Shown here: piece after piece, positions 1 through 64,000 of the stretch
Layout of the letters: each line of letters begins with the position of its first letter
Numbering within the stretch: the first letter of the stretch is position 1
Source of the DNA: an uncultured bacterium
Lineage (GTDB): Bacteria; Spirochaetota; UBA4802; UB4802
Direction of reading: 5' to 3'
DNA: 64,000 nt
NCBI GenBank assembly: GCA_937920495.1
Contig: CALEUQ010000039.1
Span: forward strand, 8,802 to 72,801
Made by a program: the position numbers and the translations under genes
The notes under the pieces: model-generated
Database searches by the model: none
Told to the model about the DNA's origin: nothing
The model's input: only the letters and a program-made list of their open reading frames with translations

Positions 1-2536
1 AAAATAGCGATTTGGTTAAAAGCTTTTTTACAAATTTTTGATATAGGCCCAGCGTGTTATCTTTTTCAATAATAGGAATAATACCATCGCGCATTTCTTC
101 TAACCTGTATACAAGAGAATTGGAAAGCCGTTCTTTTATGCTTTTATCTTTAAATAATGAGAAGATATTGTTAAAGTTATCCCATACGGGATCATCCCAG
201 CGGGCCGCAAAATATCGCGAACCGCCCGAGCGCTTTTTCAATTCAATGGCACAGGCATTTCTGTTACAACTTGCCTTTGCCTCATTATCCAGAAGACCGT
301 GCGCTCGTGCAATCATTTCGGATAAGCTTTCCTTATGATGGCAAATGAGAATAGCAGCCGATATTGAAATCTTTTCACCCTTCCCCAGCTGAATTGCCAT
401 TTTCCCCACCTGAGGCGTAAACTTTTCTGATAAAGGAAAAACTTTTCCTTTATCATCCACAAATACAAACGGCTGGCAATAGACGTTCTGTATTTCTCTT
501 GCGGAATTCAATGCATTAAACGCTGGAAGTATTGCACAGATATCATCGCCACCAGCATATATGAGCCTTCCACGATACCGCTCAATAATTTCTTTTACAC
601 TGAAAAGTGAAAAATCACCCAGCGCCTCAGAAATTGCAGCATGAACTGCAGGAGAAAGCATCCTCTTTTTCAAAGATTGGCTTTTAAAAATATCTTCCCA
701 CTCTTTTGTATACACATCTGCAAGGGTTTTATTTTTTAGCTTATCTACAATTTCCGGATGTATCACAGTTTCCCACGTTGATGCCACGCTCTCACCATTG
801 ATGAGCGATCCCATATTGTCGCCATCCATTAAAAGTATGGCATAATACTTATCCTCTTCATACATCTTTATTTTTGTATGCACAACTTTCGCAATCTGCT
901 TTTCAAACTCATCATTTTCATGTAAATTCTGCGCTATTTCCCATTTATCATTTTTATTTTCAATATTGTATCTTTTAAAAAAATTATCAAGAGCTATTTC
1001 TGTTGTGGAGGGAAATGCGTCGGCATTGGCAAAGATATGTGATAATATATGTGAGTTTCCTTTTAGAACGATTGCAGCAAGCCTTTTCACCACACATACC
1101 GCACAAAGTTTTTCTCCCTCAGTAAAATCAAATTTCCCATACCCCTGTTTCACCTTTTCCCAGAATGCCTGTATATGCTTTGTGTATGTTGAAGCTTTCA
1201 CATCTTCAGGATATTCAACAGTATGAAGGACTTCAAACTCGCCGCATAAGTGGCACTTTTCACCATTTTCAGGAAGTCTATGAATGGTTCGCCTGCTCTT
1301 AGCAGATGCAAGCGCACTCTGCACAAGCCGATGCGTTACATTATAAAAACACCCCTGAAATGAACTGGAGGACAATTTTGCAAACTTTTGCGCCAGTTCC
1401 CAGGAAGCTTTATATACTTCTTCTTCAAAATAGTTTTTTAGGGAGTCAATATCCCTTTCCCCGATCATACCCGCACAGGCATAATTAATATCCCAGAAAA
1501 AACCTGTTTGACGTTTAAACATTTTTTCAATTGCATTTTTTTCTTTATCATTAATTGAACATTTTTTAACTATTGAAGAACATATCTGCAAAGAAAGCTC
1601 ATTCCATTTTGAAAGTATTGTTTCTTTTATTTTTTCACAAAAATCCTTAGCTTCAGAATAGGGAAGTAAAAACAAAAATTTATTTGGAAACGTGGCTATT
1701 TCGGATGGCTTTGGCAAACACGATTCCTGAATGAGCGCATCAAAGCCCGCAATACGTTTGAGATACATTTCAACCAGTGGCTGGTCAAGCAATGAAGGGT
1801 ACAATACATGATCAGGGCCAAGGTTCTCTGTCACATACCTGATGCCTTCAAATGCCAGCCATGACAGCAAAATCGATGAGGTCCAGTAATCCCGCAATTT
1901 GCGCGCTTTTGCAATAAAACCCTGCACAGGAGTTATGCTAAATACCGCAAGCGCTACTCCTTCCTGGGCTTTTGCAAGCTCCATGGAGCTATACAGCGCA
2001 GAAACAAGTGCATTGTGATGCCATATCGAGTGATCAGGCATGCGAGTATCAGCGGGTAATCTATGCCACAGCCCACCAAGTCCTGAGATATTTTTTGATG
2101 CAAGCCTGTACCGCAGCAAAAAATATAAGTAATAGAATCGATTGCGCACCCGTTCTATTTCATTGCCGCCATCAATTATTGTTATATCGTTTTCAATTAG
2201 TCCTTTAATTTCTTCGTAATTAATATCTTTAACATCTACATCTATTCCTATTCTGCTATTTGACGATACCGGATGGGTTGTTACTGGATTTTGTAAAAAA
2301 TTAACTGCGCCGCTTGTCTTTTCATCAGCTTGATACCCGGGCAACACCGCGCGTTCAAAACCAGCGGCCAACACATCTGCCGTTTTCCAGAATTTTTCCT
2401 GGCAGCTTTCCACTCCCAGCGCTTTGAGGTATTCAACTGCCCGCCCTTCATGTCCTGGTATTTTAAGCGCTTTATCAAAAGGATCGTGCAAAAAAGCTGC
2501 AATTTTATTATTCCAGTATGAAGTGTCTAAATTCAC
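1..2536 (-). CDS. cas10: Type III CRISPR-Cas Cas10/Cmr2 large subunit. It is 3'-partial because its C-terminus runs off the window start.
   Basis: The minus-strand reading frame is continuous from a GTG at 2536 (GGAGGA SD at 2542-2547) to position 1, about 845 codons. It is absent from the ORF track because it has no in-window stop. The translation shows an N-terminal HD motif (AAFLHDPFDK), a treble-clef zinc finger (CHLCGEF...CAVCVV) and a palm GGDD motif (LIYAGGDDICAI), in the canonical Cas10 domain order. Confidence 0.8.
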   Translation of the reverse strand, partial: MNLDTSYWNNKIAAFLHDPFDKALKIPGHEGRAVEYLKALGVESCQEKFWKTADVLAAGFERAVLPGYQADEKTSGAVNFLQNPVTTHPVSSNSRIGIDVDVKDINYEEIKGLIENDITIIDGGNEIERVRNRFYYLYFLLRYRLASKNISGLGGLWHRLPADTRMPDHSIWHHNALVSALYSSMELAKAQEGVALAVFSITPVQGFIAKARKLRDYWTSSILLSWLAFEGIRYVTENLGPDHVLYPSLLDQPLVEMYLKRIAGFDALIQESCLPKPSEIATFPNKFLFLLPYSEAKDFCEKIKETILSKWNELSLQICSSIVKKCSINDKEKNAIEKMFKRQTGFFWDINYACAGMIGERDIDSLKNYFEEEVYKASWELAQKFAKLSSSSFQGCFYNVTHRLVQSALASAKSRRTIHRLPENGEKCHLCGEFEVLHTVEYPEDVKASTYTKHIQAFWEKVKQGYGKFDFTEGEKLCAVCVVKRLAAIVLKGNSHILSHIFANADAFPSTTEIALDNFFKRYNIENKNDKWEIAQNLHENDEFEKQIAKVVHTKIKMYEEDKYYAILLMDGDNMGSLINGESVASTWETVIHPEIVDKLKNKTLADVYTKEWEDIFKSQSLKKRMLSPAVHAAISEALGDFSLFSVKEIIERYRGRLIYAGGDDICAILPAFNALNSAREIQNVYCQPFVFVDDKGKVFPLSEKFTPQVGKMAIQLGKGEKISISAAILICHHKESLSEMIARAHGLLDNEAKASCNRNACAIELKKRSGGSRYFAARWDDPVWDNFNNIFSLFKDKSIKERLSNSLVYRLEEMRDGIIPIIEKDNTLGLYQKFVKKLLTKSLF

Positions 2537-2574
2537 GTATTCCTCCTTTCCTTCTATGGATACGTTGAATCAAG

Positions 2575-3573
2575 TTAATAAATTGTTTTTATATCTTGAC
2601 CGGAGTGAATCTTTTTTAGAACGCCGGACATTTTTTGAGTAACGTTTGCATACTCGCCATTATCAGCAAGGGGCCCCTGATATTTATATGGCAGTACTAA
2701 AATCTTTCCCTGATATTTTCCCTCTTCTGTCTTGTTTACATGCAAAAAGCATGTTTTGGCGTGCCTCCCGTCTTTTACTTCCTCTTCTTTTGCCTGGACA
2801 ATTGGTAGGGCAATATATTTTCTATTGCCGTAATCATGTTTATTAATTGCTATCTCCTGTGATAATCGCATGGTGCGGTATGCTATGCCAATCTCAGAAA
2901 GCGCATCTTCCCATTTTTCATGCACCTTGAAAGCAAATAACTGCGATTTCTTAGAAAACGAGGTATATTTTGCTTCATCGGTTGCTATTTTTTTATGAAA
3001 TTCAATTATCGGAACATCTTTTGAATATACAGATCCAAAGCCATTTCGGCTCTTTGCTCCCATTCCACCATAATGGATGAGTGCGCTCAAGGCTTTTTCC
3101 ACTTCATCTTTTACAGCTTCTGACGTGTACATACAGTGTAGTATAAACGTGCTGCCGGGTGCGATATGCTTTCTGGACCAATTATGATTAGATGGGTCGT
3201 AGATTCCCAATCCTAAATAGGTAAAAATATCTATGTTGAAATTCTTGTTTTGCCTGACTACCTCAACCTTTTTCCCCTCTGCAATTTTATCCTTAATTTC
3301 TATTTTCTTTGTTTCTATGAACATTGAGAAAGGTGACTTTGATAGTGAATCATTCATGGCAGAGCCAAATACTGCCGATTCCTGTTTTTTTAGTTCATCC
3401 AGATTATGTATTGGATGTATTGCTCGCCACCAGAAACGAAGCAATCCTTTTATTGAGGCAGCTCTAAGTTCAGGCCTGGATATATCCGCACCCGACATGA
3501 ACAACGGAGTGACAACCTCGATTTCATAACTTTTTTTTATCCTGTAATTATATTTACCAATGTAGAACGCCAT
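2575..3573 (-). CDS. cmr1: Type III-B RAMP protein, Cmr1-like (Cas7 superfamily). It is the first gene of the cmr operon.
   Basis: This 332-aa protein starts MAFYIGKYNYRIK...VVTPLFMSGAD...ELRAASIKGLLRFWWRA, the typical RAMP N-terminal signature. It lies immediately upstream of cas10 on the same strand and is preceded by a 970-bp gene-free region. Confidence 0.6.
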   Translation of the reverse strand: MAFYIGKYNYRIKKSYEIEVVTPLFMSGADISRPELRAASIKGLLRFWWRAIHPIHNLDELKKQESAVFGSAMNDSLSKSPFSMFIETKKIEIKDKIAEGKKVEVVRQNKNFNIDIFTYLGLGIYDPSNHNWSRKHIAPGSTFILHCMYTSEAVKDEVEKALSALIHYGGMGAKSRNGFGSVYSKDVPIIEFHKKIATDEAKYTSFSKKSQLFAFKVHEKWEDALSEIGIAYRTMRLSQEIAINKHDYGNRKYIALPIVQAKEEEVKDGRHAKTCFLHVNKTEEGKYQGKILVLPYKYQGPLADNGEYANVTQKMSGVLKKIHSGQDIKTIY

Positions 3574-4542
3574 TGTTCCCCCTAAATATTAATAAAAGTT
3601 TATTAATATCTAAAATAAACTGACATCCATTACATGAAGTACGATCTTTTTCAAGGCAGGTTTGCAACTTTAGCGTCCAGCCAAATACACCACGCAAGGC
3701 TATATCTGGAAAGTTGAAAAACCGTATAGGCTTGGTTGCGTGTAAAAGTATTTTAAATTTATATAATAGTAAGGTAGCTTTTTGTGATAATATCATTCAA
3801 ACTCCTTGTCTATTACAAAAACTAACAAATGATGTCATACATAAAAACAAAAGTCAAACACTTTTCATTTTTACAAATTCTATCAACTATACTTTTCATA
3901 TCAATAACAGTACAAATTAACCTAATTATATTCACTATTTAATTTAATTTTAATTGTTATATGATAATCGTCCCTATTCCATTTCAGGCAATGACTGCAT
4001 GCAGGGCAGCCTGAACAATCATAAAAAATGGGACTCTTCTGATCTAACAACCCACCTACTTTTACTATATGAGACCCTGTTCATACACATATACACTTTG
4101 TATAATGCAACCTCTGTTTTTACATTTTGTTTTGTTCGATAGTTACAGGCTATAAAACATCATTTTCTTAGCTATCCATATATATTAATGACAGTGATAA
4201 CCACAGTTTTATAGGAGTACTTTGCTTTTTATTTTTACCCGATTATACATACAATAGATAGAAAATCACTTAAATAGACGGTGAATGCAGGTGTTATGGA
4301 TTCATAAAATTATACCAGGTATGGTATAAAGAATTGTACTTCCAATCTACCACCGATTACGGTGTAAACCTTTCACATTGTGATTCACCTGTCATACACC
4401 TGAATCGTCACGCAAAGCGATTATTATTGTACAGCATGGCTTTTAGGTTACAGCAGGATACACACCTTTTACATAAACACAATTTTAATCATCATTAATA
4501 TTTCTACTTGACACCACCCATAACCTACTTTTTCCATAAACT

Positions 4543-6126
4543 ATGGAGCAACTTCATCATCTTATTACTCAATTAAATTCAAAACCTAAAGAAGAGCGTA
4601 ATAACTTTTACCGTGACGCTATATTACCAATTATAAGTGATTTGCTGCATCAGCAATATCAACAATATCTACAATCAAACAATTACAATTCATATTTAAC
4701 TCTCATCACAACGCTTTCACATGATATCAATATCTTACTGCTTTTACTGTACAGCATTAAGCCCAAATACCTTGTGGTATTTTATACCAGCGATAAAAAC
4801 AAGTTGATTGAAAAACTATACCCCCTAACTCAATCACTACAACTCAACATAGAAACAATACAGCTTGATAGTACCAATCACAACAATAACAATAGTAAAA
4901 TAAAGGATACAATCAAACGTTACAAAAAAAACTATCATCCTGTGCTATGCGACATCACAGGTGGCAAAAAGATTTTTTCAACACAAATTGGTATACTGGC
5001 GCATTCATTAAAAACCGACATTGCATACATTGATTCATCAAAAGGTTTTTTACAGTGGGGCATACCTCTGCCCGGCACTGAAATATTATACATTCAAAAA
5101 CCTGATAACATCTTCAATTTGCTTGAAATATATCATGCCAATAAATTGCGAATACGCTTTAACAGCATCTCTTCAAATATAGAGTATGAAGCCGATGTTA
5201 ATGGAAGGTTGTACAGGTTAGGCCAGAAAAAACTAAAACCAGAGGAAATCGATAAACTGGTAGATTATGTAAACCGCTTTTACATGGATATCAATGCTTC
5301 TATCATCAATAATTCATATTCCACAATTAACATGGGGAAATATGCTCTGTCATTTAAAACCCTTCTTTTTACAAAAGAGCTCAATCATTTCGTTTCAATA
5401 CACAACAATTTAACTCATTTAGTCATAGATAATGAATTGAGTGCGTTTCCGTGGGAATTTATCTTTGCTCACTGCAACGTAAGTTTACCACTGTTTCGTA
5501 TTCCCAATCGTGATAGTAATTTCATTGAAAATAATAAATGTAATAATCAAAAAAGCATTGCATTCATCACAGGTTATGGTGAAAATCTCCCGGATTTTGC
5601 AACCACAGTACATAATATTAAATTGCTGTTATCAAAAGAAAAACAATTTTCACTGGCTACTATCACCGCAAAAAACTCATTTGAATTAAAAAAATTTTTT
5701 GCCGAATATAGTTCCAATCCCTTTACAGTGGTTATATTTTTTGGCCATGCAGCATTTGGTAACTGCAGTGAAAACACAGGCTTGATATGCCAGGATGGAA
5801 GTATTTTTTCTATTGAAGATTGTGATGTGCTAAGCGGCTCCCCACCTGAATGCATACTCATTAATTCCTGTCAATCAGCTCGCTGCAGTTTGTTTACACC
5901 CAATTCTTTTGCTCATGCTGTTATAAATTCGGGAGTTGAAACCTATATTGGGACCCATTTTTTTTTAGAATATAAACGAAGTATTTGTTTTTTACAATCA
6001 TTTCTTAAAGCTATTGCATGCAACCACACTTATGCAGATGCGTATAAATATAGCATCGATAGCATTACTCAACAATTTGGCAAAAATGATATAAGTACAT
6101 ATAATTATGTATACTACGGATATTAA
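4543..6126 (+). CDS. Fusion of a CARF-domain sensor to a caspase/CHAT-like cysteine peptidase. It is a candidate cyclic-oligoadenylate-activated protease.
   Basis: This 527-aa protein has, at residues about 75-260, a beta1 strand ending in polar residues (LVVFYTSD) and the strand-4 [DN]x[ST]xxx[RK] CARF signature (DITGGKK). Its C-terminal 190 aa has a caspase-fold pattern: KSIAFITGYG, then a His in VVIFFGHAAFG, then a Cys in ECILINSCQSA, followed by a CHAT-like tail (NSGVETYIGTHFFLEYK). There is no SD before the only possible ATG, so the mRNA may be leaderless. The gene is adjacent to cmr1. Confidence 0.6.
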   Translation: MEQLHHLITQLNSKPKEERNNFYRDAILPIISDLLHQQYQQYLQSNNYNSYLTLITTLSHDINILLLLLYSIKPKYLVVFYTSDKNKLIEKLYPLTQSLQLNIETIQLDSTNHNNNNSKIKDTIKRYKKNYHPVLCDITGGKKIFSTQIGILAHSLKTDIAYIDSSKGFLQWGIPLPGTEILYIQKPDNIFNLLEIYHANKLRIRFNSISSNIEYEADVNGRLYRLGQKKLKPEEIDKLVDYVNRFYMDINASIINNSYSTINMGKYALSFKTLLFTKELNHFVSIHNNLTHLVIDNELSAFPWEFIFAHCNVSLPLFRIPNRDSNFIENNKCNNQKSIAFITGYGENLPDFATTVHNIKLLLSKEKQFSLATITAKNSFELKKFFAEYSSNPFTVVIFFGHAAFGNCSENTGLICQDGSIFSIEDCDVLSGSPPECILINSCQSARCSLFTPNSFAHAVINSGVETYIGTHFFLEYKRSICFLQSFLKAIACNHTYADAYKYSIDSITQQFGKNDISTYNYVYYGY

Positions 6127-6139
6127 TTGATTGCTAACA

Positions 6140-8182
6140 TTAAAATGGAAACAAATACCATAAAGTATTCCATTTGATAACAGGTGTATCTTTATACTTT
6201 TCTTGCACCTTTACTAAATAGTCATACAATGTTGTACCTAAACTTTGTTGTAACACTTTGTGCCATATTTTTTTTATTTCTTCCTGCAAGCTTTTTAATG
6301 AAGCACTATCTTTAAGCGATAAAAGCCAGATATAGTCAGCTCTTATTGATAATTCTTTTGTCAGGATTGTAACATTTTCATTTTTCATGCATAACTCACG
6401 TGCATGATTATAGAAGTCATTTGCTTGCTTTATGGATGAGTTTGAACCATATAGACCATACAAAACCATTACATAATGATATATAGAATGAACAGGATAG
6501 GTTGACACTTTTACCATTGATTCAACATTTGCTTTATACTTATTAAAACACGTAGTTACTATCTCATAATACTTTTTAACATTTTTTGAATAATCGTTCA
6601 TTAGCTCTACGTAGTATATACGCAAAAAATGCAATAATGGAAATAATAATGATCTTTTTAAGATATCTTCCAGCAATTGCATATCATTGTGATATTCAAC
6701 ACCACACCCTTTTGCTAGATTTCGTCTTGCTTCTTCAAAGTTTTTTGTATACGTTTCAATTTGTGCACAGTACTGATACTGACGCATGATGTCTTCAGAT
6801 TGAACAAAGCTTTGTAGTGCTTTTTTAGAAATGTCCCTCACTTCTTCCCAGCTGCCCCCGTGTATTAAAGTGTGATACATCTTTGCTTGCAATTTTGTTC
6901 CAATAATTTCACCAAGTATGCGTGGTTGCACAACTATATTCTCATCGCTTTCACTTAGAAAACTAAATGCCTCGCTTACTTTTTTTTCAAGATTGTGCAT
7001 TTCATTGAAAGACCATTCAAATGCATACATATTGGTAAGATGCACACCATAGAGTACCTTGATACGTAACCGCGCACTTAAATAATCTAAATCAAATGGA
7101 ATTGATTTGATAAATGAGTATGCCTGTCTGTATACATCTTCAAATGTATGTACATCACCTTTATGGTTATATAAAGTAAGCAGGATCATATAACAGTAGG
7201 TATATATCCAGTGAATGTCTTCTTTACGTTTACCATAATCAGGAAGTTTTTCTTCTAAACGTGGCAAAATGTTTTCTATTATAAATAATATATCACTGTC
7301 CAAATCTTTTAAAATTCTATCTTCATTTATTGCATTATAATAAAGAGCAAGCAAAGATGAAAATATACTGTTAATATAAAAGATATTTAGTTTACATAAC
7401 TGCTCTAAAACATCAGGTAGGATTTTTTTTACCGCATTATCCTTTAAAGCGTTGTCGATTAAATTCTTTAACGCATACTCATACAGATTATCATTCATCA
7501 AATTATTAATCTTTTCAGTAATGGTTGGTGAAGCATGAATATATATTTTATGTTGTTCTATCCATATATTGAATTTTTCTACTACTTTTTGATCATACCT
7601 ATCATTACCATTTATATGCGTATCTAATCTATAAAACGTATGAACAATTGCATCAGCTAATTGTAAAAAATAATTTTTTTTACTTTCCACCTCTACCTTG
7701 GTTTTTATGTTTCTATTAGGTAATGGTGATAATACTATGGCCTTTGTAACTAATTCGTTTATTCTTTCTTTATATTCTTCTTCTTTTATTCCTACTCTAT
7801 GTTCGATAGTAACCGTTAATTCACTAATATCCTGGAATAATTTTGATTTTTTTTTAATAAATGCAAAAATTCCCTCAGCCAGCACATGCAGGTAAGTTTT
7901 AGTATCATTTATAACATAAAAACCACGCTGAGGGATAAAGATTATCGGAATAATATCATTTTGTTTACAAAAATCTATCAAATTATCTATTACAGCCAAT
8001 AAAGTTGAATTTGATAATTCGTTACCATGAAAAATTTCAGATTCTAAATTAAATTGTCTAAAAAAATTTGCTACATCGTTACTTGTTAAAATTTTGTCTT
8101 TAATAAAAAAACCACCAACAATACTACGTTTTTGTTTATAACCCTGAAATTTTCCACTTTCATCAAGGTACAAATAAGCCAT
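6140..8182 (-). CDS. DUF3800-domain protein with a large C-terminal alpha-helical (TPR-like) domain. It is the last gene of the sigma/anti-sigma operon.
   Basis: This 680-aa protein has an N-terminus MAYLYLDESGKF... and a later QLADAIVHTFYR, matching the DUF3800 (yiDESG...QlAD) signature. About 480 helical residues follow. It begins 15 nt after the anti-sigma stop, with GATGGA upstream. Confidence 0.5.
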   Translation of the reverse strand: MAYLYLDESGKFQGYKQKRSIVGGFFIKDKILTSNDVANFFRQFNLESEIFHGNELSNSTLLAVIDNLIDFCKQNDIIPIIFIPQRGFYVINDTKTYLHVLAEGIFAFIKKKSKLFQDISELTVTIEHRVGIKEEEYKERINELVTKAIVLSPLPNRNIKTKVEVESKKNYFLQLADAIVHTFYRLDTHINGNDRYDQKVVEKFNIWIEQHKIYIHASPTITEKINNLMNDNLYEYALKNLIDNALKDNAVKKILPDVLEQLCKLNIFYINSIFSSLLALYYNAINEDRILKDLDSDILFIIENILPRLEEKLPDYGKRKEDIHWIYTYCYMILLTLYNHKGDVHTFEDVYRQAYSFIKSIPFDLDYLSARLRIKVLYGVHLTNMYAFEWSFNEMHNLEKKVSEAFSFLSESDENIVVQPRILGEIIGTKLQAKMYHTLIHGGSWEEVRDISKKALQSFVQSEDIMRQYQYCAQIETYTKNFEEARRNLAKGCGVEYHNDMQLLEDILKRSLLFPLLHFLRIYYVELMNDYSKNVKKYYEIVTTCFNKYKANVESMVKVSTYPVHSIYHYVMVLYGLYGSNSSIKQANDFYNHARELCMKNENVTILTKELSIRADYIWLLSLKDSASLKSLQEEIKKIWHKVLQQSLGTTLYDYLVKVQEKYKDTPVIKWNTLWYLFPF

Positions 8183-8197
8183 AACGCAGTGTCCATC

Positions 8198-8749
8198 TTA
8201 TTTTGTTATATTAATTTTAATAATCTTTTTAAAATCAAATAGCAGCACTATATTACCTGGCTCAACTGACGAAAATTGCGCTGTATTGTTAGTAATAGTT
8301 GCTATATCAAATCTACTTCCAGTAAGCAGATGTATTTTTATACCATTTACGGGACTGTATATCACCACATCAATTGCTTTGTTATTATATATAATTTTAA
8401 CTTTAATTATTTTGTCATTATAAGGATACTCTATTTCTACTACCGGAAGTTTTTCATTTTCTAACACATATACTTGAGATTGCACTACATATTTTGAACA
8501 TACCTGAGGAATGAAAATATTATCTTGATATTTAATATCCAATATGAATGTGTCATCATCAATATTAAATTCATCTTCCATTGTTAAGAAATAATCTTCA
8601 TAAAGCTGTCTACATTGTGTGCATTCATTTAAATGATGAAACACTTTATCAATTGTTTTTTCATCAGTAATTGTACCATCAGCAACGCCCAATACCATAT
8701 CCTGCAAATCATCATTGCAATTAGATGAGTATATATGTAACTGCGTCAT
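8198..8749 (-). CDS. Zinc-binding anti-sigma factor (ZAS family, HxxxCxxC).
   Basis: This 183-aa protein has an N-terminal HHLNECTQCRQLYEDY, which is the H-x3-C-x2-C ZAS motif. Its start ATG overlaps the sigma-factor TGA stop (ATGA), indicating translational coupling. The C-terminal ~120 aa is beta-rich. Confidence 0.6.
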   Translation of the reverse strand: MTQLHIYSSNCNDDLQDMVLGVADGTITDEKTIDKVFHHLNECTQCRQLYEDYFLTMEDEFNIDDDTFILDIKYQDNIFIPQVCSKYVVQSQVYVLENEKLPVVEIEYPYNDKIIKVKIIYNNKAIDVVIYSPVNGIKIHLLTGSRFDIATITNNTAQFSSVEPGNIVLLFDFKKIIKINITK

Positions 8750-9378
8750 GACAGTATCTCCTCTTCAACTTCAGGATATTTCTTCTTAACTGCAGATAAA
8801 ATACGTTTTTTGATTTTTTCTATGCGTTCATATACGGAGGGTTGGGAAAGTTTTATCATTTGGGCAACTTCTGCTTGCGTTTTTTTATACAAAAAATACC
8901 ATGTGTAAATTAATTTATCTTTTTCATCAAACGTATCCAGTGTATTTTTAATAATATTTAAAATATCATTTTTCACAATTTCATCTGTAAAATCTATTGA
9001 TACCGGATGGAACAAATCAAAGATGCTAATATTGTCATCATCCTGCTCTTCTGATTGATTGCTGTCAATATCAACTTGTCTAATAAATTTGTTTTTTTTA
9101 TTAACATAACTAATTACACTATTACGTATTATCTTGAACAGGTAAGTTTTAAATTTACTTTTTCCCTTGTAATTGGCAATACCATTCAGAAAAAGTTTAA
9201 AACATACATTCTGGAAAATGTCTTCAATATCATCTTCATTAAGATTGTAATTTTTTACATAATTAATTTTTTTTATAGTACGTTTTATAAAGTCTAAATG
9301 TTCAATGAGCAATTGTTGTGGCGTTTTATCATCCATTATTATAAATACCATCTCAATTGGTAATATTTCATTACTCAT
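8746..9378 (-). CDS. ECF-type RNA polymerase sigma factor (sigma-70 family, regions 2 and 4).
   Basis: Region 2 is DDIEDIFQNVCFKLFLNGIANYKGKSKFKTYLFKIIRNSVISYV. Region 4 HTH is KLIYTWYFLYKKTQAEVAQMIKLSQPSVYERIEKIKKRI. The start is ambiguous: the ORF track starts at 9438, M21 is at 9378 and M35 is at 9336. Confidence 0.75.
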   Translation of the reverse strand: MSNEILPIEMVFIIMDDKTPQQLLIEHLDFIKRTIKKINYVKNYNLNEDDIEDIFQNVCFKLFLNGIANYKGKSKFKTYLFKIIRNSVISYVNKKNKFIRQVDIDSNQSEEQDDDNISIFDLFHPVSIDFTDEIVKNDILNIIKNTLDTFDEKDKLIYTWYFLYKKTQAEVAQMIKLSQPSVYERIEKIKKRILSAVKKKYPEVEEEILS

Positions 9379-9603
9379 TCTTTTATATTTACTGATGTTG
9401 TCAATAATAAAATATTTCAATATATATTTTAAATACATATACTGTACGTGACATTACCATATTACGCTAAACCTTACACGCTTTGTATTAATTAGACTGG
9501 ATTACATTGATAATTATTGTAAAATTTTGTGGATTGGTTTTTTTATTTTTTTGAATACATATACCAGGCAAGTGAAATGTCATAGTAAATTTGAATGATC
9601 TAA

Positions 9604-11664
9604 TTAATGCACCGTATTCTTCATTCTGTACGCATCACGGTCAAACTTCTCATAAATTTTTTTCTTTATAAAAAGCTCTACAATATCCTTATCCAGTTTA
9701 TTCTTATCTGCCTCTTCTTTTATTATACTCAGTGCTTGCTCTAATGTAATGGGCGGTTTATAGGGCCTGTCGGTAGCAATTAAGGCATCAAATATATCAG
9801 CAAGCGCCATGATACGTGCCTGCAGTGGTATCTGCTCACCTTTTAGTCCGTAGGGATAACCGGTGCCATCAAGCTTTTCGTGATGCTTTGCGGCAATCTC
9901 AGGAATGCGTGCAAACTCTGGCGGCCATGGGATCTTGCTTACAAAGTTATACGTATGCACCACATGGCTTTCTATTTCACGACGTTCATCATCGTTCAAG
10001 CTTCCGCGCTTTATGCTTAAATTTTTGATATAGTAATCATTGAATATTTCCAATGCATTATTTTCCACATCACAGCATTCAAGCGACTGCAACAAGGCTT
10101 GCAAATTTTTTACCTCTTTTTCAACATCCATTTCTCTTACCATTGGGTTGTTGAGCTCTATGACTTTCTGGCGCGCCTGAAGTATTGTATGCAACACATT
10201 ATCGCGTTCAGATTCAATAGCGGTAACGTGTTCAAGGCGTGCATCAAATTCAGCTTCTTTTTTGATTTCATTATATACTGCCATAGCATACTTCAACTGC
10301 TGATACCGGTACAGATATTCAAGCTTAAGCAAAATATTTTCAAGATCCTTTGGATACAATTTATGTGATTTTAAAAAGATTGCAGTGTCAATATACACCT
10401 TACCAAAGTCATGCAAAAGTGCCGCATATTCAAGCTCTTTTAATTCGGTTTCAGAAAACGTTGTTGTAGCAAATGGTCCTGATGTGTCCTCACCAATTGC
10501 CTGCGCAATCTTTAAGCACATATCAGCAACCCTGAATGAGTGGCCCGACGTGGCAACATCACGTGATTCAATGGCAGTTACCGATGCCCTGACAAATTCT
10601 TCAAACTGTTTTTGAATCTGACGTATCATGCGGTTATTTTCTATGGCGATAGCCGCCTGCGAGGCCACCGCTTCCATCAAACTTTCGTATCGTTTCTGAA
10701 ATGGCACTACTTTTGTATTAAAATCTTCTTCACACGTTAATTTAATTGAATACGCTTCATTGCCATCATACGCATTTTCAATATCTTCCTTGCTGTTAAT
10801 AAGCTGTATGACACCAATCGTTTTATTTACATGATTAATCATGGGTACTACAAGCATTGATTTTGAGCGATAGTTATGCGCCTTATCAAATGACGAATTA
10901 AATGCCACCGGATCATCAGGACCTAATTTATATACATCGGGTATATTGAGCACCTGCTGGGTTACTGCAACATACCCTGCTATTGAATTTTTATCCATTG
11001 GTATGGTGAACTCTTCATACGGCAGATCCTTTGAAAAGGTGTGCGAGTGCTTAAACCGTAAGAATTTATTCCCGTTTTTTTCTTCAACCAGATATATACT
11101 ACCTGCATCAGCACCGGTAATGGTCTTGCTTAAATGCAAAATTAATTTCAATAACCGGTCGGGATTTTTTTCAATTGATAGCGCTTTGCCTATATTAATT
11201 AACGCATCAAAATCTCTCTGAGTATCTGCAAGCTGATGTATATGCTGACGGCTTAACTTTTTAAACTCGCCATGCGAGTGGGCAATAAATTTTGCTTTGG
11301 ATATTATAAATTTAAACTCTACTTCACTGATTCCATTTCTATACAAAGCAATGACATCCTGCATCATGGTTGTAGTATATTTAGAGCCAACACATACAAA
11401 GCCCACATAAAGATTATTATTGTGTGCTTCAATATTGCGCACTATTGATTTTACTTCATCATAGTGATGCGATGGTATAATATATACCACAGCAGTACAA
11501 CTTCCAGGATCAGCATTAATTGCATGCAGTATTGCGGGCAGTTCATTATATGGAGTGTAAACGTAGTGAATATCTGCGCCACTTTCTTTAGGCAGGGCAA
11601 CAGCATCTTTCAACATACTATCTATAATAATACAGCACTGTAGTTTTAATGAGTCCACCAACAC
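9604..11664 (-). CDS. GAF-domain / HD-GYP-domain cyclic-di-GMP phosphodiesterase.
   Basis: This 686-aa protein has a GAF-like central region and a C-terminal HD-GYP signature (ALLHDFGK ... [14 protein letters not shown]). Confidence 0.8.
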
Positions 11665-11735
11665 ACTCTTAACATATATACTAATCTTAACTCACAATCC
11701 ATAAAATAAATAAAAAGTCAATGTAAAAAAAATAT

Positions 11736-13154
11736 TCATATTTCTATTTCCTGAGAAATAGTATGCAATTCTTCCTGATCGGGAGCTTGGGCAGGTTTGT
11801 GTACTTTGTCATCAAATTTCAAGAATGCTTCTGCCTCATCTGCTGTTACGGTTTGGGTTATAATCTCTTCTTCAGCAATTTCTTTTTTTGTTTCTGCCAT
11901 TTCCTCTTTAACAACCGTTGTTTCTTTTTGTGATGTTTCTTTCTTCTCTTCTTTTTCTTCTTCACCTTCAATGATAGCCATGTGGTCGCGGGATTTAAAA
12001 TATTTGGCTTTGGCAGTAAGCTGGCTGGGTTTTTCAATTATTGTTTCGCCAACGTTAAACTGCAAATTTGAATCCGACAAAAGCAGATTTGTTGTTTTTT
12101 CCATTCTGGACGCAACATATCCCAGCATCCTGAAAAGCTCATCAATACCAAAGTTAAGCGTAACCGGGTCATTGCTCTTTAATGAAACACCTTTCTCAAC
12201 AAGTTTATTTTCAAGCAGGGCATAAATCCGTGTAATTGGCTTGTCGTATAGCTGTGACTCAAGTTGTATATAGGTAAACCAAATGCGGTGCGATAGTTCC
12301 TTGAAAATAAGCTGCGTTATGGCAGGCATCTGTTCCATAACTGCAGTAAGCGATTCTTTCTTTATAGGAAGTAGTACAGTTTTGCCCCAGCTTATTGCAG
12401 CAGCATTACGCGGCTTTTCCGATATTAACGCCATCTCCCCAAACACATCGCCATCTTTTAATACAGAAAGTATTATCTCGCTTTCGCTGGATAATTTAAC
12501 AATTTTTACCCTGCCCTCTTTGATAATGTACATCTCATTTCCGGGCTCATCCTCGCAGAAGATCATCTGCTGGTCTGCATACACTTTATACGGTGCCTGG
12601 ATTACCGGAGCTATCGCCCCCTTTACCTTATCTTTAATGCTTTCCAACATTGTGGTAACTACACTGGCAAAAAGCCCCTGTGGGTACAGCTCCAGATAGC
12701 GCTTGCAGCAGTAATACGCATGGTTGTTGCTTCCATTATTATAAAAGTACCTGATGTGATTATACAGTGCTTCTTCAGGTGTTTCAAGCTCCACGCCTTT
12801 ATCCTTCAAGGCTATCATCATCTCATTATATGCTCTAAGCTCATTAGAAAAATAGTTTAACACCTTAATAGCTATCTGAGGCTTTTTTGATAAAAGATTC
12901 ATAAACTCCTGTTTGGTAAGTGATGTTATGACAGTATCCACACGTGCTATGGCAGATTCCATGCGTGGCTTATTGCATAGTGCCGCAATCACGCCAAAGA
13001 ATTCACCATCTTTCAGTATATTTTTATATATGGGAGCGTTCTTATTATAGCGATCTAACTGCACAACACCTTTATCAACGATGTACACAGTGTCCGCGTC
13101 TTCATCACCTTCTATATATATGTATGCTCCCTTTTTAAAAAGGCTCTTTTTCAT
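11736..13154 (-). CDS. Protein with tandem cyclic-nucleotide-binding (cNMP/CAP-effector) domains and an acidic/lysine-rich C-terminal tail.
   Basis: Two cNMP-binding signatures are present: YIYIEGDEDADTVYIVDKGVV...GEFFGVIAAL, and MYIIKEGRVKIVKL...GDVFGEMALISEKPRNAAAISW. The C-terminus is EEKEEKKE-rich. Confidence 0.75.
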   Translation of the reverse strand: MKKSLFKKGAYIYIEGDEDADTVYIVDKGVVQLDRYNKNAPIYKNILKDGEFFGVIAALCNKPRMESAIARVDTVITSLTKQEFMNLLSKKPQIAIKVLNYFSNELRAYNEMMIALKDKGVELETPEEALYNHIRYFYNNGSNNHAYYCCKRYLELYPQGLFASVVTTMLESIKDKVKGAIAPVIQAPYKVYADQQMIFCEDEPGNEMYIIKEGRVKIVKLSSESEIILSVLKDGDVFGEMALISEKPRNAAAISWGKTVLLPIKKESLTAVMEQMPAITQLIFKELSHRIWFTYIQLESQLYDKPITRIYALLENKLVEKGVSLKSNDPVTLNFGIDELFRMLGYVASRMEKTTNLLLSDSNLQFNVGETIIEKPSQLTAKAKYFKSRDHMAIIEGEEEKEEKKETSQKETTVVKEEMAETKKEIAEEEIITQTVTADEAEAFLKFDDKVHKPAQAPDQEELHTISQEIEI

Positions 13155-13160
13155 ACAATC

Positions 13161-13709
13161 CTACATCCAGTACACCTGCATGGTATTTTTTAATGTAGTC
13201 TGAATTTCTTTGCCGGCAAAAAGCCCCACCAGAGTCAGCGCAAATGGTAGTGCACATCCCGGGCCCTTTGCAGTGACAATTGTGCCATCAACCACAACAG
13301 GTTCATTCACAATAGTTGCACCGGTAAGTTCATGCTCAAAGCCAGGAAAACATGTTGCTTTTTTGCCATACAAAATTTCAGCAGCACCCAGCACAATAGG
13401 TGCAGCACATATAGCAGCAACATACCCACCTTTTGAAAAAATATGTTTAATGAATTTGTGCACATCATCATTGTTTTTTAAATTTTCACTACCAGGCATT
13501 CCACCCGGTAATACTATACAATTATAATCGACAGGATTGCATTTATGCAATAGTGTATCCGCCTTAATTGCAATTCCATGCGAGCCGGTTACAAGAGTGT
13601 CAGAAAGCGCCGCAGATTGTACATCCAGATTTGCTCTTCGCAGAACATCAATTATTGTTATAGCTTCTATCTCCTCAAATCCCGGAGCAAGCGGTACAAT
13701 TATTTTCAT
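13161..13709 (-). CDS. DJ-1/PfpI (ThiJ) family protein.
   Basis: This 182-aa protein shows MKIIVPLAPGFEEIEA...DYNCIVLPGG...AAICAAP, with the nucleophile-elbow Cys of the family. Confidence 0.8.
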   Translation of the reverse strand: MKIIVPLAPGFEEIEAITIIDVLRRANLDVQSAALSDTLVTGSHGIAIKADTLLHKCNPVDYNCIVLPGGMPGSENLKNNDDVHKFIKHIFSKGGYVAAICAAPIVLGAAEILYGKKATCFPGFEHELTGATIVNEPVVVDGTIVTAKGPGCALPFALTLVGLFAGKEIQTTLKNTMQVYWM

Positions 13710-13965
13710 CCTGTTCCTCCTTTTAAATAAAATTTAATCCCTTAACCTGACCCCAACCCATCTCCTTAAACAAGGAGAGGGGTTCTGAATTTCCCTCGCC
13801 TTTTCTAAGGAGAGTGTTTAAAGGTGAGGTTCCAATATAATTAAACTACATTGGATGAATCTTCTATAATTAAAGGCTATACTACTGGCCTCACAGTGCC
13901 ATTCCACCAACTTAATATAATGTACTATATGCTCGCAATAAGTCAATACAACAAGCTATCGTCCA

Positions 13966-14496
13966 TTACGTGCTTTTAAGCCATTCAATAAGGATGGTCT
14001 GTACCTTATGTGTGATTTGATGTAAATTATTTTTTTCTTCTGTGGTAAAATCTGACAACACATAATCTGCAACCGGAGTACCATCTATGGGTCTGCCAAC
14101 GCCTATCTGTATACGGTAAAAGTCAGGGGTACCAATATGTTGCTGTATAGAGCGGATGCCGTTATGCCCTTTGTGACCTCCGCCAAACTTAAGCTTTACA
14201 TGCCCAAACTGTAGTTCTATCTCATCATGCAACACAATAAGATTTTGAGGATTTTCTTTGTAATACGATAGCACCTTTTGTACGGCAATACCGCTGTTAT
14301 TCATATAGGTTTGTGGCATTACAAACAGGCACTCGTACCCATCAATAGTACCGATTCCCATAATAGCATCATGTTCTTTTTTGTGTATCGTGATTGTATA
14401 TCTGCGAGCAATTTCCGCGCCAATAATCATGCCTGCGTTGTGGCGGTTGCCCGCGTATTTTTTTCCGGGATTTCCTAAACAGGCTATTATTTTCAT
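13966..14496 (-). CDS. pth: Peptidyl-tRNA hydrolase.
   Basis: The sequence MKIIACLGNPGKKYAGNRHNAGM...FVMPQTYMNNSG...HDEIELQFG is a canonical Pth. The start is chosen at M8 of the track ORF. Its ATG overlaps the stop of the upstream STAS gene (ATGA). Confidence 0.85.
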   Translation of the reverse strand: MKIIACLGNPGKKYAGNRHNAGMIIGAEIARRYTITIHKKEHDAIMGIGTIDGYECLFVMPQTYMNNSGIAVQKVLSYYKENPQNLIVLHDEIELQFGHVKLKFGGGHKGHNGIRSIQQHIGTPDFYRIQIGVGRPIDGTPVADYVLSDFTTEEKNNLHQITHKVQTILIEWLKST

Positions 14497-14840
14497 TGTG
14501 CGGATATGTATAAGCAAGCTTCTTCGATAGTATTTTTAATTATCAGATGTTTATCAAGCTCAGTTAATTTAAATAATTTTATTATGTCCTCACTGCATCC
14601 GGTTATGACCACTTTTAATTTCTTTGCTTCAGCCTTTTTATGTGATGCAATAAGCAGACTCAAACCTGCACTGCATATAAAAGATAATTCATTGAAATCG
14701 ATAATGATGTTGTTCATTTTTTCAAGTGCAGTATATATCTCTTTTTCTAACTGTTTAATATGTTCAGTTACAAGCGACCCTTCAATCTTTATTATAACAA
14801 TACCATCTATACTTTTTCTGGTAATTTTCATTGCACCCAC
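14493..14840 (-). CDS. STAS-domain protein (anti-sigma-factor antagonist, SpoIIAA-like).
   Basis: This 115-aa protein shows ITRKSIDGIVIIKIEGSLV...IIDFNELSFICSAGLSLL, which is the STAS fold signature. Confidence 0.7.
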   Translation of the reverse strand: MGAMKITRKSIDGIVIIKIEGSLVTEHIKQLEKEIYTALEKMNNIIIDFNELSFICSAGLSLLIASHKKAEAKKLKVVITGCSEDIIKLFKLTELDKHLIIKNTIEEACLYISAQ

Positions 14841-15740
14841 AACCCCTTGAATTGTCTACATTCAATTAACACTTAACTATAGGCATTTATCCTAATTTTC
14901 AATATATAAATGTCAAGCAAAAGATATATGATCCTGCGTATTCAAAATAAAAATTTTACATTTTTTCCACATATCATTATAAACCTTTTAAAAATAATAT
15001 CAAACTTTATTTTACGCTACTTCTTTTCAAACACTGCCAGGCTTTCATCCGTATTTAATATTTTTTTACCCATAGATTTTATGCAGGCTCCACTTCAATG
15101 GAGAAGTACAATTTTTTAACTGAAAGATAGTTTTAAATTAAGGAACGTCCTCATGAAGTTGATTAGCCACAAACTAACTCAAAGGATAAGCCCTTATATA
15201 AATAGATACAAATGCTGTTAAAAATGTCTACTTACAAATTATGTTTGAGGAGCGCAAGAAAATTGCTTGCATGCACAGGAAGGTATTAAAACAAATTATG
15301 AATCTATTTATCTGTATATTTACCATGAAGCAACTGAATTGGTTGAATATACTGTCAGAGGTAGACGAAGGCAGCAAAAACGTTTAATTAAACCGGGTAA
15401 CAAGGATAGTGAAAATACACAATTGTGTGATTATCAGAAAGAGGCATGATGTAATTAACAACAAAACCAAGTATGGCCACCGGGAAGCTAATATGGTAGT
15501 CTCACGTCAAAGCAAAGCAGCTCTGGTTGTATTACGATAAAGAAAACTGCACATCGTTATCATCTGTAAAATACAACAAAGGACGGTACGACTGATGTAA
15601 AGGACTGTAGTAGAGATGTTGAAAAAATATCCTCTACATATATCATCTTTGATAACAGTCTAGAAAAATTGCGCTTGGTCATTGAATCCGTGACAAAATA
15701 AAAATTGACAGATGTAATTATTTTTTTATATTATTTCAAG

Positions 15741-16061
15741 TTATAGAGATATTACGGAATAAAACTTCTGGAGGAAATTATGGATTTTGAGACCACTACC
15801 TGTATTTCTCACACACATCTTGGTATAATTAGTACCAGTATCAATAAACCGTGCAATATCGCTGTCATAGATTACCGTAATTTCATTAGTCACTATCATC
15901 GGATCGTTTGTTTTTTCTGACTCATCTATAGCCAGACCCAGACGTGGTCCACCACATCCTATACCAGAAAAAACTAAACGCAGTGCAGATTTCTTGAAAT
16001 CTACTTCCTTTGTAGCTTCTAAAATTTTTTGCTTTGCAGCTTCGGTAATAGTAATATTCAT
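15741..16061 (-). CDS. HesB/IscA-like Fe-S cluster assembly-related small protein, lacking the C-terminal Cys pair.
   Basis: This 106-aa protein shows MNITITEAAKQKI...ALRLVFSGIGCGGPRLGLAID, which resembles the IscA/HesB N-terminal pattern. Confidence 0.4.
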   Translation of the reverse strand: MNITITEAAKQKILEATKEVDFKKSALRLVFSGIGCGGPRLGLAIDESEKTNDPMIVTNEITVIYDSDIARFIDTGTNYTKMCVRNTGSGLKIHNFLQKFYSVISL

Positions 16062-16201
16062 AAATATTTACCTTTAAATTAAATAATATAATATTAAATT
16101 ACTAAATATCCTGGAAAGTTCCAATAATTTTTTTAAGCTCATTTTAAGAATTTTGGGAAAATTATACATATCTTGTGATACTATAATGAAAGCAACTCTG
16201 C

Positions 16202-16365
16202 GGGTTTTTTATTGAAACAGTCTTTTTATGCAATACTATTATTCTTAAGTAGCGTTTTTTATGCATAAGAAATTAACGCAAAGATGAAATAACTTTTTGA
16301 TGGATAATCTTGTTTCAAAAATACGGAAACAAGAAAAAAATAATTATCCCATCTCAACATACAAC
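16202..16365 (+). repeat. Intergenic element copy A. It is about 160 bp and contains the palindrome TTATGCATAA. Its paralog lies at 26094-26250.
   Basis: About 80-85% identity to 26094-26250 was found by reading and aligning. The shared core is GGGTTTTT..ATT.AAACA...TTTTATGCAA...GTTTTTTATGCATAAG.AAT.AACGCAAAGATGAAAT..ACTTTTGAT.G...CATCTCAAC. Confidence 0.7.
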
Positions 16366-16512
16366 ACATTGTCAAGAAATATTACTCTTAACTTTGTATA
16401 TGCATAATAAAATGTCAAATAAATAAGTTGACAATAACCCCGCTGTATAACACTGTGTAGTTCATAGTGATTTGTATATATTAATTTACTCTATTTACAG
16501 GAAATTTTTACC

Positions 16513-17466
16513 ATGCGCGCTGCACGAATAGTTGCTCCACGGAAGTTTTCAGTTGACGATGAGCCAATCCCTGATTGCCCTGATGGTCATGTCAGGGTTA
16601 AGCTTTTAAAAGCTGCTATCTGCGGCTCCGATTTTCCTTATTTTGCAAATGACTATCCAAAAGAATCATATCCCCTGCCCCCCGGATACCCCGGGCATGA
16701 ATGTTTGGGTGTTGTTGAAGCTTCAAGGGTTACGCATATTAAAGAAGGCACTCTGGTAATGTATTATCCCCCCTTTCTGGATGCATATAAAGAATACCAT
16801 GTTACCCTGCCTTCACGGGTACAGGAAATACCCAATACATTACCTCTCAATGAGCTTCTAATGACACAGCTTCTGGGTGCAGTTTCGCACTGCGCATTCA
16901 GAATCGACAAGCCATACAATAAACATGTGGTGGTAATGGGACAGGGCCCTGTTGGCTTATTCTTTACCGCCCTTATGAAAAACTTTGGCGCGCGCAGTGT
17001 CATAGCTGTTGATATTCTGGATTATCGTTTGAACGCTTCAAAACGCATGGGTGCAACTCATACTATTAATCCCGAAAAGGAAGATTTAACTAAAACCATA
17101 CAATCAATTACCGGCGGTTCATTAGCTGATATTGTTATTGACGCATACGGCCAGAATGTGGCAGTTATTAATAAATGTTTTGAGATAGCAAAACATAATG
17201 GTCAGGTTGCTTTTTTTGGTATTTGCCTTGAAGAATCGCCACGGCTTAACTTTAATACATTTTTTAGAAAAGAATTGCGCATGATAGCCTCAGTTGGGCC
17301 TGATCTTACCATGGATTATCCATACGCACTGGACATGATTGTAAAAGGAGCTATCGACGTAACTCCGCTTTTGACTCATGACCTGCCTTTTGAGCATATT
17401 CAAAAGGGTTTTGAAATGGCAATACACAGAGCCGACAATGCAATAAAGATTGTATTAAGCTTTTAA
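16513..17466 (+). CDS. Zinc-binding alcohol dehydrogenase / medium-chain dehydrogenase family protein.
   Basis: The protein shows CGSDFPY, GHECLGVV and a VMGQGPVGLFF Rossmann motif. Confidence 0.8.
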   Translation: MRAARIVAPRKFSVDDEPIPDCPDGHVRVKLLKAAICGSDFPYFANDYPKESYPLPPGYPGHECLGVVEASRVTHIKEGTLVMYYPPFLDAYKEYHVTLPSRVQEIPNTLPLNELLMTQLLGAVSHCAFRIDKPYNKHVVVMGQGPVGLFFTALMKNFGARSVIAVDILDYRLNASKRMGATHTINPEKEDLTKTIQSITGGSLADIVIDAYGQNVAVINKCFEIAKHNGQVAFFGICLEESPRLNFNTFFRKELRMIASVGPDLTMDYPYALDMIVKGAIDVTPLLTHDLPFEHIQKGFEMAIHRADNAIKIVLSF

Positions 17467-17497
17467 ACGTTATACTGTTTACAAAGAGGTTTGTACT

Positions 17498-17959
17498 ATG
17501 CCACGAGCAAAAATATATGGGTTTTTGGCTGTTATTATTTCAGCACTCCTTGGAATTGCGTTTGTATATTATGCATTTATACGTTTTGACATGTATTCAT
17601 CGTTACATTTTTCTTCTATTGATACCGGTGCATACTGGGCAGTGACAACTCCCATTGCTATCGTTACCCTTTTTATTTTAGCAACCGGTTTTTGGGTTGG
17701 ATATACAATTTTAACGATAAAGGTGGCTCCTCCTATGCCAGAAATAGTTGAAAAGAAGGATAATTCAAAATTCAAAGCGTTTTTGCTTTGCCTGGTTACC
17801 GCTGCACTGGCAGCGTGGTTTGTATATGGATTATTGAATCATTACTATTTAGCTATTGCTATTCCTGCTGCATGCATAACACTGGTTATACTGGGCATGG
17901 TCTTCTGGGTTGGCATTGCAATCATCACAACACGTTCAACTCTGAAGAAAGATAAATAG
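17498..17959 (+). CDS. Small polytopic membrane protein (hypothetical).
   Basis: This 153-aa protein has four predicted hydrophobic helices. It sits between the dehydrogenase and the glycosyltransferases. Confidence 0.4.
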   Translation: MPRAKIYGFLAVIISALLGIAFVYYAFIRFDMYSSLHFSSIDTGAYWAVTTPIAIVTLFILATGFWVGYTILTIKVAPPMPEIVEKKDNSKFKAFLLCLVTAALAAWFVYGLLNHYYLAIAIPAACITLVILGMVFWVGIAIITTRSTLKKDK

Positions 17960-17965
17960 CCTTCT

Positions 17966-19204
17966 ATGCGTGCACTATTTTTGTGTTATCGTGGGAACCC
18001 GTTCTGCGGTGGACAGGGTATCTATTTATACAACCTAACCAAAGAGCTGGCACAATTAGGCGTTGAGATTGATGTCATTGTTGGTCCACCATATCCTGAC
18101 CCCATGGATGAATGGGCCACAGTGTATAAGCTTGAAAATCTTAATATGTGGGCAATAAAAACAAAACATTTCCCATATGAAAAGCTTATCAAACTTTATA
18201 AGCCATGGCATTTTACGGATTATGTGTTAACCCGCTTCCATATTTTTCCTGAAATGGAAACATTCAGCATGAAGGCTTTTTTTCTGCTACGAAAACTCCT
18301 CAAAGAAAGGCATTATGACATCATTCATGATGTGCAGTGTTTAGGCTGGGGACTTTTGCCAATGAAAGGCTATGGCATACCTATTGTTACCACCGTACAT
18401 CATCCACTAACCAAAGACCGTGAAGCAGATTTTCTTGTTGATAACACCATGTGGGAAATGGTGTGTACTATATTGTTTTATCCTTTGACCATGCAGAGAA
18501 TTGTAATTAACAGGCTTGACAGGGTTATCACCTCTTCACAGGAAGGGGTAAAAGCGCTCTATGAAGCATTCAATCTTTCACCAAAGAAGGTTTCAGTAGT
18601 GTATAACGGTATGGATGTGGAAGTATTCCGCAATACCGGCCAACCACGCAAAGAAAACACCATCCTCTTTGTAGGCAATACCGAAGACCACAAAAAGGGC
18701 CTGCGTTACCTTTTTGACGCTATGACCATGCTGCCCGAAAATATCAAGCTCATTATTGTTGATGATGGGCCTCCTAAACGGCTCACCGCATGGGGATGGA
18801 TACAGGAACGCGGCCTTGAAAAAAGAGTGACATTTACCGGCAAGGTTGACTTGGGTACACTGGTACATCTTTACAGTACCAGCACCATATTAGTAATGGC
18901 ATCACTCTATGAAGGTTTTGGACTGCCTGCAGCTGAAGCTATGGCCTGCAATACGCCTGTGGTGGTAACCAGTGCCGGTTCACTACCCGAGGTGGTTGGC
19001 GACTGTGGTATTATAGTTCCACCAAAAGACCCTGTGGCATTAAAAGAAGGCATACTGAAACTTTTGCATAACAAAGCACTGCGTGAAGAATTAGGCAAAA
19101 AGGGAAGGAAACGAGTGGAAGAAAATTTTGCATGGCCGGTAGCAGCAAAGAATACACTTGCAGTGTACCATGATGTCATTGAGCAGTACAGGAGCAGTTT
19201 ATGA
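17966..19204 (+). CDS. GT4-family glycosyltransferase, paralog 1.
   Basis: The N-terminal CYRGNPFCGGQGIYLYNLTKELAQLGVEIDVIVGPPYP pattern resembles BshA/MshA GT4 enzymes. A C-terminal Glycos_transf_1 pattern EGFGLPAAEAMACNTPVV is present. Confidence 0.8.
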   Translation: MRALFLCYRGNPFCGGQGIYLYNLTKELAQLGVEIDVIVGPPYPDPMDEWATVYKLENLNMWAIKTKHFPYEKLIKLYKPWHFTDYVLTRFHIFPEMETFSMKAFFLLRKLLKERHYDIIHDVQCLGWGLLPMKGYGIPIVTTVHHPLTKDREADFLVDNTMWEMVCTILFYPLTMQRIVINRLDRVITSSQEGVKALYEAFNLSPKKVSVVYNGMDVEVFRNTGQPRKENTILFVGNTEDHKKGLRYLFDAMTMLPENIKLIIVDDGPPKRLTAWGWIQERGLEKRVTFTGKVDLGTLVHLYSTSTILVMASLYEGFGLPAAEAMACNTPVVVTSAGSLPEVVGDCGIIVPPKDPVALKEGILKLLHNKALREELGKKGRKRVEENFAWPVAAKNTLAVYHDVIEQYRSSL

Positions 19205-20439
19205 AAATATGTCTGTTAAGTTATAGAGGAAATCCATACTGTGGTGGTCAGGGAATTTACTTAATGTATGTGGCCAGGGAGCTTGCAAAACTTGGGCACG
19301 AAGTGCATGCTATTGTGGGCCCACCATACCCATTTCCTATAGAAGGCGTTACCTACCACTATATCGACAACCATAATTACTTCAACATAAAGGATTTTGT
19401 AAAACCTCACAAGCCTTTTGCCACATTGGAGCCTTTAAATTTTTACGAATTTACGGCATCAAAGTTTGGTATATTTCCTGAAATTGAATCATTCTCAATC
19501 AGAGCATACTGTAAATTAAAAGAGCTTTTGAAAACACATTCTTTTGATATCATACATGACAATCAATGCTTAGGATACGGATTTTTATTAATAAAACAAT
19601 TTGGTATCCCTTTTGTGTCAACAATCCATCATCCCTTAACCATTGACCGCTCAACATGGTTTGAATACCCATCAAGCTTTTTCCTTAAAACCAAACGCAT
19701 CCTGTATTATCCGCTGGTGATGCAGAAATATGTAGCAAACAAGATGGACCTTATTATCACAGTATCACATGATTCAGCCAGAGAGATATATAAAGCATTT
19801 GGGGTACCACTTGAAAAACAGCGTGTAGTATACAATGGGATGGATAGTTCTATCTTCTATCCTATAAAAACAAAAAAAAGGCCCAATAGTCTGATATTTG
19901 TAGGTAATGTGGAAGACCGCAAAAAAGGCGTTATCTATATGCTTAAGGCCTTAACCCTTACAAAGCATAAAGTCCATCTGACCATAGTTGATGGAGGAGC
20001 ACCAAACCGCAACTATGTGCCAAAATGGATTGATAAATTTCAACTCAATGATCGCATCACATTTACGGGCAAGATACCACTGGATAAGCTGGTGAAGTTA
20101 TACGCCGAAACTCAGATAGCACTTTGCCCATCACTGTACGAAGGATTTGGATTCCCCGCAGCCGAAGCCATGGCATGCGAGCTTCCTGTTATTGCTGCAA
20201 CTGGTGGCGCCTTGCCTGAGGTTGTTGGCCAGCATAATAAAACCGGTATACTGGTACCACCCCGTGACCCATACGCACTGGCACAGGCCATAGACTACCT
20301 TATTGAAAATCCTGGTGTGCGGGAGCGCATAGGTAAAGCTGCCCGAACGCGTGTGCTTGAAACATTCACATGGGAAAATGCAGCAAAACAGATGGTGAAA
20401 GTTTACCAGGAGGCAATTGATGCTTACCGTGGACTTTGA
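19201..20439 (+). CDS. GT4-family glycosyltransferase, paralog 2 (a tandem duplicate of the preceding gene).
   Basis: The N-terminal YRGNPYCGGQGIYLMYVARELAKLGHEVHAIVGPPYP and C-terminal EGFGFPAAEAMACELPVI match its neighbour. It overlaps the neighbour by 4 bp. Confidence 0.8.
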   Translation: MKICLLSYRGNPYCGGQGIYLMYVARELAKLGHEVHAIVGPPYPFPIEGVTYHYIDNHNYFNIKDFVKPHKPFATLEPLNFYEFTASKFGIFPEIESFSIRAYCKLKELLKTHSFDIIHDNQCLGYGFLLIKQFGIPFVSTIHHPLTIDRSTWFEYPSSFFLKTKRILYYPLVMQKYVANKMDLIITVSHDSAREIYKAFGVPLEKQRVVYNGMDSSIFYPIKTKKRPNSLIFVGNVEDRKKGVIYMLKALTLTKHKVHLTIVDGGAPNRNYVPKWIDKFQLNDRITFTGKIPLDKLVKLYAETQIALCPSLYEGFGFPAAEAMACELPVIAATGGALPEVVGQHNKTGILVPPRDPYALAQAIDYLIENPGVRERIGKAARTRVLETFTWENAAKQMVKVYQEAIDAYRGL

Positions 20440-21130
20440 TCTTCTGGCCGTACAGGACGGTAATATTACACTGGATGCAGGCTGTGGTTTGGGACGACAT
20501 TCTTTTGAATTTGCTGCCCGTGGCGCAAAGGTTTTTTCCATGGATATGGATATGGACTGTGTTCGTCGCACTCGCTTCACGCTTGTTCATATGCGCGATA
20601 GTGGCCAGTCAAAACCCACTGCCCGCTTTCAGGTTCTGGTTGGCGATGCCTTAAACCTTCCCTTCAGGGACAACACCTTTGACCGCATCATCTGTTCGGA
20701 GGTTATGGAACATGTATGTGATGACAACCAGGCATGCAAAGAGCTTGCGCGCGTACTTAAACCAGGAGGGTTGATTGCCATAACAGTCCCCACATACATA
20801 TCCGAGCTTTTGTATGACACCCTCACGTATGAATATTTCACCTCGCCTGGAGGACACATACGCAAATATGTCCCCCGCGTGCTTGCACATATCATGGAGC
20901 AAAACGGCCTGAAGATTTATGCCATTGACTTTCGTCATTCATTTCATACTATCTACTGGCTTATACGTTGTGTGGTGGGCCTTCATCTTGAAAACCAGTT
21001 TTTTACAAAGCACTATCGCAACTTCCTGACGCGCACTCTGTTCTCACCGTTTATGCAGAAGGTTGAACGCTTCTTTGACAACTTTTTCCCAAAAAGCATT
21101 ATATTGTACGCACAAAAACCATTACAATAA
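20417..21130 (+). CDS. Class I SAM-dependent methyltransferase.
   Basis: The protein shows LDAGCGLGRHSFEFAARGAKVFSMD (motif I) and LKPGGLIAITVP. It overlaps the upstream GT4 gene. Confidence 0.75.
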   Translation: MMLTVDFDLLAVQDGNITLDAGCGLGRHSFEFAARGAKVFSMDMDMDCVRRTRFTLVHMRDSGQSKPTARFQVLVGDALNLPFRDNTFDRIICSEVMEHVCDDNQACKELARVLKPGGLIAITVPTYISELLYDTLTYEYFTSPGGHIRKYVPRVLAHIMEQNGLKIYAIDFRHSFHTIYWLIRCVVGLHLENQFFTKHYRNFLTRTLFSPFMQKVERFFDNFFPKSIILYAQKPLQ

Positions 21131-21184
21131 TTTTGGCGATAGTTAATAGTTAAAACATTCATACCTTAAAAAAGAGGAATATAT

Positions 21185-22144
21185 ATGGCTCTGACCCCAA
21201 CACCCGTACGAACATTACAACATTACCTGGAAGAAGCCATCTTTGTGGGACAGGCCCACCGGCTTGGCGTGTTTAAAGAACTTTATACAAAGCCAGATAC
21301 ATCAGATGGCCTTGCAAAAAGAATGCAATTTGACACACGCGCAACATGGATACTTTTAGAAGCGCTTGTTGAATTGGGATACCTTGAAAAAAATAATGAA
21401 ATCTATAGTCCCACAGAATATTGCACACATCATTTAATTGACGAAAAAAACGATGAATACGAGGGTAACTTTTTACAGTTCTTACTGTATCTCATCAACC
21501 CGTGGCGCACATTGCCTCATGTACTAAGTACCGGAAGTCCTGATGAATCCAGCTTTAAGGAATTATCCATGCATGATTTTATCAAAGGTATGGATTCCCC
21601 CTGGAAAAAGAAATTAGCGCCTGAAATAGTTGACCTGTGTATTGCACATTGCTCTGACCCCACAACCTGCATTGACATAGGTGGTGCCCCCGGAACAATT
21701 GCCAGAGAATTTGTGCGCAGGGGAATTAAAACAATAGTATTTGATCTGCCTCAATCACTAGCAATAACTCAAGATGAGTTGACAACCATCCCCAATATAG
21801 AAGTAATAGCAGGCGATGCAACAGTTGCATTACCGGATCGCAAGGTTGATATAGCATTTTTAGGAAATCTGTGCCATGGGCAAGGGCCTGAAGATAATCA
21901 GAAAATAATAACCATGTGCTATGATAGCCTTAATAAGAATGGTATCATAGCTATATTTGATAACTTACGAAACGAAAGTTATTTAGGTGCAACGCTTGCT
22001 CTTCACATGTTAACCCAAAGCAAAAAGGGCAATATCTATTCACGCCAGGAATATTTTGGATGGCTGGGCAATGCCGGCTTTAAAACACCTAAAGTATACC
22101 AGCTATCCGATAGGGCATGGCAGCTTATTATTGCAAAAAAATAA
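21185..22144 (+). CDS. SAM-dependent O-methyltransferase (Methyltransf_2-like, with an N-terminal dimerisation/wHTH domain).
   Basis: The protein shows CIDIGGAPGTIAREF...IKTIVFDLPQ, with an N-terminal wHTH-like region. Confidence 0.7.
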   Translation: MALTPTPVRTLQHYLEEAIFVGQAHRLGVFKELYTKPDTSDGLAKRMQFDTRATWILLEALVELGYLEKNNEIYSPTEYCTHHLIDEKNDEYEGNFLQFLLYLINPWRTLPHVLSTGSPDESSFKELSMHDFIKGMDSPWKKKLAPEIVDLCIAHCSDPTTCIDIGGAPGTIAREFVRRGIKTIVFDLPQSLAITQDELTTIPNIEVIAGDATVALPDRKVDIAFLGNLCHGQGPEDNQKIITMCYDSLNKNGIIAIFDNLRNESYLGATLALHMLTQSKKGNIYSRQEYFGWLGNAGFKTPKVYQLSDRAWQLIIAKK

Positions 22145-22510
22145 AGAGGGGTACATAAGCCGGATTCTGTTTTGACAGCCATCAATCTTGCATGCATGTT
22201 GCCATGCATGTCTATGCGGCCTACCCGCAACCTTGAGCGGGCAACTCTGATAACGGTTGCCTATTTGGCCTTGCACCGGATGGGGTTTGCACTGCCACCT
22301 GCATTACTGCAGATGCGGTGAGCTCTTACCTCGCCTTTTCACCCTTACCCCACTATGGGGCGGTATATTTTCTGCTGCACTTTCCGTCGCCTTACAGCGC
22401 CCGGGCGTTACCCGGCATCCTGCCCTGTGGTGTCCGGACTTTCCTCACAACAATGCACACACCACACTGTGTATGTACATTGTGCGCATGCCGTCTGTAC
22501 CCCTCTTACT
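22142..22510 (-). ncRNA. rnpB: RNase P RNA (bacterial type A), M1 RNA.
   Basis: The minus-strand read gives AAGAGGGGTACAGACGG...GTGAGGAAAGTCCGGACACCACAGGGCAGGATGCCGGGTAACGCCCGGGCGCTG...GGTAAGGGTGAAAAGGCGAGGTAAGAGCTCACCGC...GTGCAAGGCCAAATAGG...GCGGGTAGGCCGC...ACAGAATCCGGCTTATGTACCCCTCTT. This matches the E. coli P4, P10-12, P15 and P18 consensus blocks. The P1 5' and 3' ends are complementary and followed by a U-tract. The track ORFs 22257-22603 on + lie inside it and are spurious. Confidence 0.85.
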
Positions 22511-23099
22511 ATACTACCACCGTATAAATACTTAACGAATTGGTGCCATATTTTCGCGTTTCTTTTTTTATTAACCTACCTGCACTTTCAGGCATTATAT
22601 TAGTATGGTAATGCTGCACACAAATAACCGAATCCTGATGTATAATGCTACTTTTAGAAATTATGTCCAACATAGAACTGTACACAACGGGTACATCCGC
22701 TATCTTTTCAAACGGCGGATCACAGAAGATGACATCAAACACCATCCCGCGTTCACTGCATAGCTTTACGCATCGTTCTGCAACTATGTTGTAGTGCAGT
22801 GTTCTATCAGACAATTCCCATGCATGAACGATATCTTTTGCAAACTGATAGCGGTTCCTATCGCTATCATTAAACACAACAAGTTTAGCACCTCTACTCA
22901 ATGCTTCCAGCCCAATCTGGCCTGTGCCAGAATACAAATCCAAAAAATTTTTTCCCGTTAAATCCTCACCTAAAATTGAAAATAACGCCTTTTTTAAACG
23001 CTGGCTTGTGGCTTCGGCACCTTTTAGCTTTTTTTCAAACGGTATTATCCGCCCTTTAAAGCTTCCGCCAATCACGCGCATGGTGTGCTGTGAAGCCAT
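22509..23099 (-). CDS. rsmD: 16S rRNA (guanine966-N2)-methyltransferase RsmD.
   Basis: The protein shows MRVIGGSFKGR...RLKKALFSILGEDLTGKNFLDLYSGTGQIGLEALSRGAKLVVFND...FCDPPF. Its 3' end abuts the rnpB 5' end. Confidence 0.8.
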   Translation of the reverse strand: MASQHTMRVIGGSFKGRIIPFEKKLKGAEATSQRLKKALFSILGEDLTGKNFLDLYSGTGQIGLEALSRGAKLVVFNDSDRNRYQFAKDIVHAWELSDRTLHYNIVAERCVKLCSERGMVFDVIFCDPPFEKIADVPVVYSSMLDIISKSSIIHQDSVICVQHYHTNIMPESAGRLIKKETRKYGTNSLSIYTVVV

Positions 23100-23102
23100 A
23101 GA

Positions 23103-23309
23103 TTAATTCTTAGCCTCTTTGATGGCATCATTAAGCTCTTTAATAAACTGATGCACGTCAAGCCCGTTATTAACTGCTACCATACGAATAGTATCCTCAT
23201 CAGCACCCTTACAGCCAATACAATCAAGATTATATTTTTTAAAAACCTTTGCCACTTGAATATTGTGCGTTATAACGTCTTTCAATTTCATATCTTCAGT
23301 GATTTTCAT
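23103..23309 (-). CDS. DUF1858 (hybrid-cluster-protein-associated redox disulfide) domain protein.
   Basis: The sequence MKITEDMKLKDVI...VFKKYNLDCIGCKGADEDTIRMVAVNNGLDVHQFIKELN matches the DUF1858 pattern with its CxGC pair. Confidence 0.6.
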   Translation of the reverse strand: MKITEDMKLKDVITHNIQVAKVFKKYNLDCIGCKGADEDTIRMVAVNNGLDVHQFIKELNDAIKEAKN

Positions 23310-23490
23310 ACTACATTCTCCCACTACAATAGCATTAATTCACTATAAAAGTAAATTCTATGTAAAGCTATCTCCCCTATAACATCATCACATACTATAT
23401 GTAACCTAATGTATAAATATACATACGTAACAACAAAGCTACAATATTAAATTTTGTAAATTTCTACGTCAAGTATACTTTATTTTATTA

Positions 23491-23605
23491 AGTTCCCCGA
23501 AAGCGCGATTGGCCAATCGCGTTTTCGGGGAACTATCGCGCTTTCGGGGAACTATCGCGCTTTCGGGGAACTATCGCGCTTTCGGGGAACTATCGCGCTT
23601 TCAGG
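23491..23605. repeat. A 44-bp near-perfect palindrome followed by about 4.7 tandem copies of a 19-bp unit (ATCGCGCTTTCGGGGAACT).
   Basis: Read directly from the sequence: AGTTCCCCGAAAGCGCGATTGG|CCAATCGCGTTTTCGGGGAACT, then three full copies of ATCGCGCTTTCGGGGAACT and a partial copy. There are no spacers, so it is not a CRISPR array. Confidence 0.9.
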
Positions 23606-23880
23606 TGGCACCCTCATGAGGATATACCATCATGCCTTGGTTAGGATGGAACTGCTACGCACCTTGCAATAACGGCAGGATGGCAAAAGCACTTACATTT
23701 TTTGTATTTTTTATAATTTCCCTAAAATTTTGAATCAGCTTAAAAATTTAAAATAAAATTGTTGCAATTTTTACAGGTCATAAAAATTATTGTCTATCAT
23801 TTTTCCAGATGATTCTACACCATAATTAACTGAATATATTGATGTGTCTTTGAGCAATACAGCGGTGTGTGAATAAAAAA

Positions 23881-23908
23881 TTGACAAATTAGCATCTTTA
23901 GCTAATAT
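23881..23908 (+). promoter_or_regulatory. Putative sigma-70 promoter for rpmB (TTGACA-16-TAATAT).
   Basis: TTGACA lies at 23881-23886 and TAATAT at 23903-23908. A small TTAGC/GCTAA inverted repeat lies in the spacer. Confidence 0.4.
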
Positions 23909-23996
23909 ATTTAGTAACTATCGCGTAAGCAACACATGCTGTGCAGTTTGTTGAATACTATCAAATAATGAATAATACCTTACACAGGAGATAACA

Positions 23997-24185
23997 ATGG
24001 CTAAATGTGAAGTGTGTGGAAAGGCTGTATTATTTGGGCACAATGTAAGCCATTCCAATAAAAAGACCAGCAAAATATGGCATCCTAACGTTCAGAAGAT
24101 TCGCGTGGTTGAAGGCAACAAAGTTGTACGCAAGAATGTATGCACCCGTTGCATCCGTTCAGGTGCTGTACGTAAAGCAATATAA
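23997..24185 (+). CDS. rpmB: 50S ribosomal protein L28.
   Basis: The sequence MAKCEVCGKAVLFGHNVSHSNKKTSKIWHPNVQKIRVVEGNKVVRKNVCTRCIRSG matches L28. Confidence 0.9.
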   Translation: MAKCEVCGKAVLFGHNVSHSNKKTSKIWHPNVQKIRVVEGNKVVRKNVCTRCIRSGAVRKAI

Positions 24186-24773
24186 CTACGATAAAAGCCC
24201 GATTACTACCATTACACCAGCAATAAATATCAAAAAGCCCATAATCCCTGTAACGATAACGGGCAGAACCAGATATCCTATTGCTTTTATAGCATCAAGT
24301 GAATAGCGTTGTGAAACACATCGCATAGCGATGATGATTGACCACAGCATAAGTGCAAGCCACCCAAGACTATAAAAAAATACCGGTGCAAAATATAAAG
24401 AATGAAAGATAAGAACAACCGGCACAATGAAAATACGTGGTATCTGTGCAAGTGCTATTGTATTAATAATAAATCCACCGGATGCCTGATAGCCTGCAAT
24501 CTGTAAGGTAATGGTAAGCAAACCTGCATAGATCACAATACACACACTGTGTATCAGAAACAGCGCCACAAAGCCGTAGGTCACCTTATAGTAAAAAAAG
24601 CCCGACTGTACCGATAAAAGCGACTGTGCAACAATATCCATAAAGACAACAAGCGCCACAACCACTGCGCTTATTACAAAATGCTTCTTTTCTTCAACAG
24701 CAATAATCTGCGAAAGCTTTTCAGGATCAACTATAGCATTGTAGAAATAATCAATAAACTGTACTATATTCAT
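24186..24773 (-). CDS. Polytopic membrane protein, possibly Yip1-family.
   Basis: This 195-aa protein has five predicted TM helices after a hydrophilic N-terminus. Confidence 0.4.
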   Translation of the reverse strand: MNIVQFIDYFYNAIVDPEKLSQIIAVEEKKHFVISAVVVALVVFMDIVAQSLLSVQSGFFYYKVTYGFVALFLIHSVCIVIYAGLLTITLQIAGYQASGGFIINTIALAQIPRIFIVPVVLIFHSLYFAPVFFYSLGWLALMLWSIIIAMRCVSQRYSLDAIKAIGYLVLPVIVTGIMGFLIFIAGVMVVIGLLS

Positions 24774-25699
24774 GGCATGTAACTGTATTCTACTAAAGAG
24801 TAATCTGTTTGTATATAGTGCTCAAGCTTTGGCTTTACAAATGAAGACATGGTAGCAAGTATCCTTTCAATTGGGCTTGCAGTATCTTCATACACCGCAC
24901 TATCTTCAGGCAATTTTGCTAGCTGCCGTGCTTTATTGACTGCATCGTCAAAGGTACCCAATTCATCCACAAGTTTGTATTCAACAGCCTGGCTTCCAGT
25001 AAACACCCTTCCATCAGCATACGGCATGATATCGCTTACTGCCATGTTTCTGCCAACGGCAACATCGTACACAAACTTCTGATAGCTTGTATCTATAATC
25101 TGCTGGATGAGCTGTAACTCTTCTGGGGAAAGTTCCCTGTAGCTTGCAAGTATATCTTTATACTTACCGCTTTTGATGACATTCATACGTATCCCCAATT
25201 TTTCAAACAGCCCGCGCAAATTAGGAGCTATGGCTATTACACCAATTGAACCGGTAATAGTGCCATAGTTTGCAATAATAGTATTACATGCTGATGCTAT
25301 ATAGTAACCACCAGATGCGGCTAAATCGCCCATTGAAGCAACAATAGGTATATTTTGTTTCTTAAGCGATAGTATCTTGTTATATATCTCCTGTGTTGCA
25401 GCAACAGTACCGCCGGGAGAGTTTATGCGTACAACTATTGCCTTAATGCGACTATCCTGCGCCAATTCATCTAAGCGCTTAACAACATAATCAGCATTTG
25501 CCTGCGAGAGCATGTCGCCAGTGGATTCAATACGACCATATATACGCACCACACCAACACCGGGCCCTTCAGTAAGCGTTATGCGCGTCCCTAACGTAGC
25601 CTGTCGTTGCATGGTAATGCTGATCTGAATAATAGCAAGCACAACCGCAAAAACCAGTATAACAAGTATTGCAATGAGTATTCGTCTGTTTTTATCCAT
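24770..25699 (-). CDS. sppA: Signal peptide peptidase SppA (S49 family, 36K type).
   Basis: The protein has an N-terminal TM segment, then ...VVRINSPGGTVAATQEIY...ASMGDLAASGGYYIA. Confidence 0.85.
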   Translation of the reverse strand: MDKNRRILIAILVILVFAVVLAIIQISITMQRQATLGTRITLTEGPGVGVVRIYGRIESTGDMLSQANADYVVKRLDELAQDSRIKAIVVRINSPGGTVAATQEIYNKILSLKKQNIPIVASMGDLAASGGYYIASACNTIIANYGTITGSIGVIAIAPNLRGLFEKLGIRMNVIKSGKYKDILASYRELSPEELQLIQQIIDTSYQKFVYDVAVGRNMAVSDIMPYADGRVFTGSQAVEYKLVDELGTFDDAVNKARQLAKLPEDSAVYEDTASPIERILATMSSFVKPKLEHYIQTDYSLVEYSYMP

Positions 25700-26093
25700 A
25701 GTACCTTCCTGTATATGTGCGTTATGATATTATACAGTACCTATTTTATGCAACATTTTTTCTTTAGTTTTTTATAACCTTGCCCCTTTTATTAGAAAAA
25801 TAGTAGTAAAAATCGCATTAAATTGAAAATAAGTTTTTATAAAAGATGATAATTACAATGCAAATATTTACAGTTAAAAAGGCTTCTATAAAGAAAGACA
25901 TGCCGTACAGGGATGCACGGCGCCTATGTTGCGGATGTTACGATAATAGGCAGGATGCCGTCGGAACGCCGGCCGTGGAATGAATGAATTTTTAAATATC
26001 AGCTTGTGTTGAATTTTTTAGTAACAATGCCACCCTCTGGAGGTCATTTTTAAGAATAAATATACTGTGCTATAAAACTGTAATCCGCGCTGT

Positions 26094-26250
26094 GGGTTTT
26101 TGATTAAAACAATCATTTTATGCAACAATATTATTGCCAGTAAAGTTTTTTATGCATAAGGAATCAACGCAAAGATGAAATTTACTTTTGATAGGTCTTA
26201 TTTCTTAATAATACTAAAAGAAGGAAATAAAAAAACATCTCAACGTAAAA
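26094..26250 (+). repeat. Intergenic element copy B. It is the paralog of 16202-16365 and lies about 70 bp upstream of the tetR gene.
   Basis: The alignment is the same as for copy A. The palindrome TTATGCATAA lies at 26150-26159. Confidence 0.7.
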
Positions 26251-26318
26251 ATTAATTTGACGTTTTTATGCGCTATCAGTATATTGTTAACTAAATAGTT
26301 AGTTAATATTTAACGAAT

Positions 26319-26927
26319 ATGAAAACAACCAAAGACAAAATACTGAATGCTGCTATTGATGAGTTTGCACACTATGGGTTTGATGGCGCACGTATTGATC
26401 GCATTGCACATAAGTCAAAAGTAAATAAGGCTATGATATACTATCATTTTCCAGGAAAGGAAGCATTGTATGCATCAATTTTGCGAGAACTGGCACAAAC
26501 CATTGCAGATACTATCACTAACAATATAGCAAAAGTGTATGAAACAGGTAACCCGCTTATTATCATTGAAGCATACGCCTATCACATAAGCAACTTAGAC
26601 AGGCGATATTTTATGATTGTTATGCGTGAACTAGCAAGCGGTGGCAAATTCATAAAGAAGATTATAGTACCAACAATCATTGAACCCATGACTCAAATTA
26701 TTGGCAACCTGTTTGAGGCAAACAAAGGCACACACATCAATCCTGCCCTACACCCGCATTATACAATGATATCGGTAGCCGGAGCTGTTATCTTCTATAA
26801 TCTTATGCGCCAGATATTACACGGCACATCACTTCACCAAAAGCTTTTCAGTGATGATCATGTATATGAGTATATTGCCAATCTTCTCACATTAATGTCG
26901 CACGGTATTATCAAGGAGGATGTATGA
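26319..26927 (+). CDS. TetR/AcrR family transcriptional regulator.
   Basis: An N-terminal HTH is present: KILNAAIDEFAHYGFDGARIDRIAHKSKVNKAMIYYHFPGKEALY. Confidence 0.85.
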   Translation: MKTTKDKILNAAIDEFAHYGFDGARIDRIAHKSKVNKAMIYYHFPGKEALYASILRELAQTIADTITNNIAKVYETGNPLIIIEAYAYHISNLDRRYFMIVMRELASGGKFIKKIIVPTIIEPMTQIIGNLFEANKGTHINPALHPHYTMISVAGAVIFYNLMRQILHGTSLHQKLFSDDHVYEYIANLLTLMSHGIIKEDV

Positions 26928-28321
26928 AGGCAAAATCTATATTTATACAGTTACTATCGCCCATACTTTTTTTGCTTTTTGTTACCCACACATATGCACA
27001 GCAGGCACTTTCACTGGATGATGCAATAGCACTAGCGCTAAAAAATAGCCCTGAATACATCATTGCACAGCACAAACTGAAGCAGGCAGATGAAAAGATA
27101 GCTCAAGCCTGGGGAATGCTATATCCAGCATTAGAGTCTGAAGCAAGTGCACTGCGTCAGTATGCTGAAAACGGATTTATGAGCCTGTCAGATGGTCAGT
27201 ATGATCTTAAATTTGTTCAGCTTAAGTTTGGCATAAATCCGGGCAATTTTTACAACTCACTGTCACAAAGCTACAACAATTATAAACTGGCAAAAGAAGA
27301 ACTAAAGAAGATAAAAGCCTCCATTGAATACAATGTCATTAAAAGCTATTTTGATGTAATTACCGCGCATGAAATAATTAAACTCAGAGAAAATTCAATT
27401 GTAGTATTGCAGACTAATTTAGCTGATGTCAATCGACAGTTTAACACCGGCAGCATCCCAAAATTTGAACTACTTCAAGCGCAGGTGCAGTTACAAAGCC
27501 AGGAACCTTTGCTCATAGAAGCGCGCAATAACTACGCAACTGCACTTGACCTTTTTAACTATAACCTTGGCGCTAAAAGCGGCACATACAGTGTTACCTT
27601 TCACGGATATGACAGCGATCTAAAAAAGCCGCACTCTTCTGAAATTGTTGACTTGCTGGTTGAAAAGGCTCTTGTGCACAGGCCAGAAGTATTACAACTG
27701 TCGCTGAGCAAAGATATCGCTGGCGATAGCATTGATGCTACGCAATCGGTGTACCTGTGGCCAACATTTACTGTAGCCGGATATTATGGCAAAAGCTATC
27801 TTATGCCGAATGCACCACAGATAGAGCTTCCTTTCCCGGGACAATCAATAGATTTGTCAGCAATTACTGGTACAAGGGAATGGCAGACAACCTGGCAGGT
27901 ACGCGTTGCAGCAACTTATCGCTGGGGTGCACTGGCACCTGTTGACAGTGTACAGGCTGCTGAACGTGAGCAAAAAGAAAAACTGAAAGAAATAGAACAG
28001 CAACTCCAGCAGATTAAACAAGCAATTGCAATTGCTGTACGTGCTGATTATGGTAAGCTTGTAACCGCATACCAGACAATGATTGCACAGCGCAAAAACA
28101 TTGAAACTGCAACCGAAGGACTTCGCGTTGCAAGGGAAAGTTACAGGGCTGGTGTTATAAAAAATGCCGACTTGCTTAACGCTGAGTTGCAGCTTACATC
28201 GGCACGCATGGGTTACATTAAGGCTATAAATGATTTCTGGTGTGCTGTAGCACAGCTTAAAAAGGACACAGGTTTTGACTGCACATATATTATTTTTGCG
28301 GAGGAATACAATGAAAAATAA
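26924..28321 (+). CDS. TolC-like outer membrane efflux protein.
   Basis: This 465-aa protein has a signal peptide and an LSLDDAIALALKNSPEY start typical of OEP-family proteins. Confidence 0.8.
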   Translation: MKAKSIFIQLLSPILFLLFVTHTYAQQALSLDDAIALALKNSPEYIIAQHKLKQADEKIAQAWGMLYPALESEASALRQYAENGFMSLSDGQYDLKFVQLKFGINPGNFYNSLSQSYNNYKLAKEELKKIKASIEYNVIKSYFDVITAHEIIKLRENSIVVLQTNLADVNRQFNTGSIPKFELLQAQVQLQSQEPLLIEARNNYATALDLFNYNLGAKSGTYSVTFHGYDSDLKKPHSSEIVDLLVEKALVHRPEVLQLSLSKDIAGDSIDATQSVYLWPTFTVAGYYGKSYLMPNAPQIELPFPGQSIDLSAITGTREWQTTWQVRVAATYRWGALAPVDSVQAAEREQKEKLKEIEQQLQQIKQAIAIAVRADYGKLVTAYQTMIAQRKNIETATEGLRVARESYRAGVIKNADLLNAELQLTSARMGYIKAINDFWCAVAQLKKDTGFDCTYIIFAEEYNEK

Positions 28322-29111
28322 ACGCATTATCCCTGTTATTATTGTTCTTGTAGTGGTGATTGGTGTCACGCTGTATTTTGAGCTTGTGCGTTTTATGGGC
28401 TCAGAGAGCACGCACATTGAAGGCTCAGGTGTTATTGAGGTTACCGAGATTGAAGTTGCATCTAAAATTGCAGGCAGGATTGTTTCCCTGCCCTTTGACG
28501 AAGGTGAGGAAGTAACACAGGGCGACCTTATTGCAAAGCTTGCCTATGATGAGCTATCGGCACAAAAACTTGCTGCACTGGCAAACCTTACCAATGCTCA
28601 AAAAAATTTGAATCGTGCACGCGAGCTTTTTACCACTGGTTCCATATCCCAGCGCGAGTTTGACAACGCAGTTGCAGCATACAACGTTGCAAAAGGCAAT
28701 TACGATTATGTAAGTGCAACAATAAGCCAGGCAGTACTGTATGCGCCAATTTCCGGTGTGGTGCTATCGCGCAATTTAGAAGTTGGTGAGCTGGCCTTTC
28801 CCGGTACTTCTATTTTGACATTGGCCGATCTTTCCAGAGCATGGATTAAGATATACGTCAACGAAACGCATATCGGGCGCGTAAAGCACGGGCAAAAGGT
28901 TTTAGTGTTTGTCGATAGTTACCCGGATAAATCCTTCACCGGCAAGGTGGTGGCAATTGCAAGCAAGCCTGAATTTACCCCCAAGACAATACAAACCAAA
29001 GAGGAACGTGTAAAATTGGTCTTTGCAGTAAAAGTTGCCATTGACAATACCGGCAAAGAACTTAAACCCGGAATGCCCGCAGATGCAAGAATCTTAACAG
29101 GTGAACAATGA
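28311..29111 (+). CDS. HlyD-family periplasmic adaptor (membrane fusion protein).
   Basis: The start is at M13 of the track ORF, with a GGAGGA SD. It has an N-terminal TM segment followed by coiled-coil and barrel-sandwich patterns. ATGA-type overlaps link it to both neighbours. Confidence 0.8.
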   Translation: MKNKRIIPVIIVLVVVIGVTLYFELVRFMGSESTHIEGSGVIEVTEIEVASKIAGRIVSLPFDEGEEVTQGDLIAKLAYDELSAQKLAALANLTNAQKNLNRARELFTTGSISQREFDNAVAAYNVAKGNYDYVSATISQAVLYAPISGVVLSRNLEVGELAFPGTSILTLADLSRAWIKIYVNETHIGRVKHGQKVLVFVDSYPDKSFTGKVVAIASKPEFTPKTIQTKEERVKLVFAVKVAIDNTGKELKPGMPADARILTGEQ

Positions 29112-30022
29112 TACAAGCAACTCATCTCACAAAATCATTTGGCAGCGTTACTGCGGTTAACAATGTGAGCATCGCACTGCACAAAGGCGAGATTATTGGC
29201 ATTGTTGGCCCTGATGGTGCAGGCAAAAGCACGTTACTGAGAATGGCAGCAGGGATATTGCAGCCAGATAGAGGAACACTGTTTTTTGACGGCAGGCAGT
29301 ATGATGATGATATATACTTTGTGAAAGAGCATATTGGCTACATGCCACAGCGTTTTGGCCTGTATGAAGATTTAACGGTACTTGAAAACATCATGTTTTT
29401 TGGCAAAATCTATGGCATGCGTGAAAAGGAAATAAAAAATATTTTGCCCCTACTGTGGCGTTTTAGTAACCTGAAGCCTTTCCAGGACAGGCTTGCCGGA
29501 AAGCTTTCCGGCGGTATGAAACAGAAGTTAGGCCTTGCCTGTTGCCTGGTACACAGGCCATCAGTGCTTTTACTTGATGAACCCACCAATGGCGTTGACC
29601 CTGTTTCACGCCGTGAATTCTGGCGCATCCTGTATGACCTGTGTGTGGAAGGCGTCACCATAATGGTAAGCACCGCATATCTGGATGAAGCTGAACGCTG
29701 TAACCGCGTTGCACTGATGTATAACGGGTCTTTTTTTGCTGTGGACACACCGGTAAAGGTTAAAGCAATAATTGGCAAACCACTGATAGAAATTCAAAGC
29801 AAAAAGCCAGTTGAAATTGAAAAGATATTAAAAGAGCATGGTGATTACTCACATGCAGTGCAAAGCGGCAATGCAGTGCGTGTATTTGTAAGTAATGTTC
29901 ACAAAGCAAAAAAAGAAATCAGTACGATATGCAGCACACACCGCATTGCAGTTATTTCTATTCGTGAAGTTGTTCCAACACTTGAGGATACATTTGTGGA
30001 AGCAATAACAAAGGTACAATAA
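29108..30022 (+). CDS. ABC transporter ATP-binding protein.
   Basis: Walker A is GPDGAGKST. The signature is LSGGMKQKL. Walker B is LLLDEPTNGVD. Confidence 0.85.
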   Translation: MIQATHLTKSFGSVTAVNNVSIALHKGEIIGIVGPDGAGKSTLLRMAAGILQPDRGTLFFDGRQYDDDIYFVKEHIGYMPQRFGLYEDLTVLENIMFFGKIYGMREKEIKNILPLLWRFSNLKPFQDRLAGKLSGGMKQKLGLACCLVHRPSVLLLDEPTNGVDPVSRREFWRILYDLCVEGVTIMVSTAYLDEAERCNRVALMYNGSFFAVDTPVKVKAIIGKPLIEIQSKKPVEIEKILKEHGDYSHAVQSGNAVRVFVSNVHKAKKEISTICSTHRIAVISIREVVPTLEDTFVEAITKVQ

Positions 30023-30023
30023 C

Positions 30024-31163
30024 ATGAAAACGATGATACGCATAGTGGCCATAGCTCAAAAGGAATGGATTCATATCTACAGGGATACCCGAAGCCTTAT
30101 CCTTGCGCTAATTACTCCTGCGGTTTTAGTGCTCATATTTGGCTATGCCCTCAATATGGATGTGAAAAATCTTGCATTTGTCATCTATGATCAGGATAAG
30201 ACGCCTTCCTCACGGCAATTTGCTGAGATGTTTATGCACAGCGAATATCTTACATATAAAGGGCATGTTGCCAGATACAATGATATTGATACAGCAATCA
30301 ATAAAGGTAACGCTGTTGCAGCACTGATTATCCCATACAATTTTACGGAACACATAAAAGGTGGACGATCATCACAATTACAGTTAATACTTGATGCATC
30401 AGATTCTATGTCGGCTACTATCGCCTCAGCATATTTTAATGCAATTATCTCACAGTATAACTTTGCCTGGATCCAAAAACACCTAAACCGGTCCGGATTT
30501 GGTACAATCCAAATACCTGTACATATTGAAAGCCGGGTATGGTATAATGAAGAATTGCAAAGCAAAAACTTTGTGGTGCCGGGCATCATAGTCATAGTGC
30601 TTGCTATCATAGGTGCACTCATCACATCCCTTGCCATAAGCCGCGAATGGGAACGTGGTACCATGGAAAGCCTCATAACCACACCTGTACGTTCGTGGGA
30701 AGTTATCACTGGCAAACTTATTCCCTATATCTTCATTGGCATGTTTGATGTTGTTATTACCTATCTGGTGGGATACTTTGTATTTGATATCCCCATCAGA
30801 GGAAGTTTTACTGAACTTTTGCTTGTTTCAGTATTGTTTTTAATTGGCACCTGTACCTTTGGGCTGGTTATCTCATCAGCAACACGTGTACAGGTGCTTT
30901 CAATTCAGGTGGCCATGGTTGCAACATACATGCCCACTATTATATTATCAGGTTTTATCTTCCCTATCAAAAATATGCCGGTTATATTGCAGGCTATCAC
31001 CTATATCATTCCGGCACGCTACATGATAGCACTTATCAAAGGCATTGCGCTTAAAGGGCTGGCAGCATCACTGCTTTCCACTCAGATTGTTTTTATGGCA
31101 GTATTTGCAAGCATCATGATATTTGTAGGCATAAAAAAAATAAATTTACGCTATACAGGATAA
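30024..31163 (+). CDS. ABC-2 family transporter permease.
   Basis: This 379-aa protein has an N-terminal TM segment, a large periplasmic loop and five C-terminal TM segments. Confidence 0.8.
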   Translation: MKTMIRIVAIAQKEWIHIYRDTRSLILALITPAVLVLIFGYALNMDVKNLAFVIYDQDKTPSSRQFAEMFMHSEYLTYKGHVARYNDIDTAINKGNAVAALIIPYNFTEHIKGGRSSQLQLILDASDSMSATIASAYFNAIISQYNFAWIQKHLNRSGFGTIQIPVHIESRVWYNEELQSKNFVVPGIIVIVLAIIGALITSLAISREWERGTMESLITTPVRSWEVITGKLIPYIFIGMFDVVITYLVGYFVFDIPIRGSFTELLLVSVLFLIGTCTFGLVISSATRVQVLSIQVAMVATYMPTIILSGFIFPIKNMPVILQAITYIIPARYMIALIKGIALKGLAASLLSTQIVFMAVFASIMIFVGIKKINLRYTG

Positions 31164-31168
31164 TTACC

Positions 31169-32320
31169 ATGAAACTATCGCTACACAATATCAGGATTAT
31201 GATAAAAAAAGAGTTTGCCCTTGTCATGCGCGATCCAAAAATGCGTGCAATCATGATTGTGCCACCTATACTCATGTCACTTGTATTTGGGTATGCTGTA
31301 AATACTGACGTCACCAATGTATCATTTGCAGTGTTTGACAGGGACCGTACATCCACAAGCAGAGAATTTGTGCAGCAGTTTGTTGCCTCGCCGTATTTTG
31401 ACATGTACGCATACATCGATTCGCCAGTTGAGGCACTGCGTTTAATAGAAAAAGGCAATATTGATTTTTATCTAGAGATACCCAACAATTTTGGCAAAAA
31501 TTTAAAGATTGGCAGGGCTATTGCTTTACAGGTTATCCTTGATGGCACTGATTCAAGCAGGGCTTCCGTTATTCAGTCATATATCAACGCATTAACGCTT
31601 TCGTATGTACAGGAACGCTTTACCAACGTCATCAAAATAAAAATAATGCAGCGGTCACAATTCGGCAATCAGGTGGGTTCCATTGAACTTATTCCACGCT
31701 ACTGGTTTAATCAGGATTTAAAAAGCATTAATTTTTATCTGCCGGGTGTGATTGCGATGCTTATCTCACTTATTACCATTATGCTGACGGCAATGTCTAT
31801 TGTGAAAGAACGTGAAGCGGGAACCATGGAACAAATACGCGTATCACCTCTTACGCCAAATGAATACATTATCGGCAAATTAGTGCCTTTTGCTATTATT
31901 GCATTTATTGATATCATTATCATAACTGCTATTGCCATTTTCTGGTTTGGCATTCCTTTTAGAGGCAGTTTTATCTTTCTGCTTGCATGTGGTTTGATCT
32001 ACATCATATCAGCATTAGCCATCGGGCTTTTTATATCAACAGTGTCTTCAACACAGCAACAGGCCATGCTTTCATCATTTATGTTTTTTGTGCCTGCGAT
32101 TTTGTTTTCGGGAGTCATATTCCCCATATACTCTATGCCTGTAGTCTTCCAGCTCATAACCTACCTTAATCCTATGCGTTATTTTGTTGAGATTGTACGT
32201 AGTGTATTTTTAAAAGGCACCGGGTTTTCATACCTGTGGCATAACATAGTAATACTTATCATTATGGGTATAGTAATACTAAGGCTAAGCGTATGGCAAT
32301 TTGGCAAAAGGACATCATAA
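31169..32320 (+). CDS. ABC-2 family transporter permease (second copy).
   Basis: It is a paralog of the preceding permease. Confidence 0.8.
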   Translation: MKLSLHNIRIMIKKEFALVMRDPKMRAIMIVPPILMSLVFGYAVNTDVTNVSFAVFDRDRTSTSREFVQQFVASPYFDMYAYIDSPVEALRLIEKGNIDFYLEIPNNFGKNLKIGRAIALQVILDGTDSSRASVIQSYINALTLSYVQERFTNVIKIKIMQRSQFGNQVGSIELIPRYWFNQDLKSINFYLPGVIAMLISLITIMLTAMSIVKEREAGTMEQIRVSPLTPNEYIIGKLVPFAIIAFIDIIIITAIAIFWFGIPFRGSFIFLLACGLIYIISALAIGLFISTVSSTQQQAMLSSFMFFVPAILFSGVIFPIYSMPVVFQLITYLNPMRYFVEIVRSVFLKGTGFSYLWHNIVILIIMGIVILRLSVWQFGKRTS

Positions 32321-32321
32321 C

Positions 32322-33233
32322 ATGGAAACAGTAAAAGTTCTAAACCTCACAAAGCGTTTTGGCCATTTTAGGGCTGTTGATTCAGTCAGCTTTTCGGTGG
32401 CAAAGGGTGAAATATTTGGGCTGCTTGGGCCCAATGGTGCTGGTAAAAGCACTACTATTAAAATGCTATGTGGATTATTGCAGCCTGATGAAGGCCAGGG
32501 GACAGTAGGAGGTTTTGATATTACACACAACCAGTGGGAAATCAAACGTATTATTGGCTATATGTCGCAGAAATTTTCTCTTTATGAGGACCTTACCGTT
32601 GAAGAAAACTTAGAATTTTATGGCACAATATATGGGCTTTCAAAAATCCGTTTAATGCAACGCATGAACTTTATCTTTCAACTGGTAAACATCAAAGACT
32701 ATAAAGATAGTCTGGTAAAACATCTGCCACTTGGCATCAAGCAGCGTCTTGCATTGGGGCAGGCTTTGATTCATGACCCACACATACTTTTTTTAGATGA
32801 ACCAACCTCTGGCGTGGACCCCCTCATGCGAAGAATTTTCTGGGATGAGATTTATGCGTTAGCAAAGGAAGGGAAAACTGTATTTGTTACCACTCACTAC
32901 ATGGATGAAGCTGAACATTGCAACCGGATTGCACTGATCATTGCAGGCAAAATCATTGCCCTTGATACACCTCAGGGCTTAAAAGAAAAACTGCCCTACA
33001 CCATTGTAAAAATTGTAACCGATAGTTACCTTACAGCATACAACATATTGAACAATGCACACTTTGTAATTGAGGCAGCCCTCTTTGGAACCGACCTGCA
33101 CGTTGTGCTTGAAAAACAATTTAAAAATTTCTCACTCATAAAGAAATTACTGCAATCCCACAACATTCATGATGCTACTATTGAAACCATACTTCCCACA
33201 CTTGAAGATGTGTTTGTGATGAGTGCACGGTGA
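32322..33233 (+). CDS. ABC transporter ATP-binding protein (second copy).
   Basis: The start is at the ATG at 32322; the track ORF begins at a TTG at 32301. Walker A is GPNGAGKST. The signature is LPLGIKQRL. Walker B is LFLDEPTSGVD. Confidence 0.85.
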   Translation: METVKVLNLTKRFGHFRAVDSVSFSVAKGEIFGLLGPNGAGKSTTIKMLCGLLQPDEGQGTVGGFDITHNQWEIKRIIGYMSQKFSLYEDLTVEENLEFYGTIYGLSKIRLMQRMNFIFQLVNIKDYKDSLVKHLPLGIKQRLALGQALIHDPHILFLDEPTSGVDPLMRRIFWDEIYALAKEGKTVFVTTHYMDEAEHCNRIALIIAGKIIALDTPQGLKEKLPYTIVKIVTDSYLTAYNILNNAHFVIEAALFGTDLHVVLEKQFKNFSLIKKLLQSHNIHDATIETILPTLEDVFVMSAR

Positions 33234-33244
33234 TGCTTTTTTTA

Positions 33245-33276
33245 TTGACAATGTGTGAGTTTTGTAATACATTGTT
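33245..33276 (+). promoter_or_regulatory. Putative promoter/operator for the toxin-antitoxin pair. It reads TTGACA-17-TACATT with an ACAATGT...ACATTGT inverted repeat.
   Basis: TTGACA lies at 33245-33250 and TACATT at 33268-33273. The inverted repeat arms lie at 33248-33254 and 33269-33275. The ATG at 33280 follows with no SD. Confidence 0.35.
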
Positions 33277-33279
33277 TAC

Positions 33280-33549
33280 ATGATATTGTATGAGAAATCA
33301 GTGCAGAAAGCCATTCAAAAAGGCGAAATACCTTTAAAAACAATGAAGCTATTTCATAACGCATTCAAAGCACTTGATGTAACACAAGACTTTAATTTAT
33401 TTGATATTAAAAAATTAAAAGGCAATTATAAACGAGATTATTATAGATTACGAAAAGGTAAATATAGAGCAATCTTTTATATTGAAGATAACAATTTTTA
33501 TGTAATTTACATTGGAAAACGCGAGGAGGTATACGATATATGGCAGTAA
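33280..33549 (+). CDS. RelE/ParE-family type II toxin.
   Basis: This 89-aa protein has a C-terminus YRLRKGKYRAIFYIEDNNFYVIYIGKREEVYD, which is the typical RelE/ParE signature. Confidence 0.6.
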   Translation: MILYEKSVQKAIQKGEIPLKTMKLFHNAFKALDVTQDFNLFDIKKLKGNYKRDYYRLRKGKYRAIFYIEDNNFYVIYIGKREEVYDIWQ

Positions 33550-33752
33550 CATCTGTGAGATTTAATGCAAAAGAAGAAAAAATACTTAAACTATTACAAA
33601 AGCACTATAATTGTGATACTTCATCGCTTATTAAAAAATCACTATGGGAGCTTTACGAAGATATCAAAGATAAAGAAATCATAGAAGATTTTGAAAAGAA
33701 AGAAAAAAATAAAAAGGTTAAATTTGTGAACATAGACGAAATTATAAAATAA
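33540..33752 (+). CDS. Putative ribbon-helix-helix antitoxin.
   Basis: This 70-aa protein has an N-terminus MAVTSVRFNAKEEKILKLLQKH, with the beta-strand plus helix pattern of RHH/CopG proteins. It overlaps the toxin stop. Confidence 0.45.
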   Translation: MAVTSVRFNAKEEKILKLLQKHYNCDTSSLIKKSLWELYEDIKDKEIIEDFEKKEKNKKVKFVNIDEIIK

Positions 33753-33798
33753 GCAGAAGCCACCTCTCACTGCCTATCTTGCGCAAATGATACATCCA

Positions 33799-35364
33799 TC
33801 AAGAGTTGAGAGCTTTCCTTAGGTATCGTATGATATCTCCTGCCTGCATAACACAGCTTTCTGTATGAGCGCAGTAGATATCCGCAGCTTTACCGTGAAT
33901 ATATACACCAAGCGATGCCGCAACTAAAGGATCATACCCTTTTGAAAGGAAAGAACCAATAGCACCGGCAAGCACATCACCTGAACCACCGGTTGCAAGT
34001 GCAGGATTTCCCGTGGTATTAATACAGGTAGAGGTGCCATCGGTTACTATGGATGCCGGGCCTTTGAGTACGGTAACACAGTGCAGCGTTTGTGCTATGC
34101 GTTCTGCTGAATGCACACGGTTTTTCTTTATATCATCAACACTTACAGCAGCAATACGCGCTGCTTCCTTAAAATGTGGCGTAATAACACATAAAGGAAT
34201 TTGTACCTCAGGTAACTGCGCTAAAAAATACAACCCATCACCATCAATCAGTACAGGCAACTGCATCTTTGCTGCAATCTGACATACGGCTTCATATGTT
34301 GCAGCCGCACCTACGCTTCTACCCAACCCCGGACCAATGATGCATGCCGTGGGACGCGATTGCTGCACTATGCGTTCTAACTGAGATACAATCTCTTTGT
34401 ATATACCAGTAAACTCATCTGTGCCATACATGTCTTTTGAAAACGGTTCATGACTTGTTGTGTTAATAGCGTTGGTGATAGCTTCAGGAATTTTCCCCGC
34501 AATGATTGAACGCGCCTGCGATGTGGTTACTATTGTGACAAGCCCTATACCTGCAGCAAACGCTGCACTGGCGCACAAAAGGATTGCCCCTTCCATCCCA
34601 TCAAATCCACCAATACACAAAAGGTGGCCGTTTGCATTTTTATATGCATCATATTCTTTATTTGGGCGATAGTTGCCGGTAAAAAATCCATCATCTATCA
34701 GCTGACGCTGCAAACTATCTGAATTGCAAAGCACACCCGGAAACCCTATGTTGGCAACAATAACATTGCCTGCGTAATATTTTCCCGGATAGGCAACAAG
34801 ATTGATCTTGGGCAGCCCCATAGTGATGGTGGTGTGCGCTTTTATGATACAATCGGATTCAATAGCGCCATCTGCAGGAAGTCCGCTTGGCATATCTATG
34901 GCAATAACCTGAGTACCACTTCCATTGATGAGAGTAATCACCTGCTGCAACAACCCTTTTGGCTGTCCCGTAAACCCTGTTCCGGTGAGTGCATCAATGA
35001 TACAATCATATTTTTTTAAATCGATAGTTACCAGGGATTCATTTGATAGTGTATAACACCGCACACCAGCGCGCTGGCACACATCATAGTATATCCTTGA
35101 TGATGGAGTAAGCTTATCGGTATTGCCTAAAAGGAATATATCTACCTGTAGGTGCTGTGAAAGCAGATAGGCAGCAACAAAACCATCACCACCATTATTG
35201 CCTGTGCCGCAGAAAACTGCAACACAGTGAGCGTGTGTGTGATGCACTACATAATCAGCAACTGATTTGCCAGCCAGTGCCATGAGCACCTGGCCAGGGA
35301 TCCCGTACTGCTGTATGGTAACCCTGTCAATCTCTTGCATCTGTTGTGCTGTTACCACTTTCAT
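33799..35364 (-). CDS. nnr: Bifunctional NAD(P)H-hydrate repair enzyme Nnr (epimerase/dehydratase, YjeF N- and C-terminal domains).
   Basis: The protein shows an N-terminal VFCGTGNNGGDGF and a C-terminal IIGPGLGR...GDVLAG. Confidence 0.85.
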   Translation of the reverse strand: MKVVTAQQMQEIDRVTIQQYGIPGQVLMALAGKSVADYVVHHTHAHCVAVFCGTGNNGGDGFVAAYLLSQHLQVDIFLLGNTDKLTPSSRIYYDVCQRAGVRCYTLSNESLVTIDLKKYDCIIDALTGTGFTGQPKGLLQQVITLINGSGTQVIAIDMPSGLPADGAIESDCIIKAHTTITMGLPKINLVAYPGKYYAGNVIVANIGFPGVLCNSDSLQRQLIDDGFFTGNYRPNKEYDAYKNANGHLLCIGGFDGMEGAILLCASAAFAAGIGLVTIVTTSQARSIIAGKIPEAITNAINTTSHEPFSKDMYGTDEFTGIYKEIVSQLERIVQQSRPTACIIGPGLGRSVGAAATYEAVCQIAAKMQLPVLIDGDGLYFLAQLPEVQIPLCVITPHFKEAARIAAVSVDDIKKNRVHSAERIAQTLHCVTVLKGPASIVTDGTSTCINTTGNPALATGGSGDVLAGAIGSFLSKGYDPLVAASLGVYIHGKAADIYCAHTESCVMQAGDIIRYLRKALNS

Positions 35365-35367
35365 GCA

Positions 35368-36438
35368 CTACTTCCATTCATACACTTCTAATCCCGTAGA
35401 ATAGGCATGATATGAATATAACTTGCCGTCACTGGTAATATCAATATCCGAAAATAATGCCTGTTGAGGAAATGTGCATCGCACATTTCCTATAATGGTG
35501 CCGTCAAAACTATACAGCATAAACTTTACATCATTAGTATCTTCAACGTTCCACACATAGATATATTTATTCTGTATTACTGTAAAAAGTTCATTCTTTG
35601 GCTCGGATATCTTTAACAATTCTACAGGCTTTGAATCTTTAATATCAAACTGGAACAATTTTCTGTATTTAAATCGTGTATTATTATAATAGGCAACAGA
35701 AAGAATAAACCCATCCCCGCTGTGCAGTATCCGTATATTTTCTATCTTGCCGGTATACGATGTGGCGGAATCAACAGTATCTACAAAATAACTTCTGGTA
35801 AACGTCATGTAATAATCTCGCTGGCGCTTATCAAACCTGTACACGCTCCATATATCATACGTACGTGCTATAACAAAAAGTCTGTTTTTTTTATCTATCT
35901 CCAGATGCTCAATGTAGTAAAAAGGTACTGTTGGCATACCAGTCTGGCCTATTGTGTACTGCAGTTTTCCTTCAGGATCAAACACAAGTATAAACGAAGG
36001 TGACATGTCAATCTGCGTTCCAGCGGCATCTATTCGCTGCACCGAAGCCAACCTGTTTTGCACATACAGGTTGTCATCTGAATCAACAACCATGGTCCCT
36101 ATTATATCAAATTTGACCTGCGTTTTTATTATATCCTTAACTTCAGCTGTTGCAGTGATGTTGCCAATAGCAATCAAACATTTTCCATCTCTGTCAAAAA
36201 CAAGCACCTTCTTCTGAATATTATCCTTCACATACACTTTATGATCTGCAAGCAACACGCCAAAACTCATATCAAGCAGGCCTGACTCATTGTAGTTAAT
36301 ACTCACCGCACCCAATGCTGCTCCTGAGGGAATTGCACACACCTTGCTTGCAGAAAGATCGGTCACCCTGAAATAACCGCATGAAATAAGCATGCTACAT
36401 GCCACTGCCATCAATAGTTTTTGTATCATACTGTTCAT
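35368..36438 (-). CDS. Putative lipoprotein, beta-propeller-like.
   Basis: A signal peptide with an LISCG lipobox is followed by a beta-rich sequence. Confidence 0.45.
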   Translation of the reverse strand: MNSMIQKLLMAVACSMLISCGYFRVTDLSASKVCAIPSGAALGAVSINYNESGLLDMSFGVLLADHKVYVKDNIQKKVLVFDRDGKCLIAIGNITATAEVKDIIKTQVKFDIIGTMVVDSDDNLYVQNRLASVQRIDAAGTQIDMSPSFILVFDPEGKLQYTIGQTGMPTVPFYYIEHLEIDKKNRLFVIARTYDIWSVYRFDKRQRDYYMTFTRSYFVDTVDSATSYTGKIENIRILHSGDGFILSVAYYNNTRFKYRKLFQFDIKDSKPVELLKISEPKNELFTVIQNKYIYVWNVEDTNDVKFMLYSFDGTIIGNVRCTFPQQALFSDIDITSDGKLYSYHAYSTGLEVYEWK

Positions 36439-36616
36439 CCTTTATCAGTTACTATCGCCACACACAATAACCATTGGTAGTATGTGGCAGCCATTTTTTC
36501 AACATAAAAAAGTTACTGTTTTTAATTGTCAATTGTTATTGCCTTGACAAAATAAATCTGTATATGAAACGATAGTACACAGCAAATATTTATAGATTGT
36601 ATAAGGAGATCGGCGT

Positions 36617-37774
36617 ATGGATTTTAATTTATCAGAAGAGCAGCAGATGGTCAAAGATATGTGCAGGAAGTTTGCTGAAAACGAACTTGCACCAAAAGCT
36701 GAACATTACGACCGCACACATGAATTTCCCTGGGAACATGTAAAAAAATTAGGTGAAATGGGAATGATGGGTGTTGTGTACCCCGAAGAATACGGTGGCT
36801 CAGGCATGGATTATCTTACCTATGCCATTGCTGTTGAAGAGATTTCGCGGGGATGTGCATCAACGGGTGTTATTGTATCTGCACATAACTCATTGTGTCT
36901 ATCCCCTATCTATTACTTTGGCACCGAAGAGCAGAAAAAGAAATACCTGCCAAAATTGTGCTCAGGTGAATGGATAGGCTGTTTTGGCATCACCGAACCC
37001 AATGCAGGTTCTGATGCAGCAGGCACAAAAACAGTAGCCGAATTTAAAAATGGAAAGTGGGTGCTCAATGGTACAAAAAATTTCATCACCAATGGTGGTG
37101 TTGCAAATGTGGCTGTTGTTCTGGCAGTGACTGAAAAAGGGATTGGTCATAAAGGCTTGAGTATGTTTATTGTGGAAAAAGGAACACCGGGATTTTCGGT
37201 TGGCAAGACCGAAGATAAATTGGGTATATGTGCATCATCAACAACAGAGTTGGTTTTTGAAAACTGCGAAATACCTGAAGAAAACATCCTTGGTAAAAAA
37301 GGCGATGGTTTTAAAATTGCCATGCATACGCTTGATGGCGGGCGTGTTGGCATTGCTGCACAGGCACTGGGCATTGCACAGGCAGCTATGGATGCCGCGG
37401 TAAAATACTCACTGGAAAGGGTGCAGTTCAACCAGCCTATAGCACGCCAGCAAGCCATTCAGTGGATGATTGCTGACATGGCCACCGAGATTCAGGCAGC
37501 GCGGCTTCTGACATATCAGGCTGCAATGCTCATCGGCAGCGGGCCTGACCGCAGACGATACTCAAAAAATGCCGCCATGGCAAAACTCTTTGCTTCAGAA
37601 ACCTCACACAGGGCAACACACAAAGCGTTACAGATTTTTGGAGGATATGGGTACATTAAAGATTATCCAGCAGAAAGATTTTACCGTGATTCGCGGATTA
37701 CCGAAATATACGAAGGGACATCCGAAATACAGCGGCTTGTAATTGCATCAAACGTGTTAAGCGAATATCAATAA
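36617..37774 (+). CDS. Acyl-CoA dehydrogenase (short-chain/butyryl-CoA dehydrogenase-like).
   Basis: This 385-aa protein has canonical ACAD motifs: GCFGITEPNAGSD, and YEGTSEIQ near the C-terminus. Confidence 0.9.
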   Translation: MDFNLSEEQQMVKDMCRKFAENELAPKAEHYDRTHEFPWEHVKKLGEMGMMGVVYPEEYGGSGMDYLTYAIAVEEISRGCASTGVIVSAHNSLCLSPIYYFGTEEQKKKYLPKLCSGEWIGCFGITEPNAGSDAAGTKTVAEFKNGKWVLNGTKNFITNGGVANVAVVLAVTEKGIGHKGLSMFIVEKGTPGFSVGKTEDKLGICASSTTELVFENCEIPEENILGKKGDGFKIAMHTLDGGRVGIAAQALGIAQAAMDAAVKYSLERVQFNQPIARQQAIQWMIADMATEIQAARLLTYQAAMLIGSGPDRRRYSKNAAMAKLFASETSHRATHKALQIFGGYGYIKDYPAERFYRDSRITEIYEGTSEIQRLVIASNVLSEYQ

Positions 37775-37780
37775 TAAAAC

Positions 37781-37806
37781 ATGGCCGGGGCACATCCCGG
37801 CCATTA
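37781..37806 (+). terminator. Hairpin downstream of the acyl-CoA dehydrogenase gene (ATGGCCGGG-gcacat-CCCGGCCAT).
   Basis: A perfect 9-bp GC-rich stem is present. The downstream tract is A/T-rich but not a clean T-run. The next gene starts at 37816. Confidence 0.4.
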
Positions 37807-37815
37807 AAAGTTATT

Positions 37816-38715
37816 ATGAAAAATGATGTAACAGCCATTTTGAAAGATATACAGCACACTATTGCTTCATTTTCGGAAGGGCAGATATCATTTGATGAAG
37901 CATTGCGGAAATATACTCTATATAAAGAAAGAGCAGATGAAATAAAATCACAACCACAATATGAAAATTATCTTCTCAATTTTATAGCTACACACAATGC
38001 TGAAAATTTTGCACTATTTTCAGCAATTGTTGCATATCATGCAAAGGATAATCAAATCACCATTGCACTCTACCATGGTCCTGACGGGTTTGTGCAGCCG
38101 CTTTATTCAATATGTAAAAATACTTTTTTTTCTTCTCCGCCGCGCTTTGCACTTGACTATGTTGTACACCATAATGTTATTCAGAATTTTTCACTCCACA
38201 GCTCATTGGTATTTCATTCGGAAGATTTATCCATTGCATTTGTAGCCATCACTTCATCATCATTCTTTTCTAAAGAGACATTTCTAAACTATGCTGCGCA
38301 TCTAAAAGTTTTTACCAGCCCATTTGACATTGCCAGTATAATTTCTCTGGATGTCCCAAATAACACATTAAAATATATTCATCAGGTGTGTTCAAAAATA
38401 CTGGCCAAAGGACCATGTTCTTTATATGGTATATATATTACATCGCCTTTTGGTACATTAAACCACCTGGGTCTTCACGCACTCAATGAAGTTTCTGCAC
38501 TCATAAAAAATACTTTAATAGAAAATTTTGGGCAATACAGCTTTGCACTATCAATGAATAAGTATCTGTGCGTTAAAACAAAGACTCACGCTGACATTAA
38601 ATCATTGACTTTTAACTACCGGGATATTTCAATACCGTCAAAAATTTACCATAAAATAATTGAGCAGGAATCCGAAATTATACCAACAATTACAGAAATA
38701 TTACATTTCCATTAA
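37816..38715 (+). CDS. Hypothetical protein.
   Basis: This is a 299-aa ORF. I recognise no motifs in it. Confidence 0.4.
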   Translation: MKNDVTAILKDIQHTIASFSEGQISFDEALRKYTLYKERADEIKSQPQYENYLLNFIATHNAENFALFSAIVAYHAKDNQITIALYHGPDGFVQPLYSICKNTFFSSPPRFALDYVVHHNVIQNFSLHSSLVFHSEDLSIAFVAITSSSFFSKETFLNYAAHLKVFTSPFDIASIISLDVPNNTLKYIHQVCSKILAKGPCSLYGIYITSPFGTLNHLGLHALNEVSALIKNTLIENFGQYSFALSMNKYLCVKTKTHADIKSLTFNYRDISIPSKIYHKIIEQESEIIPTITEILHFH

Positions 38716-38731
38716 GTAAGCGATAGTAACC

Positions 38732-39238
38732 ATGAAAAAAACTCAGATTGTAGTTATTGGCTCAGCTGATGATACACAGCATTATTCAGTTGCGTATCAA
38801 ATAGGCTCATTTATAGCAAAAAATGGATGGGTGCTCATCACCGGGGGAAGGACCGGCGTTATGGAAGCAGCTTCAAAGGGCGCACATGAACATGGTGGTA
38901 TTGTGGTAGGTATATTGCCATTTGATAGTTTCAATGGTGCCAATGAGTATTGCCACATCATTATTCCCACCGGCATAGGATTTGCCCGCAACAGTATGAA
39001 TGTGCTTTCAGCAGATGTTGTCATTTCCATTGGAGGAAAAGCTGGAACCTTAACCGAACTGGCATATGCCTGGCATTATGGCAAACCAATAATTAGCTGT
39101 GTGTTTACCGGAGGCTGGAGCACACGGATTGTTGACCAGCCAATAGATGACAGGGACAATGGCGGCAGAATCTACCCTGCTCATTCAGTTGAGGAAGTGT
39201 TCTGTATTCTACTCAAACTACTTCACAAATCTGCATAA
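38732..39238 (+). CDS. LOG-family / TIGR00725-type Rossmann-fold protein.
   Basis: The protein shows GGRTGVMEAASKGA...GGIVVGILP...SIGGKAGTLTELAYAW, which is the PGGxGTxxE LOG signature. Confidence 0.7.
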   Translation: MKKTQIVVIGSADDTQHYSVAYQIGSFIAKNGWVLITGGRTGVMEAASKGAHEHGGIVVGILPFDSFNGANEYCHIIIPTGIGFARNSMNVLSADVVISIGGKAGTLTELAYAWHYGKPIISCVFTGGWSTRIVDQPIDDRDNGGRIYPAHSVEEVFCILLKLLHKSA

Positions 39239-39325
39239 TAACACTAAGATCATTCTGTCCCTATTGTCATCGTTACAGGATCTGAGATTCCTAATCAAGT
39301 TCACAATAACCTTATGAGTAGATTA

Positions 39326-39360
39326 CAAAAAAAAGCAGGCTCAATTCAGGATCGCTGCTT
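39326..39360 (-). terminator. Rho-independent terminator for the gpsA-fusion gene.
   Basis: The minus strand reads AAGCAG-16 nt loop-CTGCTTTTTTTTG. It lies about 40 nt after the stop at 39401. Confidence 0.55.
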
Positions 39361-39400
39361 AAAGAAGGTGCTTCAGAAAAACATGACAGCGCCGTGTTGC

Positions 39401-41731
39401 TCACACGATATACGCTGCAAAGTACTTAATGGCTTCTTTCTTATCTTCGTTTGCCAGCACTGTGTCACCACTCTGTGTAACACAATTATTTGAAATAAGA
39501 AAATTCACTCCTTCCCGTATTATATCTTCTATAGAATACCGGTGTTTTAAATTACGCAGTTTCAGTATACTATCAATCTCACTTTTAATGGTATCAATAC
39601 GTGCATTTCCCCCAGCGGCATGTAACACACAGGCTACAAAATAATGCGGATAAATGGGTATATCATGCCGATGCTTTAGCGCCAACATCATCTTAGTATC
39701 ATCGCTTAACGTTGGGCTGGCAGAAAAATGCGACAGCGTCATTGGCCTTGAAATGTGGACTTTTGTTACATTTCTGAAAATTTTCAGGAATGAAACCGGA
39801 TACGTTACAGGGTTATAATATTTATGAGCAACCCGGGCAGGGATAATTGCTATCTCTTCAGTTGTTTTATGCAGCAAATCGCACAACCCATCAATGAACA
39901 TTTCCTTAATAGACATCGTGTGCCTGTCTTCATCTTTCAAAATATCAGAATACAACACCGGAATTCCATGCTCAATACACACCAACATATACTGCAACAG
40001 TGTTTCTTTGTATATGACTGAAGCGCATCGCATAGTATGCACCACATAACCACCACAAAGCCTGAAAAGAAAACGCAGTAAGGTATTTTCTAAAAGCTGG
40101 CTATCAACATAAAACCGCGGCAGGGGTATAGAAATAAATTTAATAAGTGCTAGAACCACAAACAATGAATCTGCCTGATCATGTGCATTGCAAAAATATA
40201 CAGGGTTTGCTGTCATCACTATCTTTTTTAAATATCTAATATCACCGGTAAGCGAAATTCTTTCCTCAAAAAATTCCGTGAGCCTTCGACGGTATAATAA
40301 TCCATACAAATAAAAGAACAATCGTGCCAACTTCAATACCAGCACTGAGAATGTATACACATATCTATCGCTTATACTATCATAATAATACTCAATGAGA
40401 AGTTTAAGTTGCTTTTCATAATTTTCTTCATTAAGAGTTTTATAAAGCGATAGTTCATGTGAATACTCTTTATGCCGGGGAAGTTGCTGCTGTAAAAAGT
40501 CCCGGTATTCTTGCCGGTTACGTAACACCTCATTTTTTTTATTTTCACTGCATAACTGCTGCATAATCCTCTCAACCACAAGATTTTTAAATATTAAACC
40601 GCTCATGCGTTCTATGCCTTTTTTGCGCTCCTTTGCCTTTATCCGTGCACGCCGTGTGAGTATTTCATATTTTGCCGGATTTTTAATTGTTTCAATGAGC
40701 AGCCATGGATCGCGCTTATTGAGAAGCACATCGTACAGCGAGCGGTATACTGGCAAAGTGAGATTATATTTATCGGCAAGCTCTATAATGGGCTCTATGG
40801 CATACGCCCCTTCAACCAGATAATGCATGCGTTTACTCATTCTTTCCAGTACATTTTCAGGTTTTACGCGTAATAATAACTTGTCAAAAAAACCTAACGT
40901 TGTTCCTTTCTGGGTTATTTGTTCAGCTATCTCCCTGCCAAAGCGCCTGTTACGGCTATGCTGGCTTAACGCTGTTGCAACTAAGTCACCTAAACCGGCA
41001 ATGCCCATAATAGTCTGTTCCTTTGCACCCAGGCAGCGTCCCAGTTGAATCATCTCAAGGTGTGCCTGTGCAATCAACGCTCCTGAAAGGTTATCTCCGC
41101 ACGCAGGCAGGTTGCCAATAATTCCGGCAGCAATTGCTGCGGGATTTTTCAAGGTGCTTCCACAGTCAACACCAATAATGTCATCTGCCGGTATGCATTC
41201 CAGATATTCATTTTGAAGTAGATTCACAAAAAAATTAATTGAAGCTTTTGATTTGCTGGCAACATGCAATGCCGTATGGTATTCCCGGCACACCTCCTCA
41301 GCATGGCTTGGTCCATATATAGCACACACCCTGTCTATTAAAAAAGGCATTGCTAACTCTATAGTCTGTGACATGGTATAAATACCCGAACCAACCTTGC
41401 AAAAGCCTTTAGACAAATATCCACAATATACCTTTGCATCAACATAGCGTCTGATTCGTGTGCAGGTATCATATACAACTTTGGAAGGAGTGGCAATAAT
41501 TACTGCATCCGTGCCTTTGACCGATTCTTTAATATCAGTATATGCAACAATATTAAGAGCAAGTTCCACATCAGGAAGGTACATTATATTGACATGCTGA
41601 GTATTTATAGTACGTACCACATCCTTCTCGTAAGCCCACATCCGCACAACAATTTCAGGATGATTACGGGCAACTACATTAGCAACAGCAGTGCCCCATG
41701 CACCTGCACCTATCACAGTTATGGATTTCAT
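39401..41731 (-). CDS. gpsA: NAD(P)H-dependent glycerol-3-phosphate dehydrogenase domain fused to a ~440-aa uncharacterized C-terminal domain (possibly acyltransferase-like).
   Basis: The N-terminus MKSITVIGAGAWGTAVA... through residue ~330 matches GpsA. It is followed by a long hydrophobic/helical extension in the same ORF. Confidence 0.65.
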   Translation of the reverse strand: MKSITVIGAGAWGTAVANVVARNHPEIVVRMWAYEKDVVRTINTQHVNIMYLPDVELALNIVAYTDIKESVKGTDAVIIATPSKVVYDTCTRIRRYVDAKVYCGYLSKGFCKVGSGIYTMSQTIELAMPFLIDRVCAIYGPSHAEEVCREYHTALHVASKSKASINFFVNLLQNEYLECIPADDIIGVDCGSTLKNPAAIAAGIIGNLPACGDNLSGALIAQAHLEMIQLGRCLGAKEQTIMGIAGLGDLVATALSQHSRNRRFGREIAEQITQKGTTLGFFDKLLLRVKPENVLERMSKRMHYLVEGAYAIEPIIELADKYNLTLPVYRSLYDVLLNKRDPWLLIETIKNPAKYEILTRRARIKAKERKKGIERMSGLIFKNLVVERIMQQLCSENKKNEVLRNRQEYRDFLQQQLPRHKEYSHELSLYKTLNEENYEKQLKLLIEYYYDSISDRYVYTFSVLVLKLARLFFYLYGLLYRRRLTEFFEERISLTGDIRYLKKIVMTANPVYFCNAHDQADSLFVVLALIKFISIPLPRFYVDSQLLENTLLRFLFRLCGGYVVHTMRCASVIYKETLLQYMLVCIEHGIPVLYSDILKDEDRHTMSIKEMFIDGLCDLLHKTTEEIAIIPARVAHKYYNPVTYPVSFLKIFRNVTKVHISRPMTLSHFSASPTLSDDTKMMLALKHRHDIPIYPHYFVACVLHAAGGNARIDTIKSEIDSILKLRNLKHRYSIEDIIREGVNFLISNNCVTQSGDTVLANEDKKEAIKYFAAYIV

Positions 41732-41794
41732 TATGTCCTCACCTGATTTTATTAAAATAAAATCAGTAAATTACAGATAGTTGTTTACTTAAAA

Positions 41795-41832
41795 AATAAA
41801 AAAATGGGAGATACAATCTCCCATTTTTATTG
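41795..41832 (-). terminator. Bidirectional Rho-independent terminator after rpoD.
   Basis: The stem TGGGAGAT-aca-ATCTCCCA is flanked by an A-run and a T-run. Confidence 0.6.
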
Positions 41833-41849
41833 CTATTGTACAGTGACTG

Positions 41850-43613
41850 CTACATGTAGTCAAGATAATCTTTTAATTTTCGTGCACGGGTGGGGTGCCG
41901 CAAACGTCGTAGTGCCTTTGCTTCAATCTGTCTGATGCGTTCACGGGTTACCTTAAACACATACCCAACTTCTTCAAGTGTATGGGAATACCCGTCATCA
42001 AGTCCAAATCGCATACGGATAACCTTCTGTTCTCGCGCCGGCAATGTGCTCAATACTGCATTAATCTGTTCGGAAAGCAGCCTGTATGCAGCCGTATTCA
42101 CCGGTGAATCTACCTCTTTATCCTCAATGAAATCACCAAGTAATGAATCTTCTTCCTCGCCAATGGGCGTTTCAAGCGATATTGGCTCGCGGGCAACATT
42201 CTTTACACCTTTTACTTTACTTACCGGCCAGCCCAGCCTGTCGGCCAATTCTTCAGGGCTTGGCTCCCGGCCAAATTCCTGCTGAAACAACCTTGTTTCG
42301 CGCATTACTTTGTTTATTTGCTCAATCATATGCACAGGGATACGTATGGTACGCGCCTGATCAGATATTGCCCTTGTTATTGCCTGGCGTATCCACCATG
42401 TGGCATAGGTGGAAAATTTATACCCCTTGCGATACTCAAACTTATCAACAGCTTTTATTAAGCCAATATTGCCTTCCTGAATCAGATCAAAGAAATGCAT
42501 GCCCCTGTTGGCATATTTTTTTGCAATTGAGACAACAAGGCGCAGGTTTGCATTGATAAGCTCCTTTTTGGCCAGTGAAATTTTACGGTGGCCTATCTCA
42601 ATCTGTGTACCCCACTCCATGATTTCATCACAGGTGGCACCTGCTTCCTGCTCTATACGGCGAATCTTGCGCTCATTATTTCTTATGTCTTTAACTATCT
42701 CTAAAATTTCATCTTTACTTTTCGCTTTAAGTTCTTTTAATATCTTTTTAACATCTTCATTCTTTTCCAATTTACGGCCATATTGCTTTAACTCTTTTAC
42801 CGATTTGTTAAATTGATTTTCAAGGCCTTTAAAAAAATGACGTGTTTCTTTTATTCGGGTAACCATTGATAAAATGCGCTGCGCTGTTTTATTGATTTCG
42901 TTTTCATGCACCTGCAGATTTACCAGCGCTTCCTTAATAATTTTGCGTGATTCTGCAATTTTTTCTTTTAATTCCAGCGCTTTTTTTGAATCTTCAGCCA
43001 TTTTCCTTAGCTTGTTCTGGTACTGTAATACTTTTTTGTCTTCAGCTATGATAATACTCATATTGTTTTCATAGCGCTTTTCCAGATCATGCATATCAAA
43101 AGAAGAAAAATAGTAGAGTTTATTTATCCGCAATACATCAGTTAGTTTAATCTTGCCGCTTTTAACTTTTGGATGGTTTTTTATGAGCTCATTAAGAAGC
43201 ACGGTTGAGTCCAGTACAGCATTCTCAATTAAAATTTCACCTTCTTCTATACGTTTTGCCAGCTTTACTTCCTCATCACCCGAAAGCAGCGATACCTTCC
43301 CTATTTCCTTCAAATACAGGCGGATTGGGTCATCAGAAATGGCTGTTTCAGTACCTGTCGCTGCGGCCTTTTTTGAATGGGATTTTTCTTTTTTTGTTGA
43401 TACTGCTTCAGCACGGCGTGTGGGCTCTTCAACAACATCAATGCCTAACTGATTGAGAAGAATAAAAATATCATCAATTTTATCAGAATTTAATATCTTA
43501 TCGGGCAAAATATCATTAAGCTCATCGTAGGTAATCTCACCATTGGTTTTACCAAGATCCACAAGTTTTTTAACTTCTGGAATGCTTTCTAAAAGAACAT
43601 CACCTTTTGCCAT
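41850..43613 (-). CDS. rpoD: RNA polymerase sigma-70 factor RpoD.
   Basis: The protein shows ...[40 protein letters not shown]... and a region 4 HTH. Confidence 0.95.
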
Positions 43614-43653
43614 AATAAACTCTACCCTTTATATTAAAAAATTTATTGTGAAC

Positions 43654-45429
43654 TTAAATTTTTACACTGCCTTTGTTATAAATATATGAAGCCAATTTTT
43701 CTCTTTCGCGGCGCAACACTTCTAATTCGGTCATATAATATTGTATATTATCCTGCTGATTCTTCTTAATTTTTTCTGCAAATTCGTTAATTTTTTTGTC
43801 GATAGTATACAGCCGCATATTTAATATTATTTCTGAATATGCAATTTTGGGATCTTCAAATGTAAATTGTTTTGAAAAACCCTGTGTAAGCAATTTGTAC
43901 TCTTCCCCTTCGGGGAAAAAATCAAACATTTTGTCCAGTGAAATTGGTTCATTTTTTTCATACAGGTCTATGATTGCCTGGTAGATATTCTTTGCCACTG
44001 TATCGGTAAACTGTGAAAGTGAACAATCCACAACCGAATGTTCAATTAATTCAGGGTAATTGCACAGCAAAAGTACCAGTTCACGCTGACTTTTTGAATA
44101 AAAATCAAGAGACTCTTTAACAGTTACTATCGCCGCCCCATTTGTTTTTTGCCCTTTTGTAAAACGCTCATAATCCGTACGGATAGCCTGCTCGCTAACC
44201 TGAAACATTGTGGCCAGTTTTTTAAAGTATTGCTGCCGCTGTACCTCAGATGAAACTTCTTTTAACACCACAAAAATTTGTTTTATTACGTCAATAGTGC
44301 GTTTGCCCTTATTTTCAGCTATTATTCGCCCAATTCGGAAATCAACGGGTTGTAATGCGCTGTCAACAATTGCCATGAATTCACGTGCACCAAACTTTGT
44401 AACAAAATCAAACGGATCAAGCTGTGGCAACTGCGCAATACGTATATCAATATTCAAGTTTTGCGCAACATCAAGGGACCTGAGTGATGCATTCACTCCT
44501 GCTGAGTCTGCGTCAAATACAATGATGACTTCATGGCATAATCGTGACAGAAGTTGCAATTGTTCCAGCGTTAACGCAGTACCCAGCGGCGCTACCACAT
44601 TCTGAATACCTGCCTGATACACGCCAATTACATCCAGGTAGCCTTCAACAACTATTGCCCGTCCCAGCTCAACTATGTGTTGACGTGATTTATTCAATCC
44701 GTAAAGAATATTCCGCTTTTGAAAAATTAGCGATTCAGGAGAATTGAGGTATTTGGGTTCACCCTGTGCAATTATTCTACCACCAAAGCCAATAATTTCA
44801 TTTTTTTGGTCAAAAATAGGAAATATGACCCTGTTTCGGAACCTGTCATAGTAATGGGTGATATCGTTTTTTATTACTTTGTTAATATTTCCTGTCTTAA
44901 CTGCCATATCAAGCGGGATATTCATATTTTTTAATATATCCGTAGCATACCGCCACTCGTCAGGAGCATATCCCAGCTCAAATTCGTCAATGCTCTGCTG
45001 GCTAACCCCACGCTGTAAAAGATACTCCAATGCGTGCCTGTGTGCAGGCATACGCAATGCGTTGCGATAGCTGTCAGCAATTAGCCCATTTATTTTTAAG
45101 AGCCTGCTGTATTCATCATCCCTGTATTTTCCATCATCACGGACAGGTATGCCTATTATCTCACCTACTATCTTTACGCTTTCTGCAAAGTCAACATGTT
45201 CCACCTTTGATATGAATGTGAAGACATTTCCACCTTCATGGCAGCCAAAACAGTAAAACATCTGTTTATCAGGCGATACAGTAAACGAAGGGGTCTTCTC
45301 TTTATGAAATGGGCATAAACCAACGTAATTCTTACCCTTTTTGGTAAGGGTAGGAACATAACGTTTTATAATATCTTCTATAGCAGCTTTTTGCCGTATA
45401 TGTTCAATCGTATCTCGGGGGATAGCCAT
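43654..45429 (-). CDS. dnaG: DNA primase.
   Basis: A zinc ribbon is present: CPFHKEKTPSF...FYCFGCHEGGN. TOPRIM motifs are EGYLDV and DADSAG. Confidence 0.9.
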   Translation of the reverse strand: MAIPRDTIEHIRQKAAIEDIIKRYVPTLTKKGKNYVGLCPFHKEKTPSFTVSPDKQMFYCFGCHEGGNVFTFISKVEHVDFAESVKIVGEIIGIPVRDDGKYRDDEYSRLLKINGLIADSYRNALRMPAHRHALEYLLQRGVSQQSIDEFELGYAPDEWRYATDILKNMNIPLDMAVKTGNINKVIKNDITHYYDRFRNRVIFPIFDQKNEIIGFGGRIIAQGEPKYLNSPESLIFQKRNILYGLNKSRQHIVELGRAIVVEGYLDVIGVYQAGIQNVVAPLGTALTLEQLQLLSRLCHEVIIVFDADSAGVNASLRSLDVAQNLNIDIRIAQLPQLDPFDFVTKFGAREFMAIVDSALQPVDFRIGRIIAENKGKRTIDVIKQIFVVLKEVSSEVQRQQYFKKLATMFQVSEQAIRTDYERFTKGQKTNGAAIVTVKESLDFYSKSQRELVLLLCNYPELIEHSVVDCSLSQFTDTVAKNIYQAIIDLYEKNEPISLDKMFDFFPEGEEYKLLTQGFSKQFTFEDPKIAYSEIILNMRLYTIDKKINEFAEKIKKNQQDNIQYYMTELEVLRREREKLASYIYNKGSVKI

Positions 45430-45452
45430 TTGATAGTAATATATATATAAAT

Positions 45453-45902
45453 TTACAGATTTTCAAGTTTATTCTGAACAATCTGCTTTACAACCTGCCC
45501 ATCGGCCTTACCTTTAAGATCTTTCATAACCTGCCCCATGACTTTGCCCATATCTTTTTTGGTAACAGTTCCCATGGAAGCAATTACCTGGTCAATATGG
45601 GCAGCAATCTGTTCCTGGCTCATCTGCTGCGGCAGGTATTTCATGATGATTTCAAGCTCCTGTTTTTCCTTTGATGCTAAATCGTTCCTGCCTGCTTTTT
45701 CATATTCGGTTATGGCTTCTTTGCGCTTTTTTGCACTGCGAGTTAAGACCTCAATTATTTTTTCATCGGTTAATTCTTCGGTGCCCTTAGTCTTTTCATA
45801 CATTATGTCTGATTTGAGCATACGCAACGTACTGCTTAAAAGCTCATTTTTGTTTTTAATTGCTTCTTTTAGGTCGGATTCGATAGTGGTAAGAATGGTC
45901 AT
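45453..45902 (-). CDS. yqeY: GatB/YqeY domain protein.
   Basis: The sequence MTILTTIESDLKEAIKNKNELLSSTLRMLKSDI... matches YqeY. The start is at M34 of the track ORF. Confidence 0.75.
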   Translation of the reverse strand: MTILTTIESDLKEAIKNKNELLSSTLRMLKSDIMYEKTKGTEELTDEKIIEVLTRSAKKRKEAITEYEKAGRNDLASKEKQELEIIMKYLPQQMSQEQIAAHIDQVIASMGTVTKKDMGKVMGQVMKDLKGKADGQVVKQIVQNKLENL

Positions 45903-46040
45903 ACACATACCCCATAATAAATAGGAATTTTTGACGCGAAGTAATAAAGTTAAAATGGAGAGTGTACCACATATAAATTTATTCCATTTGTATGTCAACA
46001 AAAGTTTTATGTTTCAAACGTAAAATTGCATTTCAATAAT

Positions 46041-46146
46041 AAAATTTGTGAACATAATAAACATATTGTACACCCCCGCCGGCTTCGGCGGCGGGGATGT
46101 GCACTTTTTTATTAACAAAATATTTGTAAGGAATTATTAGTGAAAG
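46041..46146 (+). repeat. Hairpin-containing intergenic element copy A. It has a conserved 5' box, a GC-rich extended hairpin with a UUCG loop, a T-run and a conserved 3' box. Its paralog lies at 49881-49982.
   Basis: It aligns with 49881-49982 at about 88% identity. The hairpin at 46067-46103 is TGTACAC-CCCCGCCG-G-C-ttcg-G-CGGCGGGG-A-TGTGCA. It is followed by CTTTTTTATT. Confidence 0.7.
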
Positions 46147-46260
46147 TAATTGACATTTCCTTTTTAACCAATTAGAATTACACAATTAAAAAAATCAATT
46201 TACACAACATAAGCTGAAAAATGTGTTGTAATACCATGTATACAGATGGTGGAGAAATAT

Positions 46261-47271
46261 ATGAAAAATATACGAACACATCATTATGTATATTGTATTA
46301 TTTTTATGATTTTAATTGTATTGTTTGCCACCTATCCCATTTACGGATATGACGAATCTGATGATGATAAGATCTGGGTTGGTATAAATCTCCAACCATG
46401 GATATGGTGGAATGTTTCTTATTTTTTTAGCAAAGACTATGATGAAAAAGAATATTTACATTATAAGTTTGAACGCTCTTCACTGACTGCTTATGAGTCA
46501 AACATACGCCTCTCTGATTATGGAATTACGTTGGGAGTACAAATAGATGCGGGTGATAGAATGATTGGAAAAATTGAGGAAATACTTGGGTACTTTGGAT
46601 ATAAGGGCTTTATACTAAAAATAACCTATGGGAACCTGGAAGGAGCAGCCAGGTGGGATGGCACACTTCAACCTGGTATGTCATCACGCTTTGATTACAA
46701 ATTTAAATTTAAACATTATGATTTGCTCTATTACCCCGAAGATTTTGGATACTATGGTTTTGGACACACGGCATTCACTATTCCGGTACGCGTTAAATTT
46801 TTAGATAACGCTAGTATGTCTTATGGGACACCGATATATGACAAAAACTATCAAGTATCACTCTATTCAATAATTGTGGCATTGGACTCGTTATCTTCGG
46901 CAGTCCGTGGGGTAGAGAATCAATTAACCCAACCATCTATGGGATTAACTTTGTGGCTTTTGTACAATGTTAGATTTGGTGCCGGGAAGGGAACACTGAG
47001 CAACGAAGCATTGCAATGGGCGTTGTCAGCTAATCCAGGGAAAAAAATCGTAGGTCAGAAATCAACCGTGACGTATCTTGGTGCAGAAGCTGCAATTGGG
47101 CTTGCTTATTTCTTTACCGAAAATTCTGCATTAGGTGTTGGTTACAGTGGCAGTACTGCAATGATACAAAAGTGGGGAGGAGGAGCTTCTGATTATACTG
47201 AACTTGGGTATGATACGTCTTTTCAGTTATCCAACCATGGGCCCGTATTTAGATTTTATCTACTCTTTTAA
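46261..47271 (+). CDS. Putative outer-membrane beta-barrel protein.
   Basis: A GGTGGAGA SD precedes the ATG at 46261. A signal peptide is present. The sequence is beta-rich and Gly/Tyr-rich. The C-terminus is ...FRFYLLF, ending in an aromatic residue as in OM barrels. Confidence 0.5.
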   Translation: MKNIRTHHYVYCIIFMILIVLFATYPIYGYDESDDDKIWVGINLQPWIWWNVSYFFSKDYDEKEYLHYKFERSSLTAYESNIRLSDYGITLGVQIDAGDRMIGKIEEILGYFGYKGFILKITYGNLEGAARWDGTLQPGMSSRFDYKFKFKHYDLLYYPEDFGYYGFGHTAFTIPVRVKFLDNASMSYGTPIYDKNYQVSLYSIIVALDSLSSAVRGVENQLTQPSMGLTLWLLYNVRFGAGKGTLSNEALQWALSANPGKKIVGQKSTVTYLGAEAAIGLAYFFTENSALGVGYSGSTAMIQKWGGGASDYTELGYDTSFQLSNHGPVFRFYLLF

Positions 47272-47279
47272 ACTGTTCG

Positions 47280-48542
47280 TTACTTAGCGTATTGAGTTAC
47301 CAGTATTTTTTTTAACTTATGTAAACGTGCATAGAACACGAGGGCAACAATAGTACAACCGGCTCCGCTCAAAAACAGCGTAAGGGATACGCCAATACGC
47401 TGGGCGATAGCTCCGGCAAATAAATTCCCGATGGTAGCCATCCCCATGAACGACATTGTATACAGGCTCATAACCCTGCCACGCATTCCATCTTCCACCA
47501 TTGACTGAATAAATGTGTTGGAAGACGCCATCTGCACAATAAGGCTTATGCCTATAATAAACATAAGTATTAAAGAAACATACAAATTTCGTGAAAATGA
47601 AAAAAGTACCAGCCCACAACCAAGCAAAAGCGAACCGGCTGCAATATTATTTTCAAACCGTGTGGTATGGCTGCGTGATGCTATAAAGAGCGCCCCCACA
47701 AGCGCACCTAAACCGGCAGTTCCTAAAAGAAAGCCCAACGTGTGCGAATCACCATGCAAAATTTCCACTGCAACAACAGGCATAAGTACCATGTACGGCA
47801 TCCCCAGTAAACTTATCAATGCCAGCAACAACAGCACTGTGCGGATAGGATAATGATTTGTAACGTAACGTAAGCCTTCGCGAATATTTTCCATGATATT
47901 CCCTGAACGCGACAGAGCAGTATACGTAACATTTTTCATAAAAGCCAGTGCAACGATAATTCCGGAAAACGTTGTGGTATTTATTAAAAAGCATATACCT
48001 TCACCAAACTGCGCCACAAGCATTCCTGCTAGCGGTGGCCCAATAAGTCGGGTGCTGTTAAATACAACGGAATTCAAGGCAATGGCATTGCTCAAAAGCT
48101 CCTTTTCGGCAACCATATCAAATACAAATGACTGTCGCACAGGCATATCAAAGGCATTGAAACACCCCTGCAGGATATTAAGCACCAAAAGCCATATAGG
48201 CGTGATATATCCGTAAATAACGAGCAACCCCAATATAAGCGATTGTATACATAAAAGAATCTGGGTAATCACCAGTATATGATGCCGGTTATAGCGGTCA
48301 GCCACTACGCCGGTAATGGGTGTTAATATAAATATTGGAAGCTGTGCAGCAAATGCAAGTAACCCCAGCCACATGGATGAAGCAGTCAAACGATACATAA
48401 GCCAGCTTGAAGCCAGTTGCTGAATCCAGGTCCCAATGAGGGAAATAAACTGGCCCATAAAAAAAAGCCTGAAATTATATACCTTGAGTGCCCTAAAAGG
48501 GTTATTGGATATAATTCTTGACTTTATTGTTTGTTCTTTCAT
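47280..48542 (-). CDS. MFS transporter.
   Basis: This 420-aa protein has 12 predicted TM segments and a GVVADRYNRH motif between TM2 and TM3. Confidence 0.8.
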   Translation of the reverse strand: MKEQTIKSRIISNNPFRALKVYNFRLFFMGQFISLIGTWIQQLASSWLMYRLTASSMWLGLLAFAAQLPIFILTPITGVVADRYNRHHILVITQILLCIQSLILGLLVIYGYITPIWLLVLNILQGCFNAFDMPVRQSFVFDMVAEKELLSNAIALNSVVFNSTRLIGPPLAGMLVAQFGEGICFLINTTTFSGIIVALAFMKNVTYTALSRSGNIMENIREGLRYVTNHYPIRTVLLLLALISLLGMPYMVLMPVVAVEILHGDSHTLGFLLGTAGLGALVGALFIASRSHTTRFENNIAAGSLLLGCGLVLFSFSRNLYVSLILMFIIGISLIVQMASSNTFIQSMVEDGMRGRVMSLYTMSFMGMATIGNLFAGAIAQRIGVSLTLFLSGAGCTIVALVFYARLHKLKKILVTQYAK

Positions 48543-48842
48543 GGCTTACACGTCACCTTTACTACAAAAAAATTATCAGCATGTATCTCTAAACGATAGT
48601 CAATGAATAACATAAGGAATTGCGTCCATGCCATCATGCATACAATAATTCTAAGAAATTGTTTGTGAAAAACCGCCATAGAGCACACATAAACGTCTTA
48701 TTACATAATAGCGATAATAAGTAAATAAAAATTTTAGCAGTGTTTTTTTGGTATAACGGATATATATTTTAGTCGACAAATAACACCAGTGTATCACTAT
48801 ATACTACACACATATAATCATAACTTATAGAAAGGAAACAAT

Positions 48843-49841
48843 ATGAAAAAGATTGCCGTCTTACTTATCTGCTGTGTAACTATTATAGGTATTCTTATTG
48901 GCTTTGAGATGTTTGGTAAAAGCGATACACAGGTAACAGTTGATGAAATAAAACCCATGCCTGCACCCGAATTTTATAAAGGCATTTACCTTAACTCGCA
49001 ATCAGGACGCGACATTAACCTTCTTAAAAATTTCATCACAAAAGCAAAAGATGCAGGGTTCAATGCAGTTGTTATTGATGTGCATAATGAATCCAATAAT
49101 AAATTTTTAATCCCCGGGGAAAACATTGATTATGTTGTTTCACAAGGGTTATACCCAATTGCCCGTGTGGTTATGTTCCCTGATGGATTAAAGGTATATC
49201 CTGTCCCTGAAGAACTCATCAAAGGCAGGCTGGAATTGGCAAAAAAAGCCTGCGAAATAGGTTTCAGGGAAATTCAGTTTGATTATATACGGTTTAATGA
49301 CCATGGGATATTAAAACATGTTCCTTTAGAACAGCGGTATAAAACTGTTGAAGGATTTTTAGCACGAGCTAAGACAGAATTACAGCCATATAACGTAAAA
49401 ATTGCATGTGATGTGTTTGGCAGAATTCCGCTCAACACCAACGATACTATCGGGCAGCGCATGGAAGGGCTGGATCAGGTTGTTGATGTTATCTGTCCCA
49501 TGGCATATCCTTCCCACTATACATGGAGCAAAAAATTGATGGCTGATCCCTATTACACGGTATTTATAACTGGAAAAAGAGCAAAGGAACGCACAAAGAA
49601 TGCACAGATCGTGATGTACATACAGGCATTCAAGATACGGGTAGCAATGTCGGGATTGTCATTCCAGGAATATATGGCCAAACAGATTCAGGCAGTACAT
49701 GATGCCGGCGTAAAAGGTTTTATATGGTGGAATGCTTCACAACAGTATGATGAGCCATTTGCGGTTACCAGACAATTCTACTCAAACTTCAAAGAGCAGA
49801 GTATATCAAAAGCAGATATCAATGATAAAGGAAACTTATAA
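48843..49841 (+). CDS. Putative TIM-barrel glycoside-hydrolase-like protein (DUF4015-like), N-terminally membrane-anchored or secreted.
   Basis: An N-terminal hydrophobic segment is followed by ...GFNAVVIDVHNE...IQFDYIRF..., reminiscent of the DUF4015 putative glycosyl hydrolase family. Confidence 0.45.
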   Translation: MKKIAVLLICCVTIIGILIGFEMFGKSDTQVTVDEIKPMPAPEFYKGIYLNSQSGRDINLLKNFITKAKDAGFNAVVIDVHNESNNKFLIPGENIDYVVSQGLYPIARVVMFPDGLKVYPVPEELIKGRLELAKKACEIGFREIQFDYIRFNDHGILKHVPLEQRYKTVEGFLARAKTELQPYNVKIACDVFGRIPLNTNDTIGQRMEGLDQVVDVICPMAYPSHYTWSKKLMADPYYTVFITGKRAKERTKNAQIVMYIQAFKIRVAMSGLSFQEYMAKQIQAVHDAGVKGFIWWNASQQYDEPFAVTRQFYSNFKEQSISKADINDKGNL

Positions 49842-49880
49842 AAACTTCTTTAAGCATTCCCTTGCAAGTACTTTAAAATA

Positions 49881-49982
49881 AAATTTTTGAACATAATAAA
49901 CATATTGTACAGCCCTCCGCCGAAGGCGGCGGGGGTGTACACCGTTTTATTAACAAAATATTTTTTAAGGAATTATTAGTGA
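49881..49982 (+). repeat. Hairpin-containing intergenic element copy B, the paralog of 46041-46146.
   Basis: The hairpin at 49905-49940 is TGTACA-G-CCCTCCGCC-gaa-GGCGGCGGGG-G-TGTACA. It is followed by CCGTTTTATT. It lies 64 nt after the stop of the 48843-49841 gene. Confidence 0.7.
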
Positions 49983-50130
49983 ACGACAACCATACTATCG
50001 ATGAAGGAAATGCATAGTAATGTAAAAATATTCTTGACTTATAGAAAATAAAAATTTTTGCTTTTCACAATTAATGTCGTGGTAGTTAAAAATTTTATGT
50101 TTTTAAAAATATTCAGGAGGATCGGATTAT

Positions 50131-51378
50131 ATGACACATCACAACAAACTTTTTGGCCTATCACCGGAAGCAGGGCGATGGGTGTACGTTGTTACAAGCT
50201 TAATTATGTATTTATGTCTTGGAAGCGTGTATGCATACAGCATTTTCTTACCAGTAATTAAAGAAAGTTTTGGCGTTACAGCTTCCCAGGGAAACCTTCC
50301 ATTCATGATCTTTTTAGCTTTCTTTTCAATTCTAATGTTCTTCTCAGGAAGAATTATGGAAAAATATGGGCCAAAGAAAATTGCTATCTTTGGCGGTCTT
50401 ATTGTTGGACTTGGATGGGCATTGTCATATTTTGCCGGTGAGTCAAAAAATATTTATATTCTTATTTTGACGTATGGCATTATTGCCGGTAGCGGTGTAG
50501 GTGTTGTGTATGGTTGTCCCATCAATATTGCCGGGAAATGGTTTCCAGATAAAAAAGGTTTAGCAACAGGATTAATGCTGGCAGGATTTGGTGGTTCAGC
50601 TCTCATTACTGGAAAGCTTGCAGGAGTGCTGATCCCATCAATTGGACTTTCAATGACATTCCTTTATTTTGGGTTTGGTTTTGCAATTCTTTTAGTGCTA
50701 CTGGCATTGCCATTCAAATCTCCGGAAGCAGGGTGGAAGCCCGCAGGCTGGACACCTTCCGCTGCTGCAGCAAGCGCAGTTGATTTTGATTCAGCTGAAA
50801 TGATAAAAACTTCTACATTTTGGGGTTTATTCCTGGCATACATCATTGGTTGTCTGGCTGGCCTTATGGCAATAGGAATTTCTAAACCCGTTGGCAGTGA
50901 AGTTATTAAAATTGATGGGGAAACAGCAACAACCCTTGTTGGAATTTTTGCAATTTTCAACGCATTAGGTCGTCCACTCTTTGGCTGGCTCACCGACAAG
51001 ATAACACCAAAAGGTGCAGCCATTCTCAACCTTTTGATTATCATCGCTGTCTCTGCAATGATGCTTATGGCAAAAGAAGGCGATGTGGTTATGTACACGG
51101 TTGCGTTCTGTGGTTTCTGGCTAATATTAGGTGGCTGGCTTGCAATTGCTCCAACAACTACTGCTACATTTTACGGATTGAAGAATTATGCACGTAATTA
51201 CGGTATCGTATTTTTTGCCTACGGTTTGGGTGCTATCATTGGTGGTATTATCTCAGGTCAGGCAAAGGATGTATTTGGCTCATATCAGGTTGCTTTCTGG
51301 CCAACACTTGTTCTTGGTGTAGTTGGACTTATGATAGTAATGGCATTGCTCAAACCTCCAGTTAAAAAAGCTGCATAA
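50131..51378 (+). CDS. MFS transporter, oxalate/formate antiporter (OFA) family.
   Basis: The protein shows YVVTSLIMYLCLGSVYAYSIF and has 12 TM segments. Confidence 0.8.
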   Translation: MTHHNKLFGLSPEAGRWVYVVTSLIMYLCLGSVYAYSIFLPVIKESFGVTASQGNLPFMIFLAFFSILMFFSGRIMEKYGPKKIAIFGGLIVGLGWALSYFAGESKNIYILILTYGIIAGSGVGVVYGCPINIAGKWFPDKKGLATGLMLAGFGGSALITGKLAGVLIPSIGLSMTFLYFGFGFAILLVLLALPFKSPEAGWKPAGWTPSAAAASAVDFDSAEMIKTSTFWGLFLAYIIGCLAGLMAIGISKPVGSEVIKIDGETATTLVGIFAIFNALGRPLFGWLTDKITPKGAAILNLLIIIAVSAMMLMAKEGDVVMYTVAFCGFWLILGGWLAIAPTTTATFYGLKNYARNYGIVFFAYGLGAIIGGIISGQAKDVFGSYQVAFWPTLVLGVVGLMIVMALLKPPVKKAA

Positions 51379-51400
51379 ACAATATATACAGCTACCATAC

Positions 51401-51430
51401 AAGGGCACATATTTATGTGCCCTTTTTTAT
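51401..51430. terminator. Bidirectional Rho-independent terminator between convergent genes.
   Basis: The stem AAGGGCACAT-attt-ATGTGCCCTT is followed by TTTTTATAT. Confidence 0.7.
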
Positions 51431-52296
51431 ATTTCTCGTATTATGAAAGCATTATCTCCCGGATATTTATGTATGTATTCTGCAACCGGCAAGCATTTTA
51501 CTTTAAATATAAAAAACAATTTTACCTTATTTTTCACCAATCCTTCCAATGGAGCGTCTATCATTGTTTCAAAATTTCCCTGCCCCTTAAGGATAATCAT
51601 ATCTGCCTGCGATAGTTCATTTAAAAACTCATCGCTGCATCGATGCACATTAATCCCTGGAGTAGGGTCACCGGTGGTTATTACTCTAACTTTTCTATCT
51701 AACCCAATATGCCGTACGTCTTCCATGGTTGCATCGTTGATGACTGGGCCACCACGCACAACACACACGATCTTACCAATAGGAAGCTGCTCCATAAGCA
51801 GCATATCGGCAACTATCTCTCCCGCATTATCAGCGATATACAGTATCCTTTGTGAATCTGAAATGGTTTTGGTAAATTGGTTGTAGAATTTATTAGGCAC
51901 CGTGATATTATTCACCAGCGTTTTGAATGTTGCCAGATAATCTGTCTCAGGTTCCATATCGCCAATGCCGTAATCAATTATATTGGCAGCCAGCGCTATG
52001 CGCAATGCCTGTTGTAAGGTATCACCCTGCAGTAGAGTTTGTAACTGTGGTAGCAATGACATCATCAATGCATTGCTTTCTTTTTTGATATCTGCAAAAG
52101 GATCATGACCAATCCATTTACGGATAGCCTTATACATTTCATATGCACAATCAGGTGGGGTGGAAAAATTCCCTGCTATTATACGGGTTAACTGCTGCAT
52201 TACACATAATTTGGTATTTTCATCAAGAGTAAGTTTTGACACCACTCGATATATATGGTTGATATGGCAGGGGATACAATGGAAGGTGGGCTTCAT
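51427..52296 (-). CDS. DUF89 / ARMT1-like (damage-control phosphatase family) protein.
   Basis: This 289-aa protein shows ...ILKGQGNFETM..., resembling the DUF89 KGDANYR-region pattern. It is a family guess. Confidence 0.5.
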   Translation of the reverse strand: MKPTFHCIPCHINHIYRVVSKLTLDENTKLCVMQQLTRIIAGNFSTPPDCAYEMYKAIRKWIGHDPFADIKKESNALMMSLLPQLQTLLQGDTLQQALRIALAANIIDYGIGDMEPETDYLATFKTLVNNITVPNKFYNQFTKTISDSQRILYIADNAGEIVADMLLMEQLPIGKIVCVVRGGPVINDATMEDVRHIGLDRKVRVITTGDPTPGINVHRCSDEFLNELSQADMIILKGQGNFETMIDAPLEGLVKNKVKLFFIFKVKCLPVAEYIHKYPGDNAFIIREI

Positions 52297-52308
52297 ACTG
52301 TTATAATA

Positions 52309-52848
52309 TTATACTGAGCAATACAAGACAGTATCTTCTTGATTATCTATTTCTTTAAGGCGTACTTTAACCTTATCACCAACCTTTGTGTGCAGTGTTA
52401 TCCCGCAATAATCCGGTTGAATTGGCAATTCACGGTTGCCACGGTCAACCAGTATTGCAAGTCGTATTATCTGAGGCCTGCCAAATGACATTAAGGTCTC
52501 CAGTGCAGCTTTTATTGTCCTTCCTGTAAAAAGAACATCATCAACCAGGATGATAATCTTTTTGGTAATATTAAATGTGATTGTTGTTTCTTTAATTGCC
52601 GGAAGTACTCCCCTGGTTGCTAAATCATCACGGTAAAACGTAATGTCAAGTGTGCCCATCTTGATTTCTTTCCCGCTGCGTGTCTCAAGATTTCTTTTTA
52701 TACGCTTAGCTATCTCCACGCCACGGGTTTGTATGCCAACAATTGCCACATTTGATACATCGCCAAATTCTTTCATAATATCACTGCTGATATTGTTAAT
52801 TGCTTCCTCAATTTGATTGGCATTCATTATAACCTTGTCTTCACACAC
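52309..52848 (-). CDS. pyrR: Bifunctional pyrimidine operon regulator / uracil phosphoribosyltransferase PyrR.
   Basis: The protein shows ...[17 protein letters not shown]... and a PRPP-binding [17 protein letters not shown]. Confidence 0.85.
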
Positions 52849-55800
52849 TCCTGCACCTCCCTATGGTACTCCTGTAATGGCTTTACCGTAAATTGTCCAG
52901 CTTTTTTCATGGTGATAATACCCTGTACCGCAGCTCTTGCAGCCGCCAGTGTAGTGATAATAGGCACACGGTATCTTACCGCTGCCTGACGTATGGTGTA
53001 AGCATCCTCTTTTGGCCGCTTTCCAGTAGGAGTATTAATGATAAGGTCAACTTGCTTATTCTTTATGATATCAACTACGTTGGGGCGGCCTTCACTTACC
53101 TTATATACGCGCTGGCATGGAATTCCATTATCATTGAGAAATGCTGCAGTACCTTCTGTGGCAATAAGCGTAAAACCTTCTTTATGCAGTAGACGCATAT
53201 CCTCAAGTAGTTCCTCTTTTGAGCGCTGGTTAATACTTAAAAAGATGGTACCTGATAGCGGCAATCTGTCGCCTGCTCCCAATTGGGCTTTATAAAATGC
53301 TTCACCAAAATGTGAAGCTATTCCCATCACCTCACCGGTTGATCTCATTTCAGGGGATAACAAGGTATCAACACCGGGAAATTTGCTAAAAGGCAATACT
53401 GCTTCTTTTACGTTAATGTACGGAATTTTTTTCATACGTGTTAATCCAAAATCTTTAAGCTTTTTCCCAAGCATAATCCACACCGCTATCTTTGCAAGTG
53501 GAACACCGGTTGCTTTAGATACAAACGGTACTGTCCGTGAAGCACGAGGATTAACTTCCAGAACATATAGTACACTATTTTTTATAGCAAACTGAATATT
53601 AATAAGCCCAATAACATTGAGCTCTTTTGCAAGTGCAACGGTTGTTTCAATAATGGTGTTCATCATTGCTGGCTTCAGGCTTACAGCAGGCAAACTGCAC
53701 GCAGAATCGCCCGAATGAATTCCCGCCAGTTCAATATGCTCCATGATACCACCTATATATACATCGTTACCATCACATAGCGCGTCAACATCTATCTCAA
53801 GTGCATCTTCCAGAAATTTATCAATAAGTATGGGATGTTCGGGCGATAGTTCAACAGCACTAACTATATATTCTAAAAGGCTTTTTTCATCATAAATGAT
53901 GGACATTGCCCTTCCACCCAGCACATATGAAGGACGCACCAACACAGGATATCCAATACGATTGGCCTGCAGTATTGCTTCTTCACGTGTGAACGCAATA
54001 CCATTTTCAGGCTGATTGAGTTTGAGTTTGTTCACAACCTCAGCAAAACGCTGCCTGTCCTCGGCCCTGTCTATTGAATCAGGTGATGTACCTAAAATTT
54101 TTACGCCATTTGCTTCTAACCGCCGTGCAAGCCGTAACGGCGTCTGGCCACCAAACTGCACTATAACGCCATCAGGTTTTTCATTGTTGTAAATATGCAG
54201 GATATCTTCCAGTGTTAGTGGTTCAAAGTATAACCTGTCGGAAGTATCATAATCGGTTGAGACAGTCTCGGGATTTGAATTAACCATTATTGACTCTATA
54301 CCAGCTTCACGTAACGCAAAAGAGGCGTGGCAGCAGCAATAGTCAAATTCTATGCCCTGCCCTATACGGTTTGGGCCACCACCCAGTATCATCACTTTGC
54401 GTTGTGTTGTATGCTTTGCTTCATCTTCGTCATCGTACGAAGAATAGTAATAAGGGGTATATGCTTCAAATTCGCCGCCGCAGGTGTCAACCAGTCTATA
54501 CCCGGGAACTATCGCCTGCTCAAACCTGAACTTCCTGATAGAATCTTCCAGCTGTGTTAAACGCTTTGAGTAATCTTTCTGTGCATCAAGCCCTTTTGCA
54601 TATATTGCCTTCAATTCATCTTTATAGAGCAAAAATGCCAGCTGCCTATCGGAATAACCCAGTTTTTTCATGCTCAGAATGCTTTCTTTCTGTAACCCCT
54701 GTTTACTACGTGCCACAAACTCACGCTCTGCATCTACCAATTCTTTTAATTGGTGTAAAAACCATGGATCAATAGATGTTAATTCATGAATTTTCTCAAC
54801 AGTCCAGTCAAGCTCCAGGGCTTTTCTGATATAGAATACCCTGTGTTCTCTTGGAATACGCAGATTCTGTTCAATAATGTCATTTTGCTGTCGCTGTGGT
54901 ATTGCATCAACTACTGCATCAATCTTTAAATTACCATCAGAGCCAAACCCATAACGGTCAATCTCAAGGGATCGTAACGCTTTCTGAAATGACTCTTTAA
55001 ATGTGCGCCCAATTGCCATTGCCTCGCCAACCGATTTCATCTGTGTGCCAAGCGTTGTATCAGCACCTTCAAATTTTTCAAATGCCCAACGCGGTATCTT
55101 GGTAACAACATAATCAATGGTTGGCTCAAAGCAAGCTGGCGTTTCACGTGTAATATCGTTTGCAATTTCATCAAGGGTAAGCCCCACTGCAAGCTTGGCA
55201 GCAATTTTTGCAATAGGGAAACCCGTAGCTTTTGATGCCAGTGCAGAACTTCGGCTGACACGTGGATTCATCTCAATTACCATTACCCTGCCATCCTTTG
55301 GATTAACCGCAAACTGAATATTAGAACCACCGGTTTCTACACCAATCTTACGAATTATCTTGATTGCCATATCCCTGAGAGCCTGATACTCTTTATCGGT
55401 CAGGGTTTGCTGGGGGGCAATGGTTATGGAATCGCCGGTGTGTATACCCATTGGATCAAAATTTTCTATGGAACATATAATGACCACATTGTCTTTAAGA
55501 TCACGCATTACCTCAAGTTCAAATTCTTTCCACCCTATAACTGATTCCTCCAGTAGAACCTGGCTTATTGGAGATTCATCCAATCCTTTGCGTACCAGTT
55601 CAACAAAATCTTCCTGATTATACACAATATTGCCGCCTGTACCACCTAATGTAAATGCAGGGCGAATAATGATGGGAAGTGGAATGGTTTCCAATACTTT
55701 TAACGCTTCATCTATGGTGGATGCTAATGATGAACGTGGTACCTGCAAACCAATTTCAATCATTGCTTTTTTAAACAGGTCCCTATCTTCAGCTTTTTTT

Positions 55801-56168
55801 ATGGCATCAATCTTTGCCCCAATCAACTCAACGCCAAATTTTTGCAACACACCGCTCTCATAAAGTTCTACCGCAATATTTAAAGCAGTTTGTCCGCCAA
55901 CGGTTGGCAATAATGCATCCGGTCGTTCTTTTTCAATTATGCAAGCAACAATATCGTGTGTTATTGGTTCAATATAGGTTTTATCAGCCATATCAGGATC
56001 GGTCATTATAGTTGCAGGGTTTGAATTAACCAGAACTATCTCATAACCTTCTTCTCGTAGTGCCTTACATGCCTGTGAACCTGAATAATCAAACTCACAT
56101 GCCTGCCCTATCACTATAGGTCCTGATCCAACAATCAGTATTTTTTTAATATCTGTACGCTTTGGCAT
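52827..56168 (-). CDS. carB: Carbamoyl-phosphate synthase large subunit.
   Basis: The start is at M17 of the track ORF, as [30 protein letters not shown]. Duplicated ATP-grasp halves and a C-terminal MGS-like domain are present. Confidence 0.95.
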
Positions 56169-56405
56169 GCAAATATTCCTTTCTGTGATGTATTTTACCA
56201 ACAATGAATTGTACACATCCTAAGACTTAGTACGCAGTTATGTACTCTATTCCGTATTTTGATCATAAGTATTCGTTTAGATATATTTTACTTAAAAATA
56301 TATCAAAATTACTACCAAAACGTTTAACTAATATGTGTGGCGCAAGTAAAATTCCAATAATTTTTTATTGTAGTGAAAAATTTAACGTGATTGTAACACG
56401 TAGTG

Positions 56406-57059
56406 CTAAAAAGCTGTTAATGCAGCTCTAAGGAAGCTAGTAATTGGTGCCTGCTCACGCGTATCTTCAATAGTATCCTGCAATTGCTTTATTAAATCTG
56501 TTGCCTGGCCATGTACAGTATCTTCATTGATTATCTTGCCTAAAGTACCTTTGCCAGAATTAATCTTATCAGTGATATCACGCAAATTCTTAACAGTAGC
56601 ATTTACATTGCCCCTGTTATCAGCTATAAGGCGCGAAAGCATGGTAAAAGGATCAGGTACTGAAGTTCCCACCAGGTTTTCACGCGTAGTTATAACCGCA
56701 TACTGTTTGCCATGTTCATCCATCGGTGTTCCAGGATTAATACTCACATATTTACCCGCCAGAGCAGTTTCATTTCGTACCATGATCTCATAGTTTTCAT
56801 AAAGTGTAAAATGATTAAATAACCGTAATTTTACTACAACATTATTGTCAATCAAATCTACTGAATTCACATATCCCGATAACACCCCATTTATACGCAC
56901 TTTATCATCCTTTGATAAACCCTCAACATCCTTAAACACAACTGTCATTGGATAGTAGGTATGTGTTTCAAATATCTCATCACTCATTATTATAGTAAAA
57001 TAACCTAATACCGTAAGCGCTATAATAACTATTATCCCTACGGCTATCTCCTGTTTCAT
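56406..57059 (-). CDS. mlaD: MlaD/MCE-family protein.
   Basis: An N-terminal TM segment is followed by an MCE domain. Confidence 0.7.
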   Translation of the reverse strand: MKQEIAVGIIVIIALTVLGYFTIIMSDEIFETHTYYPMTVVFKDVEGLSKDDKVRINGVLSGYVNSVDLIDNNVVVKLRLFNHFTLYENYEIMVRNETALAGKYVSINPGTPMDEHGKQYAVITTRENLVGTSVPDPFTMLSRLIADNRGNVNATVKNLRDITDKINSGKGTLGKIINEDTVHGQATDLIKQLQDTIEDTREQAPITSFLRAALTAF

Positions 57060-57179
57060 GGCACCCTCCTTCACACATAAAATATAACTAATGACATTTA
57101 TAATTCCTTTTATTTACACTGTCAATTTGTACCATCAAAGGAATTTATACCTTCTAATATTTTCACAAGTATAACACCA

Positions 57180-57926
57180 TTATAATATATCAATGGGCCC
57201 TTCAAGAGAGCCTGTAATGAACTGACGTACAATGGGATTGGTAGTATTCCTGATCCCGTCAGGCTCATCACATTGTATAATTGTACCATCATACAGCATA
57301 GCAATTCTGTCACCAATTGCATAGGCGCTATCCATATCATGAGTAACAACAACCTGTGTTATTGAGTGATCTTCTTTAATCTTGTTGATGATAGTATTTA
57401 TCAAACTTGACATCACAGGATCAAGGCCTGATGTTGGCTCATCATACAATATAATTTCCGGGTTTCGAACCAGTACACGGGCTAAACTTGCACGTTTTTT
57501 CATACCGCCACTTATTTCAGCAGGCATCTTATTACGGGCTGCCGTGAGTTGCAATAATTCCATCTTCTCTTCAACTATCCTTTTAATTTCATCTGGTGGA
57601 TATAATTTATGCTCAACAAGAGGAAGCGCTATGTTTTCCTCAACAGTCATCCAGTTAATTAACGCACCTGACTGAAATACAAAGCCTATTTTTTCCCGCA
57701 ATCTATCTTTTTGACTTTTGCCAGTCCCATTTATCTGCTGACCATCAACCAGAATTTGCCCGCTATCCGGTTCAAGCAATCCTGCAATATGCTTCAATGT
57801 AACCGTTTTACCTGTGCCCGAACGCCCAATGATAACGAATGTTTCGCCTTTTTCTATTTTTAAACTTAGATTATTCAGAACCTTTGTTCCACTCAATATT
57901 TTGGTGACATTCCTGAACTCAATCAT
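57180..57926 (-). CDS. mlaF: Mla-type ABC transporter ATP-binding protein.
   Basis: Walker A is GRSGTGKT. The signature is ISGGMKKR. Walker B is ILYDEPTSGLD. Confidence 0.8.
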   Translation of the reverse strand: MIEFRNVTKILSGTKVLNNLSLKIEKGETFVIIGRSGTGKTVTLKHIAGLLEPDSGQILVDGQQINGTGKSQKDRLREKIGFVFQSGALINWMTVEENIALPLVEHKLYPPDEIKRIVEEKMELLQLTAARNKMPAEISGGMKKRASLARVLVRNPEIILYDEPTSGLDPVMSSLINTIINKIKEDHSITQVVVTHDMDSAYAIGDRIAMLYDGTIIQCDEPDGIRNTTNPIVRQFITGSLEGPIDIL

Positions 57927-57956
57927 TGTGTATAACAGTAACCTTAAAATTTTGCG

Positions 57957-58757
57957 TTATTTGCCATAAAAAAGTGCTGTGATATAGTACCCCGTAATGA
58001 GCACCATTACGAAAGATGATACAACCGAATTTCGTGTTGCCTTCCCAACACCTAATGCTCCATTAGTTGCTCTAAGTCCATTGGCACAACTTATAGTAGA
58101 AACCATCATACCAAATACCAGCGCTTTTAAAAGACCCACGTATGTAGCTTTAAAATGTAATGAATCAAGTACATGTGTATAATATACATCAAAACTCACA
58201 TCAAGCTGGAAATATGCAACAATTCCACCACCAATGCTGCCCAGCAGGTTGGTATAAATGGTTGCAACAGGTAACATAATGGCAAGAGCAATGACCCGTG
58301 GCATTACTAAAAATTTTACAGGGCTTATTGCCATCATCTCCAATGCATCAATCTCTTCTGATACCGTCATTGTACCAATTTCAGCAGCCATCGTGGAACC
58401 AACTGCTGCAATTAAAATTATAGCAGTCACAAATGGTGCCATCTCACGTGTGAGCGTAGCAATTATAATATTACCCACCAGAGCCTGCTGTTGATAGGGC
58501 TTTAATTCAAGGCCGGTCTGAAGAGCAAGAATCATCCCCGTAAAAAGCCCCACGATTGACACTACTATAAATGTTTTCACTCCTGCATAGTACATCTGTT
58601 TTACTATTTCACTACGCTTTTGAAATGCTGCTTTGGAATGATATAGCACTTCTAAAAATAGCAGCATACTATACCCCATCATTTCAATGATGTTTAAGGT
58701 ATTGGCTCCTATATCATAAACAAAGTTATAAATAATTTTTCTTACTTTACTTCCCAT
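57957..58757 (-). CDS. mlaE: Mla-type ABC transporter permease.
   Basis: This 266-aa polytopic protein shows the MlaE pattern ...MAAEIGTMTVSEEIDALEMMAISP.... Confidence 0.8.
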   Translation of the reverse strand: MGSKVRKIIYNFVYDIGANTLNIIEMMGYSMLLFLEVLYHSKAAFQKRSEIVKQMYYAGVKTFIVVSIVGLFTGMILALQTGLELKPYQQQALVGNIIIATLTREMAPFVTAIILIAAVGSTMAAEIGTMTVSEEIDALEMMAISPVKFLVMPRVIALAIMLPVATIYTNLLGSIGGGIVAYFQLDVSFDVYYTHVLDSLHFKATYVGLLKALVFGMMVSTISCANGLRATNGALGVGKATRNSVVSSFVMVLITGYYITALFYGK

Positions 58758-58835
58758 ATACAGTTCCTTGCAATCATACCATTGCTGTATTTTATTTATA
58801 TTCTATACTTTTTTTTACACAGCATCTTAAAGATT

Positions 58836-60455
58836 TTAAAACATCACCGAACATATAGTTACTCCCTGCACAATATTTTCCTCATATAAAAAACTGGAAC
58901 TCAGGTGTGTTGCGCCACCACCTGCATTTTGAAGCAATACCGCTTTTTTTTGTTTTACAGTATATGCTTCGTTATCTTTAATATCTCTATACACCGGAAT
59001 CCATCCAATTCGCAATTCTTTAATCACATCATCGTTAGTATAGCTGAAAAAAGACAAAAGCAAAGATATATGTTGTAATGAGTTATCTTTCTGTGAATAT
59101 GAAATAATAAATGGGATCTTCATTGCAAAGTAAGTATCGTTCCAGCTTTGAAAATACGTTCGCAATAGCAACCCAAAACGCTTGTCCCCATTAGATTGGC
59201 TGGAATACTCAACAATGCTAAAAAAGGGCTGATACAGGCGCTCATAGCCTTCTTCATCCCTGAAAGGCAATAGTGAAAGTAATGCAAAGGAACTATCGCC
59301 CCTATTATTATACTCATAATGAAACAATGGCCATAATTTATAAAAGCGCCAGTGCGTACCATACCGCTGGTGCTCTCTCTTGTAATCCCTTGCAAAATAC
59401 CAGAAAAGAATACCATATATGGAATACCTGGATTCATACCATTCTGATTGTTTTTCAAGCACAAAGTAAAGGGGTGTAATAAAAAAAGTAGTACTATTTC
59501 TTTCAATATATTTGCCATAAAACGGGAAAAATATGCGCTTATAAATATATGGATCATCACAATCTCGTATCTGAACAAAAGGCCAGGGGAAATTTATTTC
59601 CTGATTGCCATGTTTATCATTATATCCCCAGGAAAAGAAAGGCCACAGTAAAGATGAGCTTTCTGCTTTGCCGGATTCAAGCCATCTGCGCGCATAAAAC
59701 GGCACAAAGAAAATTGTATGTAAGGTGTCATTACCAATATATTCCCTTCTTACATTATACAAAAGCCCATACGAGTAGGTATCATAAAAATCTTTCTTTT
59801 TGCTATGGGCATAGAAAGGCATAACGCGCACATCATCTCGCACCGTGCTTTTACCCCACTGAATTAAAGGCCATAAAATCCCATGTGCATCATAATCCTT
59901 GCTTGTATAATGCACATACACGGGTACAAGCGATGCAACAAGATACATTGCAAGTACATAATATGATGATACTGGATATAAAAAGAAAAGAGCTATTCCC
60001 GGGAATACATACGTGGTAATTGAATCAGTTGCAAGCTTCCCCTTAATAGTTCCCCCAAATGGCCACACGTGAAGATATCTGTCTTTTTCATCTGTTGACA
60101 CACCATATAACACAAATGGGAATATGCCAGTATCATTTTCAAAATGCTGCGCCCCCCAGTAATCCACACTTTCATAAAAACCCAACACACCTTTTGCCGT
60201 ATGTTGCCGGGGTGTGGTATATTTCCAGTAAAGTAGCGGCATCAGTGAAGCCGTAAACGAAGCATCAGCATAGGTATTTTTAAGGTATAGTGGCCGGTAC
60301 ACAGTATACGTGCTGGTATAAAAATTTCCCTTTTCATACACAAACCAGAACCAGTCAAAATCATTCCCGGCTACAGCATGGGTACACATAACAAAAATAA
60401 TACATATACTCAACACTACCGTATGTAGTATGTTACGTAATCCGCTATATTTCAT
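58836..60455 (-). CDS. Hypothetical secreted protein rich in aromatic residues, with repeated WP[FL] motifs.
   Basis: A signal peptide is present; the start is chosen at M11. Motifs LWPFFSW, FPWPFVQI, LWPLFHYEY and HVWPFGG recur. It lies upstream of the mla operon. Confidence 0.4.
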   Translation of the reverse strand: MKYSGLRNILHTVVLSICIIFVMCTHAVAGNDFDWFWFVYEKGNFYTSTYTVYRPLYLKNTYADASFTASLMPLLYWKYTTPRQHTAKGVLGFYESVDYWGAQHFENDTGIFPFVLYGVSTDEKDRYLHVWPFGGTIKGKLATDSITTYVFPGIALFFLYPVSSYYVLAMYLVASLVPVYVHYTSKDYDAHGILWPLIQWGKSTVRDDVRVMPFYAHSKKKDFYDTYSYGLLYNVRREYIGNDTLHTIFFVPFYARRWLESGKAESSSLLWPFFSWGYNDKHGNQEINFPWPFVQIRDCDDPYIYKRIFFPFYGKYIERNSTTFFITPLYFVLEKQSEWYESRYSIYGILFWYFARDYKREHQRYGTHWRFYKLWPLFHYEYNNRGDSSFALLSLLPFRDEEGYERLYQPFFSIVEYSSQSNGDKRFGLLLRTYFQSWNDTYFAMKIPFIISYSQKDNSLQHISLLLSFFSYTNDDVIKELRIGWIPVYRDIKDNEAYTVKQKKAVLLQNAGGGATHLSSSFLYEENIVQGVTICSVMF

Positions 60456-61058
60456 GTATAATCCATGTAGTGCTAAACAATTCATTGTACAAAAGTTTTA
60501 ATGCCACAACCCTTTCTTTACATTTTTTATCCACAATGCACTTTTGAGAACATGTATGGTATGTACACGTACTCACCACATTAGTCAACTTAAATTAGTG
60601 TATCTACTTACACTATCGCTTTTTGAAATACAATCTATAATTTTGTTACAGCATTTTCATTTTTGGCGATAGTTACCGGACACATTACCACTGACAAAAA
60701 TAGTATTGACATTTATATACTACACATCTCTTAATATTGCCCATGACGCTATTACACTTTTGTAACAATAATATTTACAATGATGTATACCAATAATTCC
60801 GTGCGATTATTGATGAATAATAAAGCGATCGCAATTAACCTTTGTATGGCAGGTGTGAAATTTTTACTTTTTTACACACAGTTTTTGTGTAAGACTTCAA
60901 AGTAAATTTTTTTTGTAAAATGTATATACACAATATATGAATTATTTTCAACGCCACAAAGCAGAACTTTACTAAAAGAATCAACGAAAAAAATACAGCT
61001 ATTCTGATGAAGAATACAGAGAAGCTTTGAAAAGCTTGAAGAAGACAACAGGTGGCGT

Positions 61059-61481
61059 ATGGATGAAGCCAGACTCTTAGCAGAATATTGCAAGGCGATA
61101 GTTCCTGAAAACGTACCTTTGATTGTGATGGGTGATTTCAATGCTACTCCCGATTCACCCGAAATGCAGTATTTTTTACATCAGGAGTATTACGATACAT
61201 TTATAATTTACAAAAAGCATGAACCCTACACATGGAATCCATTAAAAAACACCAACATACAAAAGTATTATACAATTGACACAAATAAAAAATTTGATTC
61301 ACTCTATTCACATCTAAATAAAATACATGAGCTTGAACCAAAGCGAATAGATTACATTATTGTGAATAAATCGATTGCACCTGATAATATAATTGATTCA
61401 CGGGTGTGCTGCGATACTCTTTATGATGGCATACATCTATCGGATCATTTTGGAGTTTACGCTGAAATAAGGATAGAGTAA
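61059..61481 (+). pseudogene. Endonuclease/exonuclease/phosphatase (EEP) family gene fragment, C-terminal half only.
   Basis: EEP C-terminal motifs are present: VMGDFNATPDS and LSDHFGVYAEI. There is no in-frame N-terminal half. An in-frame stop lies at 61008, and the upstream 570 bp is non-coding. Confidence 0.5.
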
Positions 61482-61579
61482 CATAATAATTGCTGCCATA
61501 CACAGCAAGCGCATACACAATATGTCATATTGCATGTTTGAATTTGCCAATAAATCGTGAAACAGTAAAATAATTTCTG

Positions 61580-61608
61580 TTGACATTACAGTAATACATC
61601 TATATAAT
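61580..61608 (+). promoter_or_regulatory. Near-consensus sigma-70 promoter (TTGACA-17-TATAAT).
   Basis: TTGACA lies at 61580-61585 and TATAAT at 61603-61608. An AAGGAGGT SD lies 8 nt before the ATG at 61652. Confidence 0.6.
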
Positions 61609-61651
61609 GAAAGTAAAATAAGAAAAAATCATCAAGGAGGTCATTTGTAGT

Positions 61652-62326
61652 ATGAAGAAGATTATATATGGATGTATAACAGTGCTATTATGCTGTTCAA
61701 TTGGCATTATTTACGCACAGGATGAAAAGTCAAAAGAAGCACAGAAGGTGTTAGAACAGGAAAAACAGCTTAGCGATCAGGTTTATAAAGAAGTTACTCT
61801 GGAAGACTTTGAAACAACAGAATATACTGATAAAAATATAAGTTTACGCGTGGTTAAGGATGAAAAAGCTGCAGTTGCAATGCGTACAGACTATCCTGCT
61901 CCAATACAAAATTCAAAACGATATTTAGGTGTAAAGGTTTTTGCTAAAAGTGGTTCAGTCCTGACAATCATACCAGCAAAACCTCTGATTATTGATAAAT
62001 ATTGCAAATACATAAACATGTGGGTGTATGGAAAGAATTTTTCTGGCGAACTCTCAATTTTAGTGAAAGATGCAAATGACAATATAAAACGACTGGTTAT
62101 GGGAAAATTAAACTTCTTAGGCTGGCGTAAATTGTCAGTACCAATTACCGATGAGATAGCCCAGGAAGACAAATACCTGGCACAGAAAAGAAACATAGAA
62201 ATTGTAAAGATACTCTACAATCCAAGCACCTTAGAACGCCTTCCTGCGTGGAATTACTTCTATATTGACGACATTACCGCCATTGTACGTGAAAAATACA
62301 TAGACAAGCAAAGCGACGAGTGGTAA
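61652..62326 (+). CDS. Hypothetical secreted protein.
   Basis: This is a 224-aa ORF with a signal peptide (MKKIIYGCITVLLCCSIGIIYAQ). It has a strong promoter and RBS. Confidence 0.45.
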   Translation: MKKIIYGCITVLLCCSIGIIYAQDEKSKEAQKVLEQEKQLSDQVYKEVTLEDFETTEYTDKNISLRVVKDEKAAVAMRTDYPAPIQNSKRYLGVKVFAKSGSVLTIIPAKPLIIDKYCKYINMWVYGKNFSGELSILVKDANDNIKRLVMGKLNFLGWRKLSVPITDEIAQEDKYLAQKRNIEIVKILYNPSTLERLPAWNYFYIDDITAIVREKYIDKQSDEW

Positions 62327-62395
62327 AACATAACACTACAGGGATGCAGACAAACCGCATCCCTGTTCATACATCTTTTTTCTTGGAATGATACA

Positions 62396-62905
62396 ATGGA
62401 AGTAGCTCTGTTAATAGCAGCGATACTATGTGCCATCGGTGGCATTCTGGGGTCAATTTTCCCAATACTTCCCGGTCCACCGTTAAGCTTCTTTGCACTT
62501 ATCCTCATGAATTTTAGCGGTTTTGCTTCTTTTAGCTTCACTGTGTTGCTTATATCAGGAACTATCGCCGCACTATTAACGGTGCTTGATTATATACTGC
62601 CATCATGGATTATTAACCGCTTTGGTGGTTCAAAGAAAGGTGCAATTGGATCCATGATTGGATTGATAGTGGGAAGTATTGTATTGCCGTTTATTGGCAT
62701 AATCATAGGCCCTTTTATTGGTGCGTTGATAGGTGAACTTTTGGCAGGAAATAATACAAGGTCGGCATTGAAAGCGGCATTGCTCACCTTTATGGGATTT
62801 TTAATAAGTACCGGGTTAAAGTTGGGGTATACAATAACCATAGCATATTATATTGCAAAAGCATTAATGGGGCAACCTGAAGCTTTTGATTACCCCATTA
62901 TCTAA
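62396..62905 (+). CDS. DUF456-family small membrane protein.
   Basis: The sequence LLIAAILCAIGGILGSIFPILPGPPLSF... matches the DUF456 N-terminal pattern. Four TM segments are predicted. Confidence 0.55.
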   Translation: MEVALLIAAILCAIGGILGSIFPILPGPPLSFFALILMNFSGFASFSFTVLLISGTIAALLTVLDYILPSWIINRFGGSKKGAIGSMIGLIVGSIVLPFIGIIIGPFIGALIGELLAGNNTRSALKAALLTFMGFLISTGLKLGYTITIAYYIAKALMGQPEAFDYPII

Positions 62906-62916
62906 TTACCCACACA

Positions 62917-63702
62917 TTACCTACCTTTAAAATTTGCTTCGCGGCGCTCAATAAAGGCTCTGACCCCTTCCTGTGCATCTTCACTTCTCATAATGGGCAA
63001 AAGGTCGGGAAGTAACCGCGCCAGTGCAGCTTTTGCTCCTTCAACACGTGAAAGGCGGGCTGAACGCAGTATGGCTTTTACCCCCAGTGGTGCCTGCTTT
63101 GCAATAACTTCTGCAATTTCTATTGCGCGTGCAAGCTCTTTTCCCGGCTCAACCAGCTCCTGCACCAGCCCAAGACGGTAGGCTTCCTGTGCATTCATCT
63201 CATCACCCGTGAGTAAATACCGCATGGCATTGCCCCAGCCTATCTCCTCAAAAAGCCGTACTGTGGCGCCACCCACCGGATAAATACCACGCTTTACCTC
63301 AATTTGAGCCAGTCGCAGGTTAGTAGCCGCAACACGAACATCGGTAGCAAGCATAAGCTCCCAGCCAACAGTAAAGCAAATACCCTGCAGGGCAGCCACA
63401 ACTGGCTTACCCACCCGGTTATCCTCATCAATACCAAAGGGATCCTTGCTGCCTTCAGGAAGTTTTGGATACTCACCTTTTGAAAACGGCTCCACCCATT
63501 GAACCAGATCAAGCCCACCGGTGAAATGCTCACCATGCGCAAAGAGTACACCACAACGCACATCATCATCAGCATCAAGCGTGCCATAGGCCTTTGCAAG
63601 GTCCCAGTACATTTCAACATCAAATGCATTGCGCTTTTCAGGACGGTTTAGCCCAATCAGTAAAATATGCCCCTTCTTTTCTACAGTTATTTTTTGTGTC
63701 AT
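62917..63702 (-). CDS. Enoyl-CoA hydratase/isomerase (crotonase) family protein.
   Basis: The protein shows ...GLNRPEKRNAFD... and ...FTGGLDL.... The start is at M7. The gene is visibly more GC-rich than its surroundings. Confidence 0.85.
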   Translation of the reverse strand: MTQKITVEKKGHILLIGLNRPEKRNAFDVEMYWDLAKAYGTLDADDDVRCGVLFAHGEHFTGGLDLVQWVEPFSKGEYPKLPEGSKDPFGIDEDNRVGKPVVAALQGICFTVGWELMLATDVRVAATNLRLAQIEVKRGIYPVGGATVRLFEEIGWGNAMRYLLTGDEMNAQEAYRLGLVQELVEPGKELARAIEIAEVIAKQAPLGVKAILRSARLSRVEGAKAALARLLPDLLPIMRSEDAQEGVRAFIERREANFKGR

Positions 63703-64000
63703 ACAAACCTCAATATACAATATTCATATTTTGTATTAATACACATTATTACCATTTCATGTCAATTCATAATAATTTTTATATGTGGCGATAGTTACTG
63801 TTATAGAGCCTTATTCTTAGTTATGTGACCAGCCGCTCCTGCGATCAATTGCTATCAGTACAAGACAAATTAAAAACACCACCAGGACATGGGGCACATC
63901 ATCACGAATAGTACATTGCATTTTACGAGAAAATAATCCAGCCTGTGCAATACAACCAATCACTAAACTCTCTTCATAAATCAAAAACTGATTTTTTAAA

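Follow-up and report, generated by a model that had tools for sequence, protein, structure and literature searches.

Two copies of a hairpin-forming repeat, here called A and B, lie 3.84 kb apart as direct repeats in the stretch of uncultured bacterial DNA analysed here (the window, 64 kb), and raise the question of whether they are related regulatory RNA elements or pieces of mobile DNA. The preliminary description preferred the former. From comparison with relatives and metagenomes we conclude that A and B are very probably members of a family of MITEs (non-coding, non-autonomous transposons) belonging to a genus-level group of uncultured Spirochaetota.

The two copies in the window and their surroundings

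The two-copy repeat was borne out with slightly wider limits: copy A spans 46038-46144 and copy B 49877-49983, both on the forward strand (family-profile nhmmer E = 6e-27 and 3.6e-26 respectively). Each copy is 107 nt long, no others occur within the window, and the two agree in 96 of the 110 columns of a global alignment. Their differences concentrate in the hairpin, with 9 in 39 columns compared with 1 in 29 in the 5′ flank and 4 in 42 in the 3′ flank. The 5′ and 3′ boxes reported as common to both are indeed so: for a 23-nt 5′ box, a 17-nt box and an 18-nt box alike, the window has exactly two occurrences, against chance expectations of 0.00, 0.15 and 0.16 from dinucleotide-preserving shuffles. 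The only ORF overlapping copy A encodes 50 amino acids from a TTG start.

A strong hairpin followed by a T-run, also part of the preliminary description, was found in both copies. The central GC-rich hairpin of copy A (46067-46103, +) reads TGTACA.CCCCGCCG.G.C(TTCG)G.CGGCGGGG.A.TGTGCA and has a predicted RNA folding energy of -27.2 kcal/mol (z = -4.5); one nucleotide (C) past it, sequence reading identifies a T6 run (46105-46110, +) that forms a terminator-like tail. The corresponding hairpin of copy B (49906-49941, +), TGTACA.G.CCC.T.CCGCC(GAA)GGCGG.C.GGG.GG.TGTACA, folds at -25.1 kcal/mol (z = -4.3) and is followed, after three nucleotides (CCG), by a weaker terminator-like tail of T4 (49945-49948, +; sequence reading). 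Neither copy matched Rfam at the gathering threshold or at a permissive one (E up to 5). The only Rfam match above the gathering threshold in the window is an RNase P RNA gene of bacterial class A at 22141-22506 on the reverse strand (301 bits).

The gene order across the region, assigned with Pfam and NCBIfam, is rpoD-dnaG-yqeY (-), copy A, a gene for a 341-aa protein (+), an MFS_3 exporter (-), DUF4015 (+), copy B, an L-lactate MFS transporter (+), and then an ARMT1-like gene, a phosphoribosyltransferase and carB (-). Copy A thus lies between the start of the yqeY-dnaG-rpoD operon and the 341-aa gene's promoter; copy B is flanked by the stop codon of DUF4015 (49841) and the start of the L-lactate transporter (50131). 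It had been proposed that both copies precede transporter or porin genes. This holds for copy B, whose 3′ neighbour scores above the cut-off of the NCBIfam L-lactate MFS transporter model. It does not hold for copy A: the 341-aa protein matches no Pfam or NCBIfam family, so that the label porin is unsupported. A strong sigma-70-like promoter of the 341-aa gene, TTGACA-17-TAGAAT (11/12 consensus positions; 46150-46178, +), begins 6 nt past copy A and is context outside the element. The same gene is annotated in a 336-aa form on a short contig of the same strain, and a look-up of the exact 341-aa protein and of YqeY gave no record. GC content shows no shift along the region. Elsewhere in the window lies a type III-B CRISPR-Cas locus (1-8093 and beyond; 4298-15519 of contig L101) with RAMP/Cmr genes, Cas10-Cmr2, Cmr3, Cmr5, Csx1 and Cas1, adjoined by a gene for a CHAT-domain protein (4543-6126, +).

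The wider repeat family and its insertion sites

A pattern fitting A, B and a diverged copy in a relative (L003, below) was scanned against the JGI metagenomes. Matches fell at 16 loci, many of them at contig ends, and a single sample (Ga0067045) accounts for all; it contains more than 20 full or partial copies of the family. The full element is a non-coding, near-perfect palindrome of ~120 nt (full copies 111-124 nt). It is bounded by ~18-nt terminal inverted repeats (TIRs), CACTAATTATTCCTAAAT ... ATTTAGGAATAATTAGTG, inside which lie AT-rich arms and, at the centre, a GC-rich hairpin, TGTACACCCCCGCCGCC-loop-GGCGGCGGGGGTGTACA. Full copies fold as a single long hairpin with energies of -48 to -53 kcal/mol (z = -6.8 to -9.2). 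In a scripted comparison, the 9-mers flanking seven of the nine full copies matched at 8 or 9 of 9 positions (for example AAATTTAAT, AAAAAAAAT and ATAATTTAA), while 128 displaced comparisons, run as a control for target duplication, reached a maximum of 7/9. Copies L085 and L096 scored 2 and 1 in the script, and 9/9 by hand once the left boundary was moved by one base. All family copies are intergenic, and they occur in either orientation relative to the neighbouring genes. The preliminary description had stated that its finding would fail if there were no discrete transcript and many dispersed copies behaved as a passive repeat; the second half of this is what the scan returned, namely 16 loci with no orientation bias.

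The host of the copies in Ga0067045 belongs to the Spirochaetota. Beside one of them (L092) lies a PAS kinase gene that recurs at 98% identity in a Spirochaetota MAG; its ortholog in the MAG that supplied L004 is 78% identical, and there the insertion site is empty. Other searches for the family drew blanks. The exact 23-nt 5′ box had no match among 185,579 species genomes, an initial metagenome scan based on the 3′ boxes found none, and the family pattern matched no viral contig. A search for a cognate autonomous insertion sequence, covering the window and 97 fetched loci, found the terminus motif only at MITE copies. In the literature we found neither a named Leptospira MITE with these features nor a description of the family.

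Prokaryotic MITEs are defined as elements of < 500 bp with TIRs of 4-30 bp, AT-rich intergenic targets and stable stem-loops (PMC10969869). The TIRs, the 9-bp target duplication, the small size, the AT-rich intergenic targets, the stem-loop and the filled and empty sites described below place the family within this definition. The hallmarks are distributed unevenly over the copies. All are below 500 bp and dispersed in multiple positions; the canonical copies have both TIRs, whereas A and B have a single intact TIR and no target duplication above chance. The element inserts into AT-rich intergenic DNA, duplicating 9 bp of the target, and we propose that an insertion sequence provides, in trans, the DDE-type transposase that would mobilize it. 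The cognate transposase gene would then be bounded by CACTAATTATTCC...GGAATAATTAGTG with 9-bp duplications. The 5′ and 3′ boxes of the preliminary description correspond to the AT-rich arms plus one terminal repeat, and its 'extended stem' to the centre of the palindrome.

A DnaG search groups the source organism with uncultured Spirochaetota, the MAGs L002-L007 having 79-88% DnaG identity; two of these are labelled Leptospira by their submitters. The order rpoD-dnaG-yqeY | MFS_3 | DUF4015-MFS_1 | ARMT1-PRT-carB is conserved in the relatives, which allowed us to compare orthologous sites. Copy B is missing in L002, L003, L005, L006 and L099, with the flanking genes syntenic. The gap between DUF4015 and the transporter is 290 bp in the window, as against 116-136 bp in these five relatives, where the conserved block AAAAATATTCTTGACT begins 7-8 nt past the DUF4015 stop codon and the conserved block upstream of the transporter ~15 nt past it. 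Alignment of the orthologous intergenic regions puts the whole insertion at 49842-50018 (+), ~177 nt, comprising copy B and ~35 nt on each side. These two flanking segments (49842-49876 and 49984-50018) are absent in the relatives and have no match in other fetched sequence; a motif from the surroundings of copy B, CATTTCCTT, recurs to the right of copy A (46153-46161). An outer inverted repeat of the insertion, AAGCATTCCCTT / AAGGAAATGCAT, is marginal only, being reached in 59 of 2000 shuffles. An apparently duplicated DUF4015 C-terminus in the MAFFT alignment of the copy B site was not significant and was discarded.

Copy A, together with the 341-aa gene, is absent in L003, L004 and L005. 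In L099 the 341-aa gene is found at the same place with 75% identity, and the contig ends before the position of copy A. The gap between the yqeY start and the MFS_3 end is a variable spot: it measures 1.4 kb in the window (45903-47279, holding copy A and the 341-aa gene), ~110-210 bp in L003, L004 and L005, ~1 kb in L002 and ~1.9 kb in L006. L004 also carries an unrelated ~90-bp insertion (6281-6497) in its gap between DUF4015 and the transporter, indicating that this gap has been hit more than once in the clade. Upstream of carB, L003 has a diverged copy of the family where the corresponding site in the window is empty, and in L104, L105 and L106 the orthologous PAS kinase gene is not followed by the L092 copy. 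Filled and empty orthologous sites were thus met at three places: copy B, upstream of carB, and L092.

Within the family, A and B form a subfamily. Relative to the canonical form they share derived features, namely a 5-nt insertion, TAACAAAATAT, and the T-run beside the stem (family alignment). Both retain the terminal inverted repeat TAAGGAATTATTAGTG, which ends in ...AGTG, at 46127-46142 (+) in copy A, where it matches the opposite-strand canonical terminus CACTAATTATTCCTAAA, and at 49966-49981 (+) in copy B (family alignment). At the second terminus the outer ~15 nt are missing or unrecognizable in both. A third subfamily copy lies in the same strain ~4.9 kb past the window end (L100 7959-7989); it shares an exact 20-nt terminus with A and B, and its flank is unrelated. 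The source genome therefore holds at least three copies within ~23 kb (about 90 kb inspected). The three sequences diverge from one another exactly at the family terminus, which argues for independent insertions and against segmental duplication.

The flanks of A and B are no more similar than those of shuffled sequence, and we found no target duplication at either. A likeness between AAACGTAAAATTG and AAAGTAATTG, which flank copy A, needs two indels and was not accepted as a duplication. The direct repeats of MITEs decay with the age of the copy (PMC10969869). Given the missing target duplications and the single intact terminus, we read A and B as old and probably immobile relics of a genome-specific subfamily. 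However, two independent decays would not be expected to remove the same outer ~15 nt, which counts against this reading.

Short-read contigs of the same strain in the Logan collection (ERR9287621) break inside copy A (46071), inside copy B (49954) and at the end of L100; they also break at 60909-60912, which is free of repeats. The repeat explains the assembly breaks at copy sites, but the break at 60909-60912 means that not every break is caused by it. The breaks inside A and B would point, weakly and indirectly, to the presence of more copies.

Differences between copies and the nature of the hairpin

The preliminary description reported compensatory changes between the stems of A and B and took the maintained pairing to suggest an RNA structure under selection. 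Neither step survived closer inspection. No base pair is altered on both sides; all differences are one-sided, indels or a G-T wobble, and the copies do not differ in the 3′ arm GGCGGCGGGG. The TTCG loop of A and the GAAG loop of B represent an inverted hairpin centre: when the centre of B is reverse-complemented it differs from that of A in 3 of 23 positions, compared with 6 of 23 when the two are compared directly. Across the family, pairing is well preserved (92.9% of cells pair in the 11 copies with a complete hairpin). Double-sided changes in these 11 copies are limited to three pairs (C-G to U-A twice and G-C to A-U once); three or more such changes were reached in 9 of 500 shuffles.

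Template switching in quasi-palindromes, a templated repair process in DNA palindromes, yields both loop inversions and symmetric changes. The inverted loops and the symmetric arm changes of the family would be the expected products of such templated repair within a DNA palindrome. Since repair at the DNA level would give the same picture, loop flips and symmetric changes do not demonstrate selection on RNA, and the three family-wide double-sided pairs are explicable in this way. Among 12 aligned copies, the loop orientation relative to the asymmetric outer arms is CC-TTCG-GG in six and CC-GAAG-GG in the other six, and in copy L095b both arms have lost 3 nt symmetrically.

The family also has a long form, of 277 nt in L102 (13526-13808) and ~335 nt in L091 (13645-13980). 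Here, an insert of ~200 nt replaces the central GC hairpin; it has inverted ends of its own, GGGGGTGTCCCAAAA ... TTTTGGGACACCCCC, and carries internal palindromic modules of the GTCATTGCGAGCG / CGAAGCAATC type. The long copy in L102 and the short copy in L092 (244-364) occupy the same site with the same flanks, and the neighbouring protein is 98% identical between the two strains. In strains so nearly identical, the shared site implies that the centre was exchanged or deleted recently.

These features allow a more elaborate proposal, which we consider improbable. The window subfamily would be a one-ended MITE derivative that nevertheless spread to at least three sites; its hairpin and T-run would have been recruited for termination or insulation of transcription, for instance to uncouple the lactate transporter from DUF4015; and its DNA-level hairpin biology, in the form of templated conversion from arm to arm, would be unusually active. 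If this were true, the loop flips in half of the copies, the three two-arm changes and the swap between a short and a ~200-nt centre would amount to arm-to-arm conversion of a kind not known from bacterial MITEs.

Function, alternative explanations and comparison with known systems

An intrinsic terminator consists of a GC-rich stem-loop followed by a U-tract, and both copies have this layout (C plus T6 in A, CCG plus T4 in B). Judged by sequence, the hairpin and T-run are likely to work as a Rho-independent terminator, as a side effect of the element. It is plausible that copy B terminates DUF4015 transcripts just before the block upstream of the lactate transporter; if so, it would be a small but concrete case of a mobile element rewiring an operon boundary. 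Copy A, placed between the conserved -35 region of the yqeY operon and the promoter of the 341-aa gene, could serve as insulation or as an AT-rich upstream sequence. Such effects are compatible with the MITE explanation, and a reading in which the elements arose as MITEs and selection now maintains them, with B ending DUF4015 transcription and A insulating the divergent yqeY and 341-aa promoters, differs from it only in claiming function and selection. We regard this further claim as possible but doubtful. It draws on the strong hairpins, with the T-runs on the strand of upstream or downstream genes, on the better conservation of the A/B arms (5 differences in 71 columns) than of the hairpin (9 in 39), and on the closeness of copy A to the promoter that begins 6 nt past it. 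In the relatives, moreover, nothing lies between the DUF4015 stop codon and the conserved block upstream of the transporter, and terminator-like repeat families of the SPRITE kind are known (PMC10969869). In a palindrome, however, slippage and inversion of the loop account for the excess of differences in the hairpin, and copy A has no upstream gene on the forward strand to terminate. A simple terminator scanner called neither copy, a silence we attribute to the mismatched stems. The random orientation of the family copies to their neighbours speaks against termination as the reason for which the family exists.

The reading preferred in the preliminary description, in which A and B act as paralogous small RNAs or as cis-acting leaders (attenuators) to regulate the transporter or membrane-protein genes downstream, now appears very unlikely. 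Both copies do lie upstream of forward-strand genes, with a stable hairpin, a T-run and conserved flanking boxes in each. Yet copy B is missing from the intergenic region of five close relatives in which the transporter and its upstream block are conserved, and dozens of homologous copies stand beside unrelated genes in both orientations. The promoter-like site downstream of copy A means that the element is not in the leader of the 341-aa gene. With the lack of an Rfam match and of double-sided changes between A and B added, this reading seems already largely refuted by the comparative data. A single local event, leaving A and B either as att-like direct repeats around a 3.8-kb island or as the ends of a segmental duplication, is likewise very improbable. 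It would account for two direct repeats that bracket three genes and are the sole copies in the window, but two of these genes, MFS_3 and DUF4015, stand in conserved synteny in all relatives, from which it follows that no inserted island lies between A and B. The GC content of the segment is that of its surroundings, its genes encode no integrase domain, the family is dispersed elsewhere, and the similarity of A, B and the third copy stops exactly at the family terminus. Integron attC sites were considered and rejected on sequence reading, since the boxes depart from the RYYYAAC/GTTRRRY cores and the three genes between the copies do not all run in one direction.

A palindrome that is GC-rich, intergenic and multi-copy would also be expected of a REP or REPIN-type element mobilized by a RAYT (IS200/IS605-like) transposase. 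Single-strand transposition of the HUH/RAYT type makes no 9-bp target duplications. The full copies, in contrast, have both 9-bp duplications and ~18-nt terminal inverted repeats, features which exclude REPs and REPINs, and a unit of ~120 nt with AT-rich arms is unlike a REP of 20-40 nt; we consider this explanation extremely unlikely. Of the three candidates put forward originally, 'REP-like element' was nevertheless the closest, and the only one in the right direction: the dispersed palindromic intergenic repeat is real, and it is the assignment to REPs that has to give way to a MITE.

The MITE assignment removes a false lead, as the boxes, the UUCG loop and the apparent compensation stem from transposon arms and a palindromic core. 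It also documents a MITE family, with its termini, 9-bp duplication and short and long forms, in a poorly known lineage of uncultured Spirochaetota. The occurrence of the family fits the reported MITE richness of the Leptospirales, an order whose MITE load, a median of ~154 per genome, is one of the highest (PMC11602168).

Like other prokaryotic MITEs, such as MITEAba12 of Acinetobacter and QMITE2 of Coxiella, the element is small (~120 nt), non-coding, bounded by TIRs and targeted to AT-rich intergenic DNA; as in these, the whole element forms one long hairpin, and its presence varies between relatives. Its target duplication of 9 bp compares with direct repeats of 7-9 bp in QMITE2 (PMC10969869). 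The sequence is unrelated to MITEAba12 and QMITE2 as far as tested (no match in Rfam or the viral collection). Unlike typical MITEs, the window copies have a single intact end and no target duplications, and no cognate insertion sequence was found in the fetched sequence. With REP, REPIN and BIME sequences the family shares GC-rich extragenic palindromes in many copies, but REPs are 20-40 nt, RAYT-linked and devoid of the TIRs and target duplications seen here. SPRITE of S. pneumoniae, which a review names among repeats with a possible regulatory role through termination (PMC10969869), is similarly a dispersed intergenic repeat with a core resembling an intrinsic terminator. It differs in phylum and in sequence; mobility is evidenced here by the 9-bp duplications, and a terminator-like T-run is clear in only one orientation, mainly in the window subfamily. 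The Correia elements (NEMIS) of Neisseria are palindromic intergenic MITEs of ~100-155 bp that can supply promoters, terminators or RNA-processing hairpins to neighbouring genes, and resemble the present family as small palindromes in intergenic DNA. They duplicate TA, have 26-bp TIRs and an IHF site, and lack a GC-rich central hairpin with a flipping loop, whereas this family duplicates 9 bp and possesses such a hairpin. The nearest known systems are bacterial MITEs in general, with SPRITE and the Correia elements the closest in functional flavour.
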